A stretch of DNA of 64,000 bases, taken from positions 29,126-93,125 of the forward strand of contig JAWLHX010000003.1 of the NCBI GenBank assembly GCA_041690105.1, given 5' to 3'. The notes below the pieces were generated by a model that worked only from the letters and a program-made list of their open reading frames with translations, was not told the origin of the DNA and ran no database searches. The stretch is from Phycisphaerae bacterium. GTDB lineage: Bacteria; Planctomycetota; Phycisphaerae; FEN-1346; JAACEH01. Both the position numbers and the translations under genes were made by a program. Numbering within the stretch: position 1 is the first letter of the stretch; the number at the start of each line of letters is the position of its first letter. Shown here one piece after another: positions 1-64,000 of the stretch.

Positions 1-1521
1 GCCATCCATGTCGGCTGTGCGGTTAACATCGCCCGCGGCGGAATCAATGGCCGGCGAAGTGCTGCGCAGGCGGTAGTCGGGCTTTGTGCTGGTGGGCTCC
101 GCGCCCCAGTTATAGATCAGCACCATCTGGCCCTTCATCGACACGTCGGTCGGCGGATCAAACTCAAGCTCCTTGCCCTCCACCCTGACCACCTTGCGCA
201 GCACGCCATCGCGCGGCCGGCCATCGGCAATCAGAATCTCCACCTGGTCGCCCAGCGCAATTTTGCCCTCGAGCGTTTCGCGGGCCGAGAGGCGGCGGTC
301 GGTAAACTGCTCCTTGGCGCCCTTGCCCCAGTAGTCGCACTTGGTGAAAAACTTCGGGGCGTTGACGAATTGAGGATCGATCCCCGCAAGGTCGCTCTCG
401 TCGAAGACCTGCTTTCGCTTCTCGCTATCGCCGCTCTTTTCCATCCACAGGTTATGGTCGGCCCGTTCGGTGCCCTCCACCGGCAGCGAACCATCGCGAA
501 AAATGTTGTTTCGGACAATGCTGCCGGTGCATTTCGACAAGGTTACCGAGCCCTGCGGAAAGGTATTGTTGATCACCGCCAGGCCGTCGGTCTGAACAAT
601 AGTGCAGACGTGCGGCGTGTAGACGTCGTAAATCAGGTTGCCCTCTATCCGCCAGTTTTTGCGCTCGCCCTCTTTAAGGTTGAAGGCCCCGATTGCCTGC
701 GAGACGTTATGAATAACGCTATTACGCACGGTCAGGTTGTTCGATCCGTAGACCACCTGAATGGCGTCGACATGGCCGGTTTTGCGGCCCCGGTTGCCGG
801 CGTTGCTTATGCGGCAGCCATCTATCAGCACCGGTCCTTCGCACTGCATGACGCGGATGCCGTCTTCGTGGCTCCAGGGGCCGATGGTCAGGTTACGGGC
901 CGTGCAGTTGGTGCTCTGGTAGAACGAAATGCCAAAATAAACGTGATGGATGTTGCTGTCGCGCACCATGACGCCGTCGCTGCGAGTGACCGAAACGGCC
1001 AGCCCCGCGTAAACTTCGCGCTCCGCCTGGTCAGCAATTTCGCAGTCTGCAACCTCCACGTTCTTGCTCTGCGAAATGTCAATAAACGGTGTCATGCCCC
1101 GCTTGGGCCGAGTCTCCTCGGTCCAGCCAAAGCGCAAATTCTGCAGGCTGATGTTCTTGCTCTCTGCGATGGCAACGCCGCCGGTCATCACGGCCTTGCC
1201 GGCATTGGCTGCTCGAACTGTTACAGTTTGAGGAAAATCTTTGCTGATGGCCACTGCCGGGTAGTTTCCGTCGGCCAGGGTGATTATCTCGCCGCCACTG
1301 CATTTTCCCAGCGCTGCGTCGATGGTCTTAAGCGGCGCTTCGGCCGAGCCTGCGGCCGCATCGTCACCCTCCAGCGGATTGACATGAATTGCCACCGGCG
1401 GCGGTTCGGCCACGTTGCCGCCGGCCTCGTGGCCTGCATCGGTGGCCAGAGCCTGGGCCGCAATGGCGGACGCCATAAGTGCTACGATCAGCATCGACAG
1501 GGGCAGGGCGGGGGTCTTCAT
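1..1521 (-). CDS. Secreted right-handed parallel beta-helix repeat protein (pectate-lyase-fold), C-terminus cut by window edge; 507 aa in window
   Basis: Own translation of the minus strand from ATG at 1521 (GAGGA RBS upstream): MKTPALPLSMLIVALMASAIAAQA signal peptide, then repeated N-x-x-[IV]-x-N / NNLTVRNSVIHN beta-helix turns. Open to position 1 with no stop, so absent from the ORF track. The listed plus ORF 370..1551 is its antisense shadow. Confidence 0.7.
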   Translation of the reverse strand, partial: MKTPALPLSMLIVALMASAIAAQALATDAGHEAGGNVAEPPPVAIHVNPLEGDDAAAGSAEAPLKTIDAALGKCSGGEIITLADGNYPAVAISKDFPQTVTVRAANAGKAVMTGGVAIAESKNISLQNLRFGWTEETRPKRGMTPFIDISQSKNVEVADCEIADQAEREVYAGLAVSVTRSDGVMVRDSNIHHVYFGISFYQSTNCTARNLTIGPWSHEDGIRVMQCEGPVLIDGCRISNAGNRGRKTGHVDAIQVVYGSNNLTVRNSVIHNVSQAIGAFNLKEGERKNWRIEGNLIYDVYTPHVCTIVQTDGLAVINNTFPQGSVTLSKCTGSIVRNNIFRDGSLPVEGTERADHNLWMEKSGDSEKRKQVFDESDLAGIDPQFVNAPKFFTKCDYWGKGAKEQFTDRRLSARETLEGKIALGDQVEILIADGRPRDGVLRKVVRVEGKELEFDPPTDVSMKGQMVLIYNWGAEPTSTKPDYRLRSTSPAIDSAAGDVNRTADMDG

Positions 1522-1825
1522 TTCGGTTTCCTCGTGCTGGAATGGAAGTGAATTGCGGCAGCAACCATCGGCGATGGCCGCGGCCTCTTCTGATCATAAC
1601 ACGCCCGGAATCGGCAGGAGTCGCAGAAAAGCCACGCCGCATACTGCATATTAGCGCAACCGCCCATCTAATGCAGTCGCTTGACGTCCAAGCACCTTGC
1701 CATCGTGTGACAATTTTGTGCTGGTGCAGAGGCCTCGCCATTTCTAAACTTGATGCGGCAACCTGCCCGGTCGATGTCATACTTGGTCGTTAGGCATTTG
1801 GTCCATTGAGTGAGGCGGAAAGAAC

Positions 1826-3262
1826 GTGAACAAAGACAGTCTGCTGTTGCCCGAAGACGAAGCCGAAGAGACTGAGCCAACGCAACAGGCAGTACTTAAA
1901 GAGTCTGCCCCGCAGGCTGAGCCCGACGGCATCAGTGGCAGTGTGGGTGGCATTATTCAGTTTCTGGGTGGGCTCCATCCGTCCAAAATAGCCCTTCTTG
2001 GCTATTTATCGTATGTGGTCATCGGGTGGCTGGTGTTATGCCTTCCGATGGTGCAAGCCAGCAAGCCCATATCGGCCCTCGACAATTTGTTTACCGCCAC
2101 CTCCGCAGTCTCAACAACAGGTCTGGTAACGCTGAGCATCTCGGATAACTACAATTTCGCCGGGCAACTGATCGTGCTCGTGTTGTTCCAGCTTGGTGGC
2201 CTTGGATATATGACTTTCGGTTCTTTTGTCGTACTGTCGCGCAAAACACCCTTATCTGCAGCTCGTCAGGAGGTCGGACGAACTGTTTTCAGCCTGCCCG
2301 AATCATTCAGAATCGACAAATTCATCCGCAGTGTAATTACCTTTGCCTTTCTGATAGAGTTGCTTGGGGTGTTGGCGCTTTACCCGATATTTCGAGATGC
2401 CGGCGATCCTAATCCCATCTGGAGCGCCATCTTCCATAGCGTCTCGGCCTTTTGCACTGCCGGCTTCAGTCTGAACAACAGCAGCTTTGAAGCATACTCC
2501 GGCAACTTCTGGCTGAATGCTGTAATCGGCGGCCTGAGCTACATGGGAGCAATCGGTTTCATCGTTTTTGTAGACTACTGGCGAATGCTCCGGGGCAAGA
2601 TCAAAAGCGTGACGCTAACAAGCAAGATCATTATCTGGAGTAGCCTTTGGCTGATGCTGGCTGGCACTATTCTCCTGTTCGTCTCGGAGCCGAGCGTCCA
2701 GAATCTGCCGACCGAAGAACGATTGATGGCCTCTTTCTTTCAGTCTATGACTGCCATGACCACTGTCGGTTTTAATACGATTGGCATTTCGGGGATTTCA
2801 CGCGCCGCATTGCTGGTAATCATCGTACTGATGATCATTGGCGCATCACCATCAGGTACTGGCGGCGGACTCAAGACAACCACTTTTTCGGCCATGATAG
2901 GTGTTGTTCGCAGCGCTCTTCGAGGAGAGCATCAGGTTCGTTTCTGGGGTCGCGCAGTCCCGCTCGAGCGGGTGTGGCTTGCAATTGCAGGGCTTGGCCT
3001 GTACCTGTTCCTGCTGATAAGCGGCATCTATTTGCTGGAACTGACGGAGACGCTGGAATTCGAGCAACTGTTTTTTGAAGCTGCTTCCGCCCTGGGTACC
3101 GTGGGACTCAGTATGGGTATTACCTCGCAGCTTTCGGCCATAGGCAAAATTATTATCATCTTCCTGATGTTCTGCGGTCGACTTGGCCCACTGACCTTTG
3201 GCATTGCTCTGTTTACCCGCCCAGTGAACGAAACTGGTCATGATAACGACCTGGCCATCTAG
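1826..3262 (+). CDS. trkH: TrkH/KtrB-family potassium uptake transporter, membrane subunit
   Basis: 478 aa polytopic protein with repeated M1PM2 pore motifs and the GGGLKTTTF selectivity-like motif typical of the TrkH/KtrB/HKT superfamily. Confidence 0.85.
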   Translation: MNKDSLLLPEDEAEETEPTQQAVLKESAPQAEPDGISGSVGGIIQFLGGLHPSKIALLGYLSYVVIGWLVLCLPMVQASKPISALDNLFTATSAVSTTGLVTLSISDNYNFAGQLIVLVLFQLGGLGYMTFGSFVVLSRKTPLSAARQEVGRTVFSLPESFRIDKFIRSVITFAFLIELLGVLALYPIFRDAGDPNPIWSAIFHSVSAFCTAGFSLNNSSFEAYSGNFWLNAVIGGLSYMGAIGFIVFVDYWRMLRGKIKSVTLTSKIIIWSSLWLMLAGTILLFVSEPSVQNLPTEERLMASFFQSMTAMTTVGFNTIGISGISRAALLVIIVLMIIGASPSGTGGGLKTTTFSAMIGVVRSALRGEHQVRFWGRAVPLERVWLAIAGLGLYLFLLISGIYLLELTETLEFEQLFFEAASALGTVGLSMGITSQLSAIGKIIIIFLMFCGRLGPLTFGIALFTRPVNETGHDNDLAI

Positions 3263-3287
3263 TTTCGGGTAGAGCGAATCGTTCCGG

Positions 3288-3908
3288 CTATTCGCTCAGC
3301 GTCTCCAGATAATCGGTCAGGCTGGAGACGCGACCATCGGCGTAGACGCAGCGGCCCGGCTTCATCTTGCCCAGTTTCTCGTACAGGAGGTGCACATAGC
3401 TCTCGGTCAGGGTCTCGGCCTGCTGGCGGCCAAGTTGCTCGATGATGCTATGCACGGTTTGCTCGTCGGCGGCTTCGACTTCGGCAAACTGGCCCACCAA
3501 CGGCACCTGGTCCAGGGTAATCTCGCTGCCGTCGAGGTTCCATCGCCGGCGAATCTTCTGATAGCAGAAGACCTCAAAGTAGTTCATCCAGTGAAGGATG
3601 TCGCGCATGCCGCTGACGTCCGGCACCTCAACCTCGTGCTCCACCCGCACCTTCAGGTCGCCCACCTCGCGCGGGCCCTTGCAGGTAAGTCGCGGCGAAT
3701 GGTCGCCTTGCCGGGCGGCCTCGTCCAGTGGAACATCGAGCCGCATGCGCAGGGCCATGTCCTGCTCTATCAGCCTCTGCTCGGGGTGGTCGAAGAAGAT
3801 GTCCGTCTCCGACCAGGCGCCCCGATAGGTGGCTCCCAGCCGATCAATGGCCGCAACAAAGGCCGCCTCATCGTCAACACGCACTTTGGTCTCAATCTCT
3901 TTTCCCAT
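3288..3908 (-). CDS. CYTH-domain protein (class IV adenylate cyclase / triphosphatase-like)
   Basis: N-terminal EIETKVRV matches the CYTH ExExK signature; ~200 aa is typical of CYTH proteins. Confidence 0.6.
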   Translation of the reverse strand: MGKEIETKVRVDDEAAFVAAIDRLGATYRGAWSETDIFFDHPEQRLIEQDMALRMRLDVPLDEAARQGDHSPRLTCKGPREVGDLKVRVEHEVEVPDVSGMRDILHWMNYFEVFCYQKIRRRWNLDGSEITLDQVPLVGQFAEVEAADEQTVHSIIEQLGRQQAETLTESYVHLLYEKLGKMKPGRCVYADGRVSSLTDYLETLSE

Positions 3909-4107
3909 AGCGGCATTTTAGACCCCTTTGCCGCCAGGCAGCAAACAGAAAAAGAGGCGCCAGGCATCAGGGGTGCGGTCCCAACCGGCGGTCAGGTGTA
4001 ACACCAAAATAAAACGGCGGATCGCAGGACCCGCCGTGGAACAATTGATTCTGGCACTTTCAGTGTCGCAGGAGCTTGACGATTCGCATCGTGCGCGGTC
4101 TGGAGCT

Positions 4108-5175
4108 TCAGGAAATACGGACTTCGCGGCCCGTCTGGCTCGACTTATACAGACCGTCAATCACCTTCTGCACAATCAGCGCCTCTTCGCCCGGAATCGG
4201 CACCGGCTTGTCCTCCAGCAGGGCCTCGGCAAAGCCGGCAATGGCTGCCCCGTGCGGCTGGCGGCGGTCCTTGACGAATTGCGGCGTGCATTCCATCAGG
4301 TAGCCATTCTCTTCCAGAGTAATCTTCAGCGGACTGATGCTGGCCCCGCCCTTGTCGCCGACAATTTCGGCCGAAAACTTCTCTTCGCTCAGGTTGACGC
4401 AGAAGGCGCTCTCGATCATCATTGTCTGCCCGCCCTCGAAACGCACCAGGGCCACGGCAAAATCCTCAACGTCGTACGTGCTCCAGTCCCACGGACCAAA
4501 GGCCCCGATATGCCCGGGCGTCTTGCCAATGGTCTCGTAATACTGGCCGCTCACGCTGACGGGTTTCGGTTTGCCCATCAGGTACCAAGCCATGTCGATG
4601 CTGTGCACGCCGATGTCGATCAGCGGGCCGCCGCCCTGTAGCTTTTTCTGGCCGAAGACGCCCCAGCTCGGAACGCCGCGGCGGCGGATGCTGTAGCTGC
4701 GCGAATAATATATGTTGCCCAGTTTGCCAGCGTCGACCATGTCCTTGATGCACTCGACCTCGCCGCGGAACCGATTGTGCAGGCCGATCATCAGCTTTTT
4801 GCCGGCCTTCTTGGCGGCGGCAACCATGCTGGCGCCCTCTTTGCCGGTCAGGGCCATCGGCTTTTCGCAGTAAACATGCTTGCCGGCGGCAAAGGCTGCC
4901 AGGGCGGTCGGTTTATGGTCGTAGTTGGGCGTGCAGATGTCAATGACGTCGATCGACTTGTCGCTGAGCATCTCCTTCAGGCTCTTGCAGACGGTCGGAA
5001 TCTTGAACTCGGCGGCCATGGTCTCGGCCCTGCTCAGGTCAATGTCGAAGCAGGAGACAACCTTGGCGTTGGCAACATTGGCCCAGCCCGGCAGATGAGT
5101 TCCGCGAGCAATGGCACCGGTACCGACCAGACCAACACGAAGCTGCGTATCCATTATCAGCCTTTCTTTTTGCAA
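4108..5175 (-). CDS. Gfo/Idh/MocA-family NAD(P)-dependent oxidoreductase
   Basis: N-terminal Rossmann LRVGLVGTGAIARGTHLPGW and the EKP motif (HVYCEKPMALT) typical of Gfo/Idh/MocA dehydrogenases; 355 aa. Confidence 0.85.
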   Translation of the reverse strand: MQKERLIMDTQLRVGLVGTGAIARGTHLPGWANVANAKVVSCFDIDLSRAETMAAEFKIPTVCKSLKEMLSDKSIDVIDICTPNYDHKPTALAAFAAGKHVYCEKPMALTGKEGASMVAAAKKAGKKLMIGLHNRFRGEVECIKDMVDAGKLGNIYYSRSYSIRRRGVPSWGVFGQKKLQGGGPLIDIGVHSIDMAWYLMGKPKPVSVSGQYYETIGKTPGHIGAFGPWDWSTYDVEDFAVALVRFEGGQTMMIESAFCVNLSEEKFSAEIVGDKGGASISPLKITLEENGYLMECTPQFVKDRRQPHGAAIAGFAEALLEDKPVPIPGEEALIVQKVIDGLYKSSQTGREVRIS

Positions 5176-5325
5176 TGTGCCGCCCGCTGACAGCCAGAGT
5201 TCAATGCCACGCCCAGTTTCATTTCATCGCCCGTTGCACTGGAAAAGTCCATGAAAAATGGACGCCCCATGATGAGGCGCCCCCTGCGAATCTGAATCAG
5301 CGAAATAATGATGCCAACCGGACCG

Positions 5326-5472
5326 TCAAGCTACGTTAGGAAGCTTGCGACCCATGCTGCGACGGCGGTTGATCATCTTGCGGCCGGCCGGTGTCTTCAT
5401 CCGGCTGCGGAAGCCGCACTGCCGCTTACGTTTGATATAGCTCTTGCGAGGCTCTCTGTGACTGAATCCCAT
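5326..5472 (-). CDS. rpmH: 50S ribosomal protein L34
   Basis: Own translation of minus strand: MGFSHREPRKSYIKRKRQCGFRSRMKTPAGRKMINRRRSMGRKLPNVA. Matches the L34 consensus (KRxxxHGFRxRMxTxxGRxxLxRRRxKGRKxL); AAGGAG RBS 8 nt upstream. Too short for the ORF track. Confidence 0.85.
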   Translation of the reverse strand: MGFSHREPRKSYIKRKRQCGFRSRMKTPAGRKMINRRRSMGRKLPNVA

Positions 5473-5695
5473 CGCTGCTTCTCCTTCCGTATCAACACTA
5501 CGCCAACTTCGCGGATAATTGCGAGTCCGGCATTCTATCGACCTTGCCAGAGGCTGTCAAGCGCCAGTTTCGGTCCAATTGTTTTAGTTGCGTTGACCTG
5601 CGGCTCAACAATCCCTTATAATCCCCATCATCCACATGACGACGTCCGGCAGTTCCCGGTTTCGTCGCATAACAGTCTGAAGCGGGGGCAGAAGC

Positions 5696-8071
5696 ATGCG
5701 TAACCAGCAGTTTTTAAACCACAAGTTGATTCATCGGTCAGTAAGTCGCCAGGCAGCAGCGTTTATTGCCGCCCTGCTGTCGCTGGTGCTGCTGCCTGAA
5801 CCTGCAACCGGCCAGATTCCTCTCCCCCCGCCCCCCGGGCATCCGCAAGGCCCTGCGGTGGCGGCACCAAGGGGGCCCAGCAACAATCTCAATACAAATG
5901 ATAAAAGCAACCCCAGCAACTCGCGCAGCACGGTTGACGCCAAAGAGCTTGCCAAAGCCATCGAAAAAGGCGCTAACTGGTTGCTCCAGCAGCAGTTGAA
6001 TGATGGCAGCATCAATGGCAGCGATGATGATACAGTTTTTGCCGCCATTGCAATGCTGGAGTGCGGGGCCACGGTGCGTTCGCCGGCAATTCAAAAAATG
6101 CTGGCCTACCTGGCCGCCCAGCGCAGCCGCGAGACGCGCTTTATTGCTCTGCGGGCAGAAGCCTTTGCCCTGGCCGCGGCAAGCGGAGGCCCGGCTGCCC
6201 GCCGCATATACGAACCGCTCGTAGCAGCCGATTTCAAAGTAATCCGCGAAAATCAGGACGAAAATGGCCTGTGGCAATATCGCGCCAGGCGAAATGCCGA
6301 CGTCGGGGTAACTTTCGATGTCGTGTGTGCAGTGCAATCGTGCGCCGCCGAAGGCTATCGCCTGCCCGATGCTGCCCTCCAGAACGTCATTGCTGCTTAC
6401 TTTTCGCTGCAGAACCGCAATGGTGGCTGGAGCTACAGTCCGGACGGGCCGGACCGGCAGATGAGTTTCCCCGACAGCACCATGAGCGCCCTTGCCTGCC
6501 TCATGGCCTACGGCCTCGACCCGAGCGGGACCGACGACGCCACCCGGCTCAACGACAAGCTGCAAACATCCATACAGTCGGGACTTACGTTCATGACAAA
6601 ATCGATCTCGCTGCGCGATGAAGCAAGGGGGCGGGACGATCGCGACCGAGGCTTCTATTCTCGTGCCTACATCATCGGCCGCATGCTCAAATACGTGGAC
6701 CTTGAGTCGCTGAGCAACGCCAAAATCGTTGCCGAGTGGGTGAATCCGGTAATGGCTCGCCAGCAGGACGATGGCCGCTGGCGCGGAGTCCGCGAGACGG
6801 CCTTCGTGCTCTACATGCTGGGCCAGCTCCGGCCGACGCCCATTATCGCCGAGATTACCGACACAACCAAGCCCCCCACCGCCAACCGCCTGCTGGTCAA
6901 CCAGACCAAAAGCCTGTCGCGGGCCCTGCCGCAACCTGTAACCTATTGCCGCGCAAGGCTTTCGGAGGACGAGCGGTACATGGACCTGCCCCTGATTGTG
7001 CTGGACGTGCCGGAGGACTGGAAACTGGCCGCCGAGGAGAGGCAGAACCTTATCGATTACGTGGCCGGTGGCGGAACGATTCTGCTGATTGCCCCCCTCC
7101 AGCAGCGCGAGGAGGCCGCCGCCCTGGCCGAAAAGCTGGCCGAGTTGTGGCCCCAGACGCCTCTGGAGGCCCTGCAGCGTAACGACCCCATGTGGACCGC
7201 TCGCGAGACGCCCAGCACAAAACCCATCTGCCATGGCCTCAGCGATGGCGTCCGCACGTTTCTGTTTGCCCTGAACAGGCACACGGCCATCGAGCTGGCT
7301 TTCGGCCGCTACGGTACGCGTGGCAGCAACATGGCCACCATCAACAACATTCTGGCCTATGCCTCCGAGGGCCGCTTCGAGTCCGGGCAGTTGCTGGCCG
7401 AAGAGCCTGCCGATACCGCCGAGCCGCAAATTGGCCCGCAGAAGATCGTGGCCATCGGGGCGGCGACGGCCGAAGAATCCGATTTTCAGAAGCTTGGCCT
7501 GCCCGTTGCTCCGTACAACGGTTTTGCCGCGGCCGCCGGCCTGTTGCCCGCCAGCGCCGGTGTGAAGGTGCTGGGGCCCAAAGCCATCAATGCCGCCGAT
7601 GAGAATCTGGGTCTGTGTGACCTGCTTTACGTGCCCATTTCGTCCAGCACGGATTTCAGTCAGGATGAGCTCGACGGCTTGAAGAAGTACATTGCCGAGG
7701 GCGGTTTCGTCTTCATCGAGGGCCGTGCCGGCGAGCTTGCCGCCGACCGTAACACGAAGAAAATCATCGACTCCCTTGGCCTGAAGGCCGAGAGCGTCCG
7801 CGACCACAGCCTGCTTTCCGGCCAGTTTGCCGACCCGGCCAGGGGCTACAACGTGCAGCAACTGGCCGTCCGGCAAGATGGCAAACTGCTCCCGGCCCGC
7901 AATACCGACCTCCGGGTGCTCAAATCCGGCGAGCTCATTGTCGGCGTTTACAGTCCGCTGGATCTGGTCGTCTCGGCCAGCGGCATACCCTGCTTCGGCC
8001 TCCGCGGCTACGCCACCAACGACGCCCGCCGCATACTGGCCAACCTGATTATCCACCGCACCACGCGCTGA
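5696..8071 (+). CDS. Large secreted two-domain protein: N-terminal prenyltransferase/squalene-cyclase-like alpha-toroid repeats, C-terminal DUF4159-like (class-I glutamine-amidotransferase-like fold) domains
   Basis: Signal-peptide-like N-terminus (AAFIAALLSLVLLPEPATG). KAIEKGANWLLQQQLNDGS and repeated GxW / Q-W motifs of the terpenoid cyclase/prenyltransferase repeat family. C-terminal LIVLDVPEDW...GGTILLIAP and YIAEGGFVFIEG blocks resemble DUF4159 / ThuA-like domains common in Planctomycetes. The antisense 772-aa ORF is a shadow. Confidence 0.6.
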   Translation: MRNQQFLNHKLIHRSVSRQAAAFIAALLSLVLLPEPATGQIPLPPPPGHPQGPAVAAPRGPSNNLNTNDKSNPSNSRSTVDAKELAKAIEKGANWLLQQQLNDGSINGSDDDTVFAAIAMLECGATVRSPAIQKMLAYLAAQRSRETRFIALRAEAFALAAASGGPAARRIYEPLVAADFKVIRENQDENGLWQYRARRNADVGVTFDVVCAVQSCAAEGYRLPDAALQNVIAAYFSLQNRNGGWSYSPDGPDRQMSFPDSTMSALACLMAYGLDPSGTDDATRLNDKLQTSIQSGLTFMTKSISLRDEARGRDDRDRGFYSRAYIIGRMLKYVDLESLSNAKIVAEWVNPVMARQQDDGRWRGVRETAFVLYMLGQLRPTPIIAEITDTTKPPTANRLLVNQTKSLSRALPQPVTYCRARLSEDERYMDLPLIVLDVPEDWKLAAEERQNLIDYVAGGGTILLIAPLQQREEAAALAEKLAELWPQTPLEALQRNDPMWTARETPSTKPICHGLSDGVRTFLFALNRHTAIELAFGRYGTRGSNMATINNILAYASEGRFESGQLLAEEPADTAEPQIGPQKIVAIGAATAEESDFQKLGLPVAPYNGFAAAAGLLPASAGVKVLGPKAINAADENLGLCDLLYVPISSSTDFSQDELDGLKKYIAEGGFVFIEGRAGELAADRNTKKIIDSLGLKAESVRDHSLLSGQFADPARGYNVQQLAVRQDGKLLPARNTDLRVLKSGELIVGVYSPLDLVVSASGIPCFGLRGYATNDARRILANLIIHRTTR

Positions 8072-8395
8072 CCGGCGGCCGTTGTCGTTCTAAAGCCCCC
8101 TGCACTGCAGGGGGATGTCGTTGCCGTTGCTTCTTTTGATTTAAACTCGCGGAGTTGCTGCGTTTCGATCCCCCGGCAATGCCGGGGGCTTCAAAAGGCC
8201 TTCGCCACGGTGGGCGTTGCCGTTGCCGCGGCCGTTGTCGTTCTAAAGCCCCCTGCACTGCAGGGGGATGTCGTTACCGTTGCTTTCTTTTGATTTAAAA
8301 CTCGCGGAGTTGCTGCGTTGCGATCCCCCGGCAATGCCGGGGGCTTCAAAGGCAACGGCAATGGCAAAGGCAACAGAAACGGGCCGAGGGGCCAG
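8072..8395. repeat. Tandem duplication (2 x ~150 bp) of a GC-rich two-hairpin intergenic repeat element (type 1)
   Basis: Unit GGCCGTTGTCGTTCTAAAGCCCCCTGCACTGCAGGGGGATGTCGTTGCCGTTGCTTCTTTTGATTTAAACTCGCGGAGTTGCTGCGTTTCGATCCCCCGGCAATGCCGGGGGCTTCAAA occurs at ~8077-8215 and ~8229-8365 at >90% identity. Contains two 9-bp-stem hairpins (CCCCCTGCA/TGCAGGGGG and CCCCCGGCA/TGCCGGGGG) and GTTGCCGTTG / CAACGGCAA runs. Confidence 0.8.
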
Positions 8396-8462
8396 ATGCC
8401 CCCCGGCACTCACGGCCAGGATGGCCGTGCCACCGGGTGAAGAAGCATTGCCGATGGTGCGT

Positions 8463-9596
8463 TTAATCGGCCGTTGCGGTGCTCCAGGTGATGGTGACTG
8501 GTTGGCCGTCGGGCATTATGTCTACCAGTATGTTGCCCTCGGCGATGCGCGTGGTCAGGGCATTTGCCGGGGCGGCGTCGCCCTGGACTGTGGCCCGGGC
8601 GCTGGTGGCCTGTGGGGCGGGGATGACTACGGTCAGCGGCACCTGGAAGACGTCGGCCGGCTCAAGACGGGTGGCAATGCTGAGGCGGATTGAATTCTCA
8701 CCGCGTTCGATAACCTCCAGCCTGGCTGCCTCGCGGGCCCGAATGTAACGGCCAATCGTCCCCATGGGCGCTATCCAGATGGTATCTTTCTGCGAATCGA
8801 GCCACTGGCAGTGAGTGCGGAATTCGTCTTTGCTCTTAAAGGGCGACCAGCCGGCACCGACGATGGAATGAATGATGGCCACAAACCAGCCGCCCTCGTC
8901 GCGGCAGGCGATGATTCTCTGCCGTGTCCGCTCGTCGTCCCACTGCCGCCTGTCGGTATTGCCGTAGCCGGCGGTTGTCATAATCGGAAATTGAGCCGAA
9001 CTGCGGATGAAGTAATGCTTTTCGAGGATCTTCCGTCGCACGTTTTCGGTGGCCCTTGAGCCGCCTGGCAGAGCATAGGTTACGGGCGTGACATCGGTCT
9101 TCTCCCTGATCAGCCGCCAGGACTCGTTAATCAGGAAACCGAGCCGCTCGTCGGTGGCCTCGTGCAGCTTTTCTTTGATGGCCCCATGGGTGCCGATTTC
9201 GTGCCCGGCGGCATGCAATTCCTTGGCCTGCTGCCAGGAGATCATGTTGCCGCCCATGGCCGGGTTTTCCATGTGCATGGGGATGAGAAAGAAGGTGCCC
9301 TTCAGGCCTAGAGGATCGAGAATTTCGCGGGCGTCGGCCACCTCCTGCCGAAAGCCATCGTCGAAGGTCAGGCTGAGTGCGCCCCGGCGATTTCCGTAAT
9401 AGTCGGCAATTCTCGGCATGATCTGCTCCTTCTGGCCTTCATCTTGGGGCGCAGCCAGTTTAACGACGGGCGCTGCGGCCGTGGCCAGCGCGGGATCGGT
9501 GCTGGCGGTGGTCCCGGCATCATCGGGCCGGCATCCTGTGCTTACGATACTGAACAATACGACCATCATGGCCAGCGTTGCGATAGTTCTCAGCAT
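8463..9596 (-). CDS. Polysaccharide deacetylase (CE4 / NodB-homology) lipoprotein
   Basis: NodB motif LTFDDGFRQ; N-terminal lipoprotein-like signal (LFSIVSTGC). Confidence 0.8.
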   Translation of the reverse strand: MLRTIATLAMMVVLFSIVSTGCRPDDAGTTASTDPALATAAAPVVKLAAPQDEGQKEQIMPRIADYYGNRRGALSLTFDDGFRQEVADAREILDPLGLKGTFFLIPMHMENPAMGGNMISWQQAKELHAAGHEIGTHGAIKEKLHEATDERLGFLINESWRLIREKTDVTPVTYALPGGSRATENVRRKILEKHYFIRSSAQFPIMTTAGYGNTDRRQWDDERTRQRIIACRDEGGWFVAIIHSIVGAGWSPFKSKDEFRTHCQWLDSQKDTIWIAPMGTIGRYIRAREAARLEVIERGENSIRLSIATRLEPADVFQVPLTVVIPAPQATSARATVQGDAAPANALTTRIAEGNILVDIMPDGQPVTITWSTATAD

Positions 9597-10471
9597 GGTG
9601 TTCCTTCTTCAATAAGCCTGGCGATAGCTATGCCGCTCTCTCCGGCGCAGCTATACAGCAGAAAAGTCTGGTTATCATCCTCGAAAATACACGGATCGCG
9701 CAGTTGGCGGACGCGACCTGGGGCCGCAGCGTAGCGCGACTCCTCCAGCGGCAGGTCGGCACCCTCGTAATCGGTCTCGGGCTCCAGCAGCGAGACAGGC
9801 TCGGTGGTCTGCCATTTGTGCCAGTCGCCCTCAAGAGAAACCGTCGTCAGCAGCAGATGTTCCGGGCAATCGCCCGCCCTGGAAAAGATGATCCGCAGAA
9901 TGTTGCCGCACTTCTGCACGGCTACGTGACGTTGTCGCGGCAGAATGGCCGGACCGGGTTCAAACGCGGTATGGCCATCGGGTGAGCGCATAATCAGCCC
10001 GCTCTTGTGGCCGCCCATGGTAACGCAATAAAAGGCACCCTGATGCTGGAATACGCGGAAGTAGCTTGGGCCGAGGTCGACCGTGTCGGCGGTGAAGTTC
10101 AGACCATCGGCCGAGCTGGCCAGAAAGGTGCGCTGGGCCCCGGGCACCGGCACATGAAAATACATGCGCAGCTGGCGGGCCTGATGATCGAGATGCACGT
10201 CGGGCGAGGCCACGTGGCTGTAACCGCAGGTCTGCTCGAGCCGCAAGGTGCCGGGGCGGTAGATGCGCCACGGTCCGGCAATGTCGTCGGCGTAGGCCAG
10301 GCGTATGTACTGCCCGCCATGGTGGGCGAAGTAGAGGTAGTAGCGGCCAAGGGGCTTGGGCAGCCAGTTGGGCACCCTGATGAGCGAAGGCCCGTTAATG
10401 TTGGGGCCGATGGAATCGTCGAGAGCGGGATGAATTATCGGATTTACGGGCAGGCGTTCTACCGTCAGCAA
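9590..10471 (-). CDS. Glycoside-hydrolase-like beta-propeller protein (GH43/GH130-like fold), probable non-ATG (TTG) start
   Basis: Only the C-terminal ~290 aa of track ORF 9590..11110 look protein-like (PVNPIIHPALDDSIGPNINGPSLIRVP...YLYFAHHGGQYIRLAYADDIAGPWRIY...RDPCIFEDDNQTFLLYSC). The upstream part overlaps uppP and is H/R/P-rich nonsense. First in-frame start after the uppP stop is TTG at ~10471; the stop overlaps the deacetylase start by 7 nt. Confidence 0.45.
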   Translation of the reverse strand: MLTVERLPVNPIIHPALDDSIGPNINGPSLIRVPNWLPKPLGRYYLYFAHHGGQYIRLAYADDIAGPWRIYRPGTLRLEQTCGYSHVASPDVHLDHQARQLRMYFHVPVPGAQRTFLASSADGLNFTADTVDLGPSYFRVFQHQGAFYCVTMGGHKSGLIMRSPDGHTAFEPGPAILPRQRHVAVQKCGNILRIIFSRAGDCPEHLLLTTVSLEGDWHKWQTTEPVSLLEPETDYEGADLPLEESRYAAAPGRVRQLRDPCIFEDDNQTFLLYSCAGESGIAIARLIEEGTPC

Positions 10472-10491
10472 TGCAGGTACTCCGTGAATTT

Positions 10492-11421
10492 CTAGAGGGT
10501 AAGAAGCAGGAAAAGGGCCCCCGCCGCCCAGCAATAGTAGGCGAAGACGTGGAAGTTCTGGTGTCGCAGCAGGGCCAGGAAGAAGCGGATGGCCAGTATG
10601 CCGCTGATCATGGCGGCCAGGGCCCCGACCAGCAGCGGCACGAAGCCGATTGATGCTCCGCTTTCCATGGCGTCCGGAACTTTGAGCAGGCCGGCCCCGC
10701 CAATTGCAATTACCGACATCAGGAACGAGAACTCGGCCGCGGCCACAGGGTCGATGCGCCGCCAGGTGCCGGTGATTACGGTGGTGCCCGAACGCGTAAT
10801 GCCGGGCAGAATGGAGATGGCCTGGCCGATGCCCATCAGCAGGGCAGCCATCCAGGTAGGTTTCGATTGCCAGTCGTCGGTTGCGGTGGTACGGGCGACG
10901 GCCAGCAGCAGGGTGATGATGGCCAGGACGATGAGAAAGGGAATGATCGTTCCGGCAATCAGCGAGACAATGCCCACCAGGGCTATGGGCAGAATCTCCA
11001 GCGGGGTGATGCGGGTTTTTTGCCGGGCCCAGCGGATGGACCAGACCAGGCAGCCGCTGATCATGATCATGGTGGCGGCAAAGTGTGGCTCCTCGAAGCG
11101 GGCCTCGCACCAGTCCTTGAACATAATGCCGATGAAACCGGCCGGCACGCTGGCCAGCAGAAGCTTCAGCACGTAGCGCCAGGCCTGCTTATCGCCTCCT
11201 GGCCGGCCGAGCATGCCCAGCCCCAGCCGCCAGATGCGCTGACGGTAAACAATCAAAACCGAAAGCAGGGTAGCCATGTGCACGGCCACCTCAAAAAAGA
11301 TGCCGGGGATGTCGAGCCCGAGCACCGCTTTGCCCAGTACCAGGTGGCCGGAGCTGGAGACGGGGAAGAATTCCGTCAGCCCTTGCAGCACACCGAGAAT
11401 CAGCGCATCCAACCAGGTCAT
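10492..11421 (-). CDS. uppP: Undecaprenyl-diphosphate phosphatase
   Basis: LTEFFPVSSSGHL motif, 8 TM helices, 309 aa: classic BacA/UppP. Confidence 0.9.
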   Translation of the reverse strand: MTWLDALILGVLQGLTEFFPVSSSGHLVLGKAVLGLDIPGIFFEVAVHMATLLSVLIVYRQRIWRLGLGMLGRPGGDKQAWRYVLKLLLASVPAGFIGIMFKDWCEARFEEPHFAATMIMISGCLVWSIRWARQKTRITPLEILPIALVGIVSLIAGTIIPFLIVLAIITLLLAVARTTATDDWQSKPTWMAALLMGIGQAISILPGITRSGTTVITGTWRRIDPVAAAEFSFLMSVIAIGGAGLLKVPDAMESGASIGFVPLLVGALAAMISGILAIRFFLALLRHQNFHVFAYYCWAAGALFLLLTL

Positions 11422-11616
11422 GGCAGTTCTGTTCCACTGTGGCAGCGAATTTAAGTCAGATGGTCACGAGGCGCGGGCCGACTTTGGTCAGCCCTTCGCA
11501 ACGGCAGGCAGACAGCATAGAATCCTGTAATGGTGGGGTCAAGGAATTAGGCGGGCGCCCGAGAAGGCGCAGGCAGTGGATCGGCCGGATGCGGCAGCGG
11601 GGCGGCGCCTGGTTGA

Positions 11617-12471
11617 TCAGCCGGCGGACTTGTTGGTCAACAGGCAATCCATAACTTCCATCATCCAGGCCACGTCGGTCTCGCCGACCACGCAGTAGGT
11701 AAAGCCACCGGCCTCGGCGGCCACAATGGCGTTACTGGCGAAGGAGCCGACATGATAGCTGCGACCTTCGGCGCTGCCGGCCGTGCTGCCCAGGGCCAGG
11801 CTTTGCACCTTTTCCCGCACGACAATTACGGATATTACGCCGCGATCGCTGTTGAGCACGTAGCTGCCGACCGGCCGATTGCGGAAGTAAGCCGTGCAGC
11901 AACCTCGCAGGTCCATGCCGGCTCCAAGCTCCGGAAAGGCAGGCGTGAAACCCAGTTCCTTCTTAAAAAAGGCGGCCACGGTGGCCGGGTCGGCTGCTTC
12001 GTGCAGCGTCCGGTGCGACGAGAGGTTAGCCTGGTGGATGCCGGCCAGTTCGGCCGATGCGGCCACGGCTGCTTGCGGCGAGCTCAGCTGAAAACCGATC
12101 AGTATGGCGATGGCCACCAGGGCAGCCAGGGCGGCAACGCGCGGAGCAGTGGTCCGAGCAAAGCTATATATCCGCGGTCGCAGCGGTTGCTTGCGATGGT
12201 TGGCGGTCGCGGGCTTGGCGGCGGCAGGTGCGGCGGCCATATTTTCAGCGACTGTGTTCGGTGAAAAGACCGTGCCTCGGATGGCCCCGAGCACGCTCTG
12301 CTTCAGGCCATCATCGGCCCTGATGCTGCCAAAGGCCGACCTGAGCCGGCCGCGCAGAGCCTGCGCCTGTTCGACTTTCTGTCGGCACTGCGTGCAATGC
12401 AGCAGGTGTTCCGGCTGGCTGGCGCCATCGGTCAGAGTCTGCTCGATTTCTTCGGCTGTCAGGTGCGACAT
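11617..12471 (-). CDS. Anti-sigma factor (zinc-finger, single TM)
   Basis: N-terminal HxxxCxxC zinc motif (LLHCTQCRQK), central TM segment; immediately downstream of, and 13 nt overlapping, the ECF sigma gene. Confidence 0.65.
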   Translation of the reverse strand: MSHLTAEEIEQTLTDGASQPEHLLHCTQCRQKVEQAQALRGRLRSAFGSIRADDGLKQSVLGAIRGTVFSPNTVAENMAAAPAAAKPATANHRKQPLRPRIYSFARTTAPRVAALAALVAIAILIGFQLSSPQAAVAASAELAGIHQANLSSHRTLHEAADPATVAAFFKKELGFTPAFPELGAGMDLRGCCTAYFRNRPVGSYVLNSDRGVISVIVVREKVQSLALGSTAGSAEGRSYHVGSFASNAIVAAEAGGFTYCVVGETDVAWMMEVMDCLLTNKSAG

Positions 12472-13061
12472 GAGCGTCTCTCCAGAAATCCCATTTCCCG
12501 GGCATAATCTTCAAGTTTCTCGCGAAGCATCGCCCGCGCCCGGCTGACGCGGCTCTTTACCGTGCCGACGGCAACGCCAAGCACCTCGGCCACCTCCTCC
12601 TGGCTCAGCCCTTCGACATCCGAAAGAAACAGGGCCATGCGGTGCATCTCGGGCAATTCCATCAGCGTGCTTATTACCTGCTGGTCGCTGAACTGTTCCA
12701 GCATGGTGGAAAAATCGGACGTCCCCGCCTCGCCGCCAGTGCCGGGCGAAGGTTCGGCGGCGCTTGGCAGCAGGGTTTCGTCGACGCTCAGCTCGGTGCC
12801 GACGATTTTGCGATGACGCACGCGATCGATCCAGGCATTCCGCATTATTCGCATCATCCATGCCTTGAAGTTGCTTCCCGGCCTGAAGCGCCCGAAGCTC
12901 TCCAGTGCCTTCAGGCAGGCAGCCTGAACCAGATCGCGGGCATCGTGATCGTTGGCCGTCAGGGCGCGAGCCGTGCGCAACAGCGAGTCGAGGTGCGGCA
13001 TTAAAAGCGCCTCGAACTGCTCAGCCCCGTTGGCTGCATCTGGTTGCCTGCTCATACTCAT
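12459..13061 (-). CDS. ECF (sigma-70 family, group 4) RNA polymerase sigma factor
   Basis: Sigma-70 region 2 (DLVQAACLKALESFGRF...AWMMRIMRNAWIDRVR) and region 4 HTH (LSQEEVAEVLGVAVGTVKSRVSRAR). Confidence 0.85.
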   Translation of the reverse strand: MSMSRQPDAANGAEQFEALLMPHLDSLLRTARALTANDHDARDLVQAACLKALESFGRFRPGSNFKAWMMRIMRNAWIDRVRHRKIVGTELSVDETLLPSAAEPSPGTGGEAGTSDFSTMLEQFSDQQVISTLMELPEMHRMALFLSDVEGLSQEEVAEVLGVAVGTVKSRVSRARAMLREKLEDYAREMGFLERRSCRT

Positions 13062-13090
13062 AAACGATTCAGAGCCCCAATAAGTTCCCC
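13061..13090 (-). promoter_or_regulatory. Candidate ECF-type autoregulatory promoter (GGAAC-N17-CGTT) abutting the sigma-factor start; possible leaderless transcript
   Basis: Minus-strand reads GGGGAACTTATTGGGGCTCTGAATCGTTTATGAGTATGAGC: the AAC-N17-CGTT layout resembles ECF promoters, and the -10-like element directly precedes two ATGs. Confidence 0.25.
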
Positions 13091-13326
13091 GTGTGTGTTG
13101 CAGATGATGATGCCGGCCAACTATCTGCAGTCGGGAATTCTATGCCGCCCGGGCGGGCAAGGCAAACCGTTAATCAAAACTCCGTCAATCAAACGCACGC
13201 AGCGGGATGTGCTCCGCTGCGTGCGCCATCGGTTGGACCATGGCAACTTTCAACAGTGCCGGCTGAGGTGCCAGCAACAAGTTTCAGTCGCGCCACTCGT
13301 GCGACAGGTAAACTGGCGCGGGATAC

Positions 13327-14013
13327 TTAGTGATGAGCCGGCCTGGTGGCTGGGGCCGGTGCGTCATGGCCGGTTTTCTGGGCATCGAGCCGGGCCTGTT
13401 TCTCGGCATCGGTCAGGGCGTCCCACTTATCGGGGCAGCCGGCGCAGCAGAAGGCGATTGTCTGGCCCTTGTACTGCCGCGTCAGCTCGGGCTTTACCTT
13501 GTCAGGATCGATGCGGCCTTCCATGATCGGGCAAAGCTTGTTGGCCGGAGCGGCGGCATGGCGACCCATCGGGCAGTTCTTCATCTGCTCCTTCAGGCCG
13601 GTCATGACAGCCTGGGCCTTAACCAACTCAGCGGTCGCGGTCTGGGCATCGCCACCGGCGGCTGCCTTATGGGCCGAATTAATCAGCGTCTCGAGTTCGG
13701 CAATCTTTTTGTGCGGCGACATCGGACACTTCTGGCACTGCTCTCCTTCGCACTTTTTGGCGTCCTCGGCCTTGTCGCCATCGGCTTTAGCGGCCATCAT
13801 CGGACAACCCTTTTTGCCCTCGTCGGTGGCGGCCTTGGCCGGGCAACAGCCCTTTGCTTGCTCGGCCGCGCCTTCTTTGGCTACTGCCTGGTGTCCGCCG
13901 TGGCCTCTGGCCGCGGGTTCCACAGCACCGGTGCTGATGGTCCAGAAAGCGCCAATGGCCAGAGCCAAGGCGATCATGCTCAGCAGCATCATTTTCCCAT
14001 TCGGAATTCTCAT
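13327..14013 (-). CDS. Secreted metal-binding protein with Cys-Pro-Met (CPM) repeats and a C-terminal YHS/TRASH domain (putative copper-binding chaperone)
   Basis: Start chosen at internal ATG 14013 (GGAGG RBS 9 nt upstream; MRIPNGKMMLLSMIALALAIGAFW signal peptide). Motifs GCCPAK, GCPMMAAK, CQKCPMS, NCPMGRH and a C-terminal CPIMEGRIDPDKV...YKGQTIAFCCAGCPDKW (YHS-like). Divergent from the efflux operon. Confidence 0.6.
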   Translation of the reverse strand: MRIPNGKMMLLSMIALALAIGAFWTISTGAVEPAARGHGGHQAVAKEGAAEQAKGCCPAKAATDEGKKGCPMMAAKADGDKAEDAKKCEGEQCQKCPMSPHKKIAELETLINSAHKAAAGGDAQTATAELVKAQAVMTGLKEQMKNCPMGRHAAAPANKLCPIMEGRIDPDKVKPELTRQYKGQTIAFCCAGCPDKWDALTDAEKQARLDAQKTGHDAPAPATRPAHH

Positions 14014-14174
14014 CGTGTGTAACCTCCTGCTAATGCTCAAGGTAAGAACCTGCTTCCGGCCCCCCGTGAGACCGGACTTCTGTCTGCTCGACCTCCAAAA
14101 CGTGCGGCGGGACGGAAAGGTTCCAATATTTTTCAGGAACATTCTGGCCCGGCCTGTCCGTTGATGATGATAGC

Positions 14175-15740
14175 ATGAAGACTCACATGGTCCGTTTTCA
14201 CCAGGAGGAGGAGCTTCCGCTAATGGCGAACCGCCTTTACCCGATCATCATAATGACTGCCATTCTGACTGTCGCCGCCGGCTGCACCGAAGGTTTCGGT
14301 CCTTCCAGAGCCGGGGCGGGCGAGCCTTCAACCTTGCACTATAGTCGCGCAGCCTCCGAGCGGCCGCGCACAAATATGGCTTCACGGGTGGCAGAGCTTG
14401 GGCCACAGTCGACGCTCGACGATTACATCCAGCACGCCCTGCTGAACAATCCGCAGCTTGAGGCCCAGTTCAAACGGTGGAAGGCGGCCCTGGAAGGCGG
14501 CACCATCGAGGGCACGCTGCCCGATCCGCAGTTCACCTATACCTACTTTATTGTACGCATGGGGGCCGGCCCGGCCATGGAGCAGCGGCAGCGCATGGCC
14601 CTGACGCAGGTCTTTCCGTGGTTCGGCAAGTTGCGGCTGCGCAGCCAGCAGGCCATGGACCTGGCCGCCGCCGAGGAGCAGAGGTTCCAGGCTCAGCGTC
14701 TGCAGCTCATCTACCAGGTTGCCGATGCCTGGTACGATTATTATTATCTGGCCCGCTCGGTGGAGAATACCCGGCAGGTGCGCCAGTTGACCGAGCACAT
14801 GGAAGGCGTGGCCCGGGCCCGCTACAGGGCTGCCGATACGGATCATGCCGATGTCATCCGAGCCCAGATAGAGCTGGGCCGCCTGGATGATCAGCTGGCT
14901 TCGCAGGAGGATTTGCGTCGCCCGCTGGTGGCCAGGCTGAATGCTCTGCTTAACCGGCCGACGGGGGCAGAGCTGCCCGTGCCGCCGGCCATGGAGCCGG
15001 CCCAGGTGCAGCTTGACGAGGAGCAGTTGCTGCAGTTAGCCGACAGGGCGAACCCCGAGTTGCAGGCCATTGATCATGAGAATGCGAGTCGCCGACGGGC
15101 GGTCGATCTGGCTCGCAAGCAGTATTATCCGGATGTAATGCTGGGCCTGGAGTGGATGGACATGACCGTAATGCCCGGCAGGCGTGGCGTATCCAGCGAA
15201 GACAATTGGACGTTAATGGCGGGCATCAACGTGCCCATCTGGCGGCACAAGTACGCGGCCCAGGAGCGTCAGGCCCGTTTCAGGCACATGGCCGGGCAGC
15301 GCCAGCGGGAGAATGCAGCCAATCAGCTTCAGGCCGAATTGCGGCGTGTGTTCTACGACATCCGCGACGCCGAGCGGCGCATCAACCTCTACGGCGACAC
15401 CCTGTTGCCGCGAGCCCGCGATTCGGTGCAGGTGACCGAGGCCGGCTTCCGGGCCGGTACGTCCACATTCCTTGATCTGCTGGATTCGCTGCGCGTACTG
15501 CTGGAGTTCGAATTGTCGTATCAGCAGGCCGTTGCCATGCATGGCCGCCGTCTGGCCGAGTTGCAGAAGCTGAGCGGCAGCACGGCCGCGCCTTTTTCCG
15601 GGAACGTTCCAGAGTCCCCGTCCGTTCAGACAGGTGATGCCGGCTTGCAGGCAGAGCCGGTGAAGGTGGATTCTATTGTTCCGGAAGAAGGTGGCGATGA
15701 ACTTCGAGTGGATGAACGGACTGTTACGGAAGGGCAGTAA
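14175..15740 (+). CDS. Outer-membrane efflux protein (TolC/CusC/CzcC family)
   Basis: Lipoprotein signal (LTVAAGCTEG; the true start may be the internal ATG ~14223). Two long coiled-coil/helical repeats typical of outer-membrane factors; first gene of the efflux operon. Confidence 0.75.
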   Translation: MKTHMVRFHQEEELPLMANRLYPIIIMTAILTVAAGCTEGFGPSRAGAGEPSTLHYSRAASERPRTNMASRVAELGPQSTLDDYIQHALLNNPQLEAQFKRWKAALEGGTIEGTLPDPQFTYTYFIVRMGAGPAMEQRQRMALTQVFPWFGKLRLRSQQAMDLAAAEEQRFQAQRLQLIYQVADAWYDYYYLARSVENTRQVRQLTEHMEGVARARYRAADTDHADVIRAQIELGRLDDQLASQEDLRRPLVARLNALLNRPTGAELPVPPAMEPAQVQLDEEQLLQLADRANPELQAIDHENASRRRAVDLARKQYYPDVMLGLEWMDMTVMPGRRGVSSEDNWTLMAGINVPIWRHKYAAQERQARFRHMAGQRQRENAANQLQAELRRVFYDIRDAERRINLYGDTLLPRARDSVQVTEAGFRAGTSTFLDLLDSLRVLLEFELSYQQAVAMHGRRLAELQKLSGSTAAPFSGNVPESPSVQTGDAGLQAEPVKVDSIVPEEGGDELRVDERTVTEGQ

Positions 15741-18519
15741 GGCGCGAAAAGTGGCTTCGCTGGTCCTGCTGGCGGCAATTGCCCTGCTGGTAGGCTACGC
15801 GCTTTATCCGATTGTCGCTCCTCGGACCTCCGATGAGGGTGATAGTCATGACCATGTTGCCGTCGGCGAGTCCAAGACCGTCTGGACCTGCTCCATGCAC
15901 CCGCAGATCCAGTTTACCGAGCCAGGCCTCTGCCCCATATGCTTCATGGATCTTATTCCGTTGAAAGACGGCGGCGATAAAGCTGCCATGCGGCGAATCA
16001 GCGTCAGCCAGGAGGCGGCCAAGCTGCTCGATATCGAGACGGCGCTGGTTGCGCGTCGCCCGGTCACTCGCCCGGTGCGTATGGTGGGGCAGGTGGATTA
16101 CGACGAGACGCGGCTGAAGGAAATTACCGCCTGGGTCGGTGGACGACTCGACCGGCTTTACGTCGACTTTACCGGCGTCACGGTCCGCCAGGGCGACCAC
16201 TTGGCCGAACTCTACAGCCCGGAACTGCTCGGCGCCCAGCAGGAACTGCTGCAAGCGGTGCAGAGCGTGCGCGAACTCGACGCCCGCGGCCAGTCCGGCA
16301 ACCAGGGAATTGTGGCCGCATCGGTACGCGGCACCTTGGAGGCCAGTCGCGACAAGCTGCGCCTTCTGGGGCTCTCGGACGACCAGATACGCCAGATTGA
16401 AAGCTCCGGCCAGGCCAGCGATCACGTTACCATCAGCTCGCCCATCAGCGGCATTGTCATCGAAAAAAACGTGCAGCAGGGCACCTACGTGGAGACCGGC
16501 ACGCCTATCTACAAGGTGGCCGACCTGTCGCAGGTGTGGGTCAGGCTGGATGCCTACGAGGCCGATCTGCCGTGGCTGCGTTACGGTCAGCAGGTCAGCT
16601 TTACCAGCGAGTCGCTGCCCGGCGAGGAGTTCCAGGGCACCATCACTTTTATTGATCCCGTGCTGACCGAGCAGACGCGGACGGTGAAGCTGCGCGTGAA
16701 CGTGGCCAACCCCGATCTGCGGCTGAAGCCGGGCATGTTTGTGCGGGCCGTGGTCGAAAGCTCGCTGAATGCCGCGGGCGCGGCCTCGGGCCCGGATCTG
16801 ACCGGAAAATGGATTTCGCCGATGCACCCCGAGATCATCAAAGACGGTCCCGGCGAGTGCGACGTTTGCGGCATGCCGCTGGTGCCGGCCGAGTCGCTTG
16901 GCCTTGCCGGTTCGGCTTCCGACGACAACGGGCTTCCGCTGGCCATTCCGGCCTCGGCCGTCCTACAGACTGGCAAGCGGGCCGTGGTCTACGTGCAGGT
17001 CGATCCGTTTCGTTTCGATGCGGCCAGCGTGACCGATTGGCCGGAGCTTGTGGCCCGTCTGCGGAAGTTCGGCCAAGGCCAGCATGGCGGCAATTCCGAC
17101 ATCCCGGCCGACCCGGCCCTGCGACTGTGGCAGATGATCGACCCTGATATTCGCCGGGCGGTAGTGGACTGGAATCCGGACTCCGAGCCGTCGCCGGAAC
17201 TTAAGCGGGCTCTTCTGGCCGACTTCAACCGCTTGCTCCAGCGGCGCGATCTGTATCAGCCGCAACACTGGCAAAACATCAGCCTGAGCGACCAGGCCCA
17301 AGGGCTGCTGCGGCGCGGCGTCGATAACTTGCCGCACGATCGTCTCGCGCGGCTCAATCGTCTGCTGATAGAGTCGGCCCTGCCTGATCAGCTGGCCTCC
17401 AGTGTCGATCGGCCCACTTTCGAAGGTCGGCAAATTGTCCTGGGGCCGCGGGCCGGCGATCATTTTATTGTCGCTCATGGTTTGCACGAAGGGCAGCGCG
17501 TAGTGACTCGCGGGCAGTTCAAGCTGGACAGCGAGCTTCAGATCAAGGCCAAGCCCAGCATGATGTCGCCCGAAGCTGGCAGCGGGGCGGCGGCTGGCGC
17601 TGGTCACGATCATGGTGGCGGCGAGGCCACTGAAGCGCCCGCAGCGACCGCACCGTCTCCGTCTGGAAAGGTTGAGTTGCCCGGGCTGGTCCGGCCGCAG
17701 ATGCGGGCGGTTGTGCAGGCCGGGCAGGAGTTGCAGGAGGCTGCCGGGGGCGATGATCTTGCGGCCCTGCACGGGGCGTTTGCCGAGTTGGCCCGGGCCG
17801 TCGAGCAGGTGGCCATCGAGAACCTGAGCGGCGAGTCGCTGGGCTGGTGGCGCGAGTACGCCATGCTGCTGGGCAACGATATTTTCGAAGGCCGTCAGGC
17901 CGGCGACCTGCAGCAGGCGCGGCAACTGGCCGCCCAGGCCGAAAAGCATCTGGCAGCCATGCAGAGCACGTTTGGTCTGGATGAGCACGGTGCGGCCGGC
18001 GGCGCGGCCAATCCTCAATTCAATCGGCAGCTTGATGCCGTGGTCCAGAACTACCTGTCCATGCAGGAGTCGCTGGCCCACGACGAGCCGGTGGCCCGCA
18101 GCAAGGAAATTGCAGCCGCCATGAGCCAGGCTATTGCCGCAGTCGACATGAAGCTGCTGAAGGGCGAGGACCACGATGTCTGGATGCAGCGTTCGGGCGC
18201 AATGAACCAGGCCCTCGGTAAGATGGCCGGCACTGAGGATATTGAGGCCGCACGTGTGCGCTTTGAGACTATCAGCGATGCACTGATTGTTTTGCTGCAG
18301 CGCTTCGGTGCACCGGGCGGCAAGGAGTTGTACATCGCCCATTGCCCGATGGCCTTTGACAATGCCGGGGCCGACTGGATTCAGGCCCAGCAACGCATTT
18401 TGAATTCTTACGAAGGCGAGCGCATGCTCCGCTGCGGGTCGATCAAGGACGTTATCGCTCCCTCGGCCGAGGCCGCCGATGGCGCCGCCACCGCCACGGA
18501 CGAGCACCAGGGGCATTAG
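15676..18519 (+). CDS. Heavy-metal efflux membrane fusion protein (CusB/CzcB-like) with two heavy-metal-binding domains and a C-terminal DUF3347-like extension
   Basis: The track start is an alternative codon; a likely ATG start is at ~15698 (MNFEWMNG...). N-terminal TM. Two HMBD motifs (WTCSMHPQIQFTEPGLCPICFMDL and WISPMHPEIIKDGPGECDVCGMPL), HlyD-like beta-barrel/lipoyl region, then a ~380-aa tail ending ...YIAHCPMAFDNAGADWIQ, typical of DUF3347. Confidence 0.7.
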   Translation: MFRKKVAMNFEWMNGLLRKGSKARKVASLVLLAAIALLVGYALYPIVAPRTSDEGDSHDHVAVGESKTVWTCSMHPQIQFTEPGLCPICFMDLIPLKDGGDKAAMRRISVSQEAAKLLDIETALVARRPVTRPVRMVGQVDYDETRLKEITAWVGGRLDRLYVDFTGVTVRQGDHLAELYSPELLGAQQELLQAVQSVRELDARGQSGNQGIVAASVRGTLEASRDKLRLLGLSDDQIRQIESSGQASDHVTISSPISGIVIEKNVQQGTYVETGTPIYKVADLSQVWVRLDAYEADLPWLRYGQQVSFTSESLPGEEFQGTITFIDPVLTEQTRTVKLRVNVANPDLRLKPGMFVRAVVESSLNAAGAASGPDLTGKWISPMHPEIIKDGPGECDVCGMPLVPAESLGLAGSASDDNGLPLAIPASAVLQTGKRAVVYVQVDPFRFDAASVTDWPELVARLRKFGQGQHGGNSDIPADPALRLWQMIDPDIRRAVVDWNPDSEPSPELKRALLADFNRLLQRRDLYQPQHWQNISLSDQAQGLLRRGVDNLPHDRLARLNRLLIESALPDQLASSVDRPTFEGRQIVLGPRAGDHFIVAHGLHEGQRVVTRGQFKLDSELQIKAKPSMMSPEAGSGAAAGAGHDHGGGEATEAPAATAPSPSGKVELPGLVRPQMRAVVQAGQELQEAAGGDDLAALHGAFAELARAVEQVAIENLSGESLGWWREYAMLLGNDIFEGRQAGDLQQARQLAAQAEKHLAAMQSTFGLDEHGAAGGAANPQFNRQLDAVVQNYLSMQESLAHDEPVARSKEIAAAMSQAIAAVDMKLLKGEDHDVWMQRSGAMNQALGKMAGTEDIEAARVRFETISDALIVLLQRFGAPGGKELYIAHCPMAFDNAGADWIQAQQRILNSYEGERMLRCGSIKDVIAPSAEAADGAATATDEHQGH

Positions 18520-18654
18520 ACCGGATGGGTTGCCGAGTCAAGCATCAGGGGCAGGATGCCCATGCCACTGAAAACGGCCGCAACAAATAAAGACCAGTTG
18601 CACGCCGTGTCGGTTGCCGCCACTGATGGCAACTGACCGCAGTGCGACACGAAA

Positions 18655-21600
18655 ATGAGGTTTGGTACATTGTCTGATAACCTGCAGCAGAACAACCTGA
18701 CGCCTGAGCAGCGTGGCCTTATCGGTCGCCTTATCGGCTTCTGCCTGAAGAACCGCCTGGTGGTCTTTCTGTCCACGCTGCTGATTGCCGGCCTGGGCCT
18801 GCTTGTGGCTCCGTTCGACTGGCAGATTGAGGGCGTGGCCCGCTATCCGATTCCCGTCGACGCCATTCCGGATATTGGCGAAAATCAGCAGATTGTCTTC
18901 ACCTCCTGGCCAGGCCGCTCGCCGCAGGATGTCGAGGATCAGGTCACTTACCCGCTGACGGTCGCCCTGCAGGGTTTGCCGCAGGTAAAGGTAGTGCGCA
19001 GCGTGTCGATGTTCGGCTTCTCGTCAATCTACGTGATCTTCAATGACAATGTCGACTTCTACTGGTCGCGCTCGCGGGTGCTGGAAAAGCTGCGCAGTCT
19101 GCAGGCCGACACATTGCCCGACGACGTGCGCCCGGTGCTCGGCCCCGACGCCACGCCGCTGGGGCAGATTTACTGGTATACGCTGCAGGGTCGCGATGCC
19201 GACGGCAATCCCGCCGGCGGCTGGGACCTGGAAGAGTTGCGCACGCTGCAGGACTGGTATGTGCGCTATTGGCTGCAGGCGGCGGAAGGCGTGTCGGAAG
19301 TGGCCAGCGTGGGTGGCTATCAGCGCGAGTACCAGATTGACGTCGACCCCGATGCCATGCGGGCCTACGGCGTTACGCTGAACGATGTTTACCGGGCCGT
19401 CAAGGGCTCCAACCTGGATGTCGGGGCCCGATCGGTAGAAATTAACCGCGTCGAGTACTTCATACGCGGCATCGGTTTTATCAAGGACACCTCGGACATC
19501 GAAGACAGCGTCATCCGGGTCAACGCCGACAATGTGCCGGTGGTGGTGAGCAACGTGGCCCGGGTCAGCCTGGGGCCGGCCGAGCGTCGCGGGGCGCTGG
19601 ACAAAGGCGGATCGCAGGCCGTTGGCGGCGTGGTCGTGGCTCGTTATGGCAGCAATCCGCTGGCTGTCATTCGCAACGTAAAGCAGCGCATAGAGGAAAC
19701 TCGCGAGAGTCTGCCGACCAAGGCCGTGGTCGACTTCGGCCAGGTGGACCGCCGACAGGTGGCCGATTATGCAGCCGAGCACGGCTTCAGGGCCTTCGCC
19801 GACGATCGCTCGATGGATCACGAGGCCTGGCTTGCTCATCTGCGGAGCCAGCCGCGCGAGCAGTGGCCGGCCTGGGTCAATACCAGCACGGTTACTGTGG
19901 TGCCTTTCTACGACCGCACGGGGCTGATTTACGAGACCCTTGGCACGCTGAATTCGGCCCTTGTGCAGCAGGTGCTCATCTGCACGATTGTCGTCATCCT
20001 GATGGTCATGCACCTGCGCAGCAGCATCCTCATCAGCGGTATGCTGCCTCTGAGCATTCTGCTGACTTTCATCGGCATGCGCCTGGTGGGGGTTGACGCG
20101 AATGTGGTATCGCTGGCCGGCATTGCCATTGCCATAGGCACGGTGGTCGACGTGGGCATTGTTATTGTCGAAAACATGCTGCGCCATCTCAGCGAGGCCG
20201 CGCCCGAGGAGTCGCGCCTCAATGTGCTGCACCGGGCGGCCGCCGAGCATGGTGGGGCGGTTGTCACGGCTTCGCTGACCACCATCATCGGCTTTCTGCC
20301 AGTCTTTACGCTCACGGCGGCCGAGGGCAAAATGTTCCGCCCGCTGGCCTGGACCAACACGCTGGCCTCGGTTGCCTCCATCATCATCGCCCTGACCATA
20401 CTGCCGGCCGCGGCCTACGTGCTTTTCTGCATCAAACACCAGGACGCCAAGCTGCGGCGTCATGTTCTGCATGGACTGCTGGTGGCGGTGGGCGTGGTTG
20501 TGGGTTTCCTGCTTTCGTGGTGGGCGGGGCTGGCCCTGCTGTTTTTCGGCAGCTTCTACATTATCCGCGACATACTGCCGCAAAGGGCCGCCCGTTGGGC
20601 TCCGCGGCTGGCCAACCTGCTGGCCGTGGCCTTTGTGGGCATACTGCTGAGCTGGTATTGGGAACCACTGGGCGTGGAGCGCGGTTTGCTGCGCAATATC
20701 ATTTTCGTCGGTGGCATCCTGGGCCTGCTGCTGGGCAGCGCCTGGCTGTTTCAGCACTACTACACGCGGATTCTGGCCTGGTGCCTCGATCATAAGGCGG
20801 CCTTTCTGTCGCTGCCATTGGCCATTGCCGTGGCCGGCCTGCTGATCTGGCTGGGGCCGAAGATGTTTCTGGGCCCGCTCGACGCCACGCCGCAAATGAG
20901 CGACGCCCAGTATCAGCAGGCCTCGCTTCTGGAGCGCGGCCGCTATAACTGGAACCGAAGTGTCGACCGGGTTATCGGCGGCTTCAAAAAGGACCTCGCC
21001 CAGATTCGCAACGAGCCCTGGGCCGATGATTCGGCTCCGGCCGACCGCTGGATCAGCAATCGCGGCATTGTGGCCCGATTTAAGTGGACGCTGGCTCGCG
21101 CCTGGAACGGTATTGGCCGCGAATTCATGCCGCCGCTGGATGAGGGCTCGTACCTTTACATGCCCACCACCATGGCCCACGCCTCCATTGGCGAGGTGCT
21201 GGATGCCATGGGCAAGCAGGATATGGCCTTCCAGAATATTCCGGAAGTCGAGTCGGTGGTCGGCAAGCTGGGGCGGGCAGAGTCGGCCCTGGACCCGGCA
21301 CCTACCAGCATGATCGAGACGGTCATCAACTATAAGAGCGAGTACATTACCGACCGCAATGGCCGGCGGGTCAACTTCCGCTACGACCGATCCAGCGGCC
21401 AGTTTGCCCGCGACGACCGTGGCGAGCTGATCCCCGACCCGCGCGGCCGGCCGTTCCGCCAGTGGCGCGACCATATCCGCACGCCGGACGACATCTGGGA
21501 CGAAATCCTGATGGCTGCCGAAATTACCGGCACCACCTCGGCCCCGCGCCTGCAACCGATTGCTGCCCGTATTGTGATGCTGCAGAGCGGCATGCGGGCG

Positions 21601-22776
21601 CCCATGGGTGTAAAGGTGACCGGGCCCAGCCTGGAGGCCATCGAAGACTTTGCCCGGCAGATCGAAACTCATCTGAAGGACGTGCCGACCGTCATGGCCG
21701 ATGCCGTAGTGGCCGACCGTATTGTCGGTACGCCATACCTGGAGATTGTGCCCGACCGCAACGCCCTTAAGCGCTACGGCGTCACCATCGACGCTTTTCA
21801 GCAGGTGGTGGAGGTGGCCATCGGCGGCCGCCCGGTAACCCGCACAGTGGAGGGCCGCGAACGTTTCCCGGTACGCGTCCGTTACCCGCGCGAGTTGCGC
21901 AGTTCGGTCGATGATATCGACGGCATTCTCTTCAGCGGGTCGGGCGGGGCCCAGATTCCGCTGGCCCAACTGGCCGAGATTCGCTACGTCCGCGGCCCGC
22001 AGATGATCCGCAGCGAAGACACCTTCCTGACCGGCTACGTGCTGTTCGACATGCTGCCGGGCAATGCCGAGGTGGACGTGGTAGAGGCGGCCCGCGATCA
22101 TCTGCAAAAAATGGAAGAGCAGGGCCGCTTGCTGCGCCCACGCGGAGTGAGCTACGAGTTTGCCGGCTCCTACCAGAACCAGGTGCGGGCCTCGCAGCGG
22201 CTCATGCTTATACTGCCGCTGGCCCTGCTGGTGATCTTCCTGATCATTTACCTGCAGTTTCGCCGCACGACGACCACGCTGCTGGTCTTCTCGGGCATTG
22301 CTGTCGCCTGGGCCGGCGGATTCATCATGCTGTGGCTCTACGATCAGCCCTGGTTCCTGGAGTTCAGCGTCTTCGGGGTGCCCATGCGAACGCTCTTTCA
22401 GGTGGGCACGGTCAACCTGAGCGTGGCCGTCTGGGTAGGCTTTCTGGCCCTTTTCAGCATTGCTACCGACGACGGCGTGGTCATGGGAACTTACCTGGAA
22501 CAGGTCTTCCGCGAAGATCGCCCGCGCAGCATCAGCGACATACGCAAAATGGTCGTGCTGGCCGGCAGTCGCCGCGTTCGGGCCTGCCTGATGACCACCC
22601 TGACCACCACGCTGGCCCTGCTGCCGGTCATGACCTCGCAGGGACGGGGCAGCGACATCATGTTGCCCATGGCCATACCCACCTTTGGCGGCATGACCAT
22701 CGCCATCATCACCATGCTGGTGGTGCCGGTGCTTTACGGCTGGCTCCAGGAGCGCAAGTTCCGCCGCTCGCAGTAG
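18655..22776 (+). CDS. Heavy-metal efflux RND permease (CusA/CzcA, HME family), unusually long (1373 aa)
   Basis: 12-TM RND architecture with HME-family blocks (VVENMLRHL, AIAIGTVVDVGIVIVEN); about 330 extra residues in periplasmic loops compared with ~1045-aa CusA/CzcA. The antisense 1027-aa ORF is a shadow. Confidence 0.85.
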   Translation: MRFGTLSDNLQQNNLTPEQRGLIGRLIGFCLKNRLVVFLSTLLIAGLGLLVAPFDWQIEGVARYPIPVDAIPDIGENQQIVFTSWPGRSPQDVEDQVTYPLTVALQGLPQVKVVRSVSMFGFSSIYVIFNDNVDFYWSRSRVLEKLRSLQADTLPDDVRPVLGPDATPLGQIYWYTLQGRDADGNPAGGWDLEELRTLQDWYVRYWLQAAEGVSEVASVGGYQREYQIDVDPDAMRAYGVTLNDVYRAVKGSNLDVGARSVEINRVEYFIRGIGFIKDTSDIEDSVIRVNADNVPVVVSNVARVSLGPAERRGALDKGGSQAVGGVVVARYGSNPLAVIRNVKQRIEETRESLPTKAVVDFGQVDRRQVADYAAEHGFRAFADDRSMDHEAWLAHLRSQPREQWPAWVNTSTVTVVPFYDRTGLIYETLGTLNSALVQQVLICTIVVILMVMHLRSSILISGMLPLSILLTFIGMRLVGVDANVVSLAGIAIAIGTVVDVGIVIVENMLRHLSEAAPEESRLNVLHRAAAEHGGAVVTASLTTIIGFLPVFTLTAAEGKMFRPLAWTNTLASVASIIIALTILPAAAYVLFCIKHQDAKLRRHVLHGLLVAVGVVVGFLLSWWAGLALLFFGSFYIIRDILPQRAARWAPRLANLLAVAFVGILLSWYWEPLGVERGLLRNIIFVGGILGLLLGSAWLFQHYYTRILAWCLDHKAAFLSLPLAIAVAGLLIWLGPKMFLGPLDATPQMSDAQYQQASLLERGRYNWNRSVDRVIGGFKKDLAQIRNEPWADDSAPADRWISNRGIVARFKWTLARAWNGIGREFMPPLDEGSYLYMPTTMAHASIGEVLDAMGKQDMAFQNIPEVESVVGKLGRAESALDPAPTSMIETVINYKSEYITDRNGRRVNFRYDRSSGQFARDDRGELIPDPRGRPFRQWRDHIRTPDDIWDEILMAAEITGTTSAPRLQPIAARIVMLQSGMRAPMGVKVTGPSLEAIEDFARQIETHLKDVPTVMADAVVADRIVGTPYLEIVPDRNALKRYGVTIDAFQQVVEVAIGGRPVTRTVEGRERFPVRVRYPRELRSSVDDIDGILFSGSGGAQIPLAQLAEIRYVRGPQMIRSEDTFLTGYVLFDMLPGNAEVDVVEAARDHLQKMEEQGRLLRPRGVSYEFAGSYQNQVRASQRLMLILPLALLVIFLIIYLQFRRTTTTLLVFSGIAVAWAGGFIMLWLYDQPWFLEFSVFGVPMRTLFQVGTVNLSVAVWVGFLALFSIATDDGVVMGTYLEQVFREDRPRSISDIRKMVVLAGSRRVRACLMTTLTTTLALLPVMTSQGRGSDIMLPMAIPTFGGMTIAIITMLVVPVLYGWLQERKFRRSQ

Positions 22777-22780
22777 AAGC

Positions 22781-23040
22781 CCCGTTCCTCTTCTCCTCCC
22801 GCCCTGAGCCCTGTCGAAGGGCTTGACGGGAGAGGAGTTTCTTTACACTTCTCCCTTGACGGGAGAAGGTGGACCGTAGGGCCGGATGAGGGTGCGGCCG
22901 TGGGCGCAAGAGCGAGCAATTTTCCGCGCAGCCGTCACCCCCACCTGTCTCCGGCATGTGCCGGAGACATCCTCCCCCGTCAAGGGGGAGGGGTTAGCGG
23001 CAACGGCAACGACGAACGGCAACGGCAATTGCTCTTGACA
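22781..23040. repeat. Type-2 GC-rich intergenic repeat element (copy A, with internal 40-bp duplication) plus CAACGGCAACG run
   Basis: Shares with 38750-38950: CCCGCCCTGAGC...CGAAGGGCTTGACGGGAGA...AGGTGGNCCGTAGGGCCGGATGAGGGTG...CACCCCCACCTGTCTCCG...CGGAGACATCCTCCCCCGTCAAGGGGGAGGGGTT...GGCAACGGC. Contains the hairpin CCTCCCCC-GTCAA-GGGGGAGG and the palindrome GTCTCCGGCATGTGCCGGAGAC. Confidence 0.75.
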
Positions 23041-23229
23041 GTGCGGTCGTCGCGATAACTTGTATCTGCCCCGTCAAAGCCGCCGGAGAGCGAGTTGGCC
23101 GCCCCCCGGCCGGCTTAGTCCGCTGCAAAGCGAATGCTGCAACTCGCCGCTCGCCTATTGTTCCGAACCTTTGTGACTGTATAATAAACCGACCATATTT
23201 GTTGTCTATCATCGAAGGGAAGCCTCGTA

Positions 23230-23325
23230 ATGGCCCGCGGGGCAATTATTGGAGCACTCAGCCTTTACCTGGATTTCATCAACCTCTTCCTGCTGCTGCT
23301 GCGGATTTTCGGCCGCAGGCGGTAA
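23230..23325 (+). CDS. Candidate small hydrophobic protein (31 aa, single TM, C-terminal RRR)
   Basis: ATG at 23230 with GAAGGGA purine-rich region ~12 nt upstream; encodes MARGAIIGALSLYLDFINLFLLLLRIFGRRR; ends 54 nt before the ubiD-like start. Below the ORF-track size cut-off. Confidence 0.3.
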   Translation: MARGAIIGALSLYLDFINLFLLLLRIFGRRR

Positions 23326-23379
23326 CAGGGTGCAATTTCCGAGGCAGAACGTTCGGCTGCAGCAAGTTGGAGGCGCCCC

Positions 23380-24837
23380 GTGCATTACGACAATCTGCAA
23401 CAGCTTCTGCAACGTTACGAGGCGGCCGGCGAGGTCTGCCGCATTACGGCCGAGGTCGACCCGGAGCTGGAGATTACCGAAATTGCCGACCGCCAGGTAA
23501 AGAGCGGCGGGCCGGTGCTGTGGTTCGACCGGGTTCGCGGCTCGTCCATGCCGCTGGTTATTAACACCTTCGCCTCGGCCCGTCGCACGGCCTGGGCCTT
23601 GGGAGTCGAGCATTGCGATGAGATCGGCCGGCGTATCGGCGAGTTGCTCAAGCCCCGGCGCCCTGAAGGCCTGGTCGATAAGGTCCGCAGTCTGGCCGAG
23701 GTGGTTGAACTGTCGCGCTGGGGGCCGCGACTGACCGACCGGGCCCCATGCCAGGAGGTGGTCCTGACCGGCTCCGAGGCATCGCTCGACTTACTGCCCA
23801 TACTCAAGTGCTGGCCCGGCGATGGCGGCCGATTCATCACCCTGGGCGGAGTTTACACTGCTCCTCCCGGCGGTGGCCCGCTGAATGCCGGAATGTACCG
23901 GCTTCAGGTTTACGATGCCCGCACAACCGGCATGCACATCCATGCTCATCATGACGGCTGGCGGCACTACCGGCAATGGGAACAGGCCGGCGAGCCGATG
24001 CCTGCGGCCGTGGTGCTTGGCGGCGATCCGGCGGTCATTTATGCCGCCACCGCGCCCATGCCACCGGGCCTGGACGAAATGCTGCTGGCCGGCTTCATTC
24101 GGCGAAAAGCAGTCGACATGGTCCGCTGCAAAACCGTTGACCTGCAGGTGCCGGCCCAGGCCGAGATTGTCATCGAGGGCACCGTGGCCGCCGGCGAGCG
24201 ACGCACCGAAGGCCCCTTTGGCGATCACACCGGCTATTACAGTCTGAAGGATGAGTACCCGATTTTCCGCGTCTCGGCCATTACCCATCGCCGCGATGCC
24301 ATCTACCCCACAACCATTGTCGGCCGCCCGCCAATGGAAGATTGCTTCCTGGGCAAGGCCACCGAGCGAATCTTCCTGCCGATGATGCGGACCATTCTGC
24401 CGGAGGTGGTCGATTACGACCTGCCGCTGTTTGGCGTCTTCCACAACTTCGTCTTCGTCGCCATTCGCAAGGCCTACGCTTACCATGCCCGCAAAGTCAT
24501 GCACGCCCTGTGGGGCATGGGGCAGATGATGCTGAGCAAGTTCATCATCGTGGTGGATGACGATACCGACGTGCACAGCGTGGACGAGGTTATGTGGCGG
24601 GTGGGCAACAATGTCGATCCGGAGCGCGACATCGAGTTTACGCGCGGCCCGCTCGATGCCCTGGATCATGCCAGTCCGCAGCCGCTGGCCGGATCGAAGA
24701 TGGGTATCGACGCCACCCGAAAATGGCAGGGCGAGGGCCAGGTGCGGCCGTGGCCGGACGATATTCGCATGAAGCCGGAGATTGTCGACCTGGTGACGCG
24801 CCGCTGGAAGGAATACGGTTTCGATGGCCAGGGCTGA
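23380..24837 (+). CDS. ubiD: UbiD-family decarboxylase (menaquinone/ubiquinone biosynthesis; futalosine-pathway late step)
   Basis: 485 aa with the UbiD N-terminal block (EVCRITAEVDPELEITEIADR...GGPVLWFD) and prFMN-binding region; operon context with UbiX, UbiA and UbiE. Confidence 0.85.
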   Translation: MHYDNLQQLLQRYEAAGEVCRITAEVDPELEITEIADRQVKSGGPVLWFDRVRGSSMPLVINTFASARRTAWALGVEHCDEIGRRIGELLKPRRPEGLVDKVRSLAEVVELSRWGPRLTDRAPCQEVVLTGSEASLDLLPILKCWPGDGGRFITLGGVYTAPPGGGPLNAGMYRLQVYDARTTGMHIHAHHDGWRHYRQWEQAGEPMPAAVVLGGDPAVIYAATAPMPPGLDEMLLAGFIRRKAVDMVRCKTVDLQVPAQAEIVIEGTVAAGERRTEGPFGDHTGYYSLKDEYPIFRVSAITHRRDAIYPTTIVGRPPMEDCFLGKATERIFLPMMRTILPEVVDYDLPLFGVFHNFVFVAIRKAYAYHARKVMHALWGMGQMMLSKFIIVVDDDTDVHSVDEVMWRVGNNVDPERDIEFTRGPLDALDHASPQPLAGSKMGIDATRKWQGEGQVRPWPDDIRMKPEIVDLVTRRWKEYGFDGQG

Positions 24838-25594
24838 CGAAACAGGCGCAAAGTCGGCGGCCGACGTGCAACAGATGTTCGACCAGATTGCGCCGCGGTA
24901 CGATCTGCTGAATCATCTGCTGAGCGGCGGCCTGGATGTGCTGTGGCGGAGGCGGGCGGCCCGGCTGGCCAGCCAGGGGCTCGTCGGTCAAGCGGGCGAG
25001 GCGCCGCTGGTAATCGATTTGTGTTGCGGCACTGGCGATTTATCGGCCGCCCTGGCTCGACGACTGGCGTCATCGGGCGGGGCCGCGGGGCGAGTGATAG
25101 GGCTGGATTTTTCGCCGGCCATGGTGGCCCAGGCCGTGCGAAAGTTCCGCCGGCATCGGAACTTGGAGTTTCTGGTGGGCGATGCCCTGGCGGTTCCGCT
25201 GGCGGACGGCTCGGCCAGCGCCGTGACCTGTGCCTTCGGCATGCGCAACGTGGCCAGCGTGGAATTGTTCGTCCGGCAGTGCTGTCGCCTGCTGCGTCCG
25301 GGCGGCCGGCTGGTGGTGCTGGAGTTTTTTCGCCGCCGGCGAGGTTTGCGACAATCGCTTTTCGACTTCTATTTCCGGCGCATTGTTCCTATTCTGGGGC
25401 GATGCGTATCGGGGCACCGGTCGGCTTACAGTTATCTGCCGAGCTCGGTTGCCGGATTTCTCTCGGCCGATGATTTTGCAGAAATGCTGAAGGCCGCGGG
25501 ATTGCAGCAGATTGAGACCAGAACATTGGCGGGCGGCGCGGCAACAATTGTTTGCGGCGTCACTGCAACTGATGCCGAAGGAGGCTGCAAGTGA
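24824..25594 (+). CDS. ubiE: Demethylmenaquinone/ubiquinone C-methyltransferase (UbiE/MenG family)
   Basis: FDQIAPRYDLLNHLLSGGLDVLWRR and SAM-binding VIDLCCGTGD motifs; overlaps the ubiD-like gene by 14 nt. Confidence 0.85.
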   Translation: MARADETGAKSAADVQQMFDQIAPRYDLLNHLLSGGLDVLWRRRAARLASQGLVGQAGEAPLVIDLCCGTGDLSAALARRLASSGGAAGRVIGLDFSPAMVAQAVRKFRRHRNLEFLVGDALAVPLADGSASAVTCAFGMRNVASVELFVRQCCRLLRPGGRLVVLEFFRRRRGLRQSLFDFYFRRIVPILGRCVSGHRSAYSYLPSSVAGFLSADDFAEMLKAAGLQQIETRTLAGGAATIVCGVTATDAEGGCK

Positions 25595-27507
25595 GTGGCA
25601 TGGAGTGTCCGCGCTGCTATTTTGACGAGCAAGGTGAGGCTTCAGGCGGCAGTCGGCCCTGCGGCGCGTGCGGCCGAAGCTATCGACCGGCGGTTAACGT
25701 CTACCTGGGCGTCGTCAGCCTGATCTACCTGGTTTTCGTCCGCTACATCAGCTACATACTCACCGGCGAATTCTTCAAGCTGGGCACCTGGCCGCCGCAA
25801 ACGGTCTTCGACTGGGCCCAATGGCCCATCAACGTGCAATACCGGCCCGAGTGGCACCTTATTCTCGGCGCCTTCCTTGCTCTGCTGGTGCTGGTGCCTG
25901 TCGTCATGGGATTATTGTACGGCAAGCGAGGCGGGTATCTGCTGGCTTTCATCGCCCTGGTGGCCGGCCCCTCGTGGGTGGTAGCCCTGATGCTGTTCTT
26001 CTGCGTCTGGCTGGCCGGCGGCTGGACCCTGCGCCTGCACAACAAGGTGGCCTCGGTCATCATAGGTTGCATGCCGGTCTGGATTTATTACCTTGTGACC
26101 AGTCGCCCGACCACCGAGGTGACACTGCCGGGTGCCTATTTTGTGCCGGCCGTGCTGTCCATCGTCTTCAGCCTGCTGCTCATAGCGCTGATTATCGCCC
26201 CCCTGCGCTCGCTGCGCTGGAATACGCGGGTGGTGGGCATTGCCCTGGTTGTCCTGCTGGCCTCTCCGGTCGTCTCCTACAAAATGTTTGTCGGCGAAGA
26301 CTCCATGCAGTACGCCTTTCTGGCCCGCGACTATGGCATGGACGGCGATACCTTCCGCGACTCGCATAACAGTCAGATCATTCAGGACTTGCTGGCTACG
26401 GCCGAAAAGCAGGTGGACGAGAAGCTGAGCAAGCTGGCCGCCGAGCAGGCCGACTTCGGCACCGAGCCCGACATGACAACGCCGCAGGAACGTCAGCAGA
26501 TGGTTGAGGGCGAGCTTGGCGTGCTGAAGATCGACTTCGTCATCGGCTTCCGGGCCGAGATGGATCGCCGCCGCCGGGCCGTCATCGAGCAGTCCGAGGC
26601 GTTCCTGGCCCGTTACCCCGACAGCCGCCACGTGCCGGACGTGCTTTACACAATTGCCCAGGCCCAGGACATGGAGATCGACACAAGCGCCCTGTCCGAG
26701 GCTCGGGCCGTGGCCCTGCCCATTCGCTTCGATCCGTCGCGGGCGGTGGCCGAGACCGAGACCATCTGGCAGCGTCTGCTGAAGGAGTTCGGCCAGACGA
26801 AGTACGCGGCCACGGCCATGGTCAAGCTAGCCGATCTGCAAGCCCGCCGCGGCGACTTTGCCGAAGCCGTCGGCATGTACAACGCCATGATCGAGCGCTT
26901 CGGCGACGAAATCAGGCAGCCGCTGCCCGATACCAGCAGCCTCTCGGTTTTTACCGATCTGCTGAGCGTGGGCCAGCGCCTGAAGCAGGCCCGCCGCGTG
27001 CGGCATCTGGAAGACCAGTATCGCCTGGCCCAGGCTCATCGGGCCCTGCTGCTGGCAAATTCCGACTGCCCGGCCTGTGGCGGCGAATTGCTGAAGAAAT
27101 ACCTGGGCCTTGGCCGCTACCAACCGCCGCACGAGCGACAGGCACTGCTCGGGAAGCTGATGGTCGAGTGTCCGACCGACCCGCTGGTCGATAATCTGGC
27201 TTACGAAATAGCTTTGCTGCAACCCAACGACCGGCTGCGGATGGAGGCTCTGGAGCAGGCCGTGCAGCAATATGCCGGCACCGATGGGGCCGCCCTCAGC
27301 CTTTACGAAATGGCCCGCCTGGACAGCGCCGCCGAAGACGCCTCGGCCCGCCGGTTGGAGCGAGCCCTGCGGCACTATTACGATTTGCGGCAACAGTACC
27401 CGACATTCTACCTGGCGCCGATGGTGGACAAGCAGATTGCCGTGCTGGAGCATGCCGTGCGGCGGGCCTCCTCCGGCGCAGCCAACGAATTCAGGGGTGG
27501 ACTGTGA
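25591..27507 (+). CDS. Uncharacterised 638-aa membrane protein: N-terminal Zn-ribbon, ~8 TM helices, C-terminal ~380-aa helical-repeat (TPR-like) domain; embedded in the menaquinone operon
   Basis: CPRCYFDEQ...CGACGRSY zinc ribbon; multiple hydrophobic helices between aa 30 and 260; helical repeats (YAATAMVKLADLQARRGDFAEAVGMYNAMIE...). ATGA start/stop overlaps with ubiE upstream (25591-25594) and ubiX downstream (27504-27507). Confidence 0.6.
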   Translation: MSGMECPRCYFDEQGEASGGSRPCGACGRSYRPAVNVYLGVVSLIYLVFVRYISYILTGEFFKLGTWPPQTVFDWAQWPINVQYRPEWHLILGAFLALLVLVPVVMGLLYGKRGGYLLAFIALVAGPSWVVALMLFFCVWLAGGWTLRLHNKVASVIIGCMPVWIYYLVTSRPTTEVTLPGAYFVPAVLSIVFSLLLIALIIAPLRSLRWNTRVVGIALVVLLASPVVSYKMFVGEDSMQYAFLARDYGMDGDTFRDSHNSQIIQDLLATAEKQVDEKLSKLAAEQADFGTEPDMTTPQERQQMVEGELGVLKIDFVIGFRAEMDRRRRAVIEQSEAFLARYPDSRHVPDVLYTIAQAQDMEIDTSALSEARAVALPIRFDPSRAVAETETIWQRLLKEFGQTKYAATAMVKLADLQARRGDFAEAVGMYNAMIERFGDEIRQPLPDTSSLSVFTDLLSVGQRLKQARRVRHLEDQYRLAQAHRALLLANSDCPACGGELLKKYLGLGRYQPPHERQALLGKLMVECPTDPLVDNLAYEIALLQPNDRLRMEALEQAVQQYAGTDGAALSLYEMARLDSAAEDASARRLERALRHYYDLRQQYPTFYLAPMVDKQIAVLEHAVRRASSGAANEFRGGL

Positions 27508-28181
27508 GCAAGTCCCGGGGCAATCCGCCGATTGTCATCGGCATCAGCGGGGCCAGTGGCGGCTGCTATGCGGTGCGGCTGGTGGCCGAGTTGCTGCGCC
27601 TGGAGGTGCCCGTGGCCCTCGTCGTCTCACGGCAGGGTCTGGCCATGCTAATCAGCGAATGCGGTCTTGAGGTTGACGCCGACGGCCGCCCGCGATGGCA
27701 GTCGTTATGGCCCCAGGCCGACACCCCCGCGGGGTTGCTGCGCTGGTACCCGAACGATCAGCTTGATGTCAGCATAGCCAGCGGCAGCAGGCCATCGGCC
27801 GGCATGGTCGTCTGCCCGGCATCGCTGAACACGGTGGGGGCCTTGGCCGCAGGCATGGCCGGCACTCTTATGCACCGCGCCGCCCAGGTGGCCCTGAAGG
27901 AGCGCCGCAAGCTGGTTATTGTGCTGCGCGAGACTCCGCTGGCCACGCTGCATCTGGAGAAGCTGGTTGATCTTTCGCGCAGCGGAGCGGTTATTCTGCC
28001 GGCCATTCCGGCCTTTTACGATAAGCCGCAAACGCTGGACGAGGTAGTCGATTTCGTCGTAGCTCGCATTCTTGACCAGTTCGCCCTGGAGCACCACATT
28101 GGCCGGCGATGGCAGGCGACGGACGAGGCTAGCCCGGGCCGGTCAGCAGTTGACTCACCAAGCGAGGATCCCACTTCTTGA
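27504..28181 (+). CDS. ubiX: Flavin prenyltransferase UbiX (prFMN synthase)
   Basis: PIVIGISGASGGCYAVRLVAELL N-terminal flavoprotein motif, ~200 aa core. Confidence 0.85.
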   Translation: MSKSRGNPPIVIGISGASGGCYAVRLVAELLRLEVPVALVVSRQGLAMLISECGLEVDADGRPRWQSLWPQADTPAGLLRWYPNDQLDVSIASGSRPSAGMVVCPASLNTVGALAAGMAGTLMHRAAQVALKERRKLVIVLRETPLATLHLEKLVDLSRSGAVILPAIPAFYDKPQTLDEVVDFVVARILDQFALEHHIGRRWQATDEASPGRSAVDSPSEDPTS

Positions 28182-29152
28182 GCGGCAAGAAGGGACATGA
28201 TCATCAGTCGCCGTCCGGCAATAGCGGACAAAAGTCACCTGGCCGGCGGGGGCAGGGGCGGTTGGCTCGCCTGGCTCTTGTGCTCGAGACCATAAAATTC
28301 AGCCATACACTTTTTGCTCTGCCATTTGCTGCCGTCGGCGCGGTCTGGGCCCGGCAAGGCGTGCCGGGGCTGTACGAAAGCCTGCTGCTCCTTTTGGCGA
28401 TGGTGGCCGCCCGCACCTGTGCCATGTCGTTCAATCGGGTAATCGATGCCCGCCTGGATGCCGCCAACCCTCGAACCAGCAGCCGGGCCATTCCTGCCGG
28501 GTTGCTAAGTCGTCGCTATGTGCTCGCACTCGGCATAATCAGCGGCTCGATATTCCTGGCCGCGGCCGCTGCGTTCTGGCCACTGCTGGGTAACCCCTGG
28601 CCGGCCATGCTGGCTCTGCCCGTGCTGGGGCTGCTCATCGGCTACAGTTACACCAAGCGCTTCACGATGTTGTCGCACTATGTGCTTGGCGCCTCGCTGG
28701 GCCTGGCGCCGGTTGGCGCCTGGGTCGCCCTTACCGGCGGCATCGGCTGGATGCCCGTCATGCTGGGGACGGCGGTTATCTTCTGGACGGCCGGTTTCGA
28801 CATCCTTTACAGCCTGCAGGATATGGACCACGACCGTCGCAGTGGGCTGCGCAGCATTCCCGCGCGGCTGGGGCCGGAGCGCAGTCTGCTCATGGCCGAG
28901 TTCAACCATCTGCTGAGCATGGGCCTGCTGCTGGCGCTCTACCATTTAAGGCTCGATGATTACATCGACGGTCCGCGGCTCGGCTGGCTCTACATGGGCG
29001 GGGCCATCGTCTTTTATGCCCTCATATTTTACGAACACCGGCTGCTGAAGCCCGACAACCTCAGCCGCCTGAACCGGGCATTCTTCCACGCCAACGCAAT
29101 GGGCAGCATGCTGTTTGCCGCATTTGCCGTGGCCGATGTTCTGTTAGTATGA
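28178..29152 (+). CDS. UbiA-family polyprenyltransferase (4-hydroxybenzoate / 1,4-dihydroxy-6-naphthoate prenyltransferase; MqnP-like)
   Basis: NRVIDARLDAANPRTSSR aspartate-rich motif, 8-9 TM helices; ATGA overlap with ubiX. Confidence 0.8.
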   Translation: MSGKKGHDHQSPSGNSGQKSPGRRGQGRLARLALVLETIKFSHTLFALPFAAVGAVWARQGVPGLYESLLLLLAMVAARTCAMSFNRVIDARLDAANPRTSSRAIPAGLLSRRYVLALGIISGSIFLAAAAAFWPLLGNPWPAMLALPVLGLLIGYSYTKRFTMLSHYVLGASLGLAPVGAWVALTGGIGWMPVMLGTAVIFWTAGFDILYSLQDMDHDRRSGLRSIPARLGPERSLLMAEFNHLLSMGLLLALYHLRLDDYIDGPRLGWLYMGGAIVFYALIFYEHRLLKPDNLSRLNRAFFHANAMGSMLFAAFAVADVLLV

Positions 29153-29179
29153 TGCTGAACCAGTTGGAGACCGTAAGTT

Positions 29180-30328
29180 TTGACTCGACCGACAGAGCAG
29201 TTGCACGATGATATTCACCAGGAACTGACCGATCCGGCCCTGCACCCCATAGCCGACGCCGTGGCCGAAGGCCGACGACTCTCGGCCGAGCAAGGCCTGC
29301 TGCTGGCCCGCACGCACGACTTGCTGACCCTGGGCCGCCTGGCCAGCATTGCTCGCCGCAGGCGCAGCGGGGGCACAACCTGGTACATCGTCAACAGGCA
29401 CATCAACTACAGCAACATCTGCAGCAACAAGTGCCGCTTCTGCGCCTTTCGCCGCACGGCCGAGGCCAAAGACGCTTACGTCATGGAACTGCAAACGATT
29501 ATGCTGGAGGCCGAGCGGGCCGCCGAGCAGGGCGCCACCGAACTGCACATTGTGGGCAGCCTGCATCCTGATTTGCCATTCGATTATTACCTGAAGATGA
29601 TCGGCGGGCTGCATCAGAAGCACCCCCAGATTCATCTGCAGGCCTTCACCGCCGTCGAGATTGCCCACCTTGCCGAGCGTGCCGGAAGCGACACGCAACA
29701 GGTGCTCGCCCAGCTCAAGCAGGCCGGGCTTGGCTCGCTGCCCGGCGGAGGGGCGGAGGTTTTCAGCCCGCGCGTCAGGCAGATTGTCTGCCCCGAAAAG
29801 CTGCCGGGCGACCAGTGGCTGCGCATCATGGGCGAGGCTCACCAGCTTGGCTTGCCGAGCAACGCCACCATGCTCTATGGTCATGTGGAGACCGTTGAGG
29901 AATGGGTTGACCACCTGCTGGCCCTGCGCAGTCAGCAGGATGCCAGCGGCGGATTCATGACCTTTATCCCCCTGGCTTTTCATCCGCGAAATACCGACCT
30001 GCCCGAGGCCCGCGGCACGACCGGCATGATGGACCTCAGGATGATGGCCCTGGGGCGGCTGATGCTGGACAACATCCCGCACGTCAAGGCCTTCTGGATC
30101 ATGCTCGGCCTGCCGCTGGCCCAGCTTACTCAGCACTTCGGGGCCGATGACATCGACGGCACCGTGGTCCAGGAACGCATCACCCACGCCGCCGGGGCCA
30201 CCACCCCGCAGGCTCTCACGGTCGAGGACCTGCGCCAGCTTATCCGCGAGGCCGGCTTCCAGCCGCAGGAACGCAACACCGTCTACCGGCAGGTCGTCCG
30301 CCAAGGCTCTTCCTGGCACCTCGCCTGA
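29180..30328 (+). CDS. Radical SAM enzyme of the MqnC/MqnE (CofH-like) family, futalosine-pathway menaquinone biosynthesis
   Basis: CxxxCxxC cluster motif in HINYSNICSNKCRFCAF; ~380 aa; context with the late-step mqn genes. Confidence 0.7.
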   Translation: MTRPTEQLHDDIHQELTDPALHPIADAVAEGRRLSAEQGLLLARTHDLLTLGRLASIARRRRSGGTTWYIVNRHINYSNICSNKCRFCAFRRTAEAKDAYVMELQTIMLEAERAAEQGATELHIVGSLHPDLPFDYYLKMIGGLHQKHPQIHLQAFTAVEIAHLAERAGSDTQQVLAQLKQAGLGSLPGGGAEVFSPRVRQIVCPEKLPGDQWLRIMGEAHQLGLPSNATMLYGHVETVEEWVDHLLALRSQQDASGGFMTFIPLAFHPRNTDLPEARGTTGMMDLRMMALGRLMLDNIPHVKAFWIMLGLPLAQLTQHFGADDIDGTVVQERITHAAGATTPQALTVEDLRQLIREAGFQPQERNTVYRQVVRQGSSWHLA

Positions 30329-30506
30329 TATATTGCCGCTGCTCCCCGTGCGGGGCCACCCGAATTACGCCGCGTGTCTTGCCGCCCAACGCCATTGGCA
30401 TTATCCTGCAAGTGCGACTATTGCCTGCGTCGTGCGGCAAATGTCGCAGTAGCAGACGGGCCGGGGGGCAGATGTTCGCTCCGGCGGCAACAGGGGGGCA
30501 TTCGCT

Positions 30507-31133
30507 ATGGCGACCAGCATTCAGGTCATTTTCTACAGCACTTACGGGCACGTCTATAAACTGGCCGAGGCCGTGGTGGACGGAGCCAGGTCCATCGCCG
30601 ACACCGACGTCCAGTTGCTGCGGGTGGCCGAGACGCTGTCGGAGGAGATTCTGGGCAAAATGAATGCCATTGAAGCACAGAAGGCCTTCGCCCACGTGCC
30701 TGTGGCCCGCCCCGAAAAGCTGCCCGAGGCCGATGGCATTATCCTCGGTTCGCCCACACGCTTCGGCAACGTGACGGCCCAGATGCGTGCTTTTCTTGAT
30801 GCCACCGGCGACTCCTGGGTGAGCGGCAAGCTGATTGGCAAGGTCGGGTCCGGCTTCACCAGCACGGCCAGCCAGCACGGCGGGCAGGAGACCACTCTGC
30901 TGACGCTCTCCACCTTCTTCTTCCACCAGGGCATGCTGATTGCCGGGGTGCCTTACAGCTCGAAGGGATTGCTGACGCTCGAGGAGATGAGCGGGGGCAC
31001 ACCATACGGCGCCAGCACCATTGCCGGGGCCAAGGGCGAGCGCTGGCCATCGCAGAACGAGCTTGAAATCGCCAGGGCCCAGGGGCGTCACGTGGCCCGG
31101 GCAGCCAAGGCCATGAAGACTTATGCCGGTTAG
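30507..31133 (+). CDS. wrbA: NAD(P)H:quinone oxidoreductase WrbA (flavodoxin-like)
   Basis: [20 protein letters not shown]...[18 protein letters not shown]...[28 protein letters not shown] closely parallels E. coli WrbA. Confidence 0.9.
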
Positions 31134-31161
31134 TATGCTTCCAGGTCAGCATGAAAAAATG

Positions 31162-31196
31162 GCCCACACTCCCGCTTTGGGGATGTGTGGGCTTTC
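31162..31196 (+). terminator. Candidate intrinsic terminator downstream of wrbA
   Basis: GCCCACAC-(15 nt loop)-GTGTGGGC followed by TTTC; 29 nt after the wrbA stop. Confidence 0.4.
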
Positions 31197-31299
31197 AGCT
31201 TGGACCCGCTTGCCGGCAGGGGGGGATTAGCCGAATCAAGCGAGCCACAACGAATTGTTTTTTAACGCCAGCCAGCCCGCCTGCAAAAAAACTCATCCT

Positions 31300-31644
31300 T
31301 CAGGCGCAGCGGCCATTCTGGCCCTGGCGGCGAGCCACCAGCAGGCCCAGCCCGATGCCAAGCAGAGCCATGGTGCTGGGCTCGGGTATTATCATCGAAA
31401 CCGTGCCCCCGGTGCCCATGGCCATTGCTAATTGCCCGGTTGCTGCAAACTTTGGCGATGGTGCTTTCAGTTCTTCGGCGCCAGCAAAAGCGGGGTTGCT
31501 GACAGAGGCTATTACCGGATTGGCCTGAGCAGAGGCGCTTGCGGCCGCCGCCAGAAACAGGGCCGGCAGCATCAGCAGGCAGAGAGTGGTCGTCAGTAAC
31601 TGCAGAATCGTCCTGGCGCGGCAACGGACGTGGGTACGGGACAT
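31300..31644 (-). CDS. Small secreted PEP-CTERM-anchored protein (~114 aa)
   Basis: Start at internal ATG 31644 (GGAGG RBS; MSRTHVRCRARTILQLLTTTLCLLMLPALFLAAAASASA signal peptide). C-terminal IPEPSTMALLGIGLGLLVARRQ = PEP motif + TM + basic cluster. Confidence 0.65.
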   Translation of the reverse strand: MSRTHVRCRARTILQLLTTTLCLLMLPALFLAAAASASAQANPVIASVSNPAFAGAEELKAPSPKFAATGQLAMAMGTGGTVSMIIPEPSTMALLGIGLGLLVARRQGQNGRCA

Positions 31645-31947
31645 AGCAGAGCTACCTCCATGTAGTCTGAACCTGGCCACCAAGACCCCGCCGACGCTTT
31701 CCAGCCCACCGTGCGAGCCTGCCTTGCAGCCACTGACTTAGAGTCTGCCGATGGCCCCGGCGGTGTCAAATGAACCCGGCGGCAACGACACGTAAGGCGT
31801 TGCCGTGTAGCATGTTAGATAGAAATAAAAAATCTTCGGCAGAGGCTGGTCTGAGGCCAGAAAGCTAGCGTTTTATGGCTGGAAACACTCTTGGTGGGCG
31901 ACTTGACTGTTTTATGCGGCGGGGTGCGGCGGGCGCTGGTGCTTCCG

Positions 31948-31979
31948 TAAAAATGCCACGACGGGCAAGCCCGCCGTGG
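31948..31979 (-). terminator. Candidate intrinsic terminator for rny (minus strand)
   Basis: Plus strand AAAAA-GCCACGACGGGCAAGCCCGCCGTGGC; read on the minus strand this is a GC hairpin followed by a U-tract, ~70 nt after the rny stop. Confidence 0.4.
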
Positions 31980-32047
31980 CACATTACGCATTTCAGTTTC
32001 CGTCTGCAGCCGTCGGGTTGACGTCCGCGGTGAGTTGAAGCGGTGCT

Positions 32048-33640
32048 TTACGAGACATACCTGGCATATTCCACCGCTCGCTTTTCGCGCAGGACGGTCA
32101 CCTGGATTTCGCCGGGGAAGGTCAGTTCGCTTTCGATCTTCAGGGCGATATCGCGGGCCAGTTTCATCGTCTCGGTGTCGGTGCTGCGATTGGCGTCCAC
32201 CATGACGCGGATTTCCCGGCCGGCCTGGATGGCAAAGGCCGACTCCACGCCCTGCTCGCGGAACGCCATGGCAATGGACTCCAGCTTCTCCAGTCGCTGC
32301 AGGTACCGTTCCAGCGATTCGCGGCGGGCGCCCGGTCGCGAGGCGCTGACGGCATCGGCCGCACTTACTATCCAACTGTAAATGTTGGTCGTGGGCTTCA
32401 GGTCGTGATGAGCGCTGGCTGCATCGACCACCTCCGGCGGTTCGCCGTAGCGGCGGCACAGGTCGCCGCCAATTTCCGGATGGCCGCCTTCCACCTCGTG
32501 ATCGACAGCCTTGCCGACGTCGTGCAGCAATCCGCAGCGGGTGGCCAACTGCGAATCCAGCCCAAGTTCCTCGGCTATCATGCCTGACAGGTGGGCTACC
32601 TCCACGGCGTGCTGCAGAACATTCTGCCCGTAGCTGGTGCGGAACTGCAGGCGTCCCAGCAGGGGGATAAGCTTGTTGTTGAGGCCGCGGATTTTCAGAT
32701 CGTGGACGACCTGCTTGCCGCCCTCGAGTATCTGCTGGTCAACCTCCTTGCGTGTCTCGGCCACCACCTCCTCGATGCGGGCGGGGTGAATGCGACCGTC
32801 AACTATCAGCTTGCTCATGGCCCGGCGGCCAATTTCGCGTCGCACGCTGTCGTGCCCGCTGACAATGACCACGCCCGGCGTGTCGTCAACTATCACGTCA
32901 ACTCCGGTGGCTTTCTCGAAGGCCCGGATGTTGCGACCTTCGCGGCCAATGACGCGGCCCTTCATCTCGTCGCTCGGAATATCGACCGACGAAACCGTGG
33001 CTTCGCTGGTGATGTCGCTGGCCATCCGCTGGATGCTCTGCACAATGATGTTGCGGGCCCGCTCTTCGCCCTCTTCGTTGGCCCGGTCGACGTGGTGGCG
33101 GATAATCTCGCCCTCTTCGTGCTCCATCTCCTGCGAAATCCGGGTAATAAACAACTCGCGGGCCTGCTCCTGACTCAGTCCGCTCAGTTCCTGCAGCTTC
33201 TGGGCCTGCTCGCCCAGGGCCTGCTGAACCTTCTGTTCGTTCTCCTGCAACTGCTGTTCCCGATCGCTCAGGCGGCGTTCGATGCTCTCGATGGTCTTTT
33301 CTTTGCGCAGCAGCAGTTCGCTCTGCTCGGTAACGCTGTCCTCGCGTTTGCTCAGGCGGCGCTCGAGTTCCTTGAGTTCGTTTCGGGTGCCTTCGGTCTC
33401 GCGCTGGAAGCTGTCCTTGCTCTTCAGCAGCCAGTCGCGGGCTTCAAGCTCGGATTCCTTCTTGATCTGATCGGCATCTCGCTTGGCCTGATCGACAATA
33501 CTCTGGGCCGACTGGTGCTTTTGTTTGAACTCGTTAAGTTTGCCTTTGGTATACAGCCAGAGTGCAACCAGGGCGACGACGATGATGGCCGCCAGGCTGG
33601 AGACAACGATAAGAGGCACATTTGCAACGGTGGTCAGCAT
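32048..33640 (-). CDS. rny: Ribonuclease Y
   Basis: N-terminal TM helix, long coiled coil, KH domain ([25 protein letters not shown]) and HD domain ([19 protein letters not shown]...LLHDVGKA); 530 aa. Confidence 0.9.
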
Positions 33641-34641
33641 GGATTCGATCCCCTTTCTGCCGCGCGGGGCCCGTTATGGGCAGCGCTTCGGCCGTGCCAG
33701 TGTGGCAGAGGATCGCCGGCGATGGGGCAGGGGCTTTTGGCTGAAGCTCGAAAAATCGCTGTGGGAGCGACCACTTGAGCAGGCCAATTAACTGCTACCG
33801 TCTCGCATTCTGGAGATGGAGGCCTAACAGTCGCCAGGAGATAGACTTAGGCATCATGCAACAAGGATTAATGGACGGTCGCCTCGATCTTTGCCGCAGC
33901 TATCGGGCTGCAGCAACCCCGCAGTTCCCCCGGCGATAACGTCTCCGCCGCAGAGGATTGGTGTCGGAAAGATGCGGTACGATTGCGACTTCAATGGATC
34001 CGGCCCCTTTTGATCAGTGGTTTCAGGTACAGAAACCGTTTATGAGGGCTTTACTTTTGAATTACGTCCATTTACTCGCTGATGATCATTAAATCTATCG
34101 TGCGGCGGTTGCAGCTCCAGCCCCAGGTTCGCCGGCCGCGGCTCCTGTATATCAGAATACCGTTGCCCGGGCGAACTTCAGCGACTCCGCGAATTGGCCG
34201 AATCGGCCCGGCGGCGTCGATTAACCAAGTTCGGACGCGGTGTCGCGGCATTCTGCCGCCAAGCCCCTGGCAAATTCCAGAGCGGGCCCAAATCCGAACC
34301 TTATTTAGAACAACCAGACAAATCGAATCAAACTTTATGACTTTTTAGTGTCTACGTCAAGCGCAAAGCGGCCACAGGCCGGCGGCGGGTGGGCCGCAGG
34401 GAGTGTCGGCGGTTACCTGCTTGCCGCTCAATGCCCGGCTGCGACTGTGTTTGATGCTTGTCAGCAGGGCGGCGGAACCCTACAATCCACGTATTCCAAG
34501 CGTGTGTTCGGGGTCGAATAATATATCCGCCGGCTGCTGCCGGATGCGGGCGGTTCTGTCGGCTCTGCTTTCAATTTGAGCAAATCCGGTGCTTTTTGCG
34601 GGGGCCTGCCGTGTGCCTCGCCTGGAAAGAGATGAAAAACG

Positions 34642-35493
34642 ATGAGTTTTCGCACCCTGATGATAGGCGACATTGTCGGCAAACCCGGCCGCAGTGCAGT
34701 AGAAGCAATGGTTGGCAACCTGATCAAGAGCGAGCAGATCGACCTGGTAATTGCCAACGCCGAGAACAGTGCCGCCGGCTCCGGAATTACTCCTTCAATA
34801 TATGATGGCCTTCGCCAGGCCGGTGTGGACGTCATTACCATGGGCGACCACTGCTACCGGAAGAAGGAATCGATCCCCCTTTACGAGACCAAGGACCGCT
34901 TGCTGCGCCCGGGTAACCTGCCTGAGGTGGCGGCCGGACGCGGCTGGTGCGTGATCGAGACCCGCAACGGCTCGCACGTGGCGGTCATCAACATGCAGGG
35001 TCGCACCTTCATGAAGCCCATCGATTGCCCATTTGCGGCCATGGATCGGGCCCTGGAGGAGATCGGGCAGATGACGCAGCTGGTGTTTGTCGATTTCCAT
35101 GCCGAAGCCACCAGCGACAAGATGGCCATGGGCTGGTTTCTGGATGGCCGGGTGACGGCCCTGGTGGGCACACATACCCATGCCCAGACGGCCGATGAGC
35201 GGGTGCTGCCGGGCGGCACGGCCTTTATCAGCGACCTGGGCATGAGCGGGCCGTACGACAGTGTGCTGGGCCGCCGCAAGGACCGTGTTATCCGCCATTT
35301 GACTACGGGCATGCCGACCTTCTTCGAGGTTGCCACCGGCGACGTACGCGTCTGCGGGGCGATTATCACCGCCGATGAGCAGACGGGGCGGGCTACGAGC
35401 ATTCGCCGTATAAATCTCTCGTACGTGGCCGAAGCCGACCAGGCCTACGACGCTGCCGACGGCAAGGGTGGCGGCGGAGGAGACGAGATCTGA
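34642..35493 (+). CDS. ymdB: YmdB-family metallophosphoesterase (2',3'-cyclic-nucleotide phosphodiesterase-like, TIGR00282)
   Basis: MSFRTLMIGDIVGKPGR...ANAENSAAGSGIT...GDHCY...GTHTHAQTADE metallophosphatase motifs typical of YmdB; classic genomic partner of rny (divergent here). Confidence 0.8.
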   Translation: MSFRTLMIGDIVGKPGRSAVEAMVGNLIKSEQIDLVIANAENSAAGSGITPSIYDGLRQAGVDVITMGDHCYRKKESIPLYETKDRLLRPGNLPEVAAGRGWCVIETRNGSHVAVINMQGRTFMKPIDCPFAAMDRALEEIGQMTQLVFVDFHAEATSDKMAMGWFLDGRVTALVGTHTHAQTADERVLPGGTAFISDLGMSGPYDSVLGRRKDRVIRHLTTGMPTFFEVATGDVRVCGAIITADEQTGRATSIRRINLSYVAEADQAYDAADGKGGGGGDEI

Positions 35494-35746
35494 AGCCAGG
35501 AAACTTCGGAGCGTAGCAGTAACTGGCGCGCGGCGGAAATTTGAGGGACAGAAATGGTCAATCTGGATTTGCGAGGAAGCCTCTGGTTCAAGATTGGATT
35601 CTTCTTCGGACTGGGTTTGACTGCGTCAGGGGTGCTTGCCTGGGTTGTAGTTTATGTAGCAACCTGGGTATTTTCATTCTGGTTCTTATAAAGCAATACG
35701 GTCGGTGGGGGCGCCCACCGGTGTCGGTATTGAATGATAATAGAGT

Positions 35747-37486
35747 ATGGCCAAGAAGAAGCGACAGAACAGTCTGTTTGACGATGTGCCGCTGTTTGAT
35801 CCCCAACGGGTCAAGCTGCCCGATGATGCCCCTGCGCCCACGGGCGATGATGATGACGATGCAGGCGGTAGTGCCGGCAAGGTTGGCAGTGGCGGCGGTA
35901 GTGCGGCGGGTGGCAAGGTGCGGGGGCGTAAGGGCGGCAGGCGACGGAAATCGGCCAGTGTCTCGCTGGTGCCGGAGTCGGACGAGTCCTCTTCTGCAGA
36001 GTCCACATCGGGCGCAGAGGGCGGGGCGGCTTTGGTGGCGGCCAATGGTTCGCGCGAGCAGCCACTTACGGTCAGCCAGCTATCCCAAGGCATTGCCGAT
36101 GTGCTGGAGGTCTGCCTGTCGCGCGTCTGGGTGGTGGGCGAGGTGAGCGGCCTTAAGCGGGCGGCCAGCGGGCATTTGTATTTCGATCTGAAGGACGGCG
36201 AGTCGCTTATCTCATGCGTCATGTGGCGGAGCGATGCCGGACGGTTGCGGATGGACGTGGAGGACGGGCTTGAGGTTCTGGCTCAGGCCCGGGTGGGCTA
36301 CTACGGGCGGAGCGGGCGGCTTCAGTTATATGTCAGCCTGCTGGAGATGCGCGGGGCGGGCCTGCTGGAGCTTCGATTCCGGCAGATGAAGGAGCGGCTT
36401 GAGGCCGAGGGCCTGTTTGCCGCGGAGCGCAAGCGTGCCCTGCCTGAGTTTCCTTCGACCATTGGCGTGGTGACCAGCGGAACGGGGGCGGCTGTTCGGG
36501 ATATTTTTCACGTTCTGCGTCGGCGGTGGCCGGCAGTGCGGGTGATTCTGGCTCCGGTACGGGTGCAGGGCGAGGGTGCCCGGGAAGAGATTGCCGCCGC
36601 GGTGCGTGCCTTCGACCGGCATCTGTCGGACGTGGTGGACGTGCTGATTGTGGGACGCGGTGGCGGCAGCCTGGAGGACTTGTGGGCCTTCAACGAGGAG
36701 TGCGTGGCCCGGGCGATAGCCGATTGCAGCATTCCGGTGGTAAGCGCAGTGGGGCACGAGACCGATTTTTCGATCAGCGACTTCGTGGCCGATGTTCGTG
36801 CTCCGACTCCTTCGGCGGCGGCCGAAATCGTGGTGCCCGATTGCCGGGAATTCCAGCGGCGGCTGGGCAGTCATGCGGGCCGACTGGTGCGGGCCATGAC
36901 CGGCCTGCTTCAGACAGCGGGCCATCGGCTGCATCGGCTGGCGGAACATCGCTTTTTCAAGTATCCTGAGGAGATTGCCGGACAGGCAGCCATCAGGCTG
37001 GACGATTTGCAGCAACGGCTGAATCATGCGCTGGTTGGACGAATTGTCCGCCAGGGCGAGCGACTGACGAACATCGAGCGCCGCCTGTTGCAGCAACGGC
37101 CCAGTCGGCAACTGGCTCTGCGGGTGGCAGCCCTTGAGCAACTTGCCGGACGACACCGCTCGCAGGCCGATCGTCTGCTGGAGCGGGCCCGGGCCCGGGT
37201 TGACCGGCTCGGCGACCGGCTGGAGGCCCTGAGTCCGCTGGCGGTGCTGGGGCGCGGCTACAGTATTACCCTCAACCGGAGCAGCGGACGAGCGGTGCGA
37301 CGAGCGGCCGATGTTGAAGCAGGGCTTGAACTTGAGACGCTGCTGGCTGATGGCGATCGGATTCGCAGCACGGTCAGCGACAGCGAGGCTGGCCGCGACG
37401 GGCGGCCGACGGCGGCTCCGGACAATGCGGGCACTAATGAACGCGGCGGAATGGACGACGAAGACGGGAGCAGGCGAGATGGCTAA
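35747..37486 (+). CDS. xseA: Exodeoxyribonuclease VII large subunit, with ~110-aa low-complexity N-terminal extension
   Basis: OB-fold and catalytic core (VWVVGEVSGLKRAASGHLYFDLKD...GVVTSGTGAAVRDI...VIVGRGGGSLEDLWAFNEE). N-terminal Gly/Asp/Lys/Arg-rich tail before the OB fold. The antisense 401-aa ORF is a shadow. Confidence 0.85.
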   Translation: MAKKKRQNSLFDDVPLFDPQRVKLPDDAPAPTGDDDDDAGGSAGKVGSGGGSAAGGKVRGRKGGRRRKSASVSLVPESDESSSAESTSGAEGGAALVAANGSREQPLTVSQLSQGIADVLEVCLSRVWVVGEVSGLKRAASGHLYFDLKDGESLISCVMWRSDAGRLRMDVEDGLEVLAQARVGYYGRSGRLQLYVSLLEMRGAGLLELRFRQMKERLEAEGLFAAERKRALPEFPSTIGVVTSGTGAAVRDIFHVLRRRWPAVRVILAPVRVQGEGAREEIAAAVRAFDRHLSDVVDVLIVGRGGGSLEDLWAFNEECVARAIADCSIPVVSAVGHETDFSISDFVADVRAPTPSAAAEIVVPDCREFQRRLGSHAGRLVRAMTGLLQTAGHRLHRLAEHRFFKYPEEIAGQAAIRLDDLQQRLNHALVGRIVRQGERLTNIERRLLQQRPSRQLALRVAALEQLAGRHRSQADRLLERARARVDRLGDRLEALSPLAVLGRGYSITLNRSSGRAVRRAADVEAGLELETLLADGDRIRSTVSDSEAGRDGRPTAAPDNAGTNERGGMDDEDGSRRDG

Positions 37487-37751
37487 GAAGGCGCAAAACG
37501 AGCGGCAGTCGGAGGCGACATTTGCCTGCAATCTGCGCGAGCTGGAACAGATTGTGGCGGCTCTGGAGCGGGGCGAGGTGGAGTTGGAAAAGAGCCTGGA
37601 GCTTTACGAGCGCGGAGCAGCACTTATAGGCTGTTGCCGCAAACAATTGCAGCAGGCCGAGATGCGCATCGAGAAGATGCAGATCGGCAAGCAGGGCGTG
37701 AGCCTGGAGGCTGTCGAAGAAGAGGGCGGTGATGACGAGGACCAGTCATGA
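37479..37751 (+). CDS. xseB: Exodeoxyribonuclease VII small subunit
   Basis: ATG at ~37479 (8-nt overlap with xseA): MAKKAQNERQSEATFACNLRELEQIVAALERGEVELEKSLELYERGAALIGCCRKQLQQAEMRIEKM matches the XseB helical-hairpin family; the track ORF 37311.. is the same frame extended upstream. Confidence 0.8.
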   Translation: MAKKAQNERQSEATFACNLRELEQIVAALERGEVELEKSLELYERGAALIGCCRKQLQQAEMRIEKMQIGKQGVSLEAVEEEGGDDEDQS

Positions 37752-38722
37752 GCGCGGGCGGAGAGTCTTCCGGCGCCGGCCAGGCTGGCGGCAAGCCAAT
37801 TGTGGGGGCGGCCGAGTCGGCATCGCGCGGCAGCCGTGGTGCGGTCGATCTGAAGGCGGTGCTTGGTGAGGTTTCGGGCTTGGTTGACAATCGGCTCGGG
37901 GAGTTGCTGAAGTCGCCCGATCCGCAGTGCGCAAGCATTTATGAGGCCATGTTTTACAGCCTGATGGCGGGCGGCAAACGGTTCCGGCCGGCACTTGTTC
38001 TCTTGACCAGTCGCATGCTTGGGGCAGCCGATGATGTTGCTTTGCCGGCGGCCTGCGCCATCGAGATGGTTCATACTTACAGCCTGATTCACGATGATCT
38101 GCCGGCCATGGATAATGACGACCTGCGTCGCGGCCGGCCGACAAGTCACAAGGTTTTCGGCGAGGCCATGGCTATTCTGGCCGGCGATGCCCTGCTGACG
38201 GAGGCATTCGTGGTGCTTTCGACGCGAGTGGCCGATGGGCAGCGGTCGGCCGCCCTGGTGCGGGAATTGTCGACTGCGGCCGGCGCGTGCGGCATGGTAG
38301 GCGGCCAGGTGCTGGACCTGGAGAGCGAGGGCCGTGAGGGCCGGGACTGGCCGGTGGAGTCGATTCATCGGCGGAAGACGGGGCAGCTTATTCTGGCGGC
38401 AGTGCGGCTGGGGGCTGTCTCGGCGGGTGCTGATGAGGGGACACTGGATCGGCTTAGCGAATACGGTAGGCAGGTTGGGCTGGCTTTTCAGATTGCCGAT
38501 GACGTTCTGGATGCTCGGGGTACGGCCGAGAGCCTGGGCAAGACGGCGGGCAAGGACGCTGCCAGCGGCAAACGGACCTATGTTTCGGTATATGGCCTGG
38601 AGGAGTCGGAGCGGCGGGCCGATGCCGCCCTGGCGGCAGCAATCGAGGCTTTGGAGCCATTCGGGGCGGCTGCGGAGCCCCTCAGGGCTCTGGCCCGTTT
38701 TTGTGTGGAGCGAAAGAGCTAG
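37748..38722 (+). CDS. ispA: Polyprenyl diphosphate synthase (farnesyl/geranylgeranyl diphosphate synthase, IspA family)
   Basis: FARM motif LIHDDLPAMDNDDLRRG and second DDxxD motif (FQIADDVLD); ATGA overlap with xseB; classic xseB-ispA-dxs order. Confidence 0.85.
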   Translation: MSAGGESSGAGQAGGKPIVGAAESASRGSRGAVDLKAVLGEVSGLVDNRLGELLKSPDPQCASIYEAMFYSLMAGGKRFRPALVLLTSRMLGAADDVALPAACAIEMVHTYSLIHDDLPAMDNDDLRRGRPTSHKVFGEAMAILAGDALLTEAFVVLSTRVADGQRSAALVRELSTAAGACGMVGGQVLDLESEGREGRDWPVESIHRRKTGQLILAAVRLGAVSAGADEGTLDRLSEYGRQVGLAFQIADDVLDARGTAESLGKTAGKDAASGKRTYVSVYGLEESERRADAALAAAIEALEPFGAAAEPLRALARFCVERKS

Positions 38723-38749
38723 AAGTCGTACCATATTGCTGGTCGGCTT

Positions 38750-38950
38750 CTGTCGTTACCCTTCTCACCCGCCCTGAGCTCCGCCGAAGGGCTTGACGGG
38801 AGAAGGTGGCCCGTAGGGCCGGATGAGGGTGAGGTTGTTGAGAGGGCGAAGAGCTTTCCTCGCGGCCGACACCCCCACCTGTCTCCGCTTCGCGGAGACA
38901 TCCTCCCCCGTCAAGGGGGAGGGGTTTAACGGCAACGGCTGAGGCTGAGA
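38750..38950. repeat. Type-2 GC-rich intergenic repeat element (copy B) between ispA and dxs
   Basis: ~85% identical over shared blocks to 22781-23040, including the CCTCCCCC-GTCAA-GGGGGAGG hairpin, the CACCCCCACCTGTCTCCG block and the terminal AACGGCAACGGC. Confidence 0.75.
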
Positions 38951-39018
38951 GGGCTTGGCCGCCATGACTATTATGTGCCTGATCTGGGGCACTCATTAAC
39001 AGGTAAGCGAGCATAAGG

Positions 39019-40941
39019 TTGATTCTTGAACAGATAAAATCTCCAGAGGACCTTGGCGGGCTGACTGCGGCTCAGTTGCAGAGTCTGGCAGGCGAGATCC
39101 GTCAGCGGATAACCGACGTCGTGGCTCAGACCGGTGGTCATCTGGCTAGCAATCTGGGTGTGGTCGAACTTACCCTGGCCCTGCATCGGGTGTTCGACTT
39201 CAAGCAGGACCACCTGGTTTTCGATGTCGGTCATCAGTGCTACACTCATAAACTGCTGACGGGTCGCGAGGCCGAATTCAACACTCTGCGTCAGGAGGGC
39301 GGGCTGAGCGGCTTCCCGAACCGGCGCGAGAGTCCGCTCTACGATCGGTTTACCACCGGCCATGCGGGGGTCAGCATTTCGACCGCCCTGGGGTTGGCCC
39401 TGGCCGATAAGGCCGCCGGCCGGCCGCATCGTACGGTGGCGGTCATTGGCGATGGGGCCCTGGGCAGCGGCGTGGCTCTGGAAGGCCTGAACCATGCCGG
39501 CAGCGTGAAGGCGAATCTGCTGGTTATCCTGAATGACAATAAGATGTGCATCAGCGGGACGGTGGGGGCTCTGGCTCATGCCTTCACCCGGGCCCGGACG
39601 AGCGATTTGTATCGCGACTTCAGCAAAGAGGTCCGGCGGATGGTGCAGACCATGCCGGTCATCGGCAGCCAGTTGCGGCAAACGCTATCGACGGTAAAGG
39701 ATGCCATCAAGGACGTGATTGTGCCGGACCATGCTTTCGAGCACTTCGGCTTTCGGGTTCTGGGGCCGGTCAACGGTCATAATCTGCGGGAGTTGCTGCG
39801 GACGCTGGAAGAGGTGCGGACGATAAGCGGCCCGATAATGCTGCACGTCTGCACGGAGAAGGGTCACGGATTTGACCCTGCGGTGCGCAATCCGGCCGAT
39901 TATCATAGCGCTTCGCCCTTCATCGAGCAGAATGGCAAGGTTGTTCCGCGTGCGGCGGCCTCACAACAACCGGCCTGGGGCGATGCGGCTGCTCGGATCA
40001 TTCTGGAGATGGCTTCTGCGGATGAGCGGGTAATGGCCATAACCGCGGCCATGCCGGCCGGCACGGGGCTTTGTGCCTTCGAGGAGCAGTATCCGGAGCG
40101 TTTTTTCGATGCCGGCATAGCCGAGAGCCACGCCGTGGCCATGGCCGCTGGTCTGGCGGCCGGCGGCATGCGTCCGGTGTGCGCCATTTATTCCACCTTC
40201 CTGCAGCGATCGTACGATCAGTTGTTCCACGAGCTTGCCCTGAACGAGAATCTGCCTGTGCTGATGCTGGTGGACCGGGCCGGGCTGGTTGGGGCCGACG
40301 GCATGACGCACCAGGGGCTTTACGACATTGCCTACATGCGGAGTCTGCCGAACCTTGTTCTGGCGGCTCCGGCCGATGAGGGGGAGCTTGGGGGTTTGAT
40401 TCGCCTGGGGCTGGAGATTGAGCAGTCGATGGCCATTCGTTATCCGCGTGACGTTGTTCCTGCCGGCGACCTGTGCCAGGCCGAGGGCGAGCATCCGATG
40501 CGCCTGGGTCGGGCGGCAGTCATTCGCCCTGGTACCGACGGGGCTATTGTGGCCTATGGTTCGACCGTTCCGGCGGCCCTTGGTGCTGCTGACTTACTGG
40601 CCGCCGAGGGGCTGAAGGTGGCGGTCATCAGCGGGCGTTTTGCCAAACCGCTGGACGAGGATTTGATGGCCGAACTGGCCGAGGTGCAGCCCTGGCTGAT
40701 AACGGTTGAGGACGGTTGCCAGGCGGGTGGTTTCGGCAGTGCCGTTCTGGAATCGCTTCAGCGGCGGGGCTTGGCCGGCAAGCTGGCCGATATTGTGGCT
40801 GTGCCGGATGAGCTTGTTGAGCATGCCTCGCGGGGCGTATTGCTGGAACGATTTGATATGACGGCCACGGGCCTGGCGCGGCGGGCCAGGCGGGTAATGG
40901 CCGCAAGCGACGACGTAAAGCAGTCCGGCGACAACAAATAG
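39019..40941 (+). CDS. dxs: 1-deoxy-D-xylulose-5-phosphate synthase
   Basis: N-terminal Dxs signature (ILEQIKSPEDL...GGHLASNLGVVELTLALHRVFD...DHLVFDVGHQCYTHKLLTGR), TPP-binding GDG motif, 640 aa. Confidence 0.9.
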   Translation: MILEQIKSPEDLGGLTAAQLQSLAGEIRQRITDVVAQTGGHLASNLGVVELTLALHRVFDFKQDHLVFDVGHQCYTHKLLTGREAEFNTLRQEGGLSGFPNRRESPLYDRFTTGHAGVSISTALGLALADKAAGRPHRTVAVIGDGALGSGVALEGLNHAGSVKANLLVILNDNKMCISGTVGALAHAFTRARTSDLYRDFSKEVRRMVQTMPVIGSQLRQTLSTVKDAIKDVIVPDHAFEHFGFRVLGPVNGHNLRELLRTLEEVRTISGPIMLHVCTEKGHGFDPAVRNPADYHSASPFIEQNGKVVPRAAASQQPAWGDAAARIILEMASADERVMAITAAMPAGTGLCAFEEQYPERFFDAGIAESHAVAMAAGLAAGGMRPVCAIYSTFLQRSYDQLFHELALNENLPVLMLVDRAGLVGADGMTHQGLYDIAYMRSLPNLVLAAPADEGELGGLIRLGLEIEQSMAIRYPRDVVPAGDLCQAEGEHPMRLGRAAVIRPGTDGAIVAYGSTVPAALGAADLLAAEGLKVAVISGRFAKPLDEDLMAELAEVQPWLITVEDGCQAGGFGSAVLESLQRRGLAGKLADIVAVPDELVEHASRGVLLERFDMTATGLARRARRVMAASDDVKQSGDNK

Positions 40942-41053
40942 CATCTGCCAGCGGGCACCGGGCGGATGAGCGACAACGACAGGCGGACAATCGGCAGCAT
41001 GGCCAAAACCGGGGCGAATTATCGGCCCTGGCGGGTGCAGGCGGATAAATAGG

Positions 41054-41905
41054 ATGAAAACGGTCAGGAAAATCCTGGTTGTCGGGCACCGGTCGCGGCC
41101 GCAGGTATCGGGCACGATTGACGAGCTGCGCCCGTTGCTGGAATCCGAGGGTGAGGTCGAGGTGCTCGACCTGGAGGATCTGGAGGGTCGGCGGGGTAAT
41201 CTTGTGGCTGATTTGGCCCTGATCGTCGGGGGCGACGGTTCGATTCTCAGGGCGGCCCGCAGCCTGGCTCCGGCGGGCGTGCCCTGCATGGGCGTGAACA
41301 TGGGGCGGCTGGGTTTTCTGGCCAGCTATCAGAAGTCGGACATGGCTGAATCTTTTCCGGGGCTGATGAACGGCGGCGGGCGGCGGGTTGAGCGGATGAT
41401 GCTGAACGTGCGCATCGAGTCGGCGGGCGGCAACTGCCAGGAGATTCCGGCCCTGAACGACGTTCTGATCAGCCATGGCGAGCGCCATCGGATGATCGGG
41501 CTGGTGCTTGACATCGATGGCCAGTCGGTGGCCACGTTCCATGGCGATGGAGCGCTGGTCAGCACGCCGACTGGTTCGACGGGGCATAATCTGGCTGCCG
41601 GCGGGCCGATTCTGGAGTCCCGGCTGGAGTCGATGGTGATAACGCCGGTTTGTCCGCACACGCTCAGCAATCGTTCGATAGTGATTGGCGGGCAGTCCTG
41701 CGTGCGCGTGAGCCTGGCCAGCCATGATCGCGAAGCCACTTGCATTGTCGATGGGCAGGTTCAGCTGCCGATTGTGCGGGGCGACGTGGTGCAGATAGAG
41801 AAGGCCGTGGAGAAGTTCGTACTGATCGAGAACCCTCGTCGGACGGGCTACGACACGTTGCGCGAGAAGCTTCACTGGAGCCAGGCTCCGCATTACAGCA
41901 AGTGA
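41054..41905 (+). CDS. nadK: NAD+ kinase
   Basis: GGDGSILRAAR and NMGRLGFL motifs, ~280 aa. Confidence 0.85.
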   Translation: MKTVRKILVVGHRSRPQVSGTIDELRPLLESEGEVEVLDLEDLEGRRGNLVADLALIVGGDGSILRAARSLAPAGVPCMGVNMGRLGFLASYQKSDMAESFPGLMNGGGRRVERMMLNVRIESAGGNCQEIPALNDVLISHGERHRMIGLVLDIDGQSVATFHGDGALVSTPTGSTGHNLAAGGPILESRLESMVITPVCPHTLSNRSIVIGGQSCVRVSLASHDREATCIVDGQVQLPIVRGDVVQIEKAVEKFVLIENPRRTGYDTLREKLHWSQAPHYSK

Positions 41906-41918
41906 GGCAGAAGAGGAG

Positions 41919-42218
41919 TTGGTGCTGATGGCAGAAATTAGAATCAGTGGTTATTACTGCAAGGGCTGCGGGCTGTGCATCGATGCCTGCCCGTCGCAGT
42001 GCCTGCGCATAAGTTCGTCGCTGAATGACACCGGCGTACAGGTGGCCGAGGTAGTCGATGGCGGCATATGCAGGGGCTGCCTGCAATGTCATGCCGTCTG
42101 CCCGGATGCCGCAATCGAGATCCTGGTGGCTGCCAGAAAATCGCAGAAGGCGGCCGCATCGGCCGGCAGTGTCGGCGGGGGACAGAAGAAGTCGGAGGGA
42201 GCCGCCGGTGATAGATAA
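41919..42218 (+). CDS. 2-oxoacid:ferredoxin oxidoreductase delta subunit (2x[4Fe-4S] ferredoxin)
   Basis: Two CxxCxxCxxxCP motifs (CKGCGLCIDACP; CRGCLQCHAVCP); first of four por-like genes. Confidence 0.75.
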   Translation: MVLMAEIRISGYYCKGCGLCIDACPSQCLRISSSLNDTGVQVAEVVDGGICRGCLQCHAVCPDAAIEILVAARKSQKAAASAGSVGGGQKKSEGAAGDR

Positions 42219-43287
42219 TGGTTCCGCAACAAGCGAACTGATTCTGATGGCCGGTAACGTGGCCGCGGCCGAGGGCGCTGTGCGTGCCGGCTGCCGGCAT
42301 TACTTCGGCTATCCGATAACGCCGCAAAACGATCTGCCGGAATACATGTCGTCGCGCATGCCGGAGATTGGCGGCACGTTCATCCAGGCCGAGAGCGAAT
42401 TGGCAGCCATCAGCATGGTGCACGGTGCGGCCGCGGCCGGTGCTCCAGCAATGACCAGCAGCAGCAGTCCGGGTATCAGCCTGAAGCAGGAAGGGCTGAG
42501 CTACATGGCTGGCAGCCAGTTGCCCTGCCTGCTTGTGAACGTGCAGCGTGCGGGGCCGGGTCTGGGCGACGTGCGATGTGCCCAGGGCGATTATTTTCAG
42601 GCCACCCGGGGCGGCGGTCACGGCGATTACTATCATCCGGTGCTCGCCCCATATACGGTGCAGGAGACTTACGACCTGGCCTACGAGGGCCTGCTGATGG
42701 CCATGCGTTACCGCACGCCGGTCATGATTCTGTCCGATCAGCAGTTAGGCCAGATGATGGAGCCGGTGGAACTGAGCCCGATGCGTCCGCTGCCTGACAA
42801 ATGGCCTGATTGGGCTTTGACCGGGGCTGCCGGCGGGCGTCCGCGAAATTACATCCACAGTTACTGCGGGCGGCCCGGCGAGCTGGTGGCTCTTAATCGG
42901 ACGCTGATGGATAAGTGCGAGCAGATGAGCCGGGACCTGTTGCGATTTGAATCGGTTGCTACAGACGACGCCGAACTTGTTTTAGTGGCTTATGGCACCA
43001 GTGCCCGGCTGGCCAAGGCGGCGGTGGCTCGCTGCCGGGCGGCCGGGTTGAAGGTTGGTCTTTTGCGGCCGATTACCTTGTGGCCCTTCCCGAGCGATGA
43101 GCTTGCAGCCCTGGCCGAAAAGGGCAAGCGCATGCTGGTGGTTGAGATGAGTTGGGGCCAGATGGTGCAGGACGTGCGGCTGGCGGTTAATGGTGTGGTG
43201 TCGGTTGGTTTGGAAAACACCTTTGGCGGCGATGTGCCGAGCATCGGCAGCATTGTTCAGCGGATTAAGCAGGAACTTGGCGCTTAG
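42208..43287 (+). CDS. 2-oxoacid:ferredoxin oxidoreductase alpha subunit
   Basis: Probable GTG start ~42208 (the track ORF begins further upstream in the same frame, overlapping the delta gene). ELILMAGNVAAAEGAVRAGCRHYFGYPITPQNDL is the canonical PorA/KorA/VorB N-terminus. Confidence 0.75.
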   Translation: MIDNGSATSELILMAGNVAAAEGAVRAGCRHYFGYPITPQNDLPEYMSSRMPEIGGTFIQAESELAAISMVHGAAAAGAPAMTSSSSPGISLKQEGLSYMAGSQLPCLLVNVQRAGPGLGDVRCAQGDYFQATRGGGHGDYYHPVLAPYTVQETYDLAYEGLLMAMRYRTPVMILSDQQLGQMMEPVELSPMRPLPDKWPDWALTGAAGGRPRNYIHSYCGRPGELVALNRTLMDKCEQMSRDLLRFESVATDDAELVLVAYGTSARLAKAAVARCRAAGLKVGLLRPITLWPFPSDELAALAEKGKRMLVVEMSWGQMVQDVRLAVNGVVSVGLENTFGGDVPSIGSIVQRIKQELGA

Positions 43288-43289
43288 TG

Positions 43290-43575
43290 GTGCTTGCGGC
43301 GGTAGATTAAGAGGCAAGGCAACGGCAGAAGAAACTTGCGTTTTTTGGCGTGCGGACATGGCAGATAAGCACCCACAAACGAGTTTGTGGGTGGCACCCG
43401 CGGGGGATTAATACGGCAACGGCAGAAGAAACGGCGTCCCCCGGCAGTGCCGGGGGCTTCAACGGCAACATCAACGGCAACGGCAACAGCAGCAACAATC
43501 GCAGAGCAGCAATAATCGCAGAGCAGCGGCAGTCGCAGAGATGCAGCAGCGCTTGGTATGGCGGTGGCAATTAGC
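43290..43575. repeat. ~290-bp repeat-rich intergenic region inside the por operon (type-1 hairpin fragment, direct repeats, 11-bp-stem hairpin)
   Basis: GCACCCACAAACGAGTTTGTGGGTGGC perfect hairpin; CAACGGCAGAAGAAAC x2; CCCCCGGCAGTGCCGGGGGCTTCAACGGCAAC (type-1 hairpin); AATCGCAGAGCAGC x2; CAACGGCAAC runs. Confidence 0.75.
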
Positions 43576-43585
43576 CTGATTCGAG

Positions 43586-44356
43586 GTGGTTATGTCGGAA
43601 GATATGGTATTAAAGGCAGGTCGTCCGCAGTCGATGTCGGAAGCCCGGACTCATTATTGCCCCGGTTGCGGCCATGGCATCGCCCATCGGCTGATAATGG
43701 AACTGGTTGACGAGATGGACCTGCGCGAGCGCATAATCGGCATAGCGCCAGTGGGCTGCGCGGTGGTGGCTTATCATTACTTTGACCTGGACATGTGCGA
43801 GGCCGCTCATGGCCGGGCTCCGGCGGTGGCCACGGGCATAAAGCGGGTGCATCCGGACAAGCTGGTATTCAGTTACCAGGGCGACGGCGATCTGGCGGCC
43901 ATCGGCACCAACGAAATAATTCATGCGGCCAACCGCGGCGAGCTGATAAGCGTGATCTTCGTCAACAATACCTGCTACGGGATGACCGGCGGCCAGATGG
44001 CTCCGACCACGATTGTGGGCCAGAAGACCAGCACCACGCCGCACGGTCGTAACCTGCTGAGCGAGGGGCCGCCGTTGCGCGTATCGGAGATGCTGGCCCA
44101 GTTGGAGCGGGTGGTTTATGCCGAGCGCTGCATGCTGACTACGGCCCGTGAGATCGGCAAGGCCAAGAAGGCCATTGCCCGCAGTTTGCGCTGCCAGATG
44201 GAAGGCAAGGGCTTCAGCATTGTTGAATTGCTGTCGGCCTGCCCGACCCACTGGCGTATGAACCCGAGCGATGCCCGCGATTACATTGAATCGCGACTGA
44301 CGAAGGATTTTCCGCTGGGCGTGATCAAAAATACTGCCTGGCCGGATGAGGCCTGA
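43586..44356 (+). CDS. 2-oxoacid:ferredoxin oxidoreductase beta subunit (TPP-binding)
   Basis: HYCPGCGHGIAHRL cysteine motif and TPP-binding GDGD region typical of PorB/KorB. Confidence 0.8.
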   Translation: MVMSEDMVLKAGRPQSMSEARTHYCPGCGHGIAHRLIMELVDEMDLRERIIGIAPVGCAVVAYHYFDLDMCEAAHGRAPAVATGIKRVHPDKLVFSYQGDGDLAAIGTNEIIHAANRGELISVIFVNNTCYGMTGGQMAPTTIVGQKTSTTPHGRNLLSEGPPLRVSEMLAQLERVVYAERCMLTTAREIGKAKKAIARSLRCQMEGKGFSIVELLSACPTHWRMNPSDARDYIESRLTKDFPLGVIKNTAWPDEA

Positions 44357-44471
44357 ACATGTTGTGCCCCGCCCCGGGGAGGGTCGCGGGAGGGGGGGCG
44401 GCAAGGGCCGCCGGCGGCGCAATGGCGGCTGATGCGAAGAGGAATTTCAGGTAAACAAGCGGCCGAATCAG

Positions 44472-45056
44472 GTGCCGACGAGAGACGATAGTGAAGGACG
44501 GATCAGCATGGACGAACGTATTCTTCTGGCTGGGGCAGGTGGGCAGGGGGCGCTGACAATCGGCAAGTTTATCGCCGAGCTGCTGATGAGCAAGCACCGG
44601 GTGACCTGGTTTCCGAGCTATGGGGCGGAGGTCCGCGGGGGCACGGCCCACTGCCATGTGGTGATCAGCGATGATGAGATTGCCAACCCGGTGGTTGAGG
44701 AGGCGACGGCCCTGCTGATGATGAATCAGCCGAGTTACCTGCGCTTTCGCCAGCGACTGCAGAGCGATGGCGTGCTGGTGACGAATTCGTCGATGATTGT
44801 GCTCGATCCGCCAACGCCGGCATCGGTTGTGGTGGAGGTTGCAGCCTCGGAGCTGGCCAGCAAAATGGGCGACATCCGGGTGGCGAACATGATCATGCTC
44901 GGGGCCCTGAACCAGGTGAAGCCGCTGATGACGGTGGACGAGCTTAACGGCATGGTCGACAAAGTGCTCGGCACATCACCATCGAAAGCCCGCATAAGTG
45001 ACCTGAACAAACAGGCCTTTCTGGTAGGGCAGAAAGAAGCAGCGGTGGAGCTTTAA
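44472..45056 (+). CDS. 2-oxoacid:ferredoxin oxidoreductase gamma subunit
   Basis: ILLAGAGGQGALTIGKFIAELL N-terminus typical of the POR gamma domain. A likelier start is the internal ATG ~44508 (GAAGGA RBS). Confidence 0.75.
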   Translation: MPTRDDSEGRISMDERILLAGAGGQGALTIGKFIAELLMSKHRVTWFPSYGAEVRGGTAHCHVVISDDEIANPVVEEATALLMMNQPSYLRFRQRLQSDGVLVTNSSMIVLDPPTPASVVVEVAASELASKMGDIRVANMIMLGALNQVKPLMTVDELNGMVDKVLGTSPSKARISDLNKQAFLVGQKEAAVEL

Positions 45057-45069
45057 CGGGCATGGGCTG

Positions 45070-45400
45070 ACTTCGTCAGACCATGGCACAGATTTATCCT
45101 TCTTCTAACCATCTTCCGTTTGGCCTTTGAAGCCCCCGGCACTGCCGGGGGATTCGAATGTCAGCAAACTCCGCGGGTCCAAAACAAAGAAGCAACGGCA
45201 ACGACATCCCCCTGCAGTGCAGGGGGCTTTAGAACGACAACGGCCGCGACAACGGCAAGGGCCTCCCGCGGCGAATTGTTTTAAGCCCCCGGCACTGCCG
45301 GGGGATCGAACGTCAGCATTCTCTGCAATTCGAATGAGCACCCGGCGGCACAAAACATTAACGTCAACAGCAACAATCAACGGTCGCGGCGGCGGTAGAG
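45070..45400. repeat. Type-1 two-hairpin repeat element in reverse orientation, plus a second partial copy
   Basis: 45121-45250 is the reverse complement (~85-90% identity) of the 8077-8215 unit (GAAGCCCCCGGCACTGCCGGGGGAT...AAGAAGCAACGGCAACGACATCCCCCTGCAGTGCAGGGGGCTTTAGAACGACAACGGCC). A second hairpin copy lies at ~45285-45310 (AAGCCCCCGGCACTGCCGGGGGATCGAACG), and CAACAGCAACAATCAACGG runs follow. Confidence 0.8.
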
Positions 45401-45401
45401 G

Positions 45402-46775
45402 TCAGCTTGCCGGTACGATTTGTGGCGGGGTTTCGCCTGCTTCGGTCATGCGCTTAATGAGTCGGGCGGCCAGTTCGGTCCGGACATCGGCCAGTGCCGG
45501 ATCGGCAACAAGATTGTTCTTTTGATGCGGATCGGCCAGATTGTCGTAGAGGTAGTCTTCGGCGTAGAGGTCACTGTCGGGATAGTCGACTCCGCTGAGC
45601 TCCGGGGCCCTGACGCTGTAGGTCCAGCGGTGGGTGCGGATGGCCCGGCCGACGTGGCTTTCGCTTATCTGGACAAAGACGTCGTCGGGCCAGTCGGCGG
45701 GGGCTTCGCCGCAGGCCAGGGCTTGCAGCGGCCGGCCCTGCATGGTTGGCAGAGGCTGACGGCCACCGGCGGTCAGCACGGTTGGCGGCAGGTCGATCAG
45801 GCTGACCAGTTGCTCCACCACTTTGCCGCCGGTAAAGCCTGGGCCGCGGATTATCATCGGGATACGCAGGCAACTGTCGTGACAGGATCGCTTGTATTCC
45901 CCGTTGCGGGTGCGGAAGTGGCAGCCGTGGTCGCTGGTATAGATGATCAGCGTATTGTCCAGAATGCCCTGCCGCTGGAGTTCCTGGCGGATTCGTCCGA
46001 AGTTGGCGTCGAGACTGGCGCAGCAGCCGAGGTAGTCCGGATAGTTTTCGCGCCAATCGCCATCGGTTCCGCGGAGATCGCCGGGTACGTCAAAATCGGC
46101 GAATCGCTGTTTGCTGCCTTCGGGCCCTTCGAAACGGTTGTGGTCGTTCTGGTGGTGCGGCTCGATGTATGACAGAAACATGAAGAATGGCTGGCTTTGG
46201 CCCTCGCGGCTGCGCAGATACTGCAGGGCAAAATCGGTCTGGCAATCGGCCCGATAGCCCTTGAATTCCACCTTGTTCATCTCGGCGTCAAACATGAATC
46301 CATCGTAGCCATGGCTGGTTGATTCCAGGGTATCGGCCGCCATCCAGAACTCGTTCCACCCGCCGCGGCGCTCGGGCGGGGTGGCCACGGTGCGGTAATT
46401 CTGCTCCGGAATCTGCTGCTGGCCGACTTTGCCGCCACTTGAGGCCAGGTGCCATTTGCCGACGTAGGCCAGGCTGTAATCGGAATCGGCCATTTCGTGG
46501 GCGATGGTGCGCTCGTCTTGCGGCAGGGCGATATGGTTGCGGAAGCAGCCGATCTCGGTGGCGTATCGGCCGGTCTGGAGGCACGAGCGGGCCGGGCCGC
46601 AGACGGGCTGACAGGTGAAGGCCCGGTCGAATCGGACGCCCTCGGCTGCCAACTGGTCCAGGTTTGGCGTTATGTTCAGCCTTTGGCCGTAGCAGCCCAT
46701 GGTGTCCCAGCGTTGTTGATCGGAGAAGACGAAAAGGATGCTGGGCCGGGAGTCGGGGGCGGTCATAATTGTCAT
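45402..46775 (-). CDS. Sulfatase (formylglycine-dependent arylsulfatase family)
   Basis: SILFVFSDQQRWDTMGCYGQ and the C-x-P-x-R formylglycine motif (CQPVCGPARSCLQTG); 457 aa. Confidence 0.85.
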   Translation of the reverse strand: MTIMTAPDSRPSILFVFSDQQRWDTMGCYGQRLNITPNLDQLAAEGVRFDRAFTCQPVCGPARSCLQTGRYATEIGCFRNHIALPQDERTIAHEMADSDYSLAYVGKWHLASSGGKVGQQQIPEQNYRTVATPPERRGGWNEFWMAADTLESTSHGYDGFMFDAEMNKVEFKGYRADCQTDFALQYLRSREGQSQPFFMFLSYIEPHHQNDHNRFEGPEGSKQRFADFDVPGDLRGTDGDWRENYPDYLGCCASLDANFGRIRQELQRQGILDNTLIIYTSDHGCHFRTRNGEYKRSCHDSCLRIPMIIRGPGFTGGKVVEQLVSLIDLPPTVLTAGGRQPLPTMQGRPLQALACGEAPADWPDDVFVQISESHVGRAIRTHRWTYSVRAPELSGVDYPDSDLYAEDYLYDNLADPHQKNNLVADPALADVRTELAARLIKRMTEAGETPPQIVPAS

Positions 46776-47116
46776 TCCTGATGAAGGTTGTGGTGACCAA
46801 ACGTCTTGGCAGGACAGAAAATAACAGATGGCGGCCGGCTGGTCAATGTAATCGGCAGGGCGCGCCCTGGCGGGCTCAGGTGTCCAGCGGAGGCGGGCAA
46901 AAACTGCCTCTGGGCAAAGGTCGTATTATATTCCCGGCTAAAGACTTAGGGGGATTCAGGCAAAATGCGATTGGTTGGCTGCGGGTAGTCATGGTAAAAT
47001 AGATAAGGAGAAAGTAGGATTCAGTCCGATAAGCATAGGAGGCGATACGTTTGTCGTCCGCTTGCCGGTGGTGCTACCGGCCGAAGTCGGACTGGGATGT
47101 TTCCGGGAGGTGCAAG

Positions 47117-48664
47117 ATGAAGGCCATGAGAATAGCGGCTATTGTGGCGATCGTGGGTATTGTGGCGACGCCGGCCTTCTCCCAGTTGCAGCAGCCCGAC
47201 AGGCGTCTGGACCTGAGCACGCAGCCGACGTACGCTCCGTTCGGCCAGATGCCGCAGGATTATCGCGACTCGCCCAGCCTCTATTCCAGCGGCAATGTGC
47301 GTTACGGGCGAGCCTTTACGGGCAACCGCAATTTTCTTGAAGACCGTTACTTCAGTTCGCCCATCACCCGTTTCCAGCGCGACAGTTTTGGTTCGTACGA
47401 CGTTTATGGCGGCGGCAGGCAGTTTGGTGCGGCCCAGCCGTATTACGCTCCGGGCAGCCTTGTTTCGCGGGGCGACCTTGGCCGTGGAGCTACGGAGGTT
47501 GGCAGGCGGCCAGATCCATTCGGCATCGCGGCATCGCCTCCGCCGTCGTTTGCCGGTCCGGTCGATCCGGAACTGGACCGTCGGGTGATCGTGCCTGGTT
47601 CGGGGCCCCGGGCTTACACCCTTGAGCCATCCGCCGACAATGAGGATGCCTACGGCTTTGCTCCGCGGACGGAAGTGCCTTGGATGAACCAGGAGGGCAT
47701 GAGAAATCTGCAGGCAGCCATTGCGGCCCAGGAAGCTGTCAGTGATATGTTCGGACGCGGGCCCTTCGGCACGCCTCTGCCGCTGCAATGGCAGATGGAT
47801 CCGACTGCCGGCAGCGTTGAGGGCGAATTGCCGAACCCGTGGATTCTTCTGCCGGAGGAGGTTCGCCAGGGTTTGACGCCGGAGGAGGTCGAGCCGCCGC
47901 AGAATGGCGATCCGATGGCCGGCATCCGCCAGCGGTATTGGGAGGATCAGGAGCAGTTGGAGGCGGATTCGCTTCCGCCGTGGATGACTCCGGGCGAAGG
48001 GCGTTCGATGGAGGACCGTCTGCGCGAGGGCGAGGCTGAGCGTGACTCGTTTGGCGAGACCAATGGCGAAGAGCGTTCGGCTCTGACGCCTGACGAGATG
48101 TTGCCGCAGGGCGGCCCGCTGCACCCGGCCAATTTCGGCCAGAGGGCGATCAGGGTCGGGCGGATCAATCTGCAGGTTGGGCTTTATCGGCAGGCCATTG
48201 AGCAATTCGAGCGTGCGGCCACCTTCGACCGGAGCCTGCGCGAGGAGGCCAACAGGTTGGAAGGCCATGCCCACCTGCTGATCAGGGGCAACCGGATGGC
48301 GGCCCTGCTGATAAGCGACAGCATTGAGAATAGTCCGGAGCTTTACGGGCGCGATTATCGCCTGACCACTATTGTGGAAAACCAGGAGTTGTGGCAGCAG
48401 GCGGTCGAGCGAATTGGCCGGCAGGCCGACGATATGCCGCGGGCTACCATGTACCAGTTTCTGCACGGGTACCTGCTTTATGGGCTGGGGCGGCACGGGG
48501 AGGCCGAGCCCTACCTGAAGGCGGCAGCAGTGGAAGGCAGCCAATATGCCGAGGCAGCCCGAGCGCTGCTGAAGCAGGGTGAAGCGCAGGAGCAGGGTCA
48601 GGAACAGGCGCCGGAGCAAGGTCAGGAGCAGTCGCAGGATGCGGCCGAACCGGTGACGGAATAG
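47117..48664 (+). CDS. Secreted protein with long Pro/Gly-rich disordered region, C-terminal helical (TPR-like) domain and a QEQG low-complexity tail
   Basis: Likely start at internal ATG ~47117 (MKAMRIAAIVAIVGIVATPAFSQ signal peptide); the track ORF begins at 47051 in the same frame. The antisense 576-aa ORF is a shadow. Confidence 0.55.
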   Translation: MKAMRIAAIVAIVGIVATPAFSQLQQPDRRLDLSTQPTYAPFGQMPQDYRDSPSLYSSGNVRYGRAFTGNRNFLEDRYFSSPITRFQRDSFGSYDVYGGGRQFGAAQPYYAPGSLVSRGDLGRGATEVGRRPDPFGIAASPPPSFAGPVDPELDRRVIVPGSGPRAYTLEPSADNEDAYGFAPRTEVPWMNQEGMRNLQAAIAAQEAVSDMFGRGPFGTPLPLQWQMDPTAGSVEGELPNPWILLPEEVRQGLTPEEVEPPQNGDPMAGIRQRYWEDQEQLEADSLPPWMTPGEGRSMEDRLREGEAERDSFGETNGEERSALTPDEMLPQGGPLHPANFGQRAIRVGRINLQVGLYRQAIEQFERAATFDRSLREEANRLEGHAHLLIRGNRMAALLISDSIENSPELYGRDYRLTTIVENQELWQQAVERIGRQADDMPRATMYQFLHGYLLYGLGRHGEAEPYLKAAAVEGSQYAEAARALLKQGEAQEQGQEQAPEQGQEQSQDAAEPVTE

Positions 48665-48686
48665 TCTGAAGTTCAGAATTTTGCAC

Positions 48687-48715
48687 AAGGGCGGGCCATG
48701 CAGGCTCGCCCTTTT
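48687..48715 (+). terminator. Candidate intrinsic terminator between convergent genes
   Basis: AAGGGCG-GGCCATGCAGGCT-CGCCCTT followed by TTTCG, 23 nt after the 47117..48664 stop. Confidence 0.5.
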
Positions 48716-48908
48716 CGCATGGACTCGGGACCAGTGTGTGAAGCGTTCCACACCGAGAAGCCGCCTCTTGCCTCTTCACACTTTGGCGCCTGCTTCGCCA
48801 TTCGACAGGCTCATGACAGGCAGTCGCTCCAAAGTGTGGCACCCAAATTGCGACTCGATGGTGACACCCAAGCTGCGCCTCGATTTTGACCCACTCACCA
48901 GCGGGCGA

Positions 48909-51026
48909 CTATCGTTGCAGTAGCAGGATTGCTGTTGCCACCGCTGCGCCGAGGAGCAGGGCCAGCAGTATCCAGCGTCCGAGGCGATGCGTGCCCAGCG
49001 ATCCCGGCGGGTATTTTGGACGCCTGGTGAAGTAAAGTCGCTGGGTGCGGCTGAGTCGCATGCGGGCATTGATGGCCCAACCCGACCCTTCGAGTATGGC
49101 GCTGAGGTCGCGTCGTCGCAACTTGACGAGGGCCACGATGCTGGTTGGCAGCATGACGGCCAGGATGGCTCCGCCGAGTCCCGCCAGTATGATCCACCAG
49201 TTAAGGCCGGCCAGGGTACGGGTGATGAAGGCGGTGGCCGAGCCGAGGGCTGCCACGGCAATTCCGCCGCCCATCAGGAGATTTCCTGAGATTGCTGCCC
49301 GCTGTGCCTGGGGCGGGGCGGGTTCGGCTGCCGCGGCCTGCTGCGGGGCGGTTCCTTCCACCTGGGCAAAGGCCGTAGTGCCGGCGACGTCGAGCTTTTT
49401 TTCGGCCTCGGTGGTCATGGATTCGATTTTGCCGGTCAGCAGGCGGCCCAGTCTCTGGAATGGGGCCCAGATGGCCTCGGCCAGGCTGATCGGGTTTTCG
49501 ATGATCTGCAGTGTGCGGGCATCGAACTCGCGTCCAGTAATGTCGAGGAAAATGCCGCGCTTGCCTACGGCCAGGTTGCCCTTGTCGCCGCTTGTTACGG
49601 GAATGGCCACTTCGTACGGCGGATTTGCCGCCACCTCCAGATACATGACATACATGTTGCTGGTTTTGGAGAGCTCGATGTGCTGCGGGCGACTGTCGAC
49701 GCGGACAGCGAAGTTGAATCGTCGGCCATCCATGATCAGCGTGCCCATTTCGAACATAGCCCGGCTGGCTGGCTGATAAAGGTGCGGGAAGCTGACGAAG
49801 TTGTTGGCCAGGTCAATCATGTGAGCCTGGTAAAGGATCAGCTTTTCGGTCAGTCTGATGGTATCGAGGGCGAAGGCGGTGGCGGCACTTTCGGCCAGCA
49901 GGCTTTCGGCGGCTTCGGCATATTCCGGGCGGAGGAACATTCTCAGGGCATCGCGGCCCAGGGGCTCGACGGCGGGGCCTGCCTTGCTTTCCAGCCAAGC
50001 TTCGTGCGGGGCCAGTGCCGCGGCAATTCGCCTATAGTCGTCTTCCGACAGTTGGCTGACGTTTCGCTCCAGTATGGGCTCGGCGACCTTGGTGCGGAAT
50101 TCCTCCAGCCGCTGCCTGTACCACGGATTAAGAGGGGCGGCAAGGTCGAGTATGCCATCGGTTCGCAGGTCGGTCAGCGGGCTGCGCTTTAAGAGGTCGG
50201 CAATGGCCTCGGAATTCTCGAAGTCGGTCTGCTCAAGCTGGGCCGCAGGGGGCTTTACCTGGGCGGTTACCCGCGGATCGAAAGCGGCGGCCCGGCTCTG
50301 GGCGTAATATTTTTCCAGCTGATCTCGGATGGCCATCCAGGCGGCCATTGCCGCGGGGGTCTGCTCGGCCAGAGGCATTATTGCGGTGGGCGTCTCGGGT
50401 GCGGGCAAATCGGCCTTGGCTGCCCAGTCAAGGTAGCTCCTGGCTTCCTGCAGAAACCCGGTGATGTGCTGTCGCGTCACGCCCTGTTTTCCGCCCGGAT
50501 GCGCAGTCCCGCCAACGGTATCGAGCACGGCCTTCAGGAACTGTCGGACTTTTTCATCATCGGCGGCCTCGGGCAGGGCAATGCCTCCCTCGCTGACCGG
50601 CGTCTGGGTCACCTGCTGCTTTATCTGCCGCACCTCGTCCAGGGAGACGGTCTGCTCGTCCGGACGTCCGGCCCGGATGAGTATCCGCCTGACGGCCTCG
50701 AGAATGGTGCGACCGTCGGGGTGCGAGGTGTTGATGTCGGCAATGGTCAGGGTGAGCTTTTTATCGGTTACAGGCTGATGATTCTGCAGAAGTTGCAGGA
50801 GCCAGCTGATGGCGGTCCGCATGTCGTCGCAGGTTATGCGGCCATCGCTATCGATGTCGATGAGCGAAAGGAGCGTGGCATCGGCCCCCAGCATATTGAG
50901 CGGAGCGCTGGTGGCGACCCAAAGGGCCTTGTCGAGCTGCAGTATGTGCTGCAATTCATCGGCCGATTTGATGCTGAGGTGCAGAGAGCGTCCGAATCGT
51001 CGGAATCGCATGTGTCGTTGCGGCAT
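48909..51026 (-). CDS. Uncharacterised 705-aa protein with an N-terminal EF-hand Ca2+-binding loop and C-terminal membrane anchor (2-3 TM helices)
   Basis: DIDSDGRITCDD fits the canonical 12-residue EF-hand loop; C-terminal hydrophobic segments (GNLLMGGGIAVAALGSATAFI..., WWIILAGLGGAILAVMLPTSIVALV, WILLALLLGAAVATAILLL). Confidence 0.55.
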   Translation of the reverse strand: MPQRHMRFRRFGRSLHLSIKSADELQHILQLDKALWVATSAPLNMLGADATLLSLIDIDSDGRITCDDMRTAISWLLQLLQNHQPVTDKKLTLTIADINTSHPDGRTILEAVRRILIRAGRPDEQTVSLDEVRQIKQQVTQTPVSEGGIALPEAADDEKVRQFLKAVLDTVGGTAHPGGKQGVTRQHITGFLQEARSYLDWAAKADLPAPETPTAIMPLAEQTPAAMAAWMAIRDQLEKYYAQSRAAAFDPRVTAQVKPPAAQLEQTDFENSEAIADLLKRSPLTDLRTDGILDLAAPLNPWYRQRLEEFRTKVAEPILERNVSQLSEDDYRRIAAALAPHEAWLESKAGPAVEPLGRDALRMFLRPEYAEAAESLLAESAATAFALDTIRLTEKLILYQAHMIDLANNFVSFPHLYQPASRAMFEMGTLIMDGRRFNFAVRVDSRPQHIELSKTSNMYVMYLEVAANPPYEVAIPVTSGDKGNLAVGKRGIFLDITGREFDARTLQIIENPISLAEAIWAPFQRLGRLLTGKIESMTTEAEKKLDVAGTTAFAQVEGTAPQQAAAAEPAPPQAQRAAISGNLLMGGGIAVAALGSATAFITRTLAGLNWWIILAGLGGAILAVMLPTSIVALVKLRRRDLSAILEGSGWAINARMRLSRTQRLYFTRRPKYPPGSLGTHRLGRWILLALLLGAAVATAILLLQR

Positions 51027-51186
51027 GATGTGTTGGCCTCATCGAGCTCCGGGCACGCGGCCGGCCCGCACGGGCATCTGGGCTTGTGCGGGTGCAAGCT
51101 TAAGTGCACAGTTGGCCGCTTGTCAAGGCAGCAGTGCGAAAGTGGTGCGAAGAGTTGCGGCCGGAAAGGCTGTCGGCAGCAACGTC

Positions 51187-52575
51187 TTACAGGCATTCCG
51201 GCAGGTTAATGCTGTCGGAGCCGGGCTGCAGGATGCTTCGCAGTTGGTAGAATCGCTGCTCCAGGCGATGGCGATCGTAAGGTTCGGCAAGGGCGGCGCC
51301 GACCCGTTGGGTCATCAGTCCTTGGTGCCAGAGGACCTCTTTTCGGTCGGGCAGGGTGGTGCGACGGGCGATGCGTATAAGGTTTTCCATGATGCGCACC
51401 AGAGTTGCCGGTGAACGGGTAGCGTTGTGGCGGATCTGGTCAAAAGATATGTCGCAGAGACCGCGGAAGTCAGTCCGCCTCATTATTACTCGGAGCCGCC
51501 CCTGCTGGTCGCGCAGTCCGGACGGAGGCATGTGGCGTTGAGCAATTCGCAGCATGGCGTCGCCGATGTAGTCGAGAGCATTGCCGGCCGTAAAGGGATC
51601 GTTAATGCTGGGCGAGAGAGCCCGCAAGGCCACTTCGACCAGTTCCTGGATGACGAAGTCAAGATCCTGCGTGGCGCTTCGCTGGGCCCCGATGTAAAGG
51701 CTGTCATGCAGCTTGCGGGTCAGCTCGTCGCTTAGCTGTTGGGCCGGCAGCAGCCTGATGAGCGGCTCGTCCTGGACGACAAAGTCGCCGGGTTGGCATA
51801 CCAGGCGTATCTGCAGATCGTGTTTGACGGCCAGCGACATCAGGATCTTGAGGTCGACGGCCTGCAGATATCCGGTATCGGGTGCGCTTACACTTGCGGC
51901 CTCGCTCCATGGCGGTTCGGTAATAGGTACCTCAGTCTCTGGGGCACTGTCGGGACGGGAATTAGCCGGGCCGTCGCTCCTGTGTTCGTCCAGGCAGTCG
52001 GGCAGCACACGGTCGATGGTCTGGCGCAATTCTTTGGAAACGACCATCAGCACATGCGGGGCCTGGATGCTCTTGGCCAGGTGGTGCATGAAGTAGATGA
52101 GCATAGCCAGGCTGATCAGGCCGAGCAGCAGGGCGACCATGGTAGTCAGCTGAGGCAACCTTTTGGGGTCCGAAGTAATAACGCGCTCCATAGCCAGCAA
52201 CAGAACCTGGAAGTAGATGAAGGTGGCGACGAAAACGCCGAGAACCAATTGGTTGACCTTGTCGCGCATAAAGTTGCGCAGCAGTCGCGGGCCGAGCTGA
52301 CTTGCGGCCAGGGTCAGGGCCACGATTGTTATGGAAAACACCACGCCCAGGACAGTGATGATTGAAGCGGCCATGGATGAGAAGAGAGCCCTGGAGCTGT
52401 CGATGTCGGTAATTGACATCCACTGGTTGACCCACTCAGGCCAGGCCAGTTTCAGGTATTCATCGATGTATAGTAAAGCGAACGCCAACAGTAGGGCGGC
52501 CGCGGCCATGGCTGCCGGCACAAACCAGAAACTGGTGGTTAGCCTGTCGGCCAGTTGCTGTAGCCAGGTTTTCAT
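51187..52575 (-). CDS. DUF2254-family membrane protein
   Basis: N-terminal 4-5 TM helices followed by a ~250-aa soluble domain; overall layout and size (462 aa) match DUF2254. Confidence 0.5.
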   Translation of the reverse strand: MKTWLQQLADRLTTSFWFVPAAMAAAALLLAFALLYIDEYLKLAWPEWVNQWMSITDIDSSRALFSSMAASIITVLGVVFSITIVALTLAASQLGPRLLRNFMRDKVNQLVLGVFVATFIYFQVLLLAMERVITSDPKRLPQLTTMVALLLGLISLAMLIYFMHHLAKSIQAPHVLMVVSKELRQTIDRVLPDCLDEHRSDGPANSRPDSAPETEVPITEPPWSEAASVSAPDTGYLQAVDLKILMSLAVKHDLQIRLVCQPGDFVVQDEPLIRLLPAQQLSDELTRKLHDSLYIGAQRSATQDLDFVIQELVEVALRALSPSINDPFTAGNALDYIGDAMLRIAQRHMPPSGLRDQQGRLRVIMRRTDFRGLCDISFDQIRHNATRSPATLVRIMENLIRIARRTTLPDRKEVLWHQGLMTQRVGAALAEPYDRHRLEQRFYQLRSILQPGSDSINLPECL

Positions 52576-53054
52576 GGCTGGTGCTAACCTTTCCTTTAAG
52601 CAAAAACCGGTCGAACAACTGAACTATGGCACGAGCTGCGTCTGTTGTCCAGACCTACGATGGCCCAAGTGCCTTGCTTCAGCTTGCTGATGATGGGAGC
52701 CGGGCGCTGTGGTCCGGAAAAATCCCGTAGGGGAAATCATCCAAAGCCCTAGGCCACGTTGCGGAAGAAGCCTGTAGTGGCGAAAATGCAGGCGTACGAG
52801 GCTGGTGTTAGACTCGGAGTGCGGAGGCATGAAGGACAGTGAAGCAGTACCACCCTTGAGTTGCAGCAAAATCCGGATGCCATAGGCTGAACTGCGGGTC
52901 GGCCTGTTTGAGAGGTCGGGCCCCACATGAGACAGCGGTCGTGCAGTCGCCCAGTCGAGCGAGTGCTGACCGGCGGCAGCCGGAGTCACAAAGTGCTGTC
53001 GGCATCGTGGATGAAGGCAGGAGGCCAGGACGGTGGTGTTGAAGGGGGGGACGT

Positions 53055-53714
53055 ATGCCGGAGCCTGTAACCATTATCGGGTTTGGAGCTGGTGTGCTGG
53101 GTGTGGCCACTCATTTGGCCAGGCGCTACTTTGATTCGGCGAAGGAGGTGTTCGACATCATACTTGGTTGCATGCTTTTTGTGGCCATATTGCCGCTCAT
53201 GCTGCTGTGTGCGTTGCTGATCAAAATCAGCGACCGCCATGGTCCGGTGATTTTCTCACAGGTCAGGACGGGACGCAACGGCAAGCCGTTCACGATGTAC
53301 AAGCTTCGCTCGATGTACCGTAATGCGGAGTCGGCCAGCGGGGCCGTGTGGGCTGAGCGTGACGATCCGCGGATCATGCGTCTGTGCCGCTGGATGCGTT
53401 GGAGCCACGTTGACGAGTTTCCGCAGCTGATCAACGTGATCAAAGGCGATATGTCGATTGTCGGGCCACGACCCGAGCGTCCGGAAATCATGGCCGAGCT
53501 GGAGAAGGTATATCCGGAGGTTCGCAAGCGTCTGGCGGTTCGGCCCGGCATTACTGGCCTGGCCCAGGTGCGTAACGGGTACGACACAAGCGTTGAGGCT
53601 TTTCGTCACAAGCTGCTGAGCGATCTGGAGTACATTGAGACGCGTCGCTGGAGCAGCGAATTAAGGATCCTGGCCGCCACGGCGACCAAGCTGGTCGACC
53701 GAACGGCCCATTGA
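53055..53714 (+). CDS. Bacterial sugar transferase (polyprenyl-phosphate glycosyl-1-phosphate transferase, WbaP/EpsB-like C-terminal domain)
   Basis: GPVIFSQVRTGRNGKPFTMYKLRSM...DEFPQLINVIKGDMSIVGPRPERPE is the PF02397 signature; first gene of the PEP-CTERM-associated EPS locus. Confidence 0.85.
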   Translation: MPEPVTIIGFGAGVLGVATHLARRYFDSAKEVFDIILGCMLFVAILPLMLLCALLIKISDRHGPVIFSQVRTGRNGKPFTMYKLRSMYRNAESASGAVWAERDDPRIMRLCRWMRWSHVDEFPQLINVIKGDMSIVGPRPERPEIMAELEKVYPEVRKRLAVRPGITGLAQVRNGYDTSVEAFRHKLLSDLEYIETRRWSSELRILAATATKLVDRTAH

Positions 53715-53901
53715 AGGGCGGATTATCAGGCTGTCGTGCTGGTGTTTCGGAGACGCTGCACGACGGCAGTCGAGACAAGTTGAGCTGTCATGGGGGCTGC
53801 CAACGGCTTCCGGGTTTTGCGGCAGTGTTCAGCATCGGGATAGTTGGCCGGAGGCGATGGTATCGCTGCCGGAAAGAGGGACCTGAGGGGGAGGATTTAA
53901 T

Positions 53902-54600
53902 ATGAAGTATGCAACTGGGGCCGTCGGAATCGTGTTGTTGCTGCTGGTAGCAACTGGCAGCGCTTCCGGGGCTTTGACCGACTGGGGCAGCGGTCAGGTC
54001 AGAATGGTAACTGACGCCGATGAAGGGTTCATGCCGGGGCGTGAGATTTTACAGGCCTGGCACAAATACGATGCCGGCACGCACTATTTCCGGATTGACC
54101 TGGAGACGGCGCCCATGGGGCCGCCGCATTTGCCGCCGAGCTTTGCCGGCATTTATGGCTTTGCCATCAATACGGACCTTGCCAGCGGGGCCGACGGCTT
54201 TCATCCGTACCTGGCTTATGCCCCGAACGTGCAGAACATCGATTATCTGATCGATGCCCACTATGAATCGTTTTCGCCGTACCCGAATCCGGCCCAGTTG
54301 CTGTACAGCCATTATCACGACTGGGAGGATACGGCGTTTGCGGTCGAGCCGCTGGACAGCGTTGGCGGGCAGTTCCAGCGCAGCGGACCGAGCACGCTGG
54401 AGTGGTCCATTGCGGATGATCTGATCGGCAGCCCGGGAGCCACGAGGTTCAGCTGGTGCGCCTACAGTCTGGATGCCGGCAGCGAGACGGCCAAGTATGA
54501 CCTGGCCTGCTCGTTCATACCGGAACCTCTGACAATGCTGGCTTTCGGTATGGGGCTGGCTGGCGTGGGCGGTTATGTGCGCCGCAGGATTAAAGGCTGA
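53902..54600 (+). CDS. PEP-CTERM-anchored secreted protein, paralog A (uncharacterised ~200-aa domain)
   Basis: Signal peptide (VGIVLLLLVATGSASGA); C-terminal IPEPLTMLAFGMGLAGVGGYVRRRIKG PEP-CTERM sorting signal; ~55% identical to paralog B. Confidence 0.75.
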   Translation: MKYATGAVGIVLLLLVATGSASGALTDWGSGQVRMVTDADEGFMPGREILQAWHKYDAGTHYFRIDLETAPMGPPHLPPSFAGIYGFAINTDLASGADGFHPYLAYAPNVQNIDYLIDAHYESFSPYPNPAQLLYSHYHDWEDTAFAVEPLDSVGGQFQRSGPSTLEWSIADDLIGSPGATRFSWCAYSLDAGSETAKYDLACSFIPEPLTMLAFGMGLAGVGGYVRRRIKG

Positions 54601-55380
54601 AGATGAGAGTTTTGTGAAGAGGTTGAAACTTGCCGACCCGGCCGCGGGAGCAGTGTCCCGGGGGTCGGCAAGAGCTTGGAGTGGTGCAGGCTGTAACGTG
54701 CTGCGAGTGCTGTACATCAGAATGCGGCATTGAAGCGTAGGACTATGGGGATAGTTGCTGCAAGCGCTTTGAATGCCTGTCGTACGAGGGAAAACCGAGG
54801 GGGACTGCGGCCGGCGTTTCTGGTTGCTGCCTGGCGACTTGTGCCATTGTGGTGCGGGTTGCGGCAGTGCCGAAAGCCGTCGGTCGCGGGCGACGGAAGA
54901 ATCTTCGCCTGCTGTCATCTGGGGCGGAGGCCGATCGGAACGGAGCGATCGGTTTGGCGTGTCCGTCGTCGGGTGCGACTGCGGAAAAGGATTTTGCGCA
55001 GTTCACCGTCTTGCTGAGTGCGGGTGACTGATTCTGCTGAAGTTACTGGCAGGGTTGGCGCCGCCGGCATGGCCGCAGAGCGGCCGGAATGGTTCCTTCG
55101 TACGAAAGGCGTTGACATGAGCGTGATGTTCGGCAGGAAACTTACCAGCATTACAGTTGCCCGCCATCGCGAGTACCCTCTGTGGGTATGGCCACGCCGC
55201 GTACGAGTGTGTGAACCTGACCAGCCAATCGAAGCCGAAGCATCAGTTGGACAGACGGCCTGTGTTTGTGGAGGGTCTGCCTGCTGGAAAACTCTGCGCA
55301 GAACATCGGCCGGGGATAAACTCACTTGCGGTCACGACGGGCGTGGCCAGAAGAAACAACTCGTTAAGGGGGACACTGTA

Positions 55381-56079
55381 ATGAACAAACTGCGTGTACT
55401 GACAACTTTGATTGTGCTGTTGCTGATGTGTAGCCCATCGTGGGCGGCGTTGACAGATTGGGGCGTTGGAGCTGTTGAGCATGTTGCCGATCCGGATGAG
55501 GGCTTCATGGCCGGCCGCGAAATTCTTAATGCGTGGCACAAGTACGACGTGGAGAGCCAGATGCATTTCTTCAAGATGGAGCTGAAGGCTGCTCCGATGG
55601 GGCCTGTCCATCTGGAGCCGAGCTTCGCCGGCATCTACGGATTTGCCCTGAATACCGACCTTGGCACGGGTATTGACGGCTTTACGCCGGGCTTGACCTA
55701 TGCTCCGAATGTGCCTTCGATTGACTATTTGATTGACGCGCATTACGAGTACGCGGGCATTCTGGCTGCTCCGCCTGCCTTCCAGGTTGCCCATTATCAT
55801 GAATGGGACGAGCCGCTTTTTGTTACCGAGAATCTGCTCTCGATTGGCGGCGACTATGCACGCACCGGCAAAGTTCTGGAATGGGCCGTGCCAGACAGCC
55901 TGATCGGCAACCCCGGTTCCGAGCGGTTCTCCTGGTGCGCCTACACGCTTGACGGCGGCAGCGAGACGGCCAAGTATGACGTGGCCTGCTCGGTTATTCC
56001 GGAGCCGCTGACCATGGCTGGTCTTGGTCTGGGGCTGGCCGGCGTAGCGGGCTACCTGCGTCGTCGCAAAGCGGCCTGA
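55381..56079 (+). CDS. PEP-CTERM-anchored secreted protein, paralog B
   Basis: Start at ATG 55381 (MNKLRVLTTLIVLLLMCSPSWAALTDWG; AGGGGGA RBS); the track ORF begins at 55018 in the same frame. C-terminal IPEPLTMAGLGLGLAGVAGYLRRRKAA. Shared blocks with A: ALTDWG, EGFMxGREILxAWHKYD, PSFAGIYGFAxNTDL, IDYLIDAHYE, RFSWCAYxLDxGSETAKYD. Confidence 0.75.
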   Translation: MNKLRVLTTLIVLLLMCSPSWAALTDWGVGAVEHVADPDEGFMAGREILNAWHKYDVESQMHFFKMELKAAPMGPVHLEPSFAGIYGFALNTDLGTGIDGFTPGLTYAPNVPSIDYLIDAHYEYAGILAAPPAFQVAHYHEWDEPLFVTENLLSIGGDYARTGKVLEWAVPDSLIGNPGSERFSWCAYTLDGGSETAKYDVACSVIPEPLTMAGLGLGLAGVAGYLRRRKAA

Positions 56080-56372
56080 TGTTTCGGTCTGCTGCTGTTG
56101 CGTCTCGCGCCCGAAAGGGGGCGCGGGGCGCAGAGGTCCGTGCATGTAACGAACTGTGACTACAGAAGGCTGGGACGGGCGTCTCCTTATACGGGTCAGG
56201 GGGGCGTCCGTCTGGCACACCTCTGGCTCCGGCGGCCATGCGAGCCCTGAAGTATTGTTGATCACTCTGGCATTATTTACAGACCGCCGGAAAATTTTTC
56301 AATGGTCGGGCGCGCTTGTACGCAGATCGTGTTAGAGTAAAGCGACGCCAGTAGTACGGTTTCTGACATCCC

Positions 56373-57302
56373 ATGGACCCGCTGTTCAGCCTGTCATTTG
56401 CAAGGGGGGGAACCCAAATGAACGAGAGGCCTTATTTACTCCGTGCGCTATCTGTGGTGACAGCAGTCATGTTGCTGGGCGGGTTGCTCGGCGGTTGCGA
56501 AGCGCCTGAGCGAGATTCGGAGATGCTGGCTCGCTTCATGCAGACGCCACGTTCGCCGATTTCGGGTGTCAACTACAAGGTTTTGCCGCCCGATGTGCTA
56601 TCGGTGCAATCGCGCTTTGTTCCCGAAATACACGACGTGGTCCAGCAGGTGCGGCCAGATGGTATGGTCAATCTGCCGCTGGTGGGCGAAATATATGTTG
56701 CCGGCCTGACGCCACGAGAGATCGAGCAGCAGATCATCAAAGCGGCCGGCCGCTACTACGAAGACGCCGACGCCACCATCAGCGTGGCCCAATACAACTC
56801 GCAGCGAATTTACGTGTTTGGTCAGGTCTCGGCACCAGGTCCGCAGCAATGGACCGGCACGAATACCCTGCTGGATGTACTGGCACGCAGTCAGCCGACC
56901 AACCTGGCCTGGCCCGAGCGTATACGGCTGGTGCGTGGGCAATCGCCAAAGCGCGGTGGTTATCTGACGGCTGAGGACCAGGAGCAACTGGCCAGGGTTG
57001 TCAACGATGGCCTTGTGCCTGTCGAGGCAGTTCCGGCCGATGAGGGGTCGCGCAGCGACGTAGCCACCAACGGCTGGGTCGAAGAGCCCATGGTCATGGA
57101 AATCAACCTCAAGAAGATGGTTGAGACTGGCGACCTTTCGCAGAACGTTTTGCTGCAACCAGACGACGTGGTTTACGTGCCGGCCAATCCTCTGGCCGCG
57201 GTTGGTCTGACAATTCAGCAACTGCTGTTCCCGATACGCCCGGCGGTGGAGACGATACGTACGCCGGCCACCATCAGCGGCAGTACGGATTTGATTCCCT
57301 GA
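56373..57302 (+). CDS. Polysaccharide export protein (Wza/EpsA-like, Poly_export + SLBB domains)
   Basis: VRPDGMVNLPLVGEIYVAGLTPREIEQQI matches the Poly_export PF02563 core; lipoprotein-like LLGGC (start may be internal ATG ~56418). Confidence 0.8.
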   Translation: MDPLFSLSFARGGTQMNERPYLLRALSVVTAVMLLGGLLGGCEAPERDSEMLARFMQTPRSPISGVNYKVLPPDVLSVQSRFVPEIHDVVQQVRPDGMVNLPLVGEIYVAGLTPREIEQQIIKAAGRYYEDADATISVAQYNSQRIYVFGQVSAPGPQQWTGTNTLLDVLARSQPTNLAWPERIRLVRGQSPKRGGYLTAEDQEQLARVVNDGLVPVEAVPADEGSRSDVATNGWVEEPMVMEINLKKMVETGDLSQNVLLQPDDVVYVPANPLAAVGLTIQQLLFPIRPAVETIRTPATISGSTDLIP

Positions 57303-57342
57303 TCATCAGAGAGCTCGAAGATAACCAGAGGAGTGAAGGCTC

Positions 57343-59016
57343 ATGAAACAGCACGGCAAGACACCGCGCGACATACTGCGGATAGTTTTCAGGCGCAGGT
57401 GGTTGTTTGTCTTCAGCAGCATCGTGTTAATGCTGATCATACTGGGCAGCGTGCCTTACTGGCCGCGGCAGTATACGGGCGAGGCGATTTTCGAGACCAG
57501 TACCGATCCGGCCTCGGACGACCTGATGCAGCAGGGCAGCCATTCGTTTGAAGCGGTGCAGGGCACCTTGCGGCAGGAGCTTTCGGGTCGCAGCGCCATC
57601 GAAGAAGCGCTGCAGACTCTGAAGAAGACCGAGGGCCTGCCGCGCGAGCCGGGCAGCAACCAGCTTACCGACCAGGGCATGATGATGTTTCAGGAGATGG
57701 TGCGCGAAGTGCAGAGCCGCGTGGTGGTCTCGACCGACGTTCCGGGCCGCAGCGTGAATTACATTCGCGTCAGGTACACGGATTCTGATCCGAAGCTGGC
57801 CCAGGACCTGCCTAATCAGCTTGTTTTCCAGTACCGCGTGCGTAAGCCCGAGGAGCGCCTGAAGAGTCTCGAGGGCAGCCGCGAGTTTCTGCTGAGCCGG
57901 GCCCAATCGATCGAAAAAGCTCTGCGCGAGCTGGAGAAACAGCGGGACGATATGGAATCGAAGAACCGGGGCATTATGCCCGACAGCCTGGCCTCGCTGA
58001 CTAAACAACTGGAGGATCTGCGAACCGAATTGCGGGTGGCTACCACGCAGCGTGATGCGGCCCGGCAGCGGGTGGCCGGTCTGAAGGAGGTACTCGACAG
58101 GGCATCGAGCCAGACCGAACCGATCCAGGAGACGCGTGGGCCTAATCCTGAGTTGCAGGACCTTCGCGAGCAACTTCGCCAAAGCCGCCGCATGCTGGAA
58201 GGCATGGTTCCCCCGGTGGGGCGGATGAAGGAAGAGCATCCGGACGTAATCGCCCTGCGCAGCAGCATCGAGCAGATGGAATTGCGGCTGCAGGATCTGC
58301 CGGACGAGGTGGTAATTACCAAGGTCTATGGCACGCCGGAATCGGTGGCCGTGTATCGCATGCAACTGGCGGCAGCCGAGGCCGATTACAACACGCGTAA
58401 CGATGAAATTGAGCGAATGGAAGCCCGGCTTGCGGCCCTGGAGGATCTGAGCACGAACTACCTGCCGGTTCGGCAGCAGTTTCACGAGTTGTCATCGCAG
58501 ATAGCTCGCCGGCAGACGGAGATGGAGGAAGCCCAGGAGCAGTTGCGCGAAATCGAACGCCACGTGGATGCCGAGGTGCGCCATCGGGCCCTGCGACTGC
58601 AGACCATTCAAGACGCCCAGAAGCAGTATCTGCCGAGTTTTCCGCAGCTGTGGCACATATTGGCGGCGGCCATCATCGGCGGACTGTCGGCCGGTGCGGG
58701 CCTGGTGTTTCTGGCCCATGCCGTCGATCGCACGGTCGGCACCAGCGACGAGGCCGACGAGGAGTTTGGCGTGCCGGTTTGCGGCGTAGTGAGCGAAATT
58801 GTGACACCGCGCCAGCGAATTGCCCGGCGGCTTGTTTTCTGGGGGCTCGGGCCGGCTGTAACAGCGGTGCTGATGCTGGCCATGGGGGCGGTCTTCCTGA
58901 ACGCCATGCTGTGGCTGCAGTATCCGGAGGAATACGCCCAGTGGCGGCACAACCCGCTTGGTTATGTTTCGCGTCAGGTGGACACGCAGATCGATCGCCT
59001 GCAGCAATTGCGATAG
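57343..59016 (+). CDS. Polysaccharide chain-length determinant protein (Wzz/GumC family, PEP-CTERM-locus subfamily)
   Basis: N- and C-terminal TM helices flanking a long coiled-coil periplasmic domain; 557 aa; locus context. Confidence 0.75.
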   Translation: MKQHGKTPRDILRIVFRRRWLFVFSSIVLMLIILGSVPYWPRQYTGEAIFETSTDPASDDLMQQGSHSFEAVQGTLRQELSGRSAIEEALQTLKKTEGLPREPGSNQLTDQGMMMFQEMVREVQSRVVVSTDVPGRSVNYIRVRYTDSDPKLAQDLPNQLVFQYRVRKPEERLKSLEGSREFLLSRAQSIEKALRELEKQRDDMESKNRGIMPDSLASLTKQLEDLRTELRVATTQRDAARQRVAGLKEVLDRASSQTEPIQETRGPNPELQDLREQLRQSRRMLEGMVPPVGRMKEEHPDVIALRSSIEQMELRLQDLPDEVVITKVYGTPESVAVYRMQLAAAEADYNTRNDEIERMEARLAALEDLSTNYLPVRQQFHELSSQIARRQTEMEEAQEQLREIERHVDAEVRHRALRLQTIQDAQKQYLPSFPQLWHILAAAIIGGLSAGAGLVFLAHAVDRTVGTSDEADEEFGVPVCGVVSEIVTPRQRIARRLVFWGLGPAVTAVLMLAMGAVFLNAMLWLQYPEEYAQWRHNPLGYVSRQVDTQIDRLQQLR

Positions 59017-59026
59017 GAGTAAGTAA

Positions 59027-59869
59027 ATGTACTTGTCTCATTATCAGCTTGAGCAGTATCCGTTTGCTCTGGCCTTCGAGCCCGCATTTTTCTTCGAGAG
59101 CACGATCCACGGGGAAGCTCTGGCCAACATGGTTTACGCCGTTCAGCAGCGCAAGGGCATGGTACTGGTGACCGGTGAGGTCGGGGCTGGCAAGACCTTC
59201 GTGGGCAATGTGCTGTGCGAACGTCTGGGGCCCTCTGCCATTGCCATCATGCTGAAGAATCCGCCGCAATCCGCCAAACAGTTGCTTCGCGTGGTGGCCC
59301 AGCGTACGGGTCTTAATGTTCGTGGCGGGGCAGACAGGATGGACCTGGCGGAATCGCTGGAGAATCATCTTTCGCGGCTGAATTCCCGCGGACGCCTGGT
59401 GGCCCTGGTGATGGACGAGTCGCAGGAGCTTGGCGGGCCGACCTTGGAGGAGCTGCGTCTGATGTGGAACTGGGAGGACCGGGGTCAGCGCCTGCTGCAG
59501 ATGGTGCTGCTCGGGCAGCCCGAACTGCGTCAGAGAATCCAGGAGCCGCGCTGGGAGCCTTTGCGGCAACGCATTGTGCTCAGCTATCACCTTGGTCGGC
59601 TGACGGCCGAGGATGTTGCCCGCTACGTTGATCATCGCATTCGCATGGCTGGCGGCCGCGACGAGATGATTGGTTTTGACGAGGAGGCCCTGAACGCCAT
59701 TTACATGGCCACCGAAGGTACGCCCCGCCTGATCAACGTGCTGTGCGACAACGCCCTGCTGGTTGGCTATACGCGGGGTCTGCATCGGCTTGATCGGGAT
59801 GTTGTTGAAGACGTACTGCGAGACATGACCTGCTGGGGCCTGAACGTTTCGCAGAGTTCGGCTGTCTGA
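59027..59869 (+). CDS. ExeA-like AAA ATPase (PEP-CTERM/XrtA-system-associated ATPase, TIGR03015-like)
   Basis: N-terminal PF/FF motif, Walker A VLVTGEVGAGKTF, Walker B LVMDESQ; conserved position in PEP-CTERM EPS loci. Confidence 0.75.
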   Translation: MYLSHYQLEQYPFALAFEPAFFFESTIHGEALANMVYAVQQRKGMVLVTGEVGAGKTFVGNVLCERLGPSAIAIMLKNPPQSAKQLLRVVAQRTGLNVRGGADRMDLAESLENHLSRLNSRGRLVALVMDESQELGGPTLEELRLMWNWEDRGQRLLQMVLLGQPELRQRIQEPRWEPLRQRIVLSYHLGRLTAEDVARYVDHRIRMAGGRDEMIGFDEEALNAIYMATEGTPRLINVLCDNALLVGYTRGLHRLDRDVVEDVLRDMTCWGLNVSQSSAV

Positions 59870-59904
59870 CATCGATTGCCACTTCATACTCGAAGGAGCA
59901 TAGC

Positions 59905-60897
59905 GTGGGACACGTGCGTGACGCCATGAATAAGTTTGACTCGGAGACGGTTGAGCCCAAGCGGCCGAACGGTGGCGGGAAGAGCGAGAGCGATTCCGGT
60001 GCTCGCCCATCCGCGGTATCGCGGGCGGTGCAGCAGGCCGAACGCGAGCGGGAGCAGTCGTCGTACGCCGCCGGGCTGGACGCTTGTTCGGTTGGCAGCC
60101 GCGGGCAAAACTTTTCGGCATCGGAAGGCCTGGCCGAGGATAACGTAAAACCAGTGGCTGCAGCCATTGCGGCAGGTGTGGCCACGCGTCGCTCTTCGTC
60201 GACCGTTTCGACCAAGGCTCAGCCGGCACCGCGCTTTGCCGAAGCGGCGGTCGTCCAGCGGGAGAAGGGTTCTATGATCAGCGAACAATACAGAATATTG
60301 CGGACCAATCTGATGGCCCGTTTCGAGGATCGACGCTTCTGCGTCATGGTAACTTCGGCCGAGGCCGGCGAGGGCAAGAGCGTGACCACGGTCAACCTGG
60401 CCCTGGCTCTGGCCGAGTTGCAGGAAGGGCGAACGCTGATTGTCGATTGCGACCTGCGCAAAGGTCGCCTGGCCAAGCTTTGCCGCGGACCGGAAGCACC
60501 CGGCGTGTACGAAGTGCTTCGCGGACAGGCCGAGCTGCGTACAGCCTTGCATCCGACTGGCGTGCCGAACCTGGACATACTGCCTGCGGGCCGACTGTCG
60601 CCGAACGATGCCGGTGAACTCCTGGGCCGGCCGGAACTGGCGGAGATGGTCTGCGCCCTGCGTCGCCAGTACGAGTTTGTCCTGGTCGATACGCCACCGG
60701 TCAATCGTGTGAGCGATGTTGGCATGATTGGCCGTTGCGCCGGCGATGCCCTGATGGTAGTGCGGATGAATCGGACCAGTCGCGAGGCGGTCAACAAGGC
60801 CATGCGTCTGCTGCACGCAGTAAACATAAATGTTGCCGGTCTGGCCCTGACGCATCAGAAATACTTCATTCCGAATTACATTTACAAGTACGCCTAG
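59905..60897 (+). CDS. Exopolysaccharide tyrosine-protein kinase (BY-kinase cytoplasmic domain, MinD/ParA-like)
   Basis: Walker A-like VMVTSAEAGEGKSVTTVNLALALA, Walker A' LIVDCDLRKG, Walker B FVLVDTPP; Tyr-rich C-terminus NYIYKYA. Confidence 0.8.
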   Translation: MGHVRDAMNKFDSETVEPKRPNGGGKSESDSGARPSAVSRAVQQAEREREQSSYAAGLDACSVGSRGQNFSASEGLAEDNVKPVAAAIAAGVATRRSSSTVSTKAQPAPRFAEAAVVQREKGSMISEQYRILRTNLMARFEDRRFCVMVTSAEAGEGKSVTTVNLALALAELQEGRTLIVDCDLRKGRLAKLCRGPEAPGVYEVLRGQAELRTALHPTGVPNLDILPAGRLSPNDAGELLGRPELAEMVCALRRQYEFVLVDTPPVNRVSDVGMIGRCAGDALMVVRMNRTSREAVNKAMRLLHAVNINVAGLALTHQKYFIPNYIYKYA

Positions 60898-60962
60898 AGG
60901 CGGCTGATGGTGGAGTCGCCGCGTCGGGTCGCGGGCGAACTATTTGCGAGAGATAACAACAT

Positions 60963-62021
60963 GTGCGCAGGGGGGCTGCCGGCATGCTGGAGGTGGGCGC
61001 TTTTCAACCAGATGAGCGAACGGAGTGGCAGGACTATGTGCTGGCCCATCCGTCGGCCACAGTTTTTCATCGGCTGCAGTGGAGCGATGCCGTGGTCGAG
61101 GCCTATGGTCATCGGCAGGTGCACCTGACGGCCAGACGGAAGGGCAGGCTTGTCGGCATACTGCCCCTGATGGAAGTGCGCAGCATGCTGGCCGGCCGGG
61201 CACTGGTGAGCATACCCTATGCCACCTACGGCGGAGTGCTGGCCGACGACGCCGAGGCGGGCCGTAAGCTACTGCAGGCGGCCCAGCAGAAGTGTCGCCA
61301 GGACAAGTGGAAGCTGCTGGAGCTCAGGCATCGTGACAAATCGGGCCTGGACCTTCCGACAATCGACCGTTACGACACTTTCCGCAAGCGCCTGCCTGAG
61401 AAGATCGAGCAGGTGCTGGATGGTTTGCCGCGCAAGGCTCGTGCTGCAGCCCGCAAGGGTCGGCGCGAACTGCCGGCCGATGCCGTTGTCATCGGGCCGC
61501 AGTATCTGGACGATGTTTACAAGCTGTACACGGTGACCTTGCGACGGCTCGGATCCCCCAACTATCGGCGCAAACTTTTCCAGGCTTTGCAGCGGAGCTA
61601 TGGCTCGGACTGTGTGGTGCTGCTGGTGCGCGACGGGCAGCGTCCGATTGCAGGCGTGGTGAGCTTTATTTTCCGCGACGAGATTGTGCCTTACTTTTCC
61701 GGCAGCGTCGAGGCCGGCATGTCGCGCAATGCCAACAATGTCATGTACGTTCACCTGATGGAGTATGCGGTGCGGCGGGGGCTGAAGTGGTTCGACTTCA
61801 ACCGCACCCGTCGCGACAACCAGGGGCCGTACGATTTCAAGCGGCACCATGGCTTCGAGCCCACGCCACTGCAGTACCAGGTGTGGCTCTCCAATGGCGG
61901 CGAGGCCCCGAACATCAGCCCGAGCAATCCGACCTTTGCTCTTGCCGGGCAGGTGTGGCGGCGGATGCCTCTATGGCTGACGCAGGCGGCCGGCGAACGG
62001 GTCACCAAGTGGATACCGTGA
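60963..62021 (+). CDS. FemAB-related GNAT-fold protein, PEP-CTERM-system-associated (TIGR03019-like)
   Basis: WQDYVLAHPSATVFHRLQWSDAV...YATYGGVLADD...KWKLLELR layout characteristic of FemAB-like acyltransferases in XrtA loci. Confidence 0.65.
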   Translation: MRRGAAGMLEVGAFQPDERTEWQDYVLAHPSATVFHRLQWSDAVVEAYGHRQVHLTARRKGRLVGILPLMEVRSMLAGRALVSIPYATYGGVLADDAEAGRKLLQAAQQKCRQDKWKLLELRHRDKSGLDLPTIDRYDTFRKRLPEKIEQVLDGLPRKARAAARKGRRELPADAVVIGPQYLDDVYKLYTVTLRRLGSPNYRRKLFQALQRSYGSDCVVLLVRDGQRPIAGVVSFIFRDEIVPYFSGSVEAGMSRNANNVMYVHLMEYAVRRGLKWFDFNRTRRDNQGPYDFKRHHGFEPTPLQYQVWLSNGGEAPNISPSNPTFALAGQVWRRMPLWLTQAAGERVTKWIP

Positions 62022-62095
62022 TGGCCGACCGGCGTCATGTCCGCAGCCTCGGTGGCTGAAAAACAAGTGGTGCGAAGTTGGAATAAGAGAGAGAA

Positions 62096-63487
62096 ATGAA
62101 GCGTCTGCTGATGCTGACACATCGTCTACCGTATCCGCCTGACAAGGGTGAACGCGTGCGAGCCTTCGAGGCCCTGCGTGCCCTGTCGTCGCGCTTCGAT
62201 ATTGTGCTGGCCAGCCTGTCGGAGAGCCGGAACGAACTTGCCCGCGCGGCCGATGGCCTGCGGCCCTGGTGCCGGCAGGTGCTGGCGGCCCCGCTGCGCC
62301 GCAAACTGGCCCTGTGCCGGGGCGCCTGTCGCCTGGCCATGGGTGGGAGCGTCACCGAGGGCTATTTTGCCAGCCGCAGACTGTCCCGGCTTGTGCTGGA
62401 TGAGGCGTGTCGGCAGCCTTTCGACATCGTCTTGGGTTATTCTTCGGGCATGTTGCCGCTGGCCTTGCGCGTGCCGGCCGCGGGGCGCGTAATGGACCTG
62501 GTCGATGCCGATAGCGCCAAGTGGCGCAGTTATTCTCGGGCCGGGCGGGGAATGCTCTCCTGGGCCTATCAACGCGAGGCCCAGGGTGTTGCGGCACTGG
62601 AGCAGCAGGCGGTGCGGCAATGCCATGCCGTGCTGCTGATAAGCCAGGCGGAGGTGGCCGCACTGGGCATCCGCAGCGAGAGGCTGATGGCCGTCGGCAA
62701 CGGCGTTGACGCTGCGTTCTTTGATCCGGCGGCCCCATTCGATGACACGCGCGGCGAGGGAGACAAATCGTCGGCCGGGTCGCCTGAAAACGAAGGCCGG
62801 GCAGATGAGCAGTCCGACAGTGCAGGCGGGCGGCTTGTCTTTACCGGCACGATGAATTATCGGCCTAATGTCGAGGGCATCGGCTGGTTCGTCGAGCACG
62901 TCTGGCCGGCGGTGCGACGGCTGAGGCCCGCATGCCAACTGCAGATTGTGGGCCGCAACCCGACGCCTGCTGTTTGGCGGTTGGCAGATGCAGCGGGGGT
63001 GGAGGTAACCGGGGCCGTGGCCGATGTGCGGCCATATCTGCGCCAGGCCTCGCTGGCAGTTGCTCCGCTGCGGATTGCTCGCGGGGTGCAGAACAAGGTG
63101 CTTGAAGCGATGGCCATGGCCCGCCCGGTGGTAGCCTCGTCTGCGGCCATGGAGGGGCTTGAGGTGGAGGCGGGCCGGCATCTGCTGCGGGCCGATTCGC
63201 CGCAGGAATGGGTGCGGGCCGTGGACCAGGTGTTGAATGATCCGGCCGCAGCCCGCGAGTTTGGCCGCCGTGCCCGGCAGTGCGTGCTGGAACGTTATTC
63301 GTGGCCGTCGCGCATGTCGCCGCTGGTCGAGCTCTGTTGCCGCTTGTCGCAGCAGGCCGTTGGCGACGCAGCCTCGGCTATCCCCACGACCCGGGCGGAC
63401 CGCGCAGGTCACCTGTCGGGCCAGGCTGAGGCCGAGGATTGTTCGATGATGACTTTGTCGCCCAATGGCGAATTGGGGGGCAAATGA
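62096..63487 (+). CDS. Family-4 glycosyltransferase (PEP-CTERM/EpsH1-associated sugar transferase stp1-like)
   Basis: LTHRLPYPPDKGERVRAFE N-terminus and C-terminal GT-B E-x7-E region (VLEAMAMARPVVAS); 463 aa. Confidence 0.75.
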   Translation: MKRLLMLTHRLPYPPDKGERVRAFEALRALSSRFDIVLASLSESRNELARAADGLRPWCRQVLAAPLRRKLALCRGACRLAMGGSVTEGYFASRRLSRLVLDEACRQPFDIVLGYSSGMLPLALRVPAAGRVMDLVDADSAKWRSYSRAGRGMLSWAYQREAQGVAALEQQAVRQCHAVLLISQAEVAALGIRSERLMAVGNGVDAAFFDPAAPFDDTRGEGDKSSAGSPENEGRADEQSDSAGGRLVFTGTMNYRPNVEGIGWFVEHVWPAVRRLRPACQLQIVGRNPTPAVWRLADAAGVEVTGAVADVRPYLRQASLAVAPLRIARGVQNKVLEAMAMARPVVASSAAMEGLEVEAGRHLLRADSPQEWVRAVDQVLNDPAAAREFGRRARQCVLERYSWPSRMSPLVELCCRLSQQAVGDAASAIPTTRADRAGHLSGQAEAEDCSMMTLSPNGELGGK

Positions 63488-64000
63488 GCGCCAGGCGAAT
63501 TATGCGCAACGTGCTGACGAACTGGGCCGGCCACGGGCTGAACGTGGTGGTCCTGTTCTTCCTCACGCCGCTGATAATCGACACCCTGGGCAAAACTCAG
63601 TACGGCGTCTGGAGCACGGTCATAATGCTGACCGGCTACCTGGGCGTGCTGGACATTGGCATTCGCGGCAGTACGGGCCGGTACATCATCTACCACATCG
63701 GTCGGGGCGACGCCGACGGCGTAAACTCGGTGGTCCGCACGTCGCTCGGTTTCTTCAGTGTAACAGGCGTTGTCATGATGCTGGCGGCCGCGCTGCTGGG
63801 GATTGTAGCTCCCGGCTGGTTCAAGGGCCTTCCGGCCGACCTCGCCGGGCTGTTTCCTCTGCTCGTGCCGCTACTGGCCCTTAATACCTGGATGGCTGCC
63901 GTCTCTGTCATCTATTCCAACGTGCTGGCCGGGCACGACCGCTTCGACCTGACTCAGGGCGTCAACGTGGCGGTGCTGCTGGCCCGCTCGCTGGGCACAG
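63484..64000 (+). CDS. Polysaccharide biosynthesis flippase (Wzx/MOP family), N-terminal 172 aa; runs off window end
   Basis: Own translation from ATG 63484 (ATGA overlap with the GT4 stop): MSARRIMRNVLTNWAGHGLNVVVLFFLTPLIIDTLGKTQYGVWSTVIMLTGYLGVLDIGIRGSTGRY..., several TM helices, no stop before position 64000. Absent from the ORF track because it is open-ended. Confidence 0.6.
   Translation, partial: MSARRIMRNVLTNWAGHGLNVVVLFFLTPLIIDTLGKTQYGVWSTVIMLTGYLGVLDIGIRGSTGRYIIYHIGRGDADGVNSVVRTSLGFFSVTGVVMMLAAALLGIVAPGWFKGLPADLAGLFPLLVPLLALNTWMAAVSVIYSNVLAGHDRFDLTQGVNVAVLLARSLGT

Follow-up and report, generated by a model that had tools for sequence, protein, structure and literature searches.

A BIME-like array of oriented palindromes in planctomycete DNA, probably cognate to one clade of class 3 Y1 HUH transposases

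REP, BIME and REPIN systems, like the Y1 enzymes that belong to them, are well known; to our knowledge, REP/RAYT systems have been well studied only in Gammaproteobacteria. For the GTAG- and CGTC-tagged REP superfamilies, stems of 8–9 bp, the dominance of one type of inverted dimer and a scarcity of head-to-tail dimers have been described (Di Nocera et al. 2013, BMC Genomics 14:522, PMC3733652). Class 3 TnpA_Y1 genes, found mainly in Planctomycetes and Acidobacteria, are flanked by repeated secondary structures in a REPtron-like manner (Quentin et al. 2018, BMC Genomics 19:475, PMC6006769). This class rests on one 2018 survey covering 24 proteins, which gave as its signatures NHVH, W[TA] and the Tyr motif YV[VI][AENY]EQ within a profile of ~155 aa whose N-terminus is strongly conserved, and described the flanking structures as "atypical" and weak, with a CnGA foot (CnGAGCCGCGACCGTnAGGGAGCGG) (PMC6006769). 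No later work on class 3 Y1 enzymes was found in a full-text literature search. The tandem array described here lies in a 64-kb stretch of planctomycete DNA, all of which was analyzed and which is referred to as the window, and is probably a BIME-like cluster of REPs whose family is cognate to one clade of class 3 Y1 HUH transposases.

The array was detected by TRF at positions 8075–8410, with a period of 153 and 2.2 copies, and contains two 153-bp units arranged in tandem, head-to-tail (8075–8227 and 8228–8380, plus strand). The sequence-only reading from which this work started had described two ~150-bp units of >90% identity directly after the stop of a large gene, and both statements proved accurate. 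Global alignment of 8075–8199 with 8228–8353 (~125 bp) gave 96.1% identity (122/127), with the value for the full 153-bp units being only 84.7% because their final ~28 nt diverge. The array begins 4 nt past the TGA stop (8069–8071) of a gene encoding a 791-aa protein with DUF4159 and prenyltransferase-like domains (5696–8071), and its far end is found ~80 nt short of the 3' end of a convergent polysaccharide-deacetylase gene on the minus strand (8463–9596), the site being intergenic and located between a convergent gene pair. Unit 1 consists of a REP(+), here called A, a 55-nt spacer, a REP(-), called B, and a linker with a GTTGCCGTTGCC end; alignment to this unit and the TRF period both define unit 2. 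Four perfect 19-nt palindromes, two per unit, are found in the array (8096–8114, 8170–8188, 8249–8267 and 8325–8343), each of which corresponds to an 8-bp stem with a 3-nt loop.

The two palindromes of a unit had been read as two different hairpins, a description that has to be revised: they represent a single ~24-nt oriented motif, AAG-CCCCCNGCAYTGCN'GGGGG-AT, present in opposite orientations, and each unit is a REPIN-like heterodimer of one REP. Hairpin A with its flanks reads AAG-CCCCCTGCACTGCAGGGGG-AT and hairpin B, on the opposite strand, AAG-CCCCCGGCATTGCCGGGGG-AT; reverse-complemented, B matches the A motif everywhere but at the loop centre and at one covarying position of the stem. The basic unit can be written as AAG-CCCCCNGC-AYT-GCN'GGGGG-AT, comprising ~24 nt with a G+C-rich 8-bp stem and a 3-nt loop, and every copy has 0–1 mismatches to the 24-mer in one orientation and 2–3 in the other. 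Oriented in this way, the array comprises REP copy 1 on the plus strand (8093–8116, AAGCCCCCTGCACTGCAGGGGGAT; 0 mismatches on the plus and 3 on the minus strand), copy 2 on the minus strand (8168–8191, reading AAGCCCCCGGCATTGCCGGGGGAT on that strand), copy 3 on the plus strand (8246–8269) and copy 4 on the minus strand (8323–8346).

Hexamer runs flank the hairpins, of the GTTGCC type on the REP(+) strand and of GGCAAC on the opposite side, as the earlier reading had also noticed. The sequence (GGCAAC)2 occurs nine times in the window compared to 0.7 expected, and eight of these nine occurrences are located beside hairpin modules. The right arm of unit 2 is such a GGCAAC-type run (8347–8375, plus strand), identified from inverted repeats, folding and hexamer counts as the complement of a GTTGCC run at 8216–8242. 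Unit 2 together with 8216–8227 thereby forms an imperfect long palindrome of ~160 nt, in the order GTTGCC runs, REP(+), spacer, REP(-) and GGCAAC runs. In both the DNA and the RNA fold of the array, 8216–8242 paired with 8347–8375 and REP A with REP B in unit 2, and in the RNA fold each A paired with its own B; the z-scores of the array fold were -5.5 as DNA and -4.4 as RNA. No Rfam family reached its gathering score anywhere in the window, and no tRNA or tmRNA was found in it; on the array, Rfam gave only weak matches at chance level (miRNA models, and CRISPR-DR9 with 23.8 bits against a threshold of 45). A CRISPR array, which had been excluded from the letters alone, is not supported, seeing that successive repeats switch orientation and that the putative "spacers" recur as well.

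Further copies were located beyond the array at 43438–43456, 45133–45151, 45208–45226 and 45286–45304. The pattern CCCCCNGCANTGCNGGGGG has 8 matches in the 64-kb window compared to 0.05 expected from shuffles, which bears out the overrepresentation previously claimed for this stretch, and a search with the 24-nt pattern allowing three mismatches found no additional degenerate copies in the window. All eight copies are intergenic and distributed over three sites, two of which lie between convergent genes. The order of orientations is +,-,+,- at the first locus (the array), a single (-) at the second, and +,-,+ at the third. The REPs are separated by two types of recurring linkers, a 55–57-nt "inner" spacer and a 60-nt "outer" linker, which alternate.

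The third locus, on the minus strand at 45123–45318, was recognized by an inverted-repeat search and alignment as an inverted copy of 1.5 array units, comprising REP(+) at 45130–45153, REP(-) at 45206–45229 and REP(+) at 45283–45306. Its order is B-linker-A-spacer-B, inverted relative to the first locus, and it is located where the kor-gamma and sulfatase genes converge. The inverted copy that had been suspected near 45070–45400 is thus real. It shares 83.7% identity overall with the array, including one stretch of 62 nt with 100% identity, which could reflect gene conversion between the two loci instead of transposition.

The second locus, where a partial copy had been suggested at 43420–43460, holds a singleton REP with one mismatch to the 24-mer (43436–43459, minus strand) within the 298-nt spacer between korA and korB. 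Next to it are GGCAAC runs (43460–43487) and a 17-nt tandem repeat (43488–43549), and the spacer contains another hairpin in addition to these elements. In the nearest retrievable kor operons, the corresponding spacers are 37 nt (L154, 81% KorB identity) and 20 nt (L155, 73% KorB identity). The difference between 20–37 nt and 298 nt indicates an insertion, and the comparison is to be taken as supportive and not decisive because the operons come from different species (73–81% protein identity).

The search was extended from the window to related genomes, which are what the wider copy count covers. In contigs representing one genome per species of bacteria and archaea, AGCCCCCNGCANTGCNGGGGGA was found at at least 73 loci, and nearly all of the matches listed came from several MAGs of Planctomycetia, Planctomycetales or Planctomycetota. 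The taxonomy of these MAGs, the nearest named KorB homologs and genes of the window such as those for sulfatase and DUF4159 all make a Planctomycetota origin of the window most likely. The sixth stem position was left unconstrained in the scan pattern; among the matches listed it nevertheless forms a Watson–Crick pair in 91 of 95 copies, among which each of the four pair types occurs (A:T 39, G:C 38, C:G 12, T:A 2), and 87 of the 95 have C or T at the loop centre when read in REP orientation. The stem covariation and the bias at the loop centre therefore show that the hairpin is maintained and that the element is intrinsically oriented. The foot is asymmetric and conserved, with AAG on the 5' side and AT(G) on the 3' side, and by eye no GTAG, GTGG, CGTC or CnGA foot was present in the aligned flanks. 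Where copies in other genomes lie next to each other (n = 12 among the matches listed), nine pairs are (+,-) and none is (-,+). Elsewhere the family occurs mostly as singletons of ~25–45 nt, and most copies are found between genes according to a rough GC3-based gene call.

The largest share of the matches listed came from one MAG, bin-6114, in which the copies are singletons within a longer conserved unit, TTCTTCTTTTGAAG-hairpin-ACGCTGTTTCTT, surrounded by T-rich simple sequence of equal polarity on both sides. The intergenic mosaics of bin-6114 also hold canonical GTAG REPs (e.g. GTAGGGGCAGAGTTTATCTCTGCCC), and with such REPs existing separately in related MAGs, the window-type family is a distinct one that resides alongside them. 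No class 3 gene was seen among the bin-6114 loci listed. A class 2 RAYT-like gene of this MAG (L014:107-802; 71 bits against the NF047646 cut-off of 80) was considered as a cognate enzyme and rejected because its flanks carry no window-type REP; the GTAG REPs of the same MAG are its more probable partners.

These locations and flanks bear on whether the hairpins are instead RNA elements selected by the host, i.e. non-mobile terminators or 3'-end stabilizers placed after genes. REPs of E. coli stabilize upstream mRNA, and such a role would agree with two of the three sites in the window lying between convergent genes, where transcripts arriving from either side meet a (+,-) doublet in the same orientation, as well as with the T-rich 3' flank of REP(+) in bin-6114. 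Against this, a consensus scan called none of the REP hairpins terminator-like, since no T-run directly follows the stem; the terminator-like hairpin that the scan did call, at 8407–8383, is one of two hairpins outside of the REP family next to where the minus-strand deacetylase gene ends (8383–8429, minus strand; hairpin and terminator scans). Furthermore, singletons in other genomes show no orientation bias with respect to transcription (19 sense, 16 antisense, p = 0.74), and one copy of the window sits within the korA–korB operon. Without a U-tract or an orientation bias, and with an intra-operon copy, a role at the RNA level is not supported as the primary explanation, and it would also leave unaccounted for a ~60-fold concentration of the repeats at a Y1 transposase gene and the clade-specific hairpin types described below. 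We consider it improbable as such, and it may be a secondary effect compatible with a REP family that has a cognate transposase.

That enzyme was identified by a motif screen and tblastn of REP-bearing loci, which yielded two ORFs of 162 aa (L073) and 163 aa (L031) sharing 64% identity, each with a window-type REP on both sides. Both match Pfam Y1_Tnp above its cut-off of 23 (32.5 bits for L073 and 32.8 bits for L031). A scan of metagenome contigs with the L031–L073 alignment gave 491 relatives, of which 80 loci were kept and 77 full-length proteins clustered. In the cluster containing L031 and L073 (n = 18), a window-type REP is found within 400 nt of the gene in 18/18 cases and on both sides in 13/18, and the ~14 kb of flanking DNA carries 82 hairpins compared to 7 in the 71.5 kb outside, a ~60-fold higher density. 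The genes of the next cluster (n = 14) are without exception accompanied by C5 stems with loops of 4 nt, and those of a more distant one (cluster 7, n = 13) by GCCGCGA(N)CGTNAG(N)GAGCGG in 9 of 13. The hairpin type thus tracks the protein cluster, being of the 3-nt loop, 4-nt loop or classic class 3 REP type. In the most common layout (8 of the 80 metagenomic loci), a REP(-) is located ~30–39 nt before the ATG and a REP(+) 12–15 nt past the stop, so the gene is bracketed by inverted REPs.

The consistent link to a Y1 HUH gene, and not to one for a DDE enzyme, also bears on whether the ~150-bp unit could be a MITE, i.e. a deletion derivative of a DDE-type IS with terminal inverted repeats that is mobilized by that IS. 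The inverted arms of the ~160-nt imperfect palindrome at unit 2 and the inverted copy 37 kb away would fit such an element. The singletons of 25–45 nt that dominate other genomes are too small for it, no IS was seen near the copies in the window and no related IS was found, and no target-site duplications are visible around the aligned copies, though their flanks are of low complexity. An origin as a MITE is not supported by these observations and appears very unlikely, and of the initial description as a REP/BIME- or MITE-like family it is the former half that is supported, on account of an oriented palindrome that alternates, is intergenic and dispersed, and is linked to a Y1 gene.

The co-variation of hairpin type and protein clade likewise weighs on a reading in which the motif is a DNA-level site for protein binding or recombination (e.g. 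a nucleoid-protein, gyrase, uptake or dif-/att-like site) that is under selection and spread by recombination only. BIMEs of E. coli bind IHF and gyrase, and the conserved asymmetric flanks of the motif would suit a site of this kind. Neither the bracketing of the Y1 gene nor the partition of hairpin types among protein clades is explained by it, however, and the stem covariation favors a folded single strand over a duplex recognition sequence. We hold this to be very improbable, and return to the REP family and its presumed cognate enzyme.

The enzyme is ~155 aa long, and in the family alignment H90, H92, W130 and Y151 are invariant, with N89, T131 and an N-terminal block, YFLTWTTYGTWLPGD, being nearly so; the conserved motifs are NHVH for HUH and YVxxQ for the Tyr motif. 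An AF2 model (pLDDT 89.9) predicts an IS200/IS605-type Y1 HUH fold, and the top 30 Foldseek hits in the PDB are all IS608, ISDra2 or IS200 TnpA or the E. coli RAYT 4ER8, at a probability of 1.00. The NCBIfam RAYT equivalog NF047646 was not reached (27 bits against a cut-off of 80). When compared to the printed signatures of class 3, the enzymes agree in NHVH, in a W followed by T, in a Tyr motif that closes with Q, and in the ~155-aa length and the strongly conserved N-terminus, as they do in a Planctomycetes host and in a gene flanked by repeated structures that are also found elsewhere in the genome. In addition, the GCCGCGA(N)CGTNAG(N)GAGCGG repeat of the distant homologs is the repeat type of class 3 entries in Table S1 (PMC6006769). 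Two features differ: the Tyr motif is YVxxQ here in contrast to the printed YV[VI][AENY]EQ, and the window-type REP has a perfect 8-bp C5-stem, a 3-nt loop and an AAG...AT foot in place of the CnGA foot.

Several of the properties of the REP systems of E. coli and Pseudomonas are found again here, namely a short oriented extragenic palindrome, alternating clusters with recurring linkers, inverted doublets that fold as one long hairpin, inverted REPs bracketing a Y1 HUH gene, and a REP that co-varies with the enzyme, for which the structural model matches the E. coli RAYT 4ER8. Unlike in those systems, a GTAG or GTGG foot is absent, the enzyme falls outside the class 2 RAYTs, strand-polar GTTGCC/CTT tracts are present and the host belongs to the Planctomycetota. 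With the GTAG/CGTC superfamilies, the family shares the stem length, the dominance of inverted dimers, heterodimers of units with different stems and the intergenic location (PMC3733652), but neither tag is found at the foot of the window-type REP. The IS200/IS605 elements IS608 and ISDra2 are similar in their Y1 HUH fold, which gave the best PDB matches, and in having subterminal hairpins as recognition elements; in contrast to these, the hairpins flanking the gene here are multiple and inverted relative to each other, gene-free copies are far more numerous than the gene itself, and there is no tnpB. The window-type REP family is thus a new family of a kind of repeat that is already known, and not a new kind of system. 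It is set apart from published cases by its strong C5-stem, a foot lacking GTAG, CGTC and CnGA, the polar simple-sequence flanks and a clean partition of hairpins among enzyme clades.

Taken as REPs with a cognate Y1 enzyme, the repeats suggest a mechanism in which the (+,-) pair would be a REPIN-like doublet. On ssDNA, for example at replication forks, the enzyme would recognize the hairpin together with the asymmetric foot, as do the enzymes of IS200/IS605 and the TnpA_REP of E. coli, and by cleavage and rejoining it would spread REPs or doublets to intergenic DNA in trans. Mobilization by this enzyme, and the single-stranded route in particular, are what we infer from the association of hairpin and gene and from the predicted fold. 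Local slippage or unequal recombination could then enlarge the clusters: the doublet with its linker would have been duplicated in tandem to give 8075–8380, with an inverted copy of the higher-order unit at 45123–45318, the tandem expansion and the inverted second copy being attributable to slippage, recombination or gene conversion. For the host, the repeats may have effects such as the protection of mRNA 3' ends. More tentatively, the C5-stem repeats and the class 3 Y1 enzymes may together constitute a distinct, widespread and so far uncharacterized REPtron lineage of the Planctomycetota in which the hairpin type was switched with the enzyme clade, and in which the GTTGCC/CTT tracts either arise as a by-product of the insertion mechanism or are required by it, a feature not known for classical REPs. 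If true, this switching would provide a natural series of HUH enzymes re-targeting DNA hairpins.

A recognizable hairpin family is now linked to one class 3 clade and to many planctomycete genomes and metagenomes, and its oriented 24-mers offer concrete substrates for biochemistry. The repeats also account for long structured intergenic spacers, one of them inside an operon. They probably fragment metagenome assemblies, and many of the contigs bearing homologs of the enzyme are only 0.6–3 kb long. At E ≤ 1e-5, 1,877 proteins match the enzyme, and homologs are named "REP element-mobilizing transposase RayT" by JGI and "transposase" by NCBI.

No Y1 transposase gene was found in the 64-kb window, and the source genome may be without the cognate enzyme. 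One ORF of the window (5308–5703) showed a weak tblastn match to a RAYT-like protein (E = 4.4) but had no Pfam or NCBIfam support, and was rejected for that reason. Synteny with the L073 locus was also considered; the 791-aa protein encoded next to the array and the 774-aa protein encoded next to the L073 transposase gene share only 20% identity, and are paralogous members of a family, which speaks for no synteny between the two loci. On a longer contig (L156, 619 kb), the transposase gene sits between dnaK and clpB, a position that may hint at a single-copy, vertically inherited gene, and its flanks carry heterodimer doublets with GTTGCC/GGCAAC arms in the same architecture as the unit of the window.

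At locus L073, one of the retrieved loci carrying the Y1 transposase gene, a 23-nt unit (CCGGGGGATTATTTTTCCCACA) corresponding to a half-REP plus spacer is repeated seven times in tandem (3262–3430), with a REP on one side and the beginning of the Y1 gene on the other. This arrangement suggests that the hairpin's 3' half underwent slippage or repeated cleavage and joining. At L084 (3468–3603) and L082 (4497–4571), REPs that all share one orientation form direct tandem arrays 3' of the Y1 gene, with a period of 28–39 nt; these superficially resemble CRISPR arrays, but their "spacers" are identical. At L086, a REP copy is located within the transposase reading frame itself (4363–4381), and comparable in-gene copies have been reported for another subclass (Quentin et al. 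2018, PMC6006769). Many contigs in the list of Y1 homologue matches span just 0.6–3 kb, which fits the idea that short-read assemblies of metagenomes are broken by REP arrays at Y1 loci.

The MAG with the most REP copies among the matches listed, bin-6114, was found to encode a separate class 2 RAYT-like protein (L014:1–802), scoring 71 bits against the NCBIfam RAYT model NF047646 (below its cut-off of 80) and 40 bits against Pfam Y1_Tnp; the 3' end of the gene is partly duplicated (1–79 equals 164–242). As canonical GTAG REPs, e.g. GTAGGGGCAGAGTTTATCTCTGCCC, are also present in this MAG, at least two REP systems therefore coexist there. The same MAG contains a match to a second composite intergenic repeat of the window, termed type 2, which occurs at 22798–22995 and 38768–38926 with segment identities of 82–100% between the copies. 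The type 2 repeat comprises three hairpins, including CCTCCCCCGTCAAGGGGGAGG, and both copies are followed by runs of the GGCAAC hexamer. Its core, CTTGACGGGAGAAGGTGGCCCGTAGGGCCGGATGAGGGTG, shares 86% identity with L004:5868–5925 of bin-6114, where a REP lies about 60 nt away.

The REP-containing korA-korB spacer (window 43288–43585) holds further elements, namely a 17-nt tandem repeat with approximately three copies of AGCAGCAACAATCGCAG (43488–43549) and an unrelated perfect hairpin, CACCCACAAACGAGTTTGTGGGTG (43370–43393).

Among the matches listed, L013, L025, L029, L035, L043, L053 and L065 are of non-planctomycete origin, belonging to Clostridia RGIG1656 (four contigs), Rhodocyclaceae, Rhodoferax and Chthonomonadaceae. 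These matches have AAAG-CCCCCGGCATTGCCGGGGG-ATGNTTAC in common, with similar flanks, and at L013 a Y1_Tnp gene is found about 4.3 kb away. The occurrence of this sequence outside the planctomycetes could reflect either a shared mobile element or chance.

Elsewhere in the window, a 188-nt direct repeat with 76% identity (54397–54584 and 55876–56063) lies within two adjacent predicted genes, which are probably paralogues. The GC skew rises from around zero to between +0.1 and +0.2 near 34–36 kb and stays positive to the window end (approximately 34000–64000).

Follow-up and report, generated by a model that had tools for sequence, protein, structure and literature searches.

How should a heavy-metal efflux adaptor be understood that carries two heavy-metal-binding domains (HMBDs) and a DUF3347 domain on the same chain as its membrane fusion core? 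An earlier note on the 64-kb window (the whole stretch of DNA analysed) drew attention to such a protein. The most plausible reading of its sequence is that the added part is a built-in periplasmic metal-handling module, with metal binding predicted from conserved residues.

The adaptor gene and its operon

The adaptor is encoded by an open reading frame on the plus strand (15676..18519) that is unbroken and has no internal stops. The earlier note read it as 947 aa from a TTG at 15676; an ATG at 15697 lies in frame with this TTG and is most likely the true start, giving a gene at 15697..18519 whose 940-aa product is 100% identical to P0001, a database protein encoded on a 95-kb NCBI contig. 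Pfam match coordinates are in the 947-aa numbering, and residue and domain positions elsewhere are in the 940-aa numbering. Pfam matches HlyD_D23 (aa 130-356; E 1.2e-75) and HlyD_3 in the adaptor core, HMBD in two stretches (76.8 bits, cut-off 23.6; E 1.2e-21), and DUF3347 (aa 789-879; 62.1 bits, cut-off 25.5; E 9.6e-17). The domain search proposed in the earlier note thus finds HMBD, DUF3347, and HlyD_D23, and bears out its claim that two HMBDs, a DUF3347, and an adaptor core share one chain. The protein also scores 122.4 bits with the TIGR01730 RND_mfp model (cut-off 94.9), and its top hits in the PDB, in sequence as well as in fold, are CusB and ZneB.

Upstream of the adaptor is a TolC/OEP-family outer-membrane factor gene (14175..15740, plus strand; 521 aa; Pfam OEP, E 1.4e-42), which shares 44 nt with the start of the adaptor gene and whose product has a lipobox-like 'AAGC' signal in its N-terminal sequence. 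Downstream is a CusA/CzcA-family RND gene (18655..22776, plus strand; 1373 aa) encoding a CusA-type pump that scores 716 bits with TIGR00914 (CusA/CzcA; cut-off 701), matches E. coli CusA at E 1.4e-164, and has additional hydrophobic segments between TM6 and TM7. Pump residues M836, M886, and M975 are equivalent to CusA M573, M623, and M672 and are invariant in 64/64 pumps of the clade, and this retention of the CusA Met triad points to Cu/Ag specificity. A divergent upstream gene (13327..14142, minus strand) encodes a 271-aa protein that has a hydrophobic segment in its N-terminal part, contains three CPM motifs, and carries a YHS/TRASH-like module at its C terminus, where YHS itself matches weakly (E 0.086). 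Similar modules (53-60% identity, E about 1e-16) are nested in the membrane-proximal insertion (see below) of adaptor homologs P0004, P0018, P0019, and P0063, and the 271-aa gene is probably functionally linked to the pump.

Domain organization of the adaptor

All of the adaptor features below are on the plus strand. The chain starts with an N-terminal transmembrane anchor (aa 14-43; 15736..15825), evident in a hydropathy scan and modeled by AF2 as a helix over 15-40; Lys/Arg-rich residues precede it, and by the positive-inside rule the chain beyond it would be periplasmic. HMBD1 (aa 59-90; 15871..15966) follows, identified by Pfam, with C65, M67, H68, C79, C82, and M84 all kept in 119-120 of 120 homologs. 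Its M67, C82, and M84 align with the E. coli CusB ligands M49, M64, and M66, and the module matches the N terminus of Legionella CopA (LpCopA), where its CxMH...CxxCxM pattern fits M44, C59, and M61, the Ag+/Cu+ ligands of the LpCopA HMBD as seen by NMR (PMC11970713). The adaptor core (aa 97-365; 15985..16791; HlyD_D23 and HlyD_3) comprises the first membrane-proximal (MP) strand and the beta-barrel, lipoyl, and alpha-hairpin domains, and is modeled mostly at pLDDT >90; the alignment with CusB spans aa 58-348. HMBD2 (aa 366-400; 16792..16896), the second Pfam HMBD stretch, lies between the beta-barrel and the MP domain and contains S374, M376, H377, C388, C391, and M393. H377, C388, and C391 are invariant, M376 and M393 are present in at least 117 of the 120 homologs, and at position 374, 83 homologs have C, 33 have S, and 4 have G, such that the missing first cysteine of HMBD2 is shared with 33/120 homologs. 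Two CxxHP...CP.CGM modules had been described; the two HMBDs stand, but the literal motif does not, HMBD1 reading C-S-M-H-P...C-P-I-C-F-M and HMBD2 reading S-P-M-H-P...C-D-V-C-G-M.

A long DUF3347-containing tail is present as reported, but it is not the single C-terminal extension of ~380 aa that was envisaged: its first part is a split MP domain, and the extension truly beyond the adaptor core is about 315 aa. After the first part of the MP domain come a 139-aa insertion, the rest of the MP domain, a 40-aa linker, two DUF3347-type units (D1 and D2), and a His-containing tail. The first MP part (aa 401-433; 16897..16995; AF2 strands 415-418 and 428-435) passes directly to aa 573 in the homolog consensus; here, homolog comparison and the AF2 model place an all-helical insertion (aa 434-572; 16996..17412) in the MP hairpin, modeled mostly at pLDDT >90. 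The insertion is present in 15/120 homologs and, although overlooked by the earlier note, it sets this adaptor apart from most of its relatives. It matches no Pfam or NCBIfam model, has no significant match in a profile search of the PDB, and shows no metal-ligand conservation in the homolog comparison. We note that it is a member of an uncatalogued and promiscuous domain of about 125 aa, which matches 697 cluster representatives at E<=1e-3, is present from once to about 10 times in a protein, and accompanies 61 different Pfam families across 87 carriers. The second MP part (aa 573-625; 17413..17571; AF2 strands 574-605) matches the SilB MP construct 5a4g (E 5e-5) and ends with invariant P620, M622, and M623.

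The linker (aa 626-665; 17572..17691) is Gly/Ala/Pro-rich and disordered (pLDDT <50 over 619-655 in the AF2 model), and contains H637-x-H639, with H637 in 79/120 and H639 in 94/120 homologs. D1 (aa 666-775; 17692..18021) is a degenerate DUF3347-type four-helix bundle, with four helices modeled within 666-759 at pLDDT >90; Pfam does not detect D1 on its own, and hhalign matches it to D2 with a probability of 99.4% (E 3.9e-21). The Cys/Met motif is absent from D1 and, with the lack of metal-ligand conservation in the MP insertion, this indicates that not every added module binds metal. D2 (aa 776-920; 18022..18456; Pfam match at aa 782-872 in the 940-aa numbering) is a DUF3347 four-helix bundle with a small beta motif (878-920) and the residues C883-P-M885, W894, N903-P-Y905, M910, and C913. 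Fused and free DUF3347 forms alike keep C883, M885, W894, M910, and C913 without exception, and it can be argued from the topology of the model that C883, M885, M910, and C913 would lie near each other at one pole of D2. The HCPMAF...W motif, put forward earlier as a DUF3347 hallmark, falls outside the Pfam DUF3347 model, yet is common to free DUF3347 proteins. The D2 model has no solved relatives beyond generic four-helix bundles, so its fold gives no functional transfer. The chain closes with a short tail (aa 921-940; 18457..18516) ending DEHQGH.

Distribution of the fusion and roles of DUF3347

The layout of HMBD, adaptor, and DUF3347 is shared by about 116 of the best 120 homologs in the database and by 61/80 related species-level loci, which include Planctomycetota, Verrucomicrobiota/Kiritimatiellia, Hydrogenedentota, and others. 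Far from being atypical, as was first supposed, it is the majority form in the lineage; the layout is real, but normal for a large group of adaptors and ordinary for its clade. Relatives have from 1 to 3 DUF3347-type units per adaptor, but only one unit keeps the invariant Cys/Met motif in 56 of the 61 loci with a DUF3347-bearing adaptor; in Pirellulaceae relatives, a DUF3347-like bundle lacking this motif is inserted in the MP hairpin. Separate small DUF3347 proteins near efflux genes do exist, as was stated in the earlier note: free secreted forms with the same motif adjoin such pumps and end in His-rich tails. At one locus (L081), the gene immediately following that of the RND pump encodes a free, secreted DUF3347 of 188 aa with this motif, and the adaptor itself also carries DUF3347. 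Using an E. coli CusF sequence as query, we found no similarity to DUF3347 and no CusF-like ORF in the window or in 79/80 related loci; the only such ORF (locus L065) follows the RND gene, and the adaptor there is without DUF3347. The literature searched contained no papers or experiments on DUF3347.

With slightly more confidence than doubt, we view the protein as a CusB-type adaptor of a CusCBA-type Cu(I)/Ag(I) pump whose tethered DUF3347 module captures metal and stands in for CusF. Metal handling is favored because of the fusion and fission of DUF3347, its invariant Cys/Met/Trp residues, the flexible tether, the lack of cusF, and the pump Met triad, and it is from these that we infer metal binding by DUF3347 and the existence or direction of any transfer. 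The adaptor would be anchored in the inner membrane, its core acting like CusB in bridging the CusA-like pump and the outer-membrane channel, with HMBD1 providing a three-sulfur metal site that is the counterpart of the CusB site. A disordered, Met/His-containing tether of roughly 40 residues would carry both bundles, and D2 would present a Cys-Pro-Met ... Trp ... Met-x-x-Cys cluster that captures periplasmic Cu(I)/Ag(I), and then either passes the ion on to the HMBDs and the pump Met triad, or reports metal load to them. D2 may thereby take over from CusF, the free chaperone that is absent here, in a manner comparable to the fused CusF-like domain of SilB.

It is unlikely, but credible, that HMBD2 and DUF3347 are instead metal sensors or switches, in which binding reshapes the adaptor and licenses the pump with no hand-off of an ion from DUF3347. 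The LpCopA HMBD was concluded to be regulatory, releasing autoinhibition and not delivering ions (PMC11970713), and the additional domains here could likewise sense metal rather than relay it; the conserved residues and tether suit sensing as well as delivery, and the free DUF3347 beside a DUF3347-bearing adaptor in L081 is a poor fit to simple chaperone replacement. However, a free secreted DUF3347 is more natural as a diffusible chaperone than as an intramolecular switch, and the donor role would stay vacant without CusF. We think it improbable that DUF3347 binds no metal and serves for structure or interaction, with a C883-C913 disulfide stapling the beta motif and the bundles acting as spacers or docking surfaces, perhaps in assembly of the hexameric adaptor ring or in contact with envelope components. 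Paired invariant cysteines in periplasmic domains often are disulfides, and in an oxidising periplasm those of D2 could be a structural pair; the generic fold, and the keeping of D1 and the Pirellulaceae hairpin bundle although they lack the Cys/Met motif, agree with this. Nonetheless, Met885, Met910, and Trp894 are invariant beside the cysteines, a typical soft-metal ligand set, and DUF3347 is essentially confined to Cu/Ag-type HME-RND operons with HMBD, with YHS-like modules in some relatives and His-rich tails on the free forms. More improbable still is a SilE-like buffer or sponge that raises local metal capacity near the pump with no specific hand-off; the varying number of units and the Met/His-rich linkers and tails are in keeping with it, but a single motif-bearing unit is the rule, and the bundles are well folded whereas SilE is disordered. 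The chance that an assembly error or a frameshift created the fusion, with the tail a separate gene, is negligible: nothing was found in favor of this reading except that free DUF3347 genes occur elsewhere, and it is refuted by the continuous frame through the tail, the uniform composition along the gene, and the retention of fusion and linker in dozens of species and in independent assemblies, including the isolate genomes of Stieleria, Neorhodopirellula, and Aporhodopirellula.

Comparison with known systems

The adaptor resembles CusB of E. coli CusCFBA (PDB 3H94, 3NE5), with which it shares the four-domain core (sequence match at E 5e-24; TM-score to 3ne5_C, normalised by the target, 0.78), a homologous N-terminal metal site, and the operon logic of outer-membrane factor, adaptor, and CusA. 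It differs in having a transmembrane anchor where CusB has a cleaved signal, a full Cys-containing HMBD at the N-terminal site, a second HMBD at the barrel/MP junction, the MP insertion, and the C-terminal ~315 aa with two DUF3347 bundles, and the operon differs in the absence of a cusF gene; the NCBIfam model of the CusB subfamily, whose cut-off is 390 bits, gives the protein 104.7 bits, and by this measure it does not count as a CusB orthologue. The adaptor core is likewise shared with ZneB/CzcB-type proteins (PDB 3LNN; E 6e-19 by sequence, and the best Foldseek match), but these serve divalent-cation pumps, whereas the partner pump here has the CusA Met triad for Cu(I)/Ag(I). The N-terminal domain of Legionella CopA (PDB 8OVL) belongs to the same HMBD family (E 6e-4 to 8ovl_A), with the C-x-M-H...C-x-x-C-x-M pattern in common and equivalents of M44, C59, and M61 in both HMBDs of the adaptor; in CopA the domain lies in the cytoplasm and controls a P-type ATPase, whereas here two copies, predicted to be periplasmic, are built into an RND adaptor. 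Free DUF3347 proteins (PF11827; about 170-200 aa, secreted) have the same bundle and the HCPMAFDNxGxxWxQ...NPYFGxxMLRCG motif at 35-40% identity, whereas the domain here is tethered to the adaptor, is duplicated with D1 degenerate, and is without its own signal peptide. A parallel in concept is SilB of Cupriavidus metallidurans CH34, described by Bersch et al. 2011 (as cited in PMC4446572) as having a CusF-like metallochaperone domain fused at its C terminus: by that account, a metal-handling domain that is free in other operons is likewise fused to the C terminus of a heavy-metal RND adaptor, although the predicted metal binder here is a DUF3347 four-helix bundle with a Cys/Met beta motif rather than the OB-type beta-barrel of CusF.

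Reading frame and domain layout of the adaptor

The adaptor open reading frame at 15676..18519 (+) is real and uninterrupted. Read from its in-frame ATG (15697), it encodes 940 aa, and the product is identical to a database protein (P0001) encoded on a 95-kb NCBI contig. Residue numbers here refer to this 940-aa form, and adding seven converts them to the 947-aa numbering of the earlier note. The product falls within the RND adaptor family, scoring 122.4 bits against NCBIfam TIGR01730 (cut-off, 94.9), with Pfam matches to HlyD_D23 (aa 130-356 in the 947-aa numbering; E 1.2e-75) and HlyD_3 (E 8e-21); the match to HlyD_D4 alone is sub-threshold (E 0.008). These family models locate the lipoyl/barrel-sandwich and beta-barrel core of CusB/CzcB-type adaptors, and an AlphaFold2 model (mean pLDDT 86.6, pTM 0.75) places the alpha-hairpin (helices 175-237) and the membrane-proximal (MP) domain (strands 414-435 and 574-605) of the four-domain adaptor fold. 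The target-normalised TM-score against CusB (3ne5_C) is 0.78 by Foldseek.

The domain layout was drawn from a 120-sequence alignment, per-region bookkeeping and the AlphaFold2 model. A transmembrane anchor (aa 14-43) is followed by a first heavy-metal-binding domain (HMBD1, aa 59-90), the adaptor core (aa 97-365), a second such domain flanked by the beta-barrel and the MP domain (HMBD2, aa 366-400), and the MP domain itself (aa 401-433 and 573-625), which is split by a confidently modelled, all-helical insertion (aa 434-572). Beyond the invariant P620, M622 and M623 (aa 620-623) come a disordered linker with a conserved HxH (aa 626-665; pLDDT <50 over 619-655), two four-helix bundles (D1, aa 666-759; D2, aa 773-870), a small beta motif (aa 878-920), and a C-terminal tail (aa 921-940) with DEHQGH at its end. 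The domain calls of the earlier note, made from the sequence alone, are confirmed by Pfam: HMBD (PF19335) matches in two stretches (76.8 bits, cut-off 23.6; E 1.2e-21), and DUF3347 (PF11827) matches aa 782-872 (789-879 in the 947-aa numbering; 62.1 bits, cut-off 25.5; E 9.6e-17). The tail also belongs to the same gene, as had been proposed; the continuous frame and the recurrence of the fusion across the loci of related species rule out a frameshift or misassembly as its source.

HMBD1 has the complete C-x-M-H...C-x-x-C-x-M pattern; in HMBD2 a Ser replaces the first Cys, as in 33 of the 120 homologs, and M376, C391 and M393 are kept. In the HMMER alignment, M67, C82 and M84 of HMBD1 align exactly with CusB M49, M64 and M66, the established Cu(I)/Ag(I) ligands of CusB. 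A further match of HMBD1 is to the Legionella CopA N-terminal domain (8ovl, 3rfu), in which NMR places Ag+/Cu+ on M44, C59 and M61 within the same pattern (PMC11970713). This Met/Cys/Met set is present in both adaptor HMBDs, which are putative Cu(I)/Ag(I) sites by analogy with the CopA homologue, the one for which binding is shown.

The MP-domain insertion

The 139-aa insertion (window 16996..17412, +) is the feature that sets the adaptor apart, being found in only 15 of the 120 homologs, and it has no match in Pfam, NCBIfam or a PDB profile search. It points to a sizeable domain family absent from Pfam-A and NCBIfam: the domain (~125 aa, all-helical) matches 697 cluster representatives, 69 of them at E<=1e-10, in proteins of 129 to 1910 aa with one to approximately ten copies each. 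Its consensus (...DW..L...RIW.LL...LN..L..RD.Y...L..EA..LL...RLNRLLLEAA.P) has an almost invariant RLNRLLLE towards the end. Sixty-one different Pfam families are represented among 87 carriers. ABC-2 permeases, in which the domain occupies the loop joining TM1 and TM2, are the most frequent; PorV, BamB-like, LRR and solute-binding proteins come next, and signal peptides are present in many of the carriers. That the insertion is recently acquired or mobile DNA is ruled out by a composition like that of the rest of the gene, by its presence as one copy in the window, and by orthologous insertions that are only 53-68% identical overall.

Other modules occur at this hairpin as well. In Pirellulaceae/Planctomycetaceae relatives (loci L002-L005, L016 and L033; e.g., L002 2444..5086) the inserted segment (~100 aa) is a different one, a four-helix bundle of DUF3347-like type (against D1, hhalign 98.2%, E 3e-14). 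In four to six adaptor homologs (including P0004, P0018, P0019 and P0063) a 55-aa YHS/TRASH-like module is nested within the helical insertion described above. Insertions thus recur at the MP hairpin.

The efflux operon and its surroundings

The adaptor gene lies between a TolC/OEP-family outer-membrane factor gene (14175..15740) and a CusA/CzcA-family RND gene (18655..22776, +) whose product exceeds the TIGR00914 cut-off. This pump matches Escherichia coli CusA (E 1e-164) and keeps all three methionines of the CusA Cu(I)/Ag(I) site, with M836, M886 and M975 corresponding to M573, M623 and M672 (hand-counted from the printed alignment); the triad is invariant in 64 of 64 full-length pumps of the related loci. 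At 1373 aa the pump is longer than CusA (~1050 aa), with ~180 additional residues separating TM6 from TM7, among which are about three added hydrophobic segments (aa 602-637, 677-700 and 713-742); it also has smaller insertions at aa 355-413 and 895-932. A connection between the long pump and the extra adaptor domains is ruled out; pumps are long (1190-1420 aa) in all of the related loci, with or without DUF3347 or an insertion in the adaptor, and length is independent of adaptor layout.

Divergently upstream, 13327..14142 (-) encodes a 271-aa Cys-rich protein. It has a hydrophobic segment in its N-terminal part, contains three CPM motifs, and ends in a YHS/TRASH-like module that Pfam YHS matches at E 0.086 only. 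The module is 53-60% identical (E ~1e-16) to that nested in the insertions of the adaptor homologs, and this common module suggests that the protein may be functionally linked to the pump. Downstream of it is an ECF sigma factor gene (12459..13061, -; Sigma70_r2/r4_2, Sigma70_ECF), which is overlapped by 11617..12471 (-), coding for a 284-aa protein that has a hydrophobic segment and a ZAS-like motif, H-x3-C-x2-C. The two are a likely sigma/anti-sigma pair that might regulate the efflux operon. Directly 3' of the operon, 23380..25594 (+) contains UbiD-family decarboxylase and UbiE/COQ5 methyltransferase genes that seem unrelated to it. Over the first ~34 kb of the window GC skew stays close to zero, and over the remainder it is steadily positive (0.08-0.20); a replication landmark or a switch in gene-strand bias may underlie the shift at ~34000.

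DUF3347 and its possible role in metal efflux

The earlier note regarded this architecture as atypical, which is not borne out. There are 5913 adaptor homologs at E<=1e-5, and approximately 116 of the best 120 combine PF19335 and PF11827 with adaptor domains, mostly in proteins of 755-800 aa. A one-genome-per-species scan gave 478 stretches encoding adaptor relatives, and 61 of the best 80 loci have a DUF3347-bearing adaptor, with one unit (41 loci), two (18) or three (2). The hosts include Phycisphaerae and Pirellulaceae (among them isolates of Stieleria, Neorhodopirellula and Aporhodopirellula), as well as Pontiella/Kiritimatiellia, Limisphaerales, Hydrogenedentota, Aminicenantes and Calditrichia; in gammaproteobacterial relatives, Congregibacter for example, the two HMBDs are present and DUF3347 is not. 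The nearest relative is from a Phycisphaerae metagenome-assembled genome (55% identity), which makes a planctomycete the probable source of the window. The layout is thus common in databases and undescribed in the literature searched, and the adaptor is a variant of the CusB/SilB kind rather than a singular find; the parts worth following are the insertion domain and the function of DUF3347.

D1 is a repeat homologous to D2 (hhalign probability 99.4%, E 3.9e-21) and is recognizable as DUF3347 only by profile-profile comparison. The C883-P-M885...W894...N903-P-Y905...M910-x-x-C913 motif is present in D2 only, and its general form, CPM...W...NPY.G..M..CG, does not vary across an alignment of 90 DUF3347 sequences, both fused and free. 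M818, H826 and M830 are conserved at the helix 2-3 turn of the D2 bundle, and an up-down bundle topology would put them at the same pole as the Cys/Met motif. Free DUF3347 proteins (~180-190 aa) have signal peptides, His-rich tails and the same Cys/Met motif as D2; they were sought by a search with D2 alone (25 matches after a word prefilter), which served this end and is no census. In one related locus (L081), a free DUF3347 protein is encoded immediately 3' of the RND gene of an OEP-adaptor-RND operon.

The reading with the most support is that the pump handles Cu(I)/Ag(I) and that its adaptor, of CusB type, has DUF3347 as a tethered module. Cu(I)/Ag(I) in the periplasm would be bound by this module, which would then pass the metal to the pump and the HMBD sites or else signal metal load. 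We infer metal binding by DUF3347 from residue conservation and genomic association, because the solved structures resembling D2 are all generic four-helix bundles and no characterizing paper was found; the literature searched held no functional study for DUF3347, PF11827, PF19335 or HMBD plus CusB, and its single mention of DUF3347 concerns an unrelated streptococcal protein. A relay-type role for the adaptor tail, as the earlier note had envisaged, is plausible. The extra domains could instead act purely in sensing or switching, as the HMBD of CopA, to which a regulatory role has been assigned, would suggest by analogy (PMC11970713). Other alternatives are that DUF3347 is a structural, disulfide-stapled module without a metal role, or that it is a metal buffer.

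A broader form of the metal-binding reading, which we think possible if somewhat short of probable, is that DUF3347 is an unrecognized class of metallochaperone or sensor for periplasmic Cu(I)/Ag(I) that replaces CusF, with the MP hairpin as a recurrent docking site. The class would consist of a bundle capped by the invariant Cys-Pro-Met/Trp/Met-x-x-Cys knuckle, free or adaptor-tethered, and would stand in for CusF among the Planctomycetota, the Verrucomicrobiota and related phyla. The accessory modules seen at the hairpin, which would dock there, are a DUF3347-like bundle, a YHS/TRASH-like module, and the promiscuous, uncatalogued helical domain of ~125 aa. Cu/Ag efflux by CusCFBA is the textbook periplasmic metal relay, but the case is built on proteins of enterobacteria. 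A great many environmental bacteria (among them Planctomycetota, Verrucomicrobiota/Kiritimatiellia, Hydrogenedentota and Aminicenantes) are without CusF and have HMBD and DUF3347 on the adaptor; a role for DUF3347, once shown, would give function to a widespread DUF and test the chaperone-to-adaptor-to-pump logic with an unrelated fold. On this question the window adaptor offers one well-modelled example and nothing unique beyond that.

Comparisons with CusF are those of functional analogy only, as D2 is a four-helix bundle and not the OB fold that bears the His/Met/Met/Trp site in CusF. A phmmer search of the window found no CusF-like ORF, although this negative, obtained with an E. coli CusF sequence as query, is weaker than one from a Pfam scan would be. 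Among the related loci, L065 (Congregibacter brevis) alone has a gene for a CusF-like lipoprotein (13721..14209, +). This gene follows the RND gene, at the position corresponding to the free DUF3347 gene of L081, and the adaptor of L065 is without DUF3347; this is a single anecdote. The adaptor is CusB-like in proposed mechanism and N-terminal site, yet lies outside the enterobacterial CusB subfamily (NCBIfam NF007303; 104.7 bits, cut-off 390). It is likewise no SilB-type fusion, since its C-terminal domains are DUF3347 rather than homologs of CusF, and the sole match to SilB is in the MP domain (5a4g). The fused-or-free pattern of DUF3347 parallels that of CusF, a separate protein in E. coli and a C-terminal fusion on SilB in C. 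metallidurans (PMC4446572).

Follow-up and report, generated by a model that had tools for sequence, protein, structure and literature searches.

The GC-rich element that follows the RND (AcrB/CusA-family) gene in the window, which is the whole 64,000 nucleotide stretch of Phycisphaerae DNA analysed here, probably consists of two class II purine-motif intrastrand triplex units of the BoxC/PIT/TM_ECO kind in inverted arrangement. Each half has a homopyrimidine arm (Y), a 5 nt loop, and a complementary homopurine arm (R), and past a second loop there is a G-rich third segment (RH) that mirrors the purine arm, with A answered by A or T. The halves are on opposite strands with their G-rich third segments inward, and the whole element is therefore a long imperfect palindrome. 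The unusual trait is loop 2, which is 14 to 25 nt long and always a closed mini-hairpin. On the basis of sequence, the units in the window are predicted to form triplexes. The element is a generic intergenic structural repeat. It is neither a dedicated regulator of the RND pump or of dxs nor a new family of mobile element.

Copy A is at 22793-22995, with a tail to 23028. The RND gene stop codon is TAG (22774-22776), and homology to copy B starts at approximately 22793, 17 nt past it. The first feature on the + strand is an outer left hairpin, hairpin 1a (22793-22837), which was identified from the fold and is 81% identical to copy B at 38760-38806. This has the Y arm CTCCTCCCG (22793-22801), a mini-hairpin GCCCTGAGCCCTGTCGAAGGGC nested within loop 1 (22801-22822), and TTGAC followed by the purine arm GGGAGAGGAG (22823-22837), with no matching third segment. 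The left class II triplex unit is also on the + strand (22848-22894) and has no triplet mismatches in the triplex scan. It is made up of Y CTTCTCCC (22848-22855), the loop 1 sequence TTGAC, R GGGAGAAGG (22861-22869), a loop 2 of T plus the mini-hairpin GGACCGTAGGGCC (22871-22883), and the reverse-Hoogsteen segment GGATGAGGGTG (22884-22894), which is R mirrored with A changed to T. The central spacer between the inverted units (22895-22935) was defined from the fold, in which part of it is self-complementary and lengthens the RH/RH' stem. The right class II triplex unit is on the - strand (22936-22991), also with no mismatches in the scan. Read on that strand, it has Y CCTCCCCC, loop 1 TTGAC, and R GGGGGAGG (22971-22991), a loop 2 that is a perfect 22 nt palindrome, GTCTCCGGCATGTGCCGGAGAC (22947-22968), and RH GGTGGGGGTG, the complement of CACCCCCACC (22936-22945). 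A (GGCAAC)n hexamer run on the + strand (22999-23028) adjoins the triplex pair and is outside it.

Copy B is at 38760-38926, with a tail to 38939, and starts 38 nt past a stop codon. Both copies are co-oriented with their flanking + strand genes. The left unit (38760-38831, + strand) has a bulged Y arm CCTTCTCACCCG (38760-38771), a nested mini-hairpin GCCCTGAGCTCCGCCGAAGGGC (38771-38792) followed by TTGAC, R GGGAGAAGG (38798-38806), a loop 2 mini-hairpin GGCCCGTAGGGCC (38808-38820), and RH GGATGAGGGTG (38821-38831). The Y/R stem is complementary only with a 2 nt bulge, and due to this bulge and the 26 nt loop 1 the unit is missed by the strict triplex scan; the mirror relation of R and the third segment, GGGAGAAGG / GGATGAGGG, was read directly. 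Beyond the central spacer (38832-38869), the right class II triplex unit (38870-38922, - strand) has no mismatches in the scan and a fold z of -5.3. Read on the - strand, it has Y CCTCCCCC, TTGAC, and R GGGGGAGG (38902-38922), a loop 2 hairpin GTCTCCGCTTCGCGGAGAC (38881-38899) that is shorter than the copy A palindrome, and RH GGTGGGGGTG, the complement of 38870-38879. A short hexamer run, AACGGCAACGGC, is on the + strand at 38928-38939.

The two copies are homologous, with structural blocks that are 81-100% identical and flanks that are unrelated. Formal alignment gave a mean column identity of 79%, which confirms the near-copy 16 kb away that had been reported from inspection, and with two homologous copies in the window this is a genuine GC-rich, non-coding, intergenic repeat. 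The Y2-loop-R2 and RH' segments are 100% identical, the loop 2 hairpin with RH is 96% identical, the left hairpin 81%, and the palindrome 77%. The central spacer is 59% identical, which is marginal and barely above chance, and it is therefore chiefly the nested hairpins common to both copies that suggest copying of the element as a whole. Both flanks are at the level of shuffled sequence (43-46%). The window has two occurrences of the 21-mer hairpin, where 0.02 would be expected. The window gives a view of two copies of the element of the source genome.

Some of the parts were described in the earlier note, including the GTCAA-loop hairpin of CCTCCCCC and GGGGGAGG, the palindrome GTCTCCGGCATGTGCCGGAGAC, and the GGCAAC run, all of which are present at the positions given above. 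The element was there called a second family. It does differ from the type-1 palindromes, but is a pair of the BoxC/PIT kind rather than a new family. The internal duplication of about 40 bp that was claimed for copy A is indeed extra sequence, but it is a 33 nt insertion relative to copy B, making a second, plain hairpin, CTTCTCCC-TTGAC-GGGAGAAGG (22848-22869); only CTTGACGGGAGA(G/A)G is truly repeated within copy A. The element does not reach 23040, since element-specific homology stops at approximately 22995, or at 23010 with the hexamer run. The pyrimidine arm, purine arm, and mirror-image G-rich segment of each half, which are its defining property, had been overlooked.

The GGCAAC tail is a separate hexamer module and not the end of the element. 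The run recurs in five of the window's intergenic spacers, with 9 matches where 0.7 are expected, sometimes without either type of hairpin, and there is no GGCAAC run beside the homologous pairs in three related loci, L134, L135, and L137. Hexamers aside, the tail regions of copies A and B align no better than shuffled sequence. Shared GTTGCC/GGCAAC ends had been taken as a sign of a common integration mechanism, which is not borne out since the run is separate and there is no flanking duplication; a check for target-site duplications found no direct repeat of 6 nt or more at either copy.

Perfect class II motifs were found by the triplex scan for three of the four units in the window, where 0.25 are expected per shuffled window. 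The Y/R stems CTTCTCCC/GGGAGAAG (22848-22868) and CCTCCCCC/GGGGGAGG (22971-22991 and 38902-38922) are complementary. As single-stranded DNA, the units fold into a hairpin, a closed loop 2 hairpin, and a free G-rich tail, with z from -5.3 to -6.1, the latter for the copy A right unit with its free RH tail. Loop 1 is 5 nt in three units and is within the published short-loop limits. Loop 2 exceeds these limits, which are 1-6 nt for ITxF and 0-10 nt for Hoyne et al., with a length of 14-16 nt in left units and 22-25 nt in right ones. The loop 2 hairpins are closed, with 1-2 nt unpaired at each end. Because such long loops are outside the limits of both searches, hairpin-bridged units would be absent from earlier triplex listings, and searches with loops of up to 6-10 nt undercount these motifs. 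The TM_ECO pattern CCCTCNCCC N3-6 GGGNGAGGG N3 GGGNGAGGG is not matched, the arms in the window being CTTCTCCC and CCTCCCCC. The placement is that of BoxC, with intergenic inverted pairs at 22848-22991 and 38760-38922 and third stems inward.

The relation of the third segment to the purine arm was assessed in a set of more than 130 loci, which yielded 522 unique asymmetric hairpins, and the mirror rule holds across many phyla. A perfect mirror segment is present for 162 and a perfect direct repeat for 19. There were 157 matches to a hairpin's own arm, whereas foreign arms equal in length and A content gave a mean of 31 and a maximum of 42. The mirror is preferred over the direct order in 30 of 61 distinct arms and the direct order in none. 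Strongly asymmetric arms follow the mirror rule, with GAGAGGGGGA giving AGGGGGAGAG, AAAGGGGGA giving AGGGGGATTT, and AAGGAGGGG giving GGGGAGGTT. Three-way compensatory changes are seen in both units: T/A/A in the left unit of the window is C/G/G in L135, and C/G/G in the right unit is T/A/A in L134. L135 has one triplet mismatch in its right unit.

The same 21-mer hairpin is followed by a 3-6 nt loop 2 and then a perfect third segment in 77 of 121 copies. Among the unique long loops (17, of 14-45 nt), nearly all are closed hairpins of unrelated sequence, with a mean z of -3.5. Within the clade, the right-hand loop 2 hairpin has five differing sequences, all closed. At this locus and in its relatives, changes in the hairpin are matched by changes in the third strand, and a long loop is tolerated only if it folds shut. 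Features of this kind are normally regarded as proof that a structure is selected. It is possible, and is suggested here tentatively, that the triplex fold itself, not just the hairpins, is under selection in living cells in more than 10 bacterial phyla, given the three-way changes in Y, R, and RH, the mirror order, and the independently acquired loop 2 mini-hairpins, which in every case leave the third strand at the foot of its hairpin. For the E. coli sequences, triplex was undetected by in vivo DMS footprinting and the double-stranded form was an ordinary duplex (Holder et al., PMC4666352), and the fold may therefore never matter in cells.

A profile made from four copies identified full-length pairs in many loci, with E down to 1e-25. 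The unit is nearly identical across more than 10 phyla, and the family includes Planctomycetota, Nitrospirota, Chloroflexota, and other phyla. When the genome collection was searched with the 21-mer, the matches listed included hairpins from many phyla and no full-length copy of the element. A metagenome scan with GTAGGGCCGGATGAGGGTG gave 11 loci, 7 with the left-unit module and 4 that are coding coincidences, with no full type-2 copy in any of the 11. Arrays of the element are present in three metagenome loci (L124, L125, and L129).

In L134, L135, and L137 a homologous pair occupies the xseB-ispA spacer, and L136 has one in a spacer of the POR operon. In the window, xseB and ispA overlap and have no spacer, and the pair is instead in the ispA-dxs spacer; that spacer in L134 and L135 is 74-81 bp and empty. 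The presence of the pair in other spacers of the same operon in relatives means that the element turns over or moves. The left-unit stems CCCTCTCCC/GGGAGAGGG/GGGTGAGGG have a 14 nt loop 2 in L134, L135, and L137. A precise insertion boundary or target duplication cannot be defined, because the ispA-dxs spacer of the closest relative (L120, 84% Dxs identity) holds a different repeat. Unlike a MITE, the element, which is as a whole an inverted repeat, has no flanking direct repeat of at least 6 nt and no defined transposase-type termini.

Movement of this sort could also be explained if the element were REPIN-like, consisting of two paired REP-type hairpins that a RAYT (an IS200/IS605-like Y1 HUH transposase) mobilises in trans, in which the G-rich segment would be a guide or recognition sequence and not a triplex strand. 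The inverted-doublet architecture, the intergenic location with several copies per genome, the different spacers occupied in related genomes, and the metagenome arrays would all fit. A hairpin with an adjoining conserved segment also resembles the ends of IS200/IS605 elements. REP, BIME, and REPIN sequences are, like the element, short GC-rich extragenic palindromes that often form inverted doublets and mosaics with other short modules, and they lie within operons, downstream of stop codons. However, REPs have no mirror-image third segment, where the units in the window carry one that co-varies, and no REP/RAYT model predicts a mirror relation in which A gives A or T. The consensus has no conserved tetranucleotide (GTAG-type) at the base of the hairpin. 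A REP sequence is usually confined to one lineage, but almost the same unit is found in many phyla. There is no Y1_Tnp, transposase, or integrase Pfam match among the 48 main ORFs of the window, and all-against-all clustering of ORFs from approximately 130 unit-bearing loci gave as recurrent families only ABC ATPases and other housekeeping enzymes, with no recurrent RAYT/Y1 near the unit. For the E. coli elements, Holder et al. (PMC4666352) found no link to mobile elements either. A REPIN-like origin is unlikely.

It is slightly less likely still that the element is a functional RNA, such as an intercistronic or 3'-UTR structure that is co-transcribed with the RND pump and with ispA-dxs and serves as mRNA stabiliser, processing site, attenuator, or sRNA. 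Both copies are co-oriented with the flanking genes, 17 and 38 nt past a stop, their folds are far stabler than those of shuffled sequences (z -4.1 to -6.5), and the palindromes of relatives still pair despite their differing sequences. However, both strands fold equally, as would a DNA palindrome, no terminator-like T-run follows either element, and neither Watson-Crick nor G-U pairing can account for the mirror third segment. RNA is reported not to form purine-motif triplexes, and PIT elements lack promoter and terminator activity in E. coli. Searches against Rfam 15 gave no match at the gathering score in the window, with only chance-level matches (E up to 10). Checks for an Rfam family, a promoter, an intrinsic terminator, and a canonical G-quadruplex led to the rejection of all four.

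For the same E. coli sequences, a hairpin/G-quadruplex switch has been proposed with CD evidence (Kaplan et al. 2016, PMC5100583; discussed in PMC8044849), in which a quadruplex of the purine arm and the G-rich segment competes with the hairpin. The E. coli units, GGGAGAGGG-TTA-GGGTGAGGG, conform to the canonical quadruplex motif, and the units in the window are G-rich. In copies A and B, however, neither strand has a canonical motif (four runs of at least three G, N1-7), and the 14-25 nt hairpins part the G-runs. A quadruplex does not predict that interruptions are in mirror rather than direct order, nor that the pyrimidine arm co-varies too, and the rule is kept by arms with two G-runs (AAAGGGGGA giving AGGGGGATTT), where a quadruplex is impossible. 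Such a switch is very improbable here. That this is a chance low-complexity spacer with no family relationship is barely credible: hairpins arise easily from C-run- and G-run-rich sequence in a 62% GC genome, but the reading is refuted by A/B blocks that are 96-100% identical, the excess of the 21-mer, the full-length profile matches, and three triplex motifs where 0.25 are expected.

If the element is a pair of triplex units, then in a single-stranded state, such as at a replication fork, in a transcription bubble, or in an extruded cruciform, each half would form a Watson-Crick hairpin. The third segment would then occupy the major groove, antiparallel to the purine arm, giving G.G-C and T.A-T or A.A-T triplets. 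With the long second loops closed as mini-hairpins, the third segment could still begin at the foot of the hairpin. Selection or a copying mechanism may target the fold rather than a gene-specific function, and the pair may be copied or relocated as a unit among intergenic spacers by a trans-acting route. In mRNA only the hairpins would form, and these may, as a side effect, make the 3' ends of upstream transcripts more stable. As with BoxC, the likeliest phenotype would be local replication pausing and more frequent rearrangement of the spacer, rather than regulation of the RND pump or dxs.

BoxC/PIT sequences form triplexes in vitro and have no demonstrated in vivo structure or function. If selection on the fold is real, the BoxC-like pair would be a structural element of single-stranded DNA with a real role, which could be recognition by a copying or repair enzyme through which it spreads, or programmed pausing of forks or transcription. 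The hairpin-bridged form would then be a widespread subclass that earlier triplex surveys were unable to detect.

Related sequences have been described as BoxC, PIT, and TM_ECO by Bergler/Bachellier in the 1990s, Hoyne, Edwards, Viari & Maher (2000), Hoyne & Maher (2002), and Holder et al. (2015). Holder et al. (PMC4666352) define class II triplexes and the TM_ECO pattern, show by CD and NMR that the E. coli sequence forms a triplex in vitro, and report that the 23 E. coli copies include 5 inverted pairs. Assays of promoter, terminator, polymerase, and conjugation effects revealed no function for BoxC/PIT. Other triplex motifs in the 2015 survey are abundant relative to scrambled genomes and come from Cyanobacteria, Thermus, Rhodospirillum, and others; they are of the same structural class as those in the window and follow the same triplet rules (G.G-C, A.A-T, T.A-T). 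No mention of Planctomycetes was found in the survey paper, and the raw sequence strings of the element have no literature matches. The Geobacter 'multicopy nucleotide sequences' were also considered, and the supplements of PMC2700814 and PMC2996986 contain no relevant motif match; the homologues of Dxs show that the DNA comes from a Planctomycetota/Phycisphaerae-like MAG.

H-DNA, which is linked to polymerase stalling and instability, shares the antiparallel purine-motif third strand and the mirror symmetry of the purine strand. It arises from duplex DNA by strand disproportionation, whereas the duplex part in the window is a hairpin of one strand, with Y and R in cis, and the fold therefore needs single-stranded DNA.

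BoxC has the class II layout of the window element, with a C-rich arm, a 3-6 nt loop, a G-rich arm, a second loop, and a mirror G-rich arm. It is likewise strictly intergenic, often an inverted pair with third segments inward, varies between related genomes, and has no known associated mobility gene. On direct reading, the E. coli hrpB-mrcB pair (L132:249-335) has a window-like layout and begins 13 nt past a stop codon. The arms are CCCTCNCCC in BoxC, compared to CTTCTCCC and CCTCCCCC in the window. Loop 2 is 3 nt in BoxC and is 14-25 nt with its own hairpin in the window, where the outer left hairpin also has a nested hairpin in loop 1, unlike BoxC. The spacer is 16 nt rather than approximately 40 nt, the whole pair is about 85 bp rather than about 170-200 bp, and the hosts are Proteobacteria rather than a Planctomycetota-like MAG. 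The BoxC/PIT kind is already known, and what sets this element apart is the hairpin-closed loop 2, the Planctomycetes-like host, and the small hairpins nested in the loops.

Copy A of the type-2 repeat follows an AcrB/CusA-family RND gene (stop codon TAG, 22774-22776), upstream of which a Pfam search of the window ORFs identified OEP and an HlyD gene that is CusB-like and has heavy-metal-binding domains; copy B lies between ispA and dxs. On reading the sequence, the hairpin CCTCCCCC-GTCAA-GGGGGAGG is at 22971-22991 in A and 38902-38922 in B. The perfect 22 nt palindrome GTCTCCGGCATGTGCCGGAGAC at 22947-22968 in A has a shorter version at 38881-38899 in B, and each copy is followed by a GGCAAC hexamer run. 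The earlier note had described just such a repeat, with hairpin, palindrome, hexamer run and a near-copy 16 kb away, and all are found in the sequence. The formal alignment that it asked for, made with MAFFT over both regions, gives 79% column identity, and the shared blocks from a repeat search are 92 to 100% identical. By segment, the structural blocks are 77 to 100% identical and the central spacer 59%, which is borderline, and flanking identity on both sides is at shuffle level. The element-specific limits are approximately 22793-22995 for A and 38760-38926 for B. Copy A does carry extra sequence, but in place of the ~40 bp internal duplication reported before it is a 33 nt insertion relative to B, which forms one additional plain hairpin. 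Target-site duplications, also suggested as a check, were sought at both copies and none were found. The repeat is real, but its interpretation was wrong-footed.

That interpretation took the shared GTTGCC/GGCAAC ends of the two repeat families of the window as a sign of a common integration or propagation mechanism. Within the window, GGCAACGGCAAC is found 9 times with 1 mismatch or fewer, where 0.7 would be expected. The matches are in five spacers (8120-8374, 22999-23029, 43476-43487, 45191-45202 and also 14718-14729), in both orientations and almost all intergenic, beside type-1 palindromes, beside type-2 pairs and at times alone. No GGCAAC run is beside the homologous pairs of relatives. 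The run looks like a separate filler module specific to this genome, part of a BIME-like intergenic mosaic, and is not evidence for shared integration. The type-1 repeats (8075-8376, 43431-43489 and 45103-45306) are plain palindromes, CCCCC(T/G)GCAnTGC(A/C)GGGGG, each lying between a (GTTGCC)n run and a (GGCAAC)n run, with two tandem units of ~154 nt each at 8075-8376. They have no mirror-image third segment and are therefore not triplex motifs.

When 185,579 species genomes were scanned with the 21 nt hairpin, at least 119 loci matched, spanning Alpha-, Beta-, Gamma- and Deltaproteobacteria, Nitrospirota, Nitrospinota, Dehalococcoidia, Planctomycetaceae, Firmicutes, Actinobacteria, Armatimonadetes, Deferribacteres, Leptospirales and Aminicenantes. 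Among the matches listed there are no full copies of the window element, and a second, inverted unit is often close by. In nearly all listed loci the consensus extends beyond the hairpin, as tCACCCCCACCCtaAC-CCTCCCCC-GTCAA-GGGGGAGG-Gga. On the strand with the G-rich segment 3' of the hairpin, the unit is ordered as a pyrimidine arm (Y), a loop, a purine arm (R), a short second loop (loop 2) and a G-rich reverse-Hoogsteen segment (RH), which mirrors R except that each A is either retained or changed to T.

The mirror rule was assessed on every perfect Y/R hairpin in the fetched loci, with a mirror or direct segment sought within 8 nt. A perfect mirror segment follows 162 of the 522 unique asymmetric hairpins, and a perfect direct repeat follows 19. 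Own-arm matches number 157; foreign arms with the same length and A content average 31 and reach 42 at most. Among 61 distinct arms, 30 favour the mirror and none the direct order. Strongly asymmetric arms are decisive: GAGAGGGGGA is followed by AGGGGGAGAG, AAAGGGGGA by AGGGGGATTT, AAGGAGGGG by GGGGAGGTT, GGGGGAAGG by GGATGGGGG and, in the window, GGGAGAAGG by GGATGAGGG. We know of no way in which template copying could produce a mirror repeat, nor, to our knowledge, do dimeric or tandem DNA-binding proteins read such a repeat. The layout is that of an antiparallel purine-motif triple helix, with triplets G.G-C, A.A-T and T.A-T. Loop 2 measures 3 nt in 105 of the 142 unique perfect units (35 distinct arms), and where R has an A, the RH base opposite is A in 136 cases and T in 97. 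For the 21 nt hairpin, 77 of the 121 copies among the matches listed have a loop 2 of 3-6 nt. Nearly all of the 17 unique long ones (14-45 nt) in these listed copies fold into closed hairpins, unrelated in sequence (mean z -3.5), so that the hairpin-closed long loop is general beyond the window.

Intrastrand triplexes fall into four classes, class II being Y, R and then the reverse-Hoogsteen strand (Holder et al. 2015, PMC4666352). Three perfect class II units were found when the window was scanned for triplexes, compared with 0.25 per shuffled window. These are the left unit of A (22848-22894, + strand; Y CTTCTCCC, R GGGAGAAG, RH GATGAGGG) and the right units of A and B, ending at 22936 and 38870 on the - strand (Y CCTCCCCC, R GGGGGAGG, RH GGTGGGGG). 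By eye the left unit of B also fits class II, with a bulged Y arm and a mini-hairpin nested in its first loop. Loop 2 is T plus GG(A/C)CCGTAGGGCC in left units, and AT, a 19-22 nt palindrome and A in right units. Single-strand DNA folding of the right units yields a hairpin, 1 nt, a closed hairpin and a free RH tail (z -5.3 and -6.1). The left-unit module GGGAGAAGG-T-GGCCCGTAGGGCC-GGATGAGGGTG is also in seven metagenome loci, one of which (L121) has a complete symmetric pair.

The window Dxs (39019-40941) has an NCBI entry at 100% identity and next relatives at 84% and then ~67%, labelled Planctomycetes/Phycisphaerae MAGs. Five related contigs, at ~67% Dxs identity, keep the gene order rny, ymdB, xseA, xseB, ispA, dxs, nadK, fdx, POR. 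A profile built from four pairs matched full-length pairs in L121, in the xseB-ispA spacer of relatives L135 (3578-3732), L134 (8899-9019) and L137 (5479-5597), and between two POR subunit genes in L136 (14258-14405), with weaker matches in about two dozen loci of other phyla. The window has overlapping xseB and ispA genes, with the pair in the ispA-dxs spacer, which in L134 and L135 is just 74-81 bp and empty. These differing spacers indicate that the type-2 family is old in this clade, its positions shifting. In the left unit the window has Y C-T-TCTCCC, R GGGAGA-A-GG and RH GG-A-TGAGGG, where L135 has C, G and G at the marked positions; in the right unit CCTCCCCC / GGGGGAGG / GGTGGGGG corresponds to CTTCCCCC / GGGGGAAG / GATGGGGG in L134. 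Homologous units thus differ by compensatory changes in all three segments. The right loop-2 hairpin has five sequences over A, B, L135, L134/L137 and L136 and is closed in every case.

Other sequences are found in the same spacers. The motif TAGAAGTCGTACCATA directly follows the ispA stop in the window (38720-38745), L135 (4740-4765) and the closest relative, L120 (27-50), the spacers being otherwise wholly different; a variant, GTCGTACAATACC, takes its place in L134 and L137. In L136, both xseB-ispA and ispA-dxs hold a ~95 nt palindromic element (GGTGGCATGGCGATACGC...TCGCCATGCCACCC; 8735-8815 and 9800-9895), and L120 has three GGCACCCTGG repeats and a hairpin at 60-190. These operon spacers seem to accept repeats in general, with other families filling them in relatives. 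Elsewhere in the window, a 31-codon hydrophobic ORF with no Pfam match (MARGAIIGALSLYLDFINLFLLLLRIFGRRR, 23231-23326, + strand) lies between copy A and ubiD, ahead of a menaquinone-type cluster of ubiD, ubiE, flavoprotein (UbiX-like), UbiA and MqnC-like genes. A 188 nt direct repeat of 76% identity (54397-54584 and 55876-56063) is within ORFs 53902-54600 and 55018-56079, which have no Pfam match, and probably represents paralogous gene ends of a polysaccharide-export cluster.

Units also occur in other settings. In five Dehalococcoidia loci (L020, L026, L040, L103 and L116) the unit is inside a longer inverted repeat, GAAACTATCTCAAAAC ... GTTTTGAGATAGTTTC, which suggests a larger MITE-like element containing the triplex motif. 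In L003, L034, L036, L041 and L086 a conserved 5' extension of ~35 nt, CCAATACTGTTCAGATA..TTAGTT, precedes the unit and an inverted partner follows; such units, present in several MAGs, may form a composite family of their own. Thirteen viral or proviral contigs (IMG/VR, L138-L150) carry the 21 nt hairpin. The third segment is a perfect GG(A/T)GGGGG in 11 of 14 hits, after a short linker of ~3-6 nt, and a near match with one deviation in L147, L148 and L149. Candidate triplex units do occur on predicted viral DNA, unlike the E. coli repeat TM_ECO, reported as always intergenic and not found on mobile elements (PMC4666352).

A G-quadruplex/hairpin switch has been proposed for the E. coli sequences (PMC5100583). 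It leaves the mirror ordering unexplained, as well as arms with just two G-runs, and neither strand of A or B has a canonical G-quadruplex motif. A terminator T-run is absent from both copies, and Rfam has no match for the element or window. The first idea, multicopy nucleotide sequences of Geobacter, was wrong. No transposase, integrase or Y1_Tnp domain is among the 48 main window ORFs, and near the unit in ~130 loci the only recurrent protein families are ABC ATPases and other housekeeping enzymes.

Architecture, mirror covariation, closed loops, inverted pairing and spacer turnover are observed features, as is the lack of a linked mobility gene in the ORFs and loci covered. Here, each half would form a hairpin-plus-third-strand triplex whenever its own G-rich strand is single-stranded, with opposite strands folding for the two halves. 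The triplex fold would be what is conserved, and the pair may spread as a unit. Any effect on neighbouring genes would be generic at most, such as mRNA hairpins or fork pausing. We consider in vivo function of the triplex, which is a stronger claim, rather doubtful. The locus itself is ordinary; its specialist interest is the comparative evidence for third-strand selection and the hairpin-bridged subclass.

The E. coli repeat was named BoxC, then PIT element (Hoyne et al. 2000; Hoyne & Maher 2002) and then TM_ECO, with the pattern CCCTCNCCC N3-6 GGGNGAGGG N3 GGGNGAGGG and 3610 occurrences in 262 proteobacterial genomes (PMC4666352). Its single strand forms a triplex that is stable in vitro and undetectable in vivo (PMC4666352), and it is reported to block DNA polymerase in vitro. 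It has no promoter or terminator activity, nor any regulatory activity found, and it marks unstable spacers, with elevated local rearrangement; 5 of the 23 MG1655 sites are inverted pairs (PMC4666352). Read directly, the hrpB-mrcB pair starts 13 nt past the hrpB stop codon, with a left unit of CCCTCTCCC-TGT-GGGAGAGGG-CCG-GGGTGAGGG and, after 16 nt, ACCCTCACCC-TAA-CCCTCTCCC-TCAA-GGGAGAGGG. The window element has the same layout as this BoxC pair, and loop 2, which in the window carries a hairpin or palindrome, sets them apart. It is quite probably a BoxC/PIT-type triplex-motif pair, bridged by hairpins.
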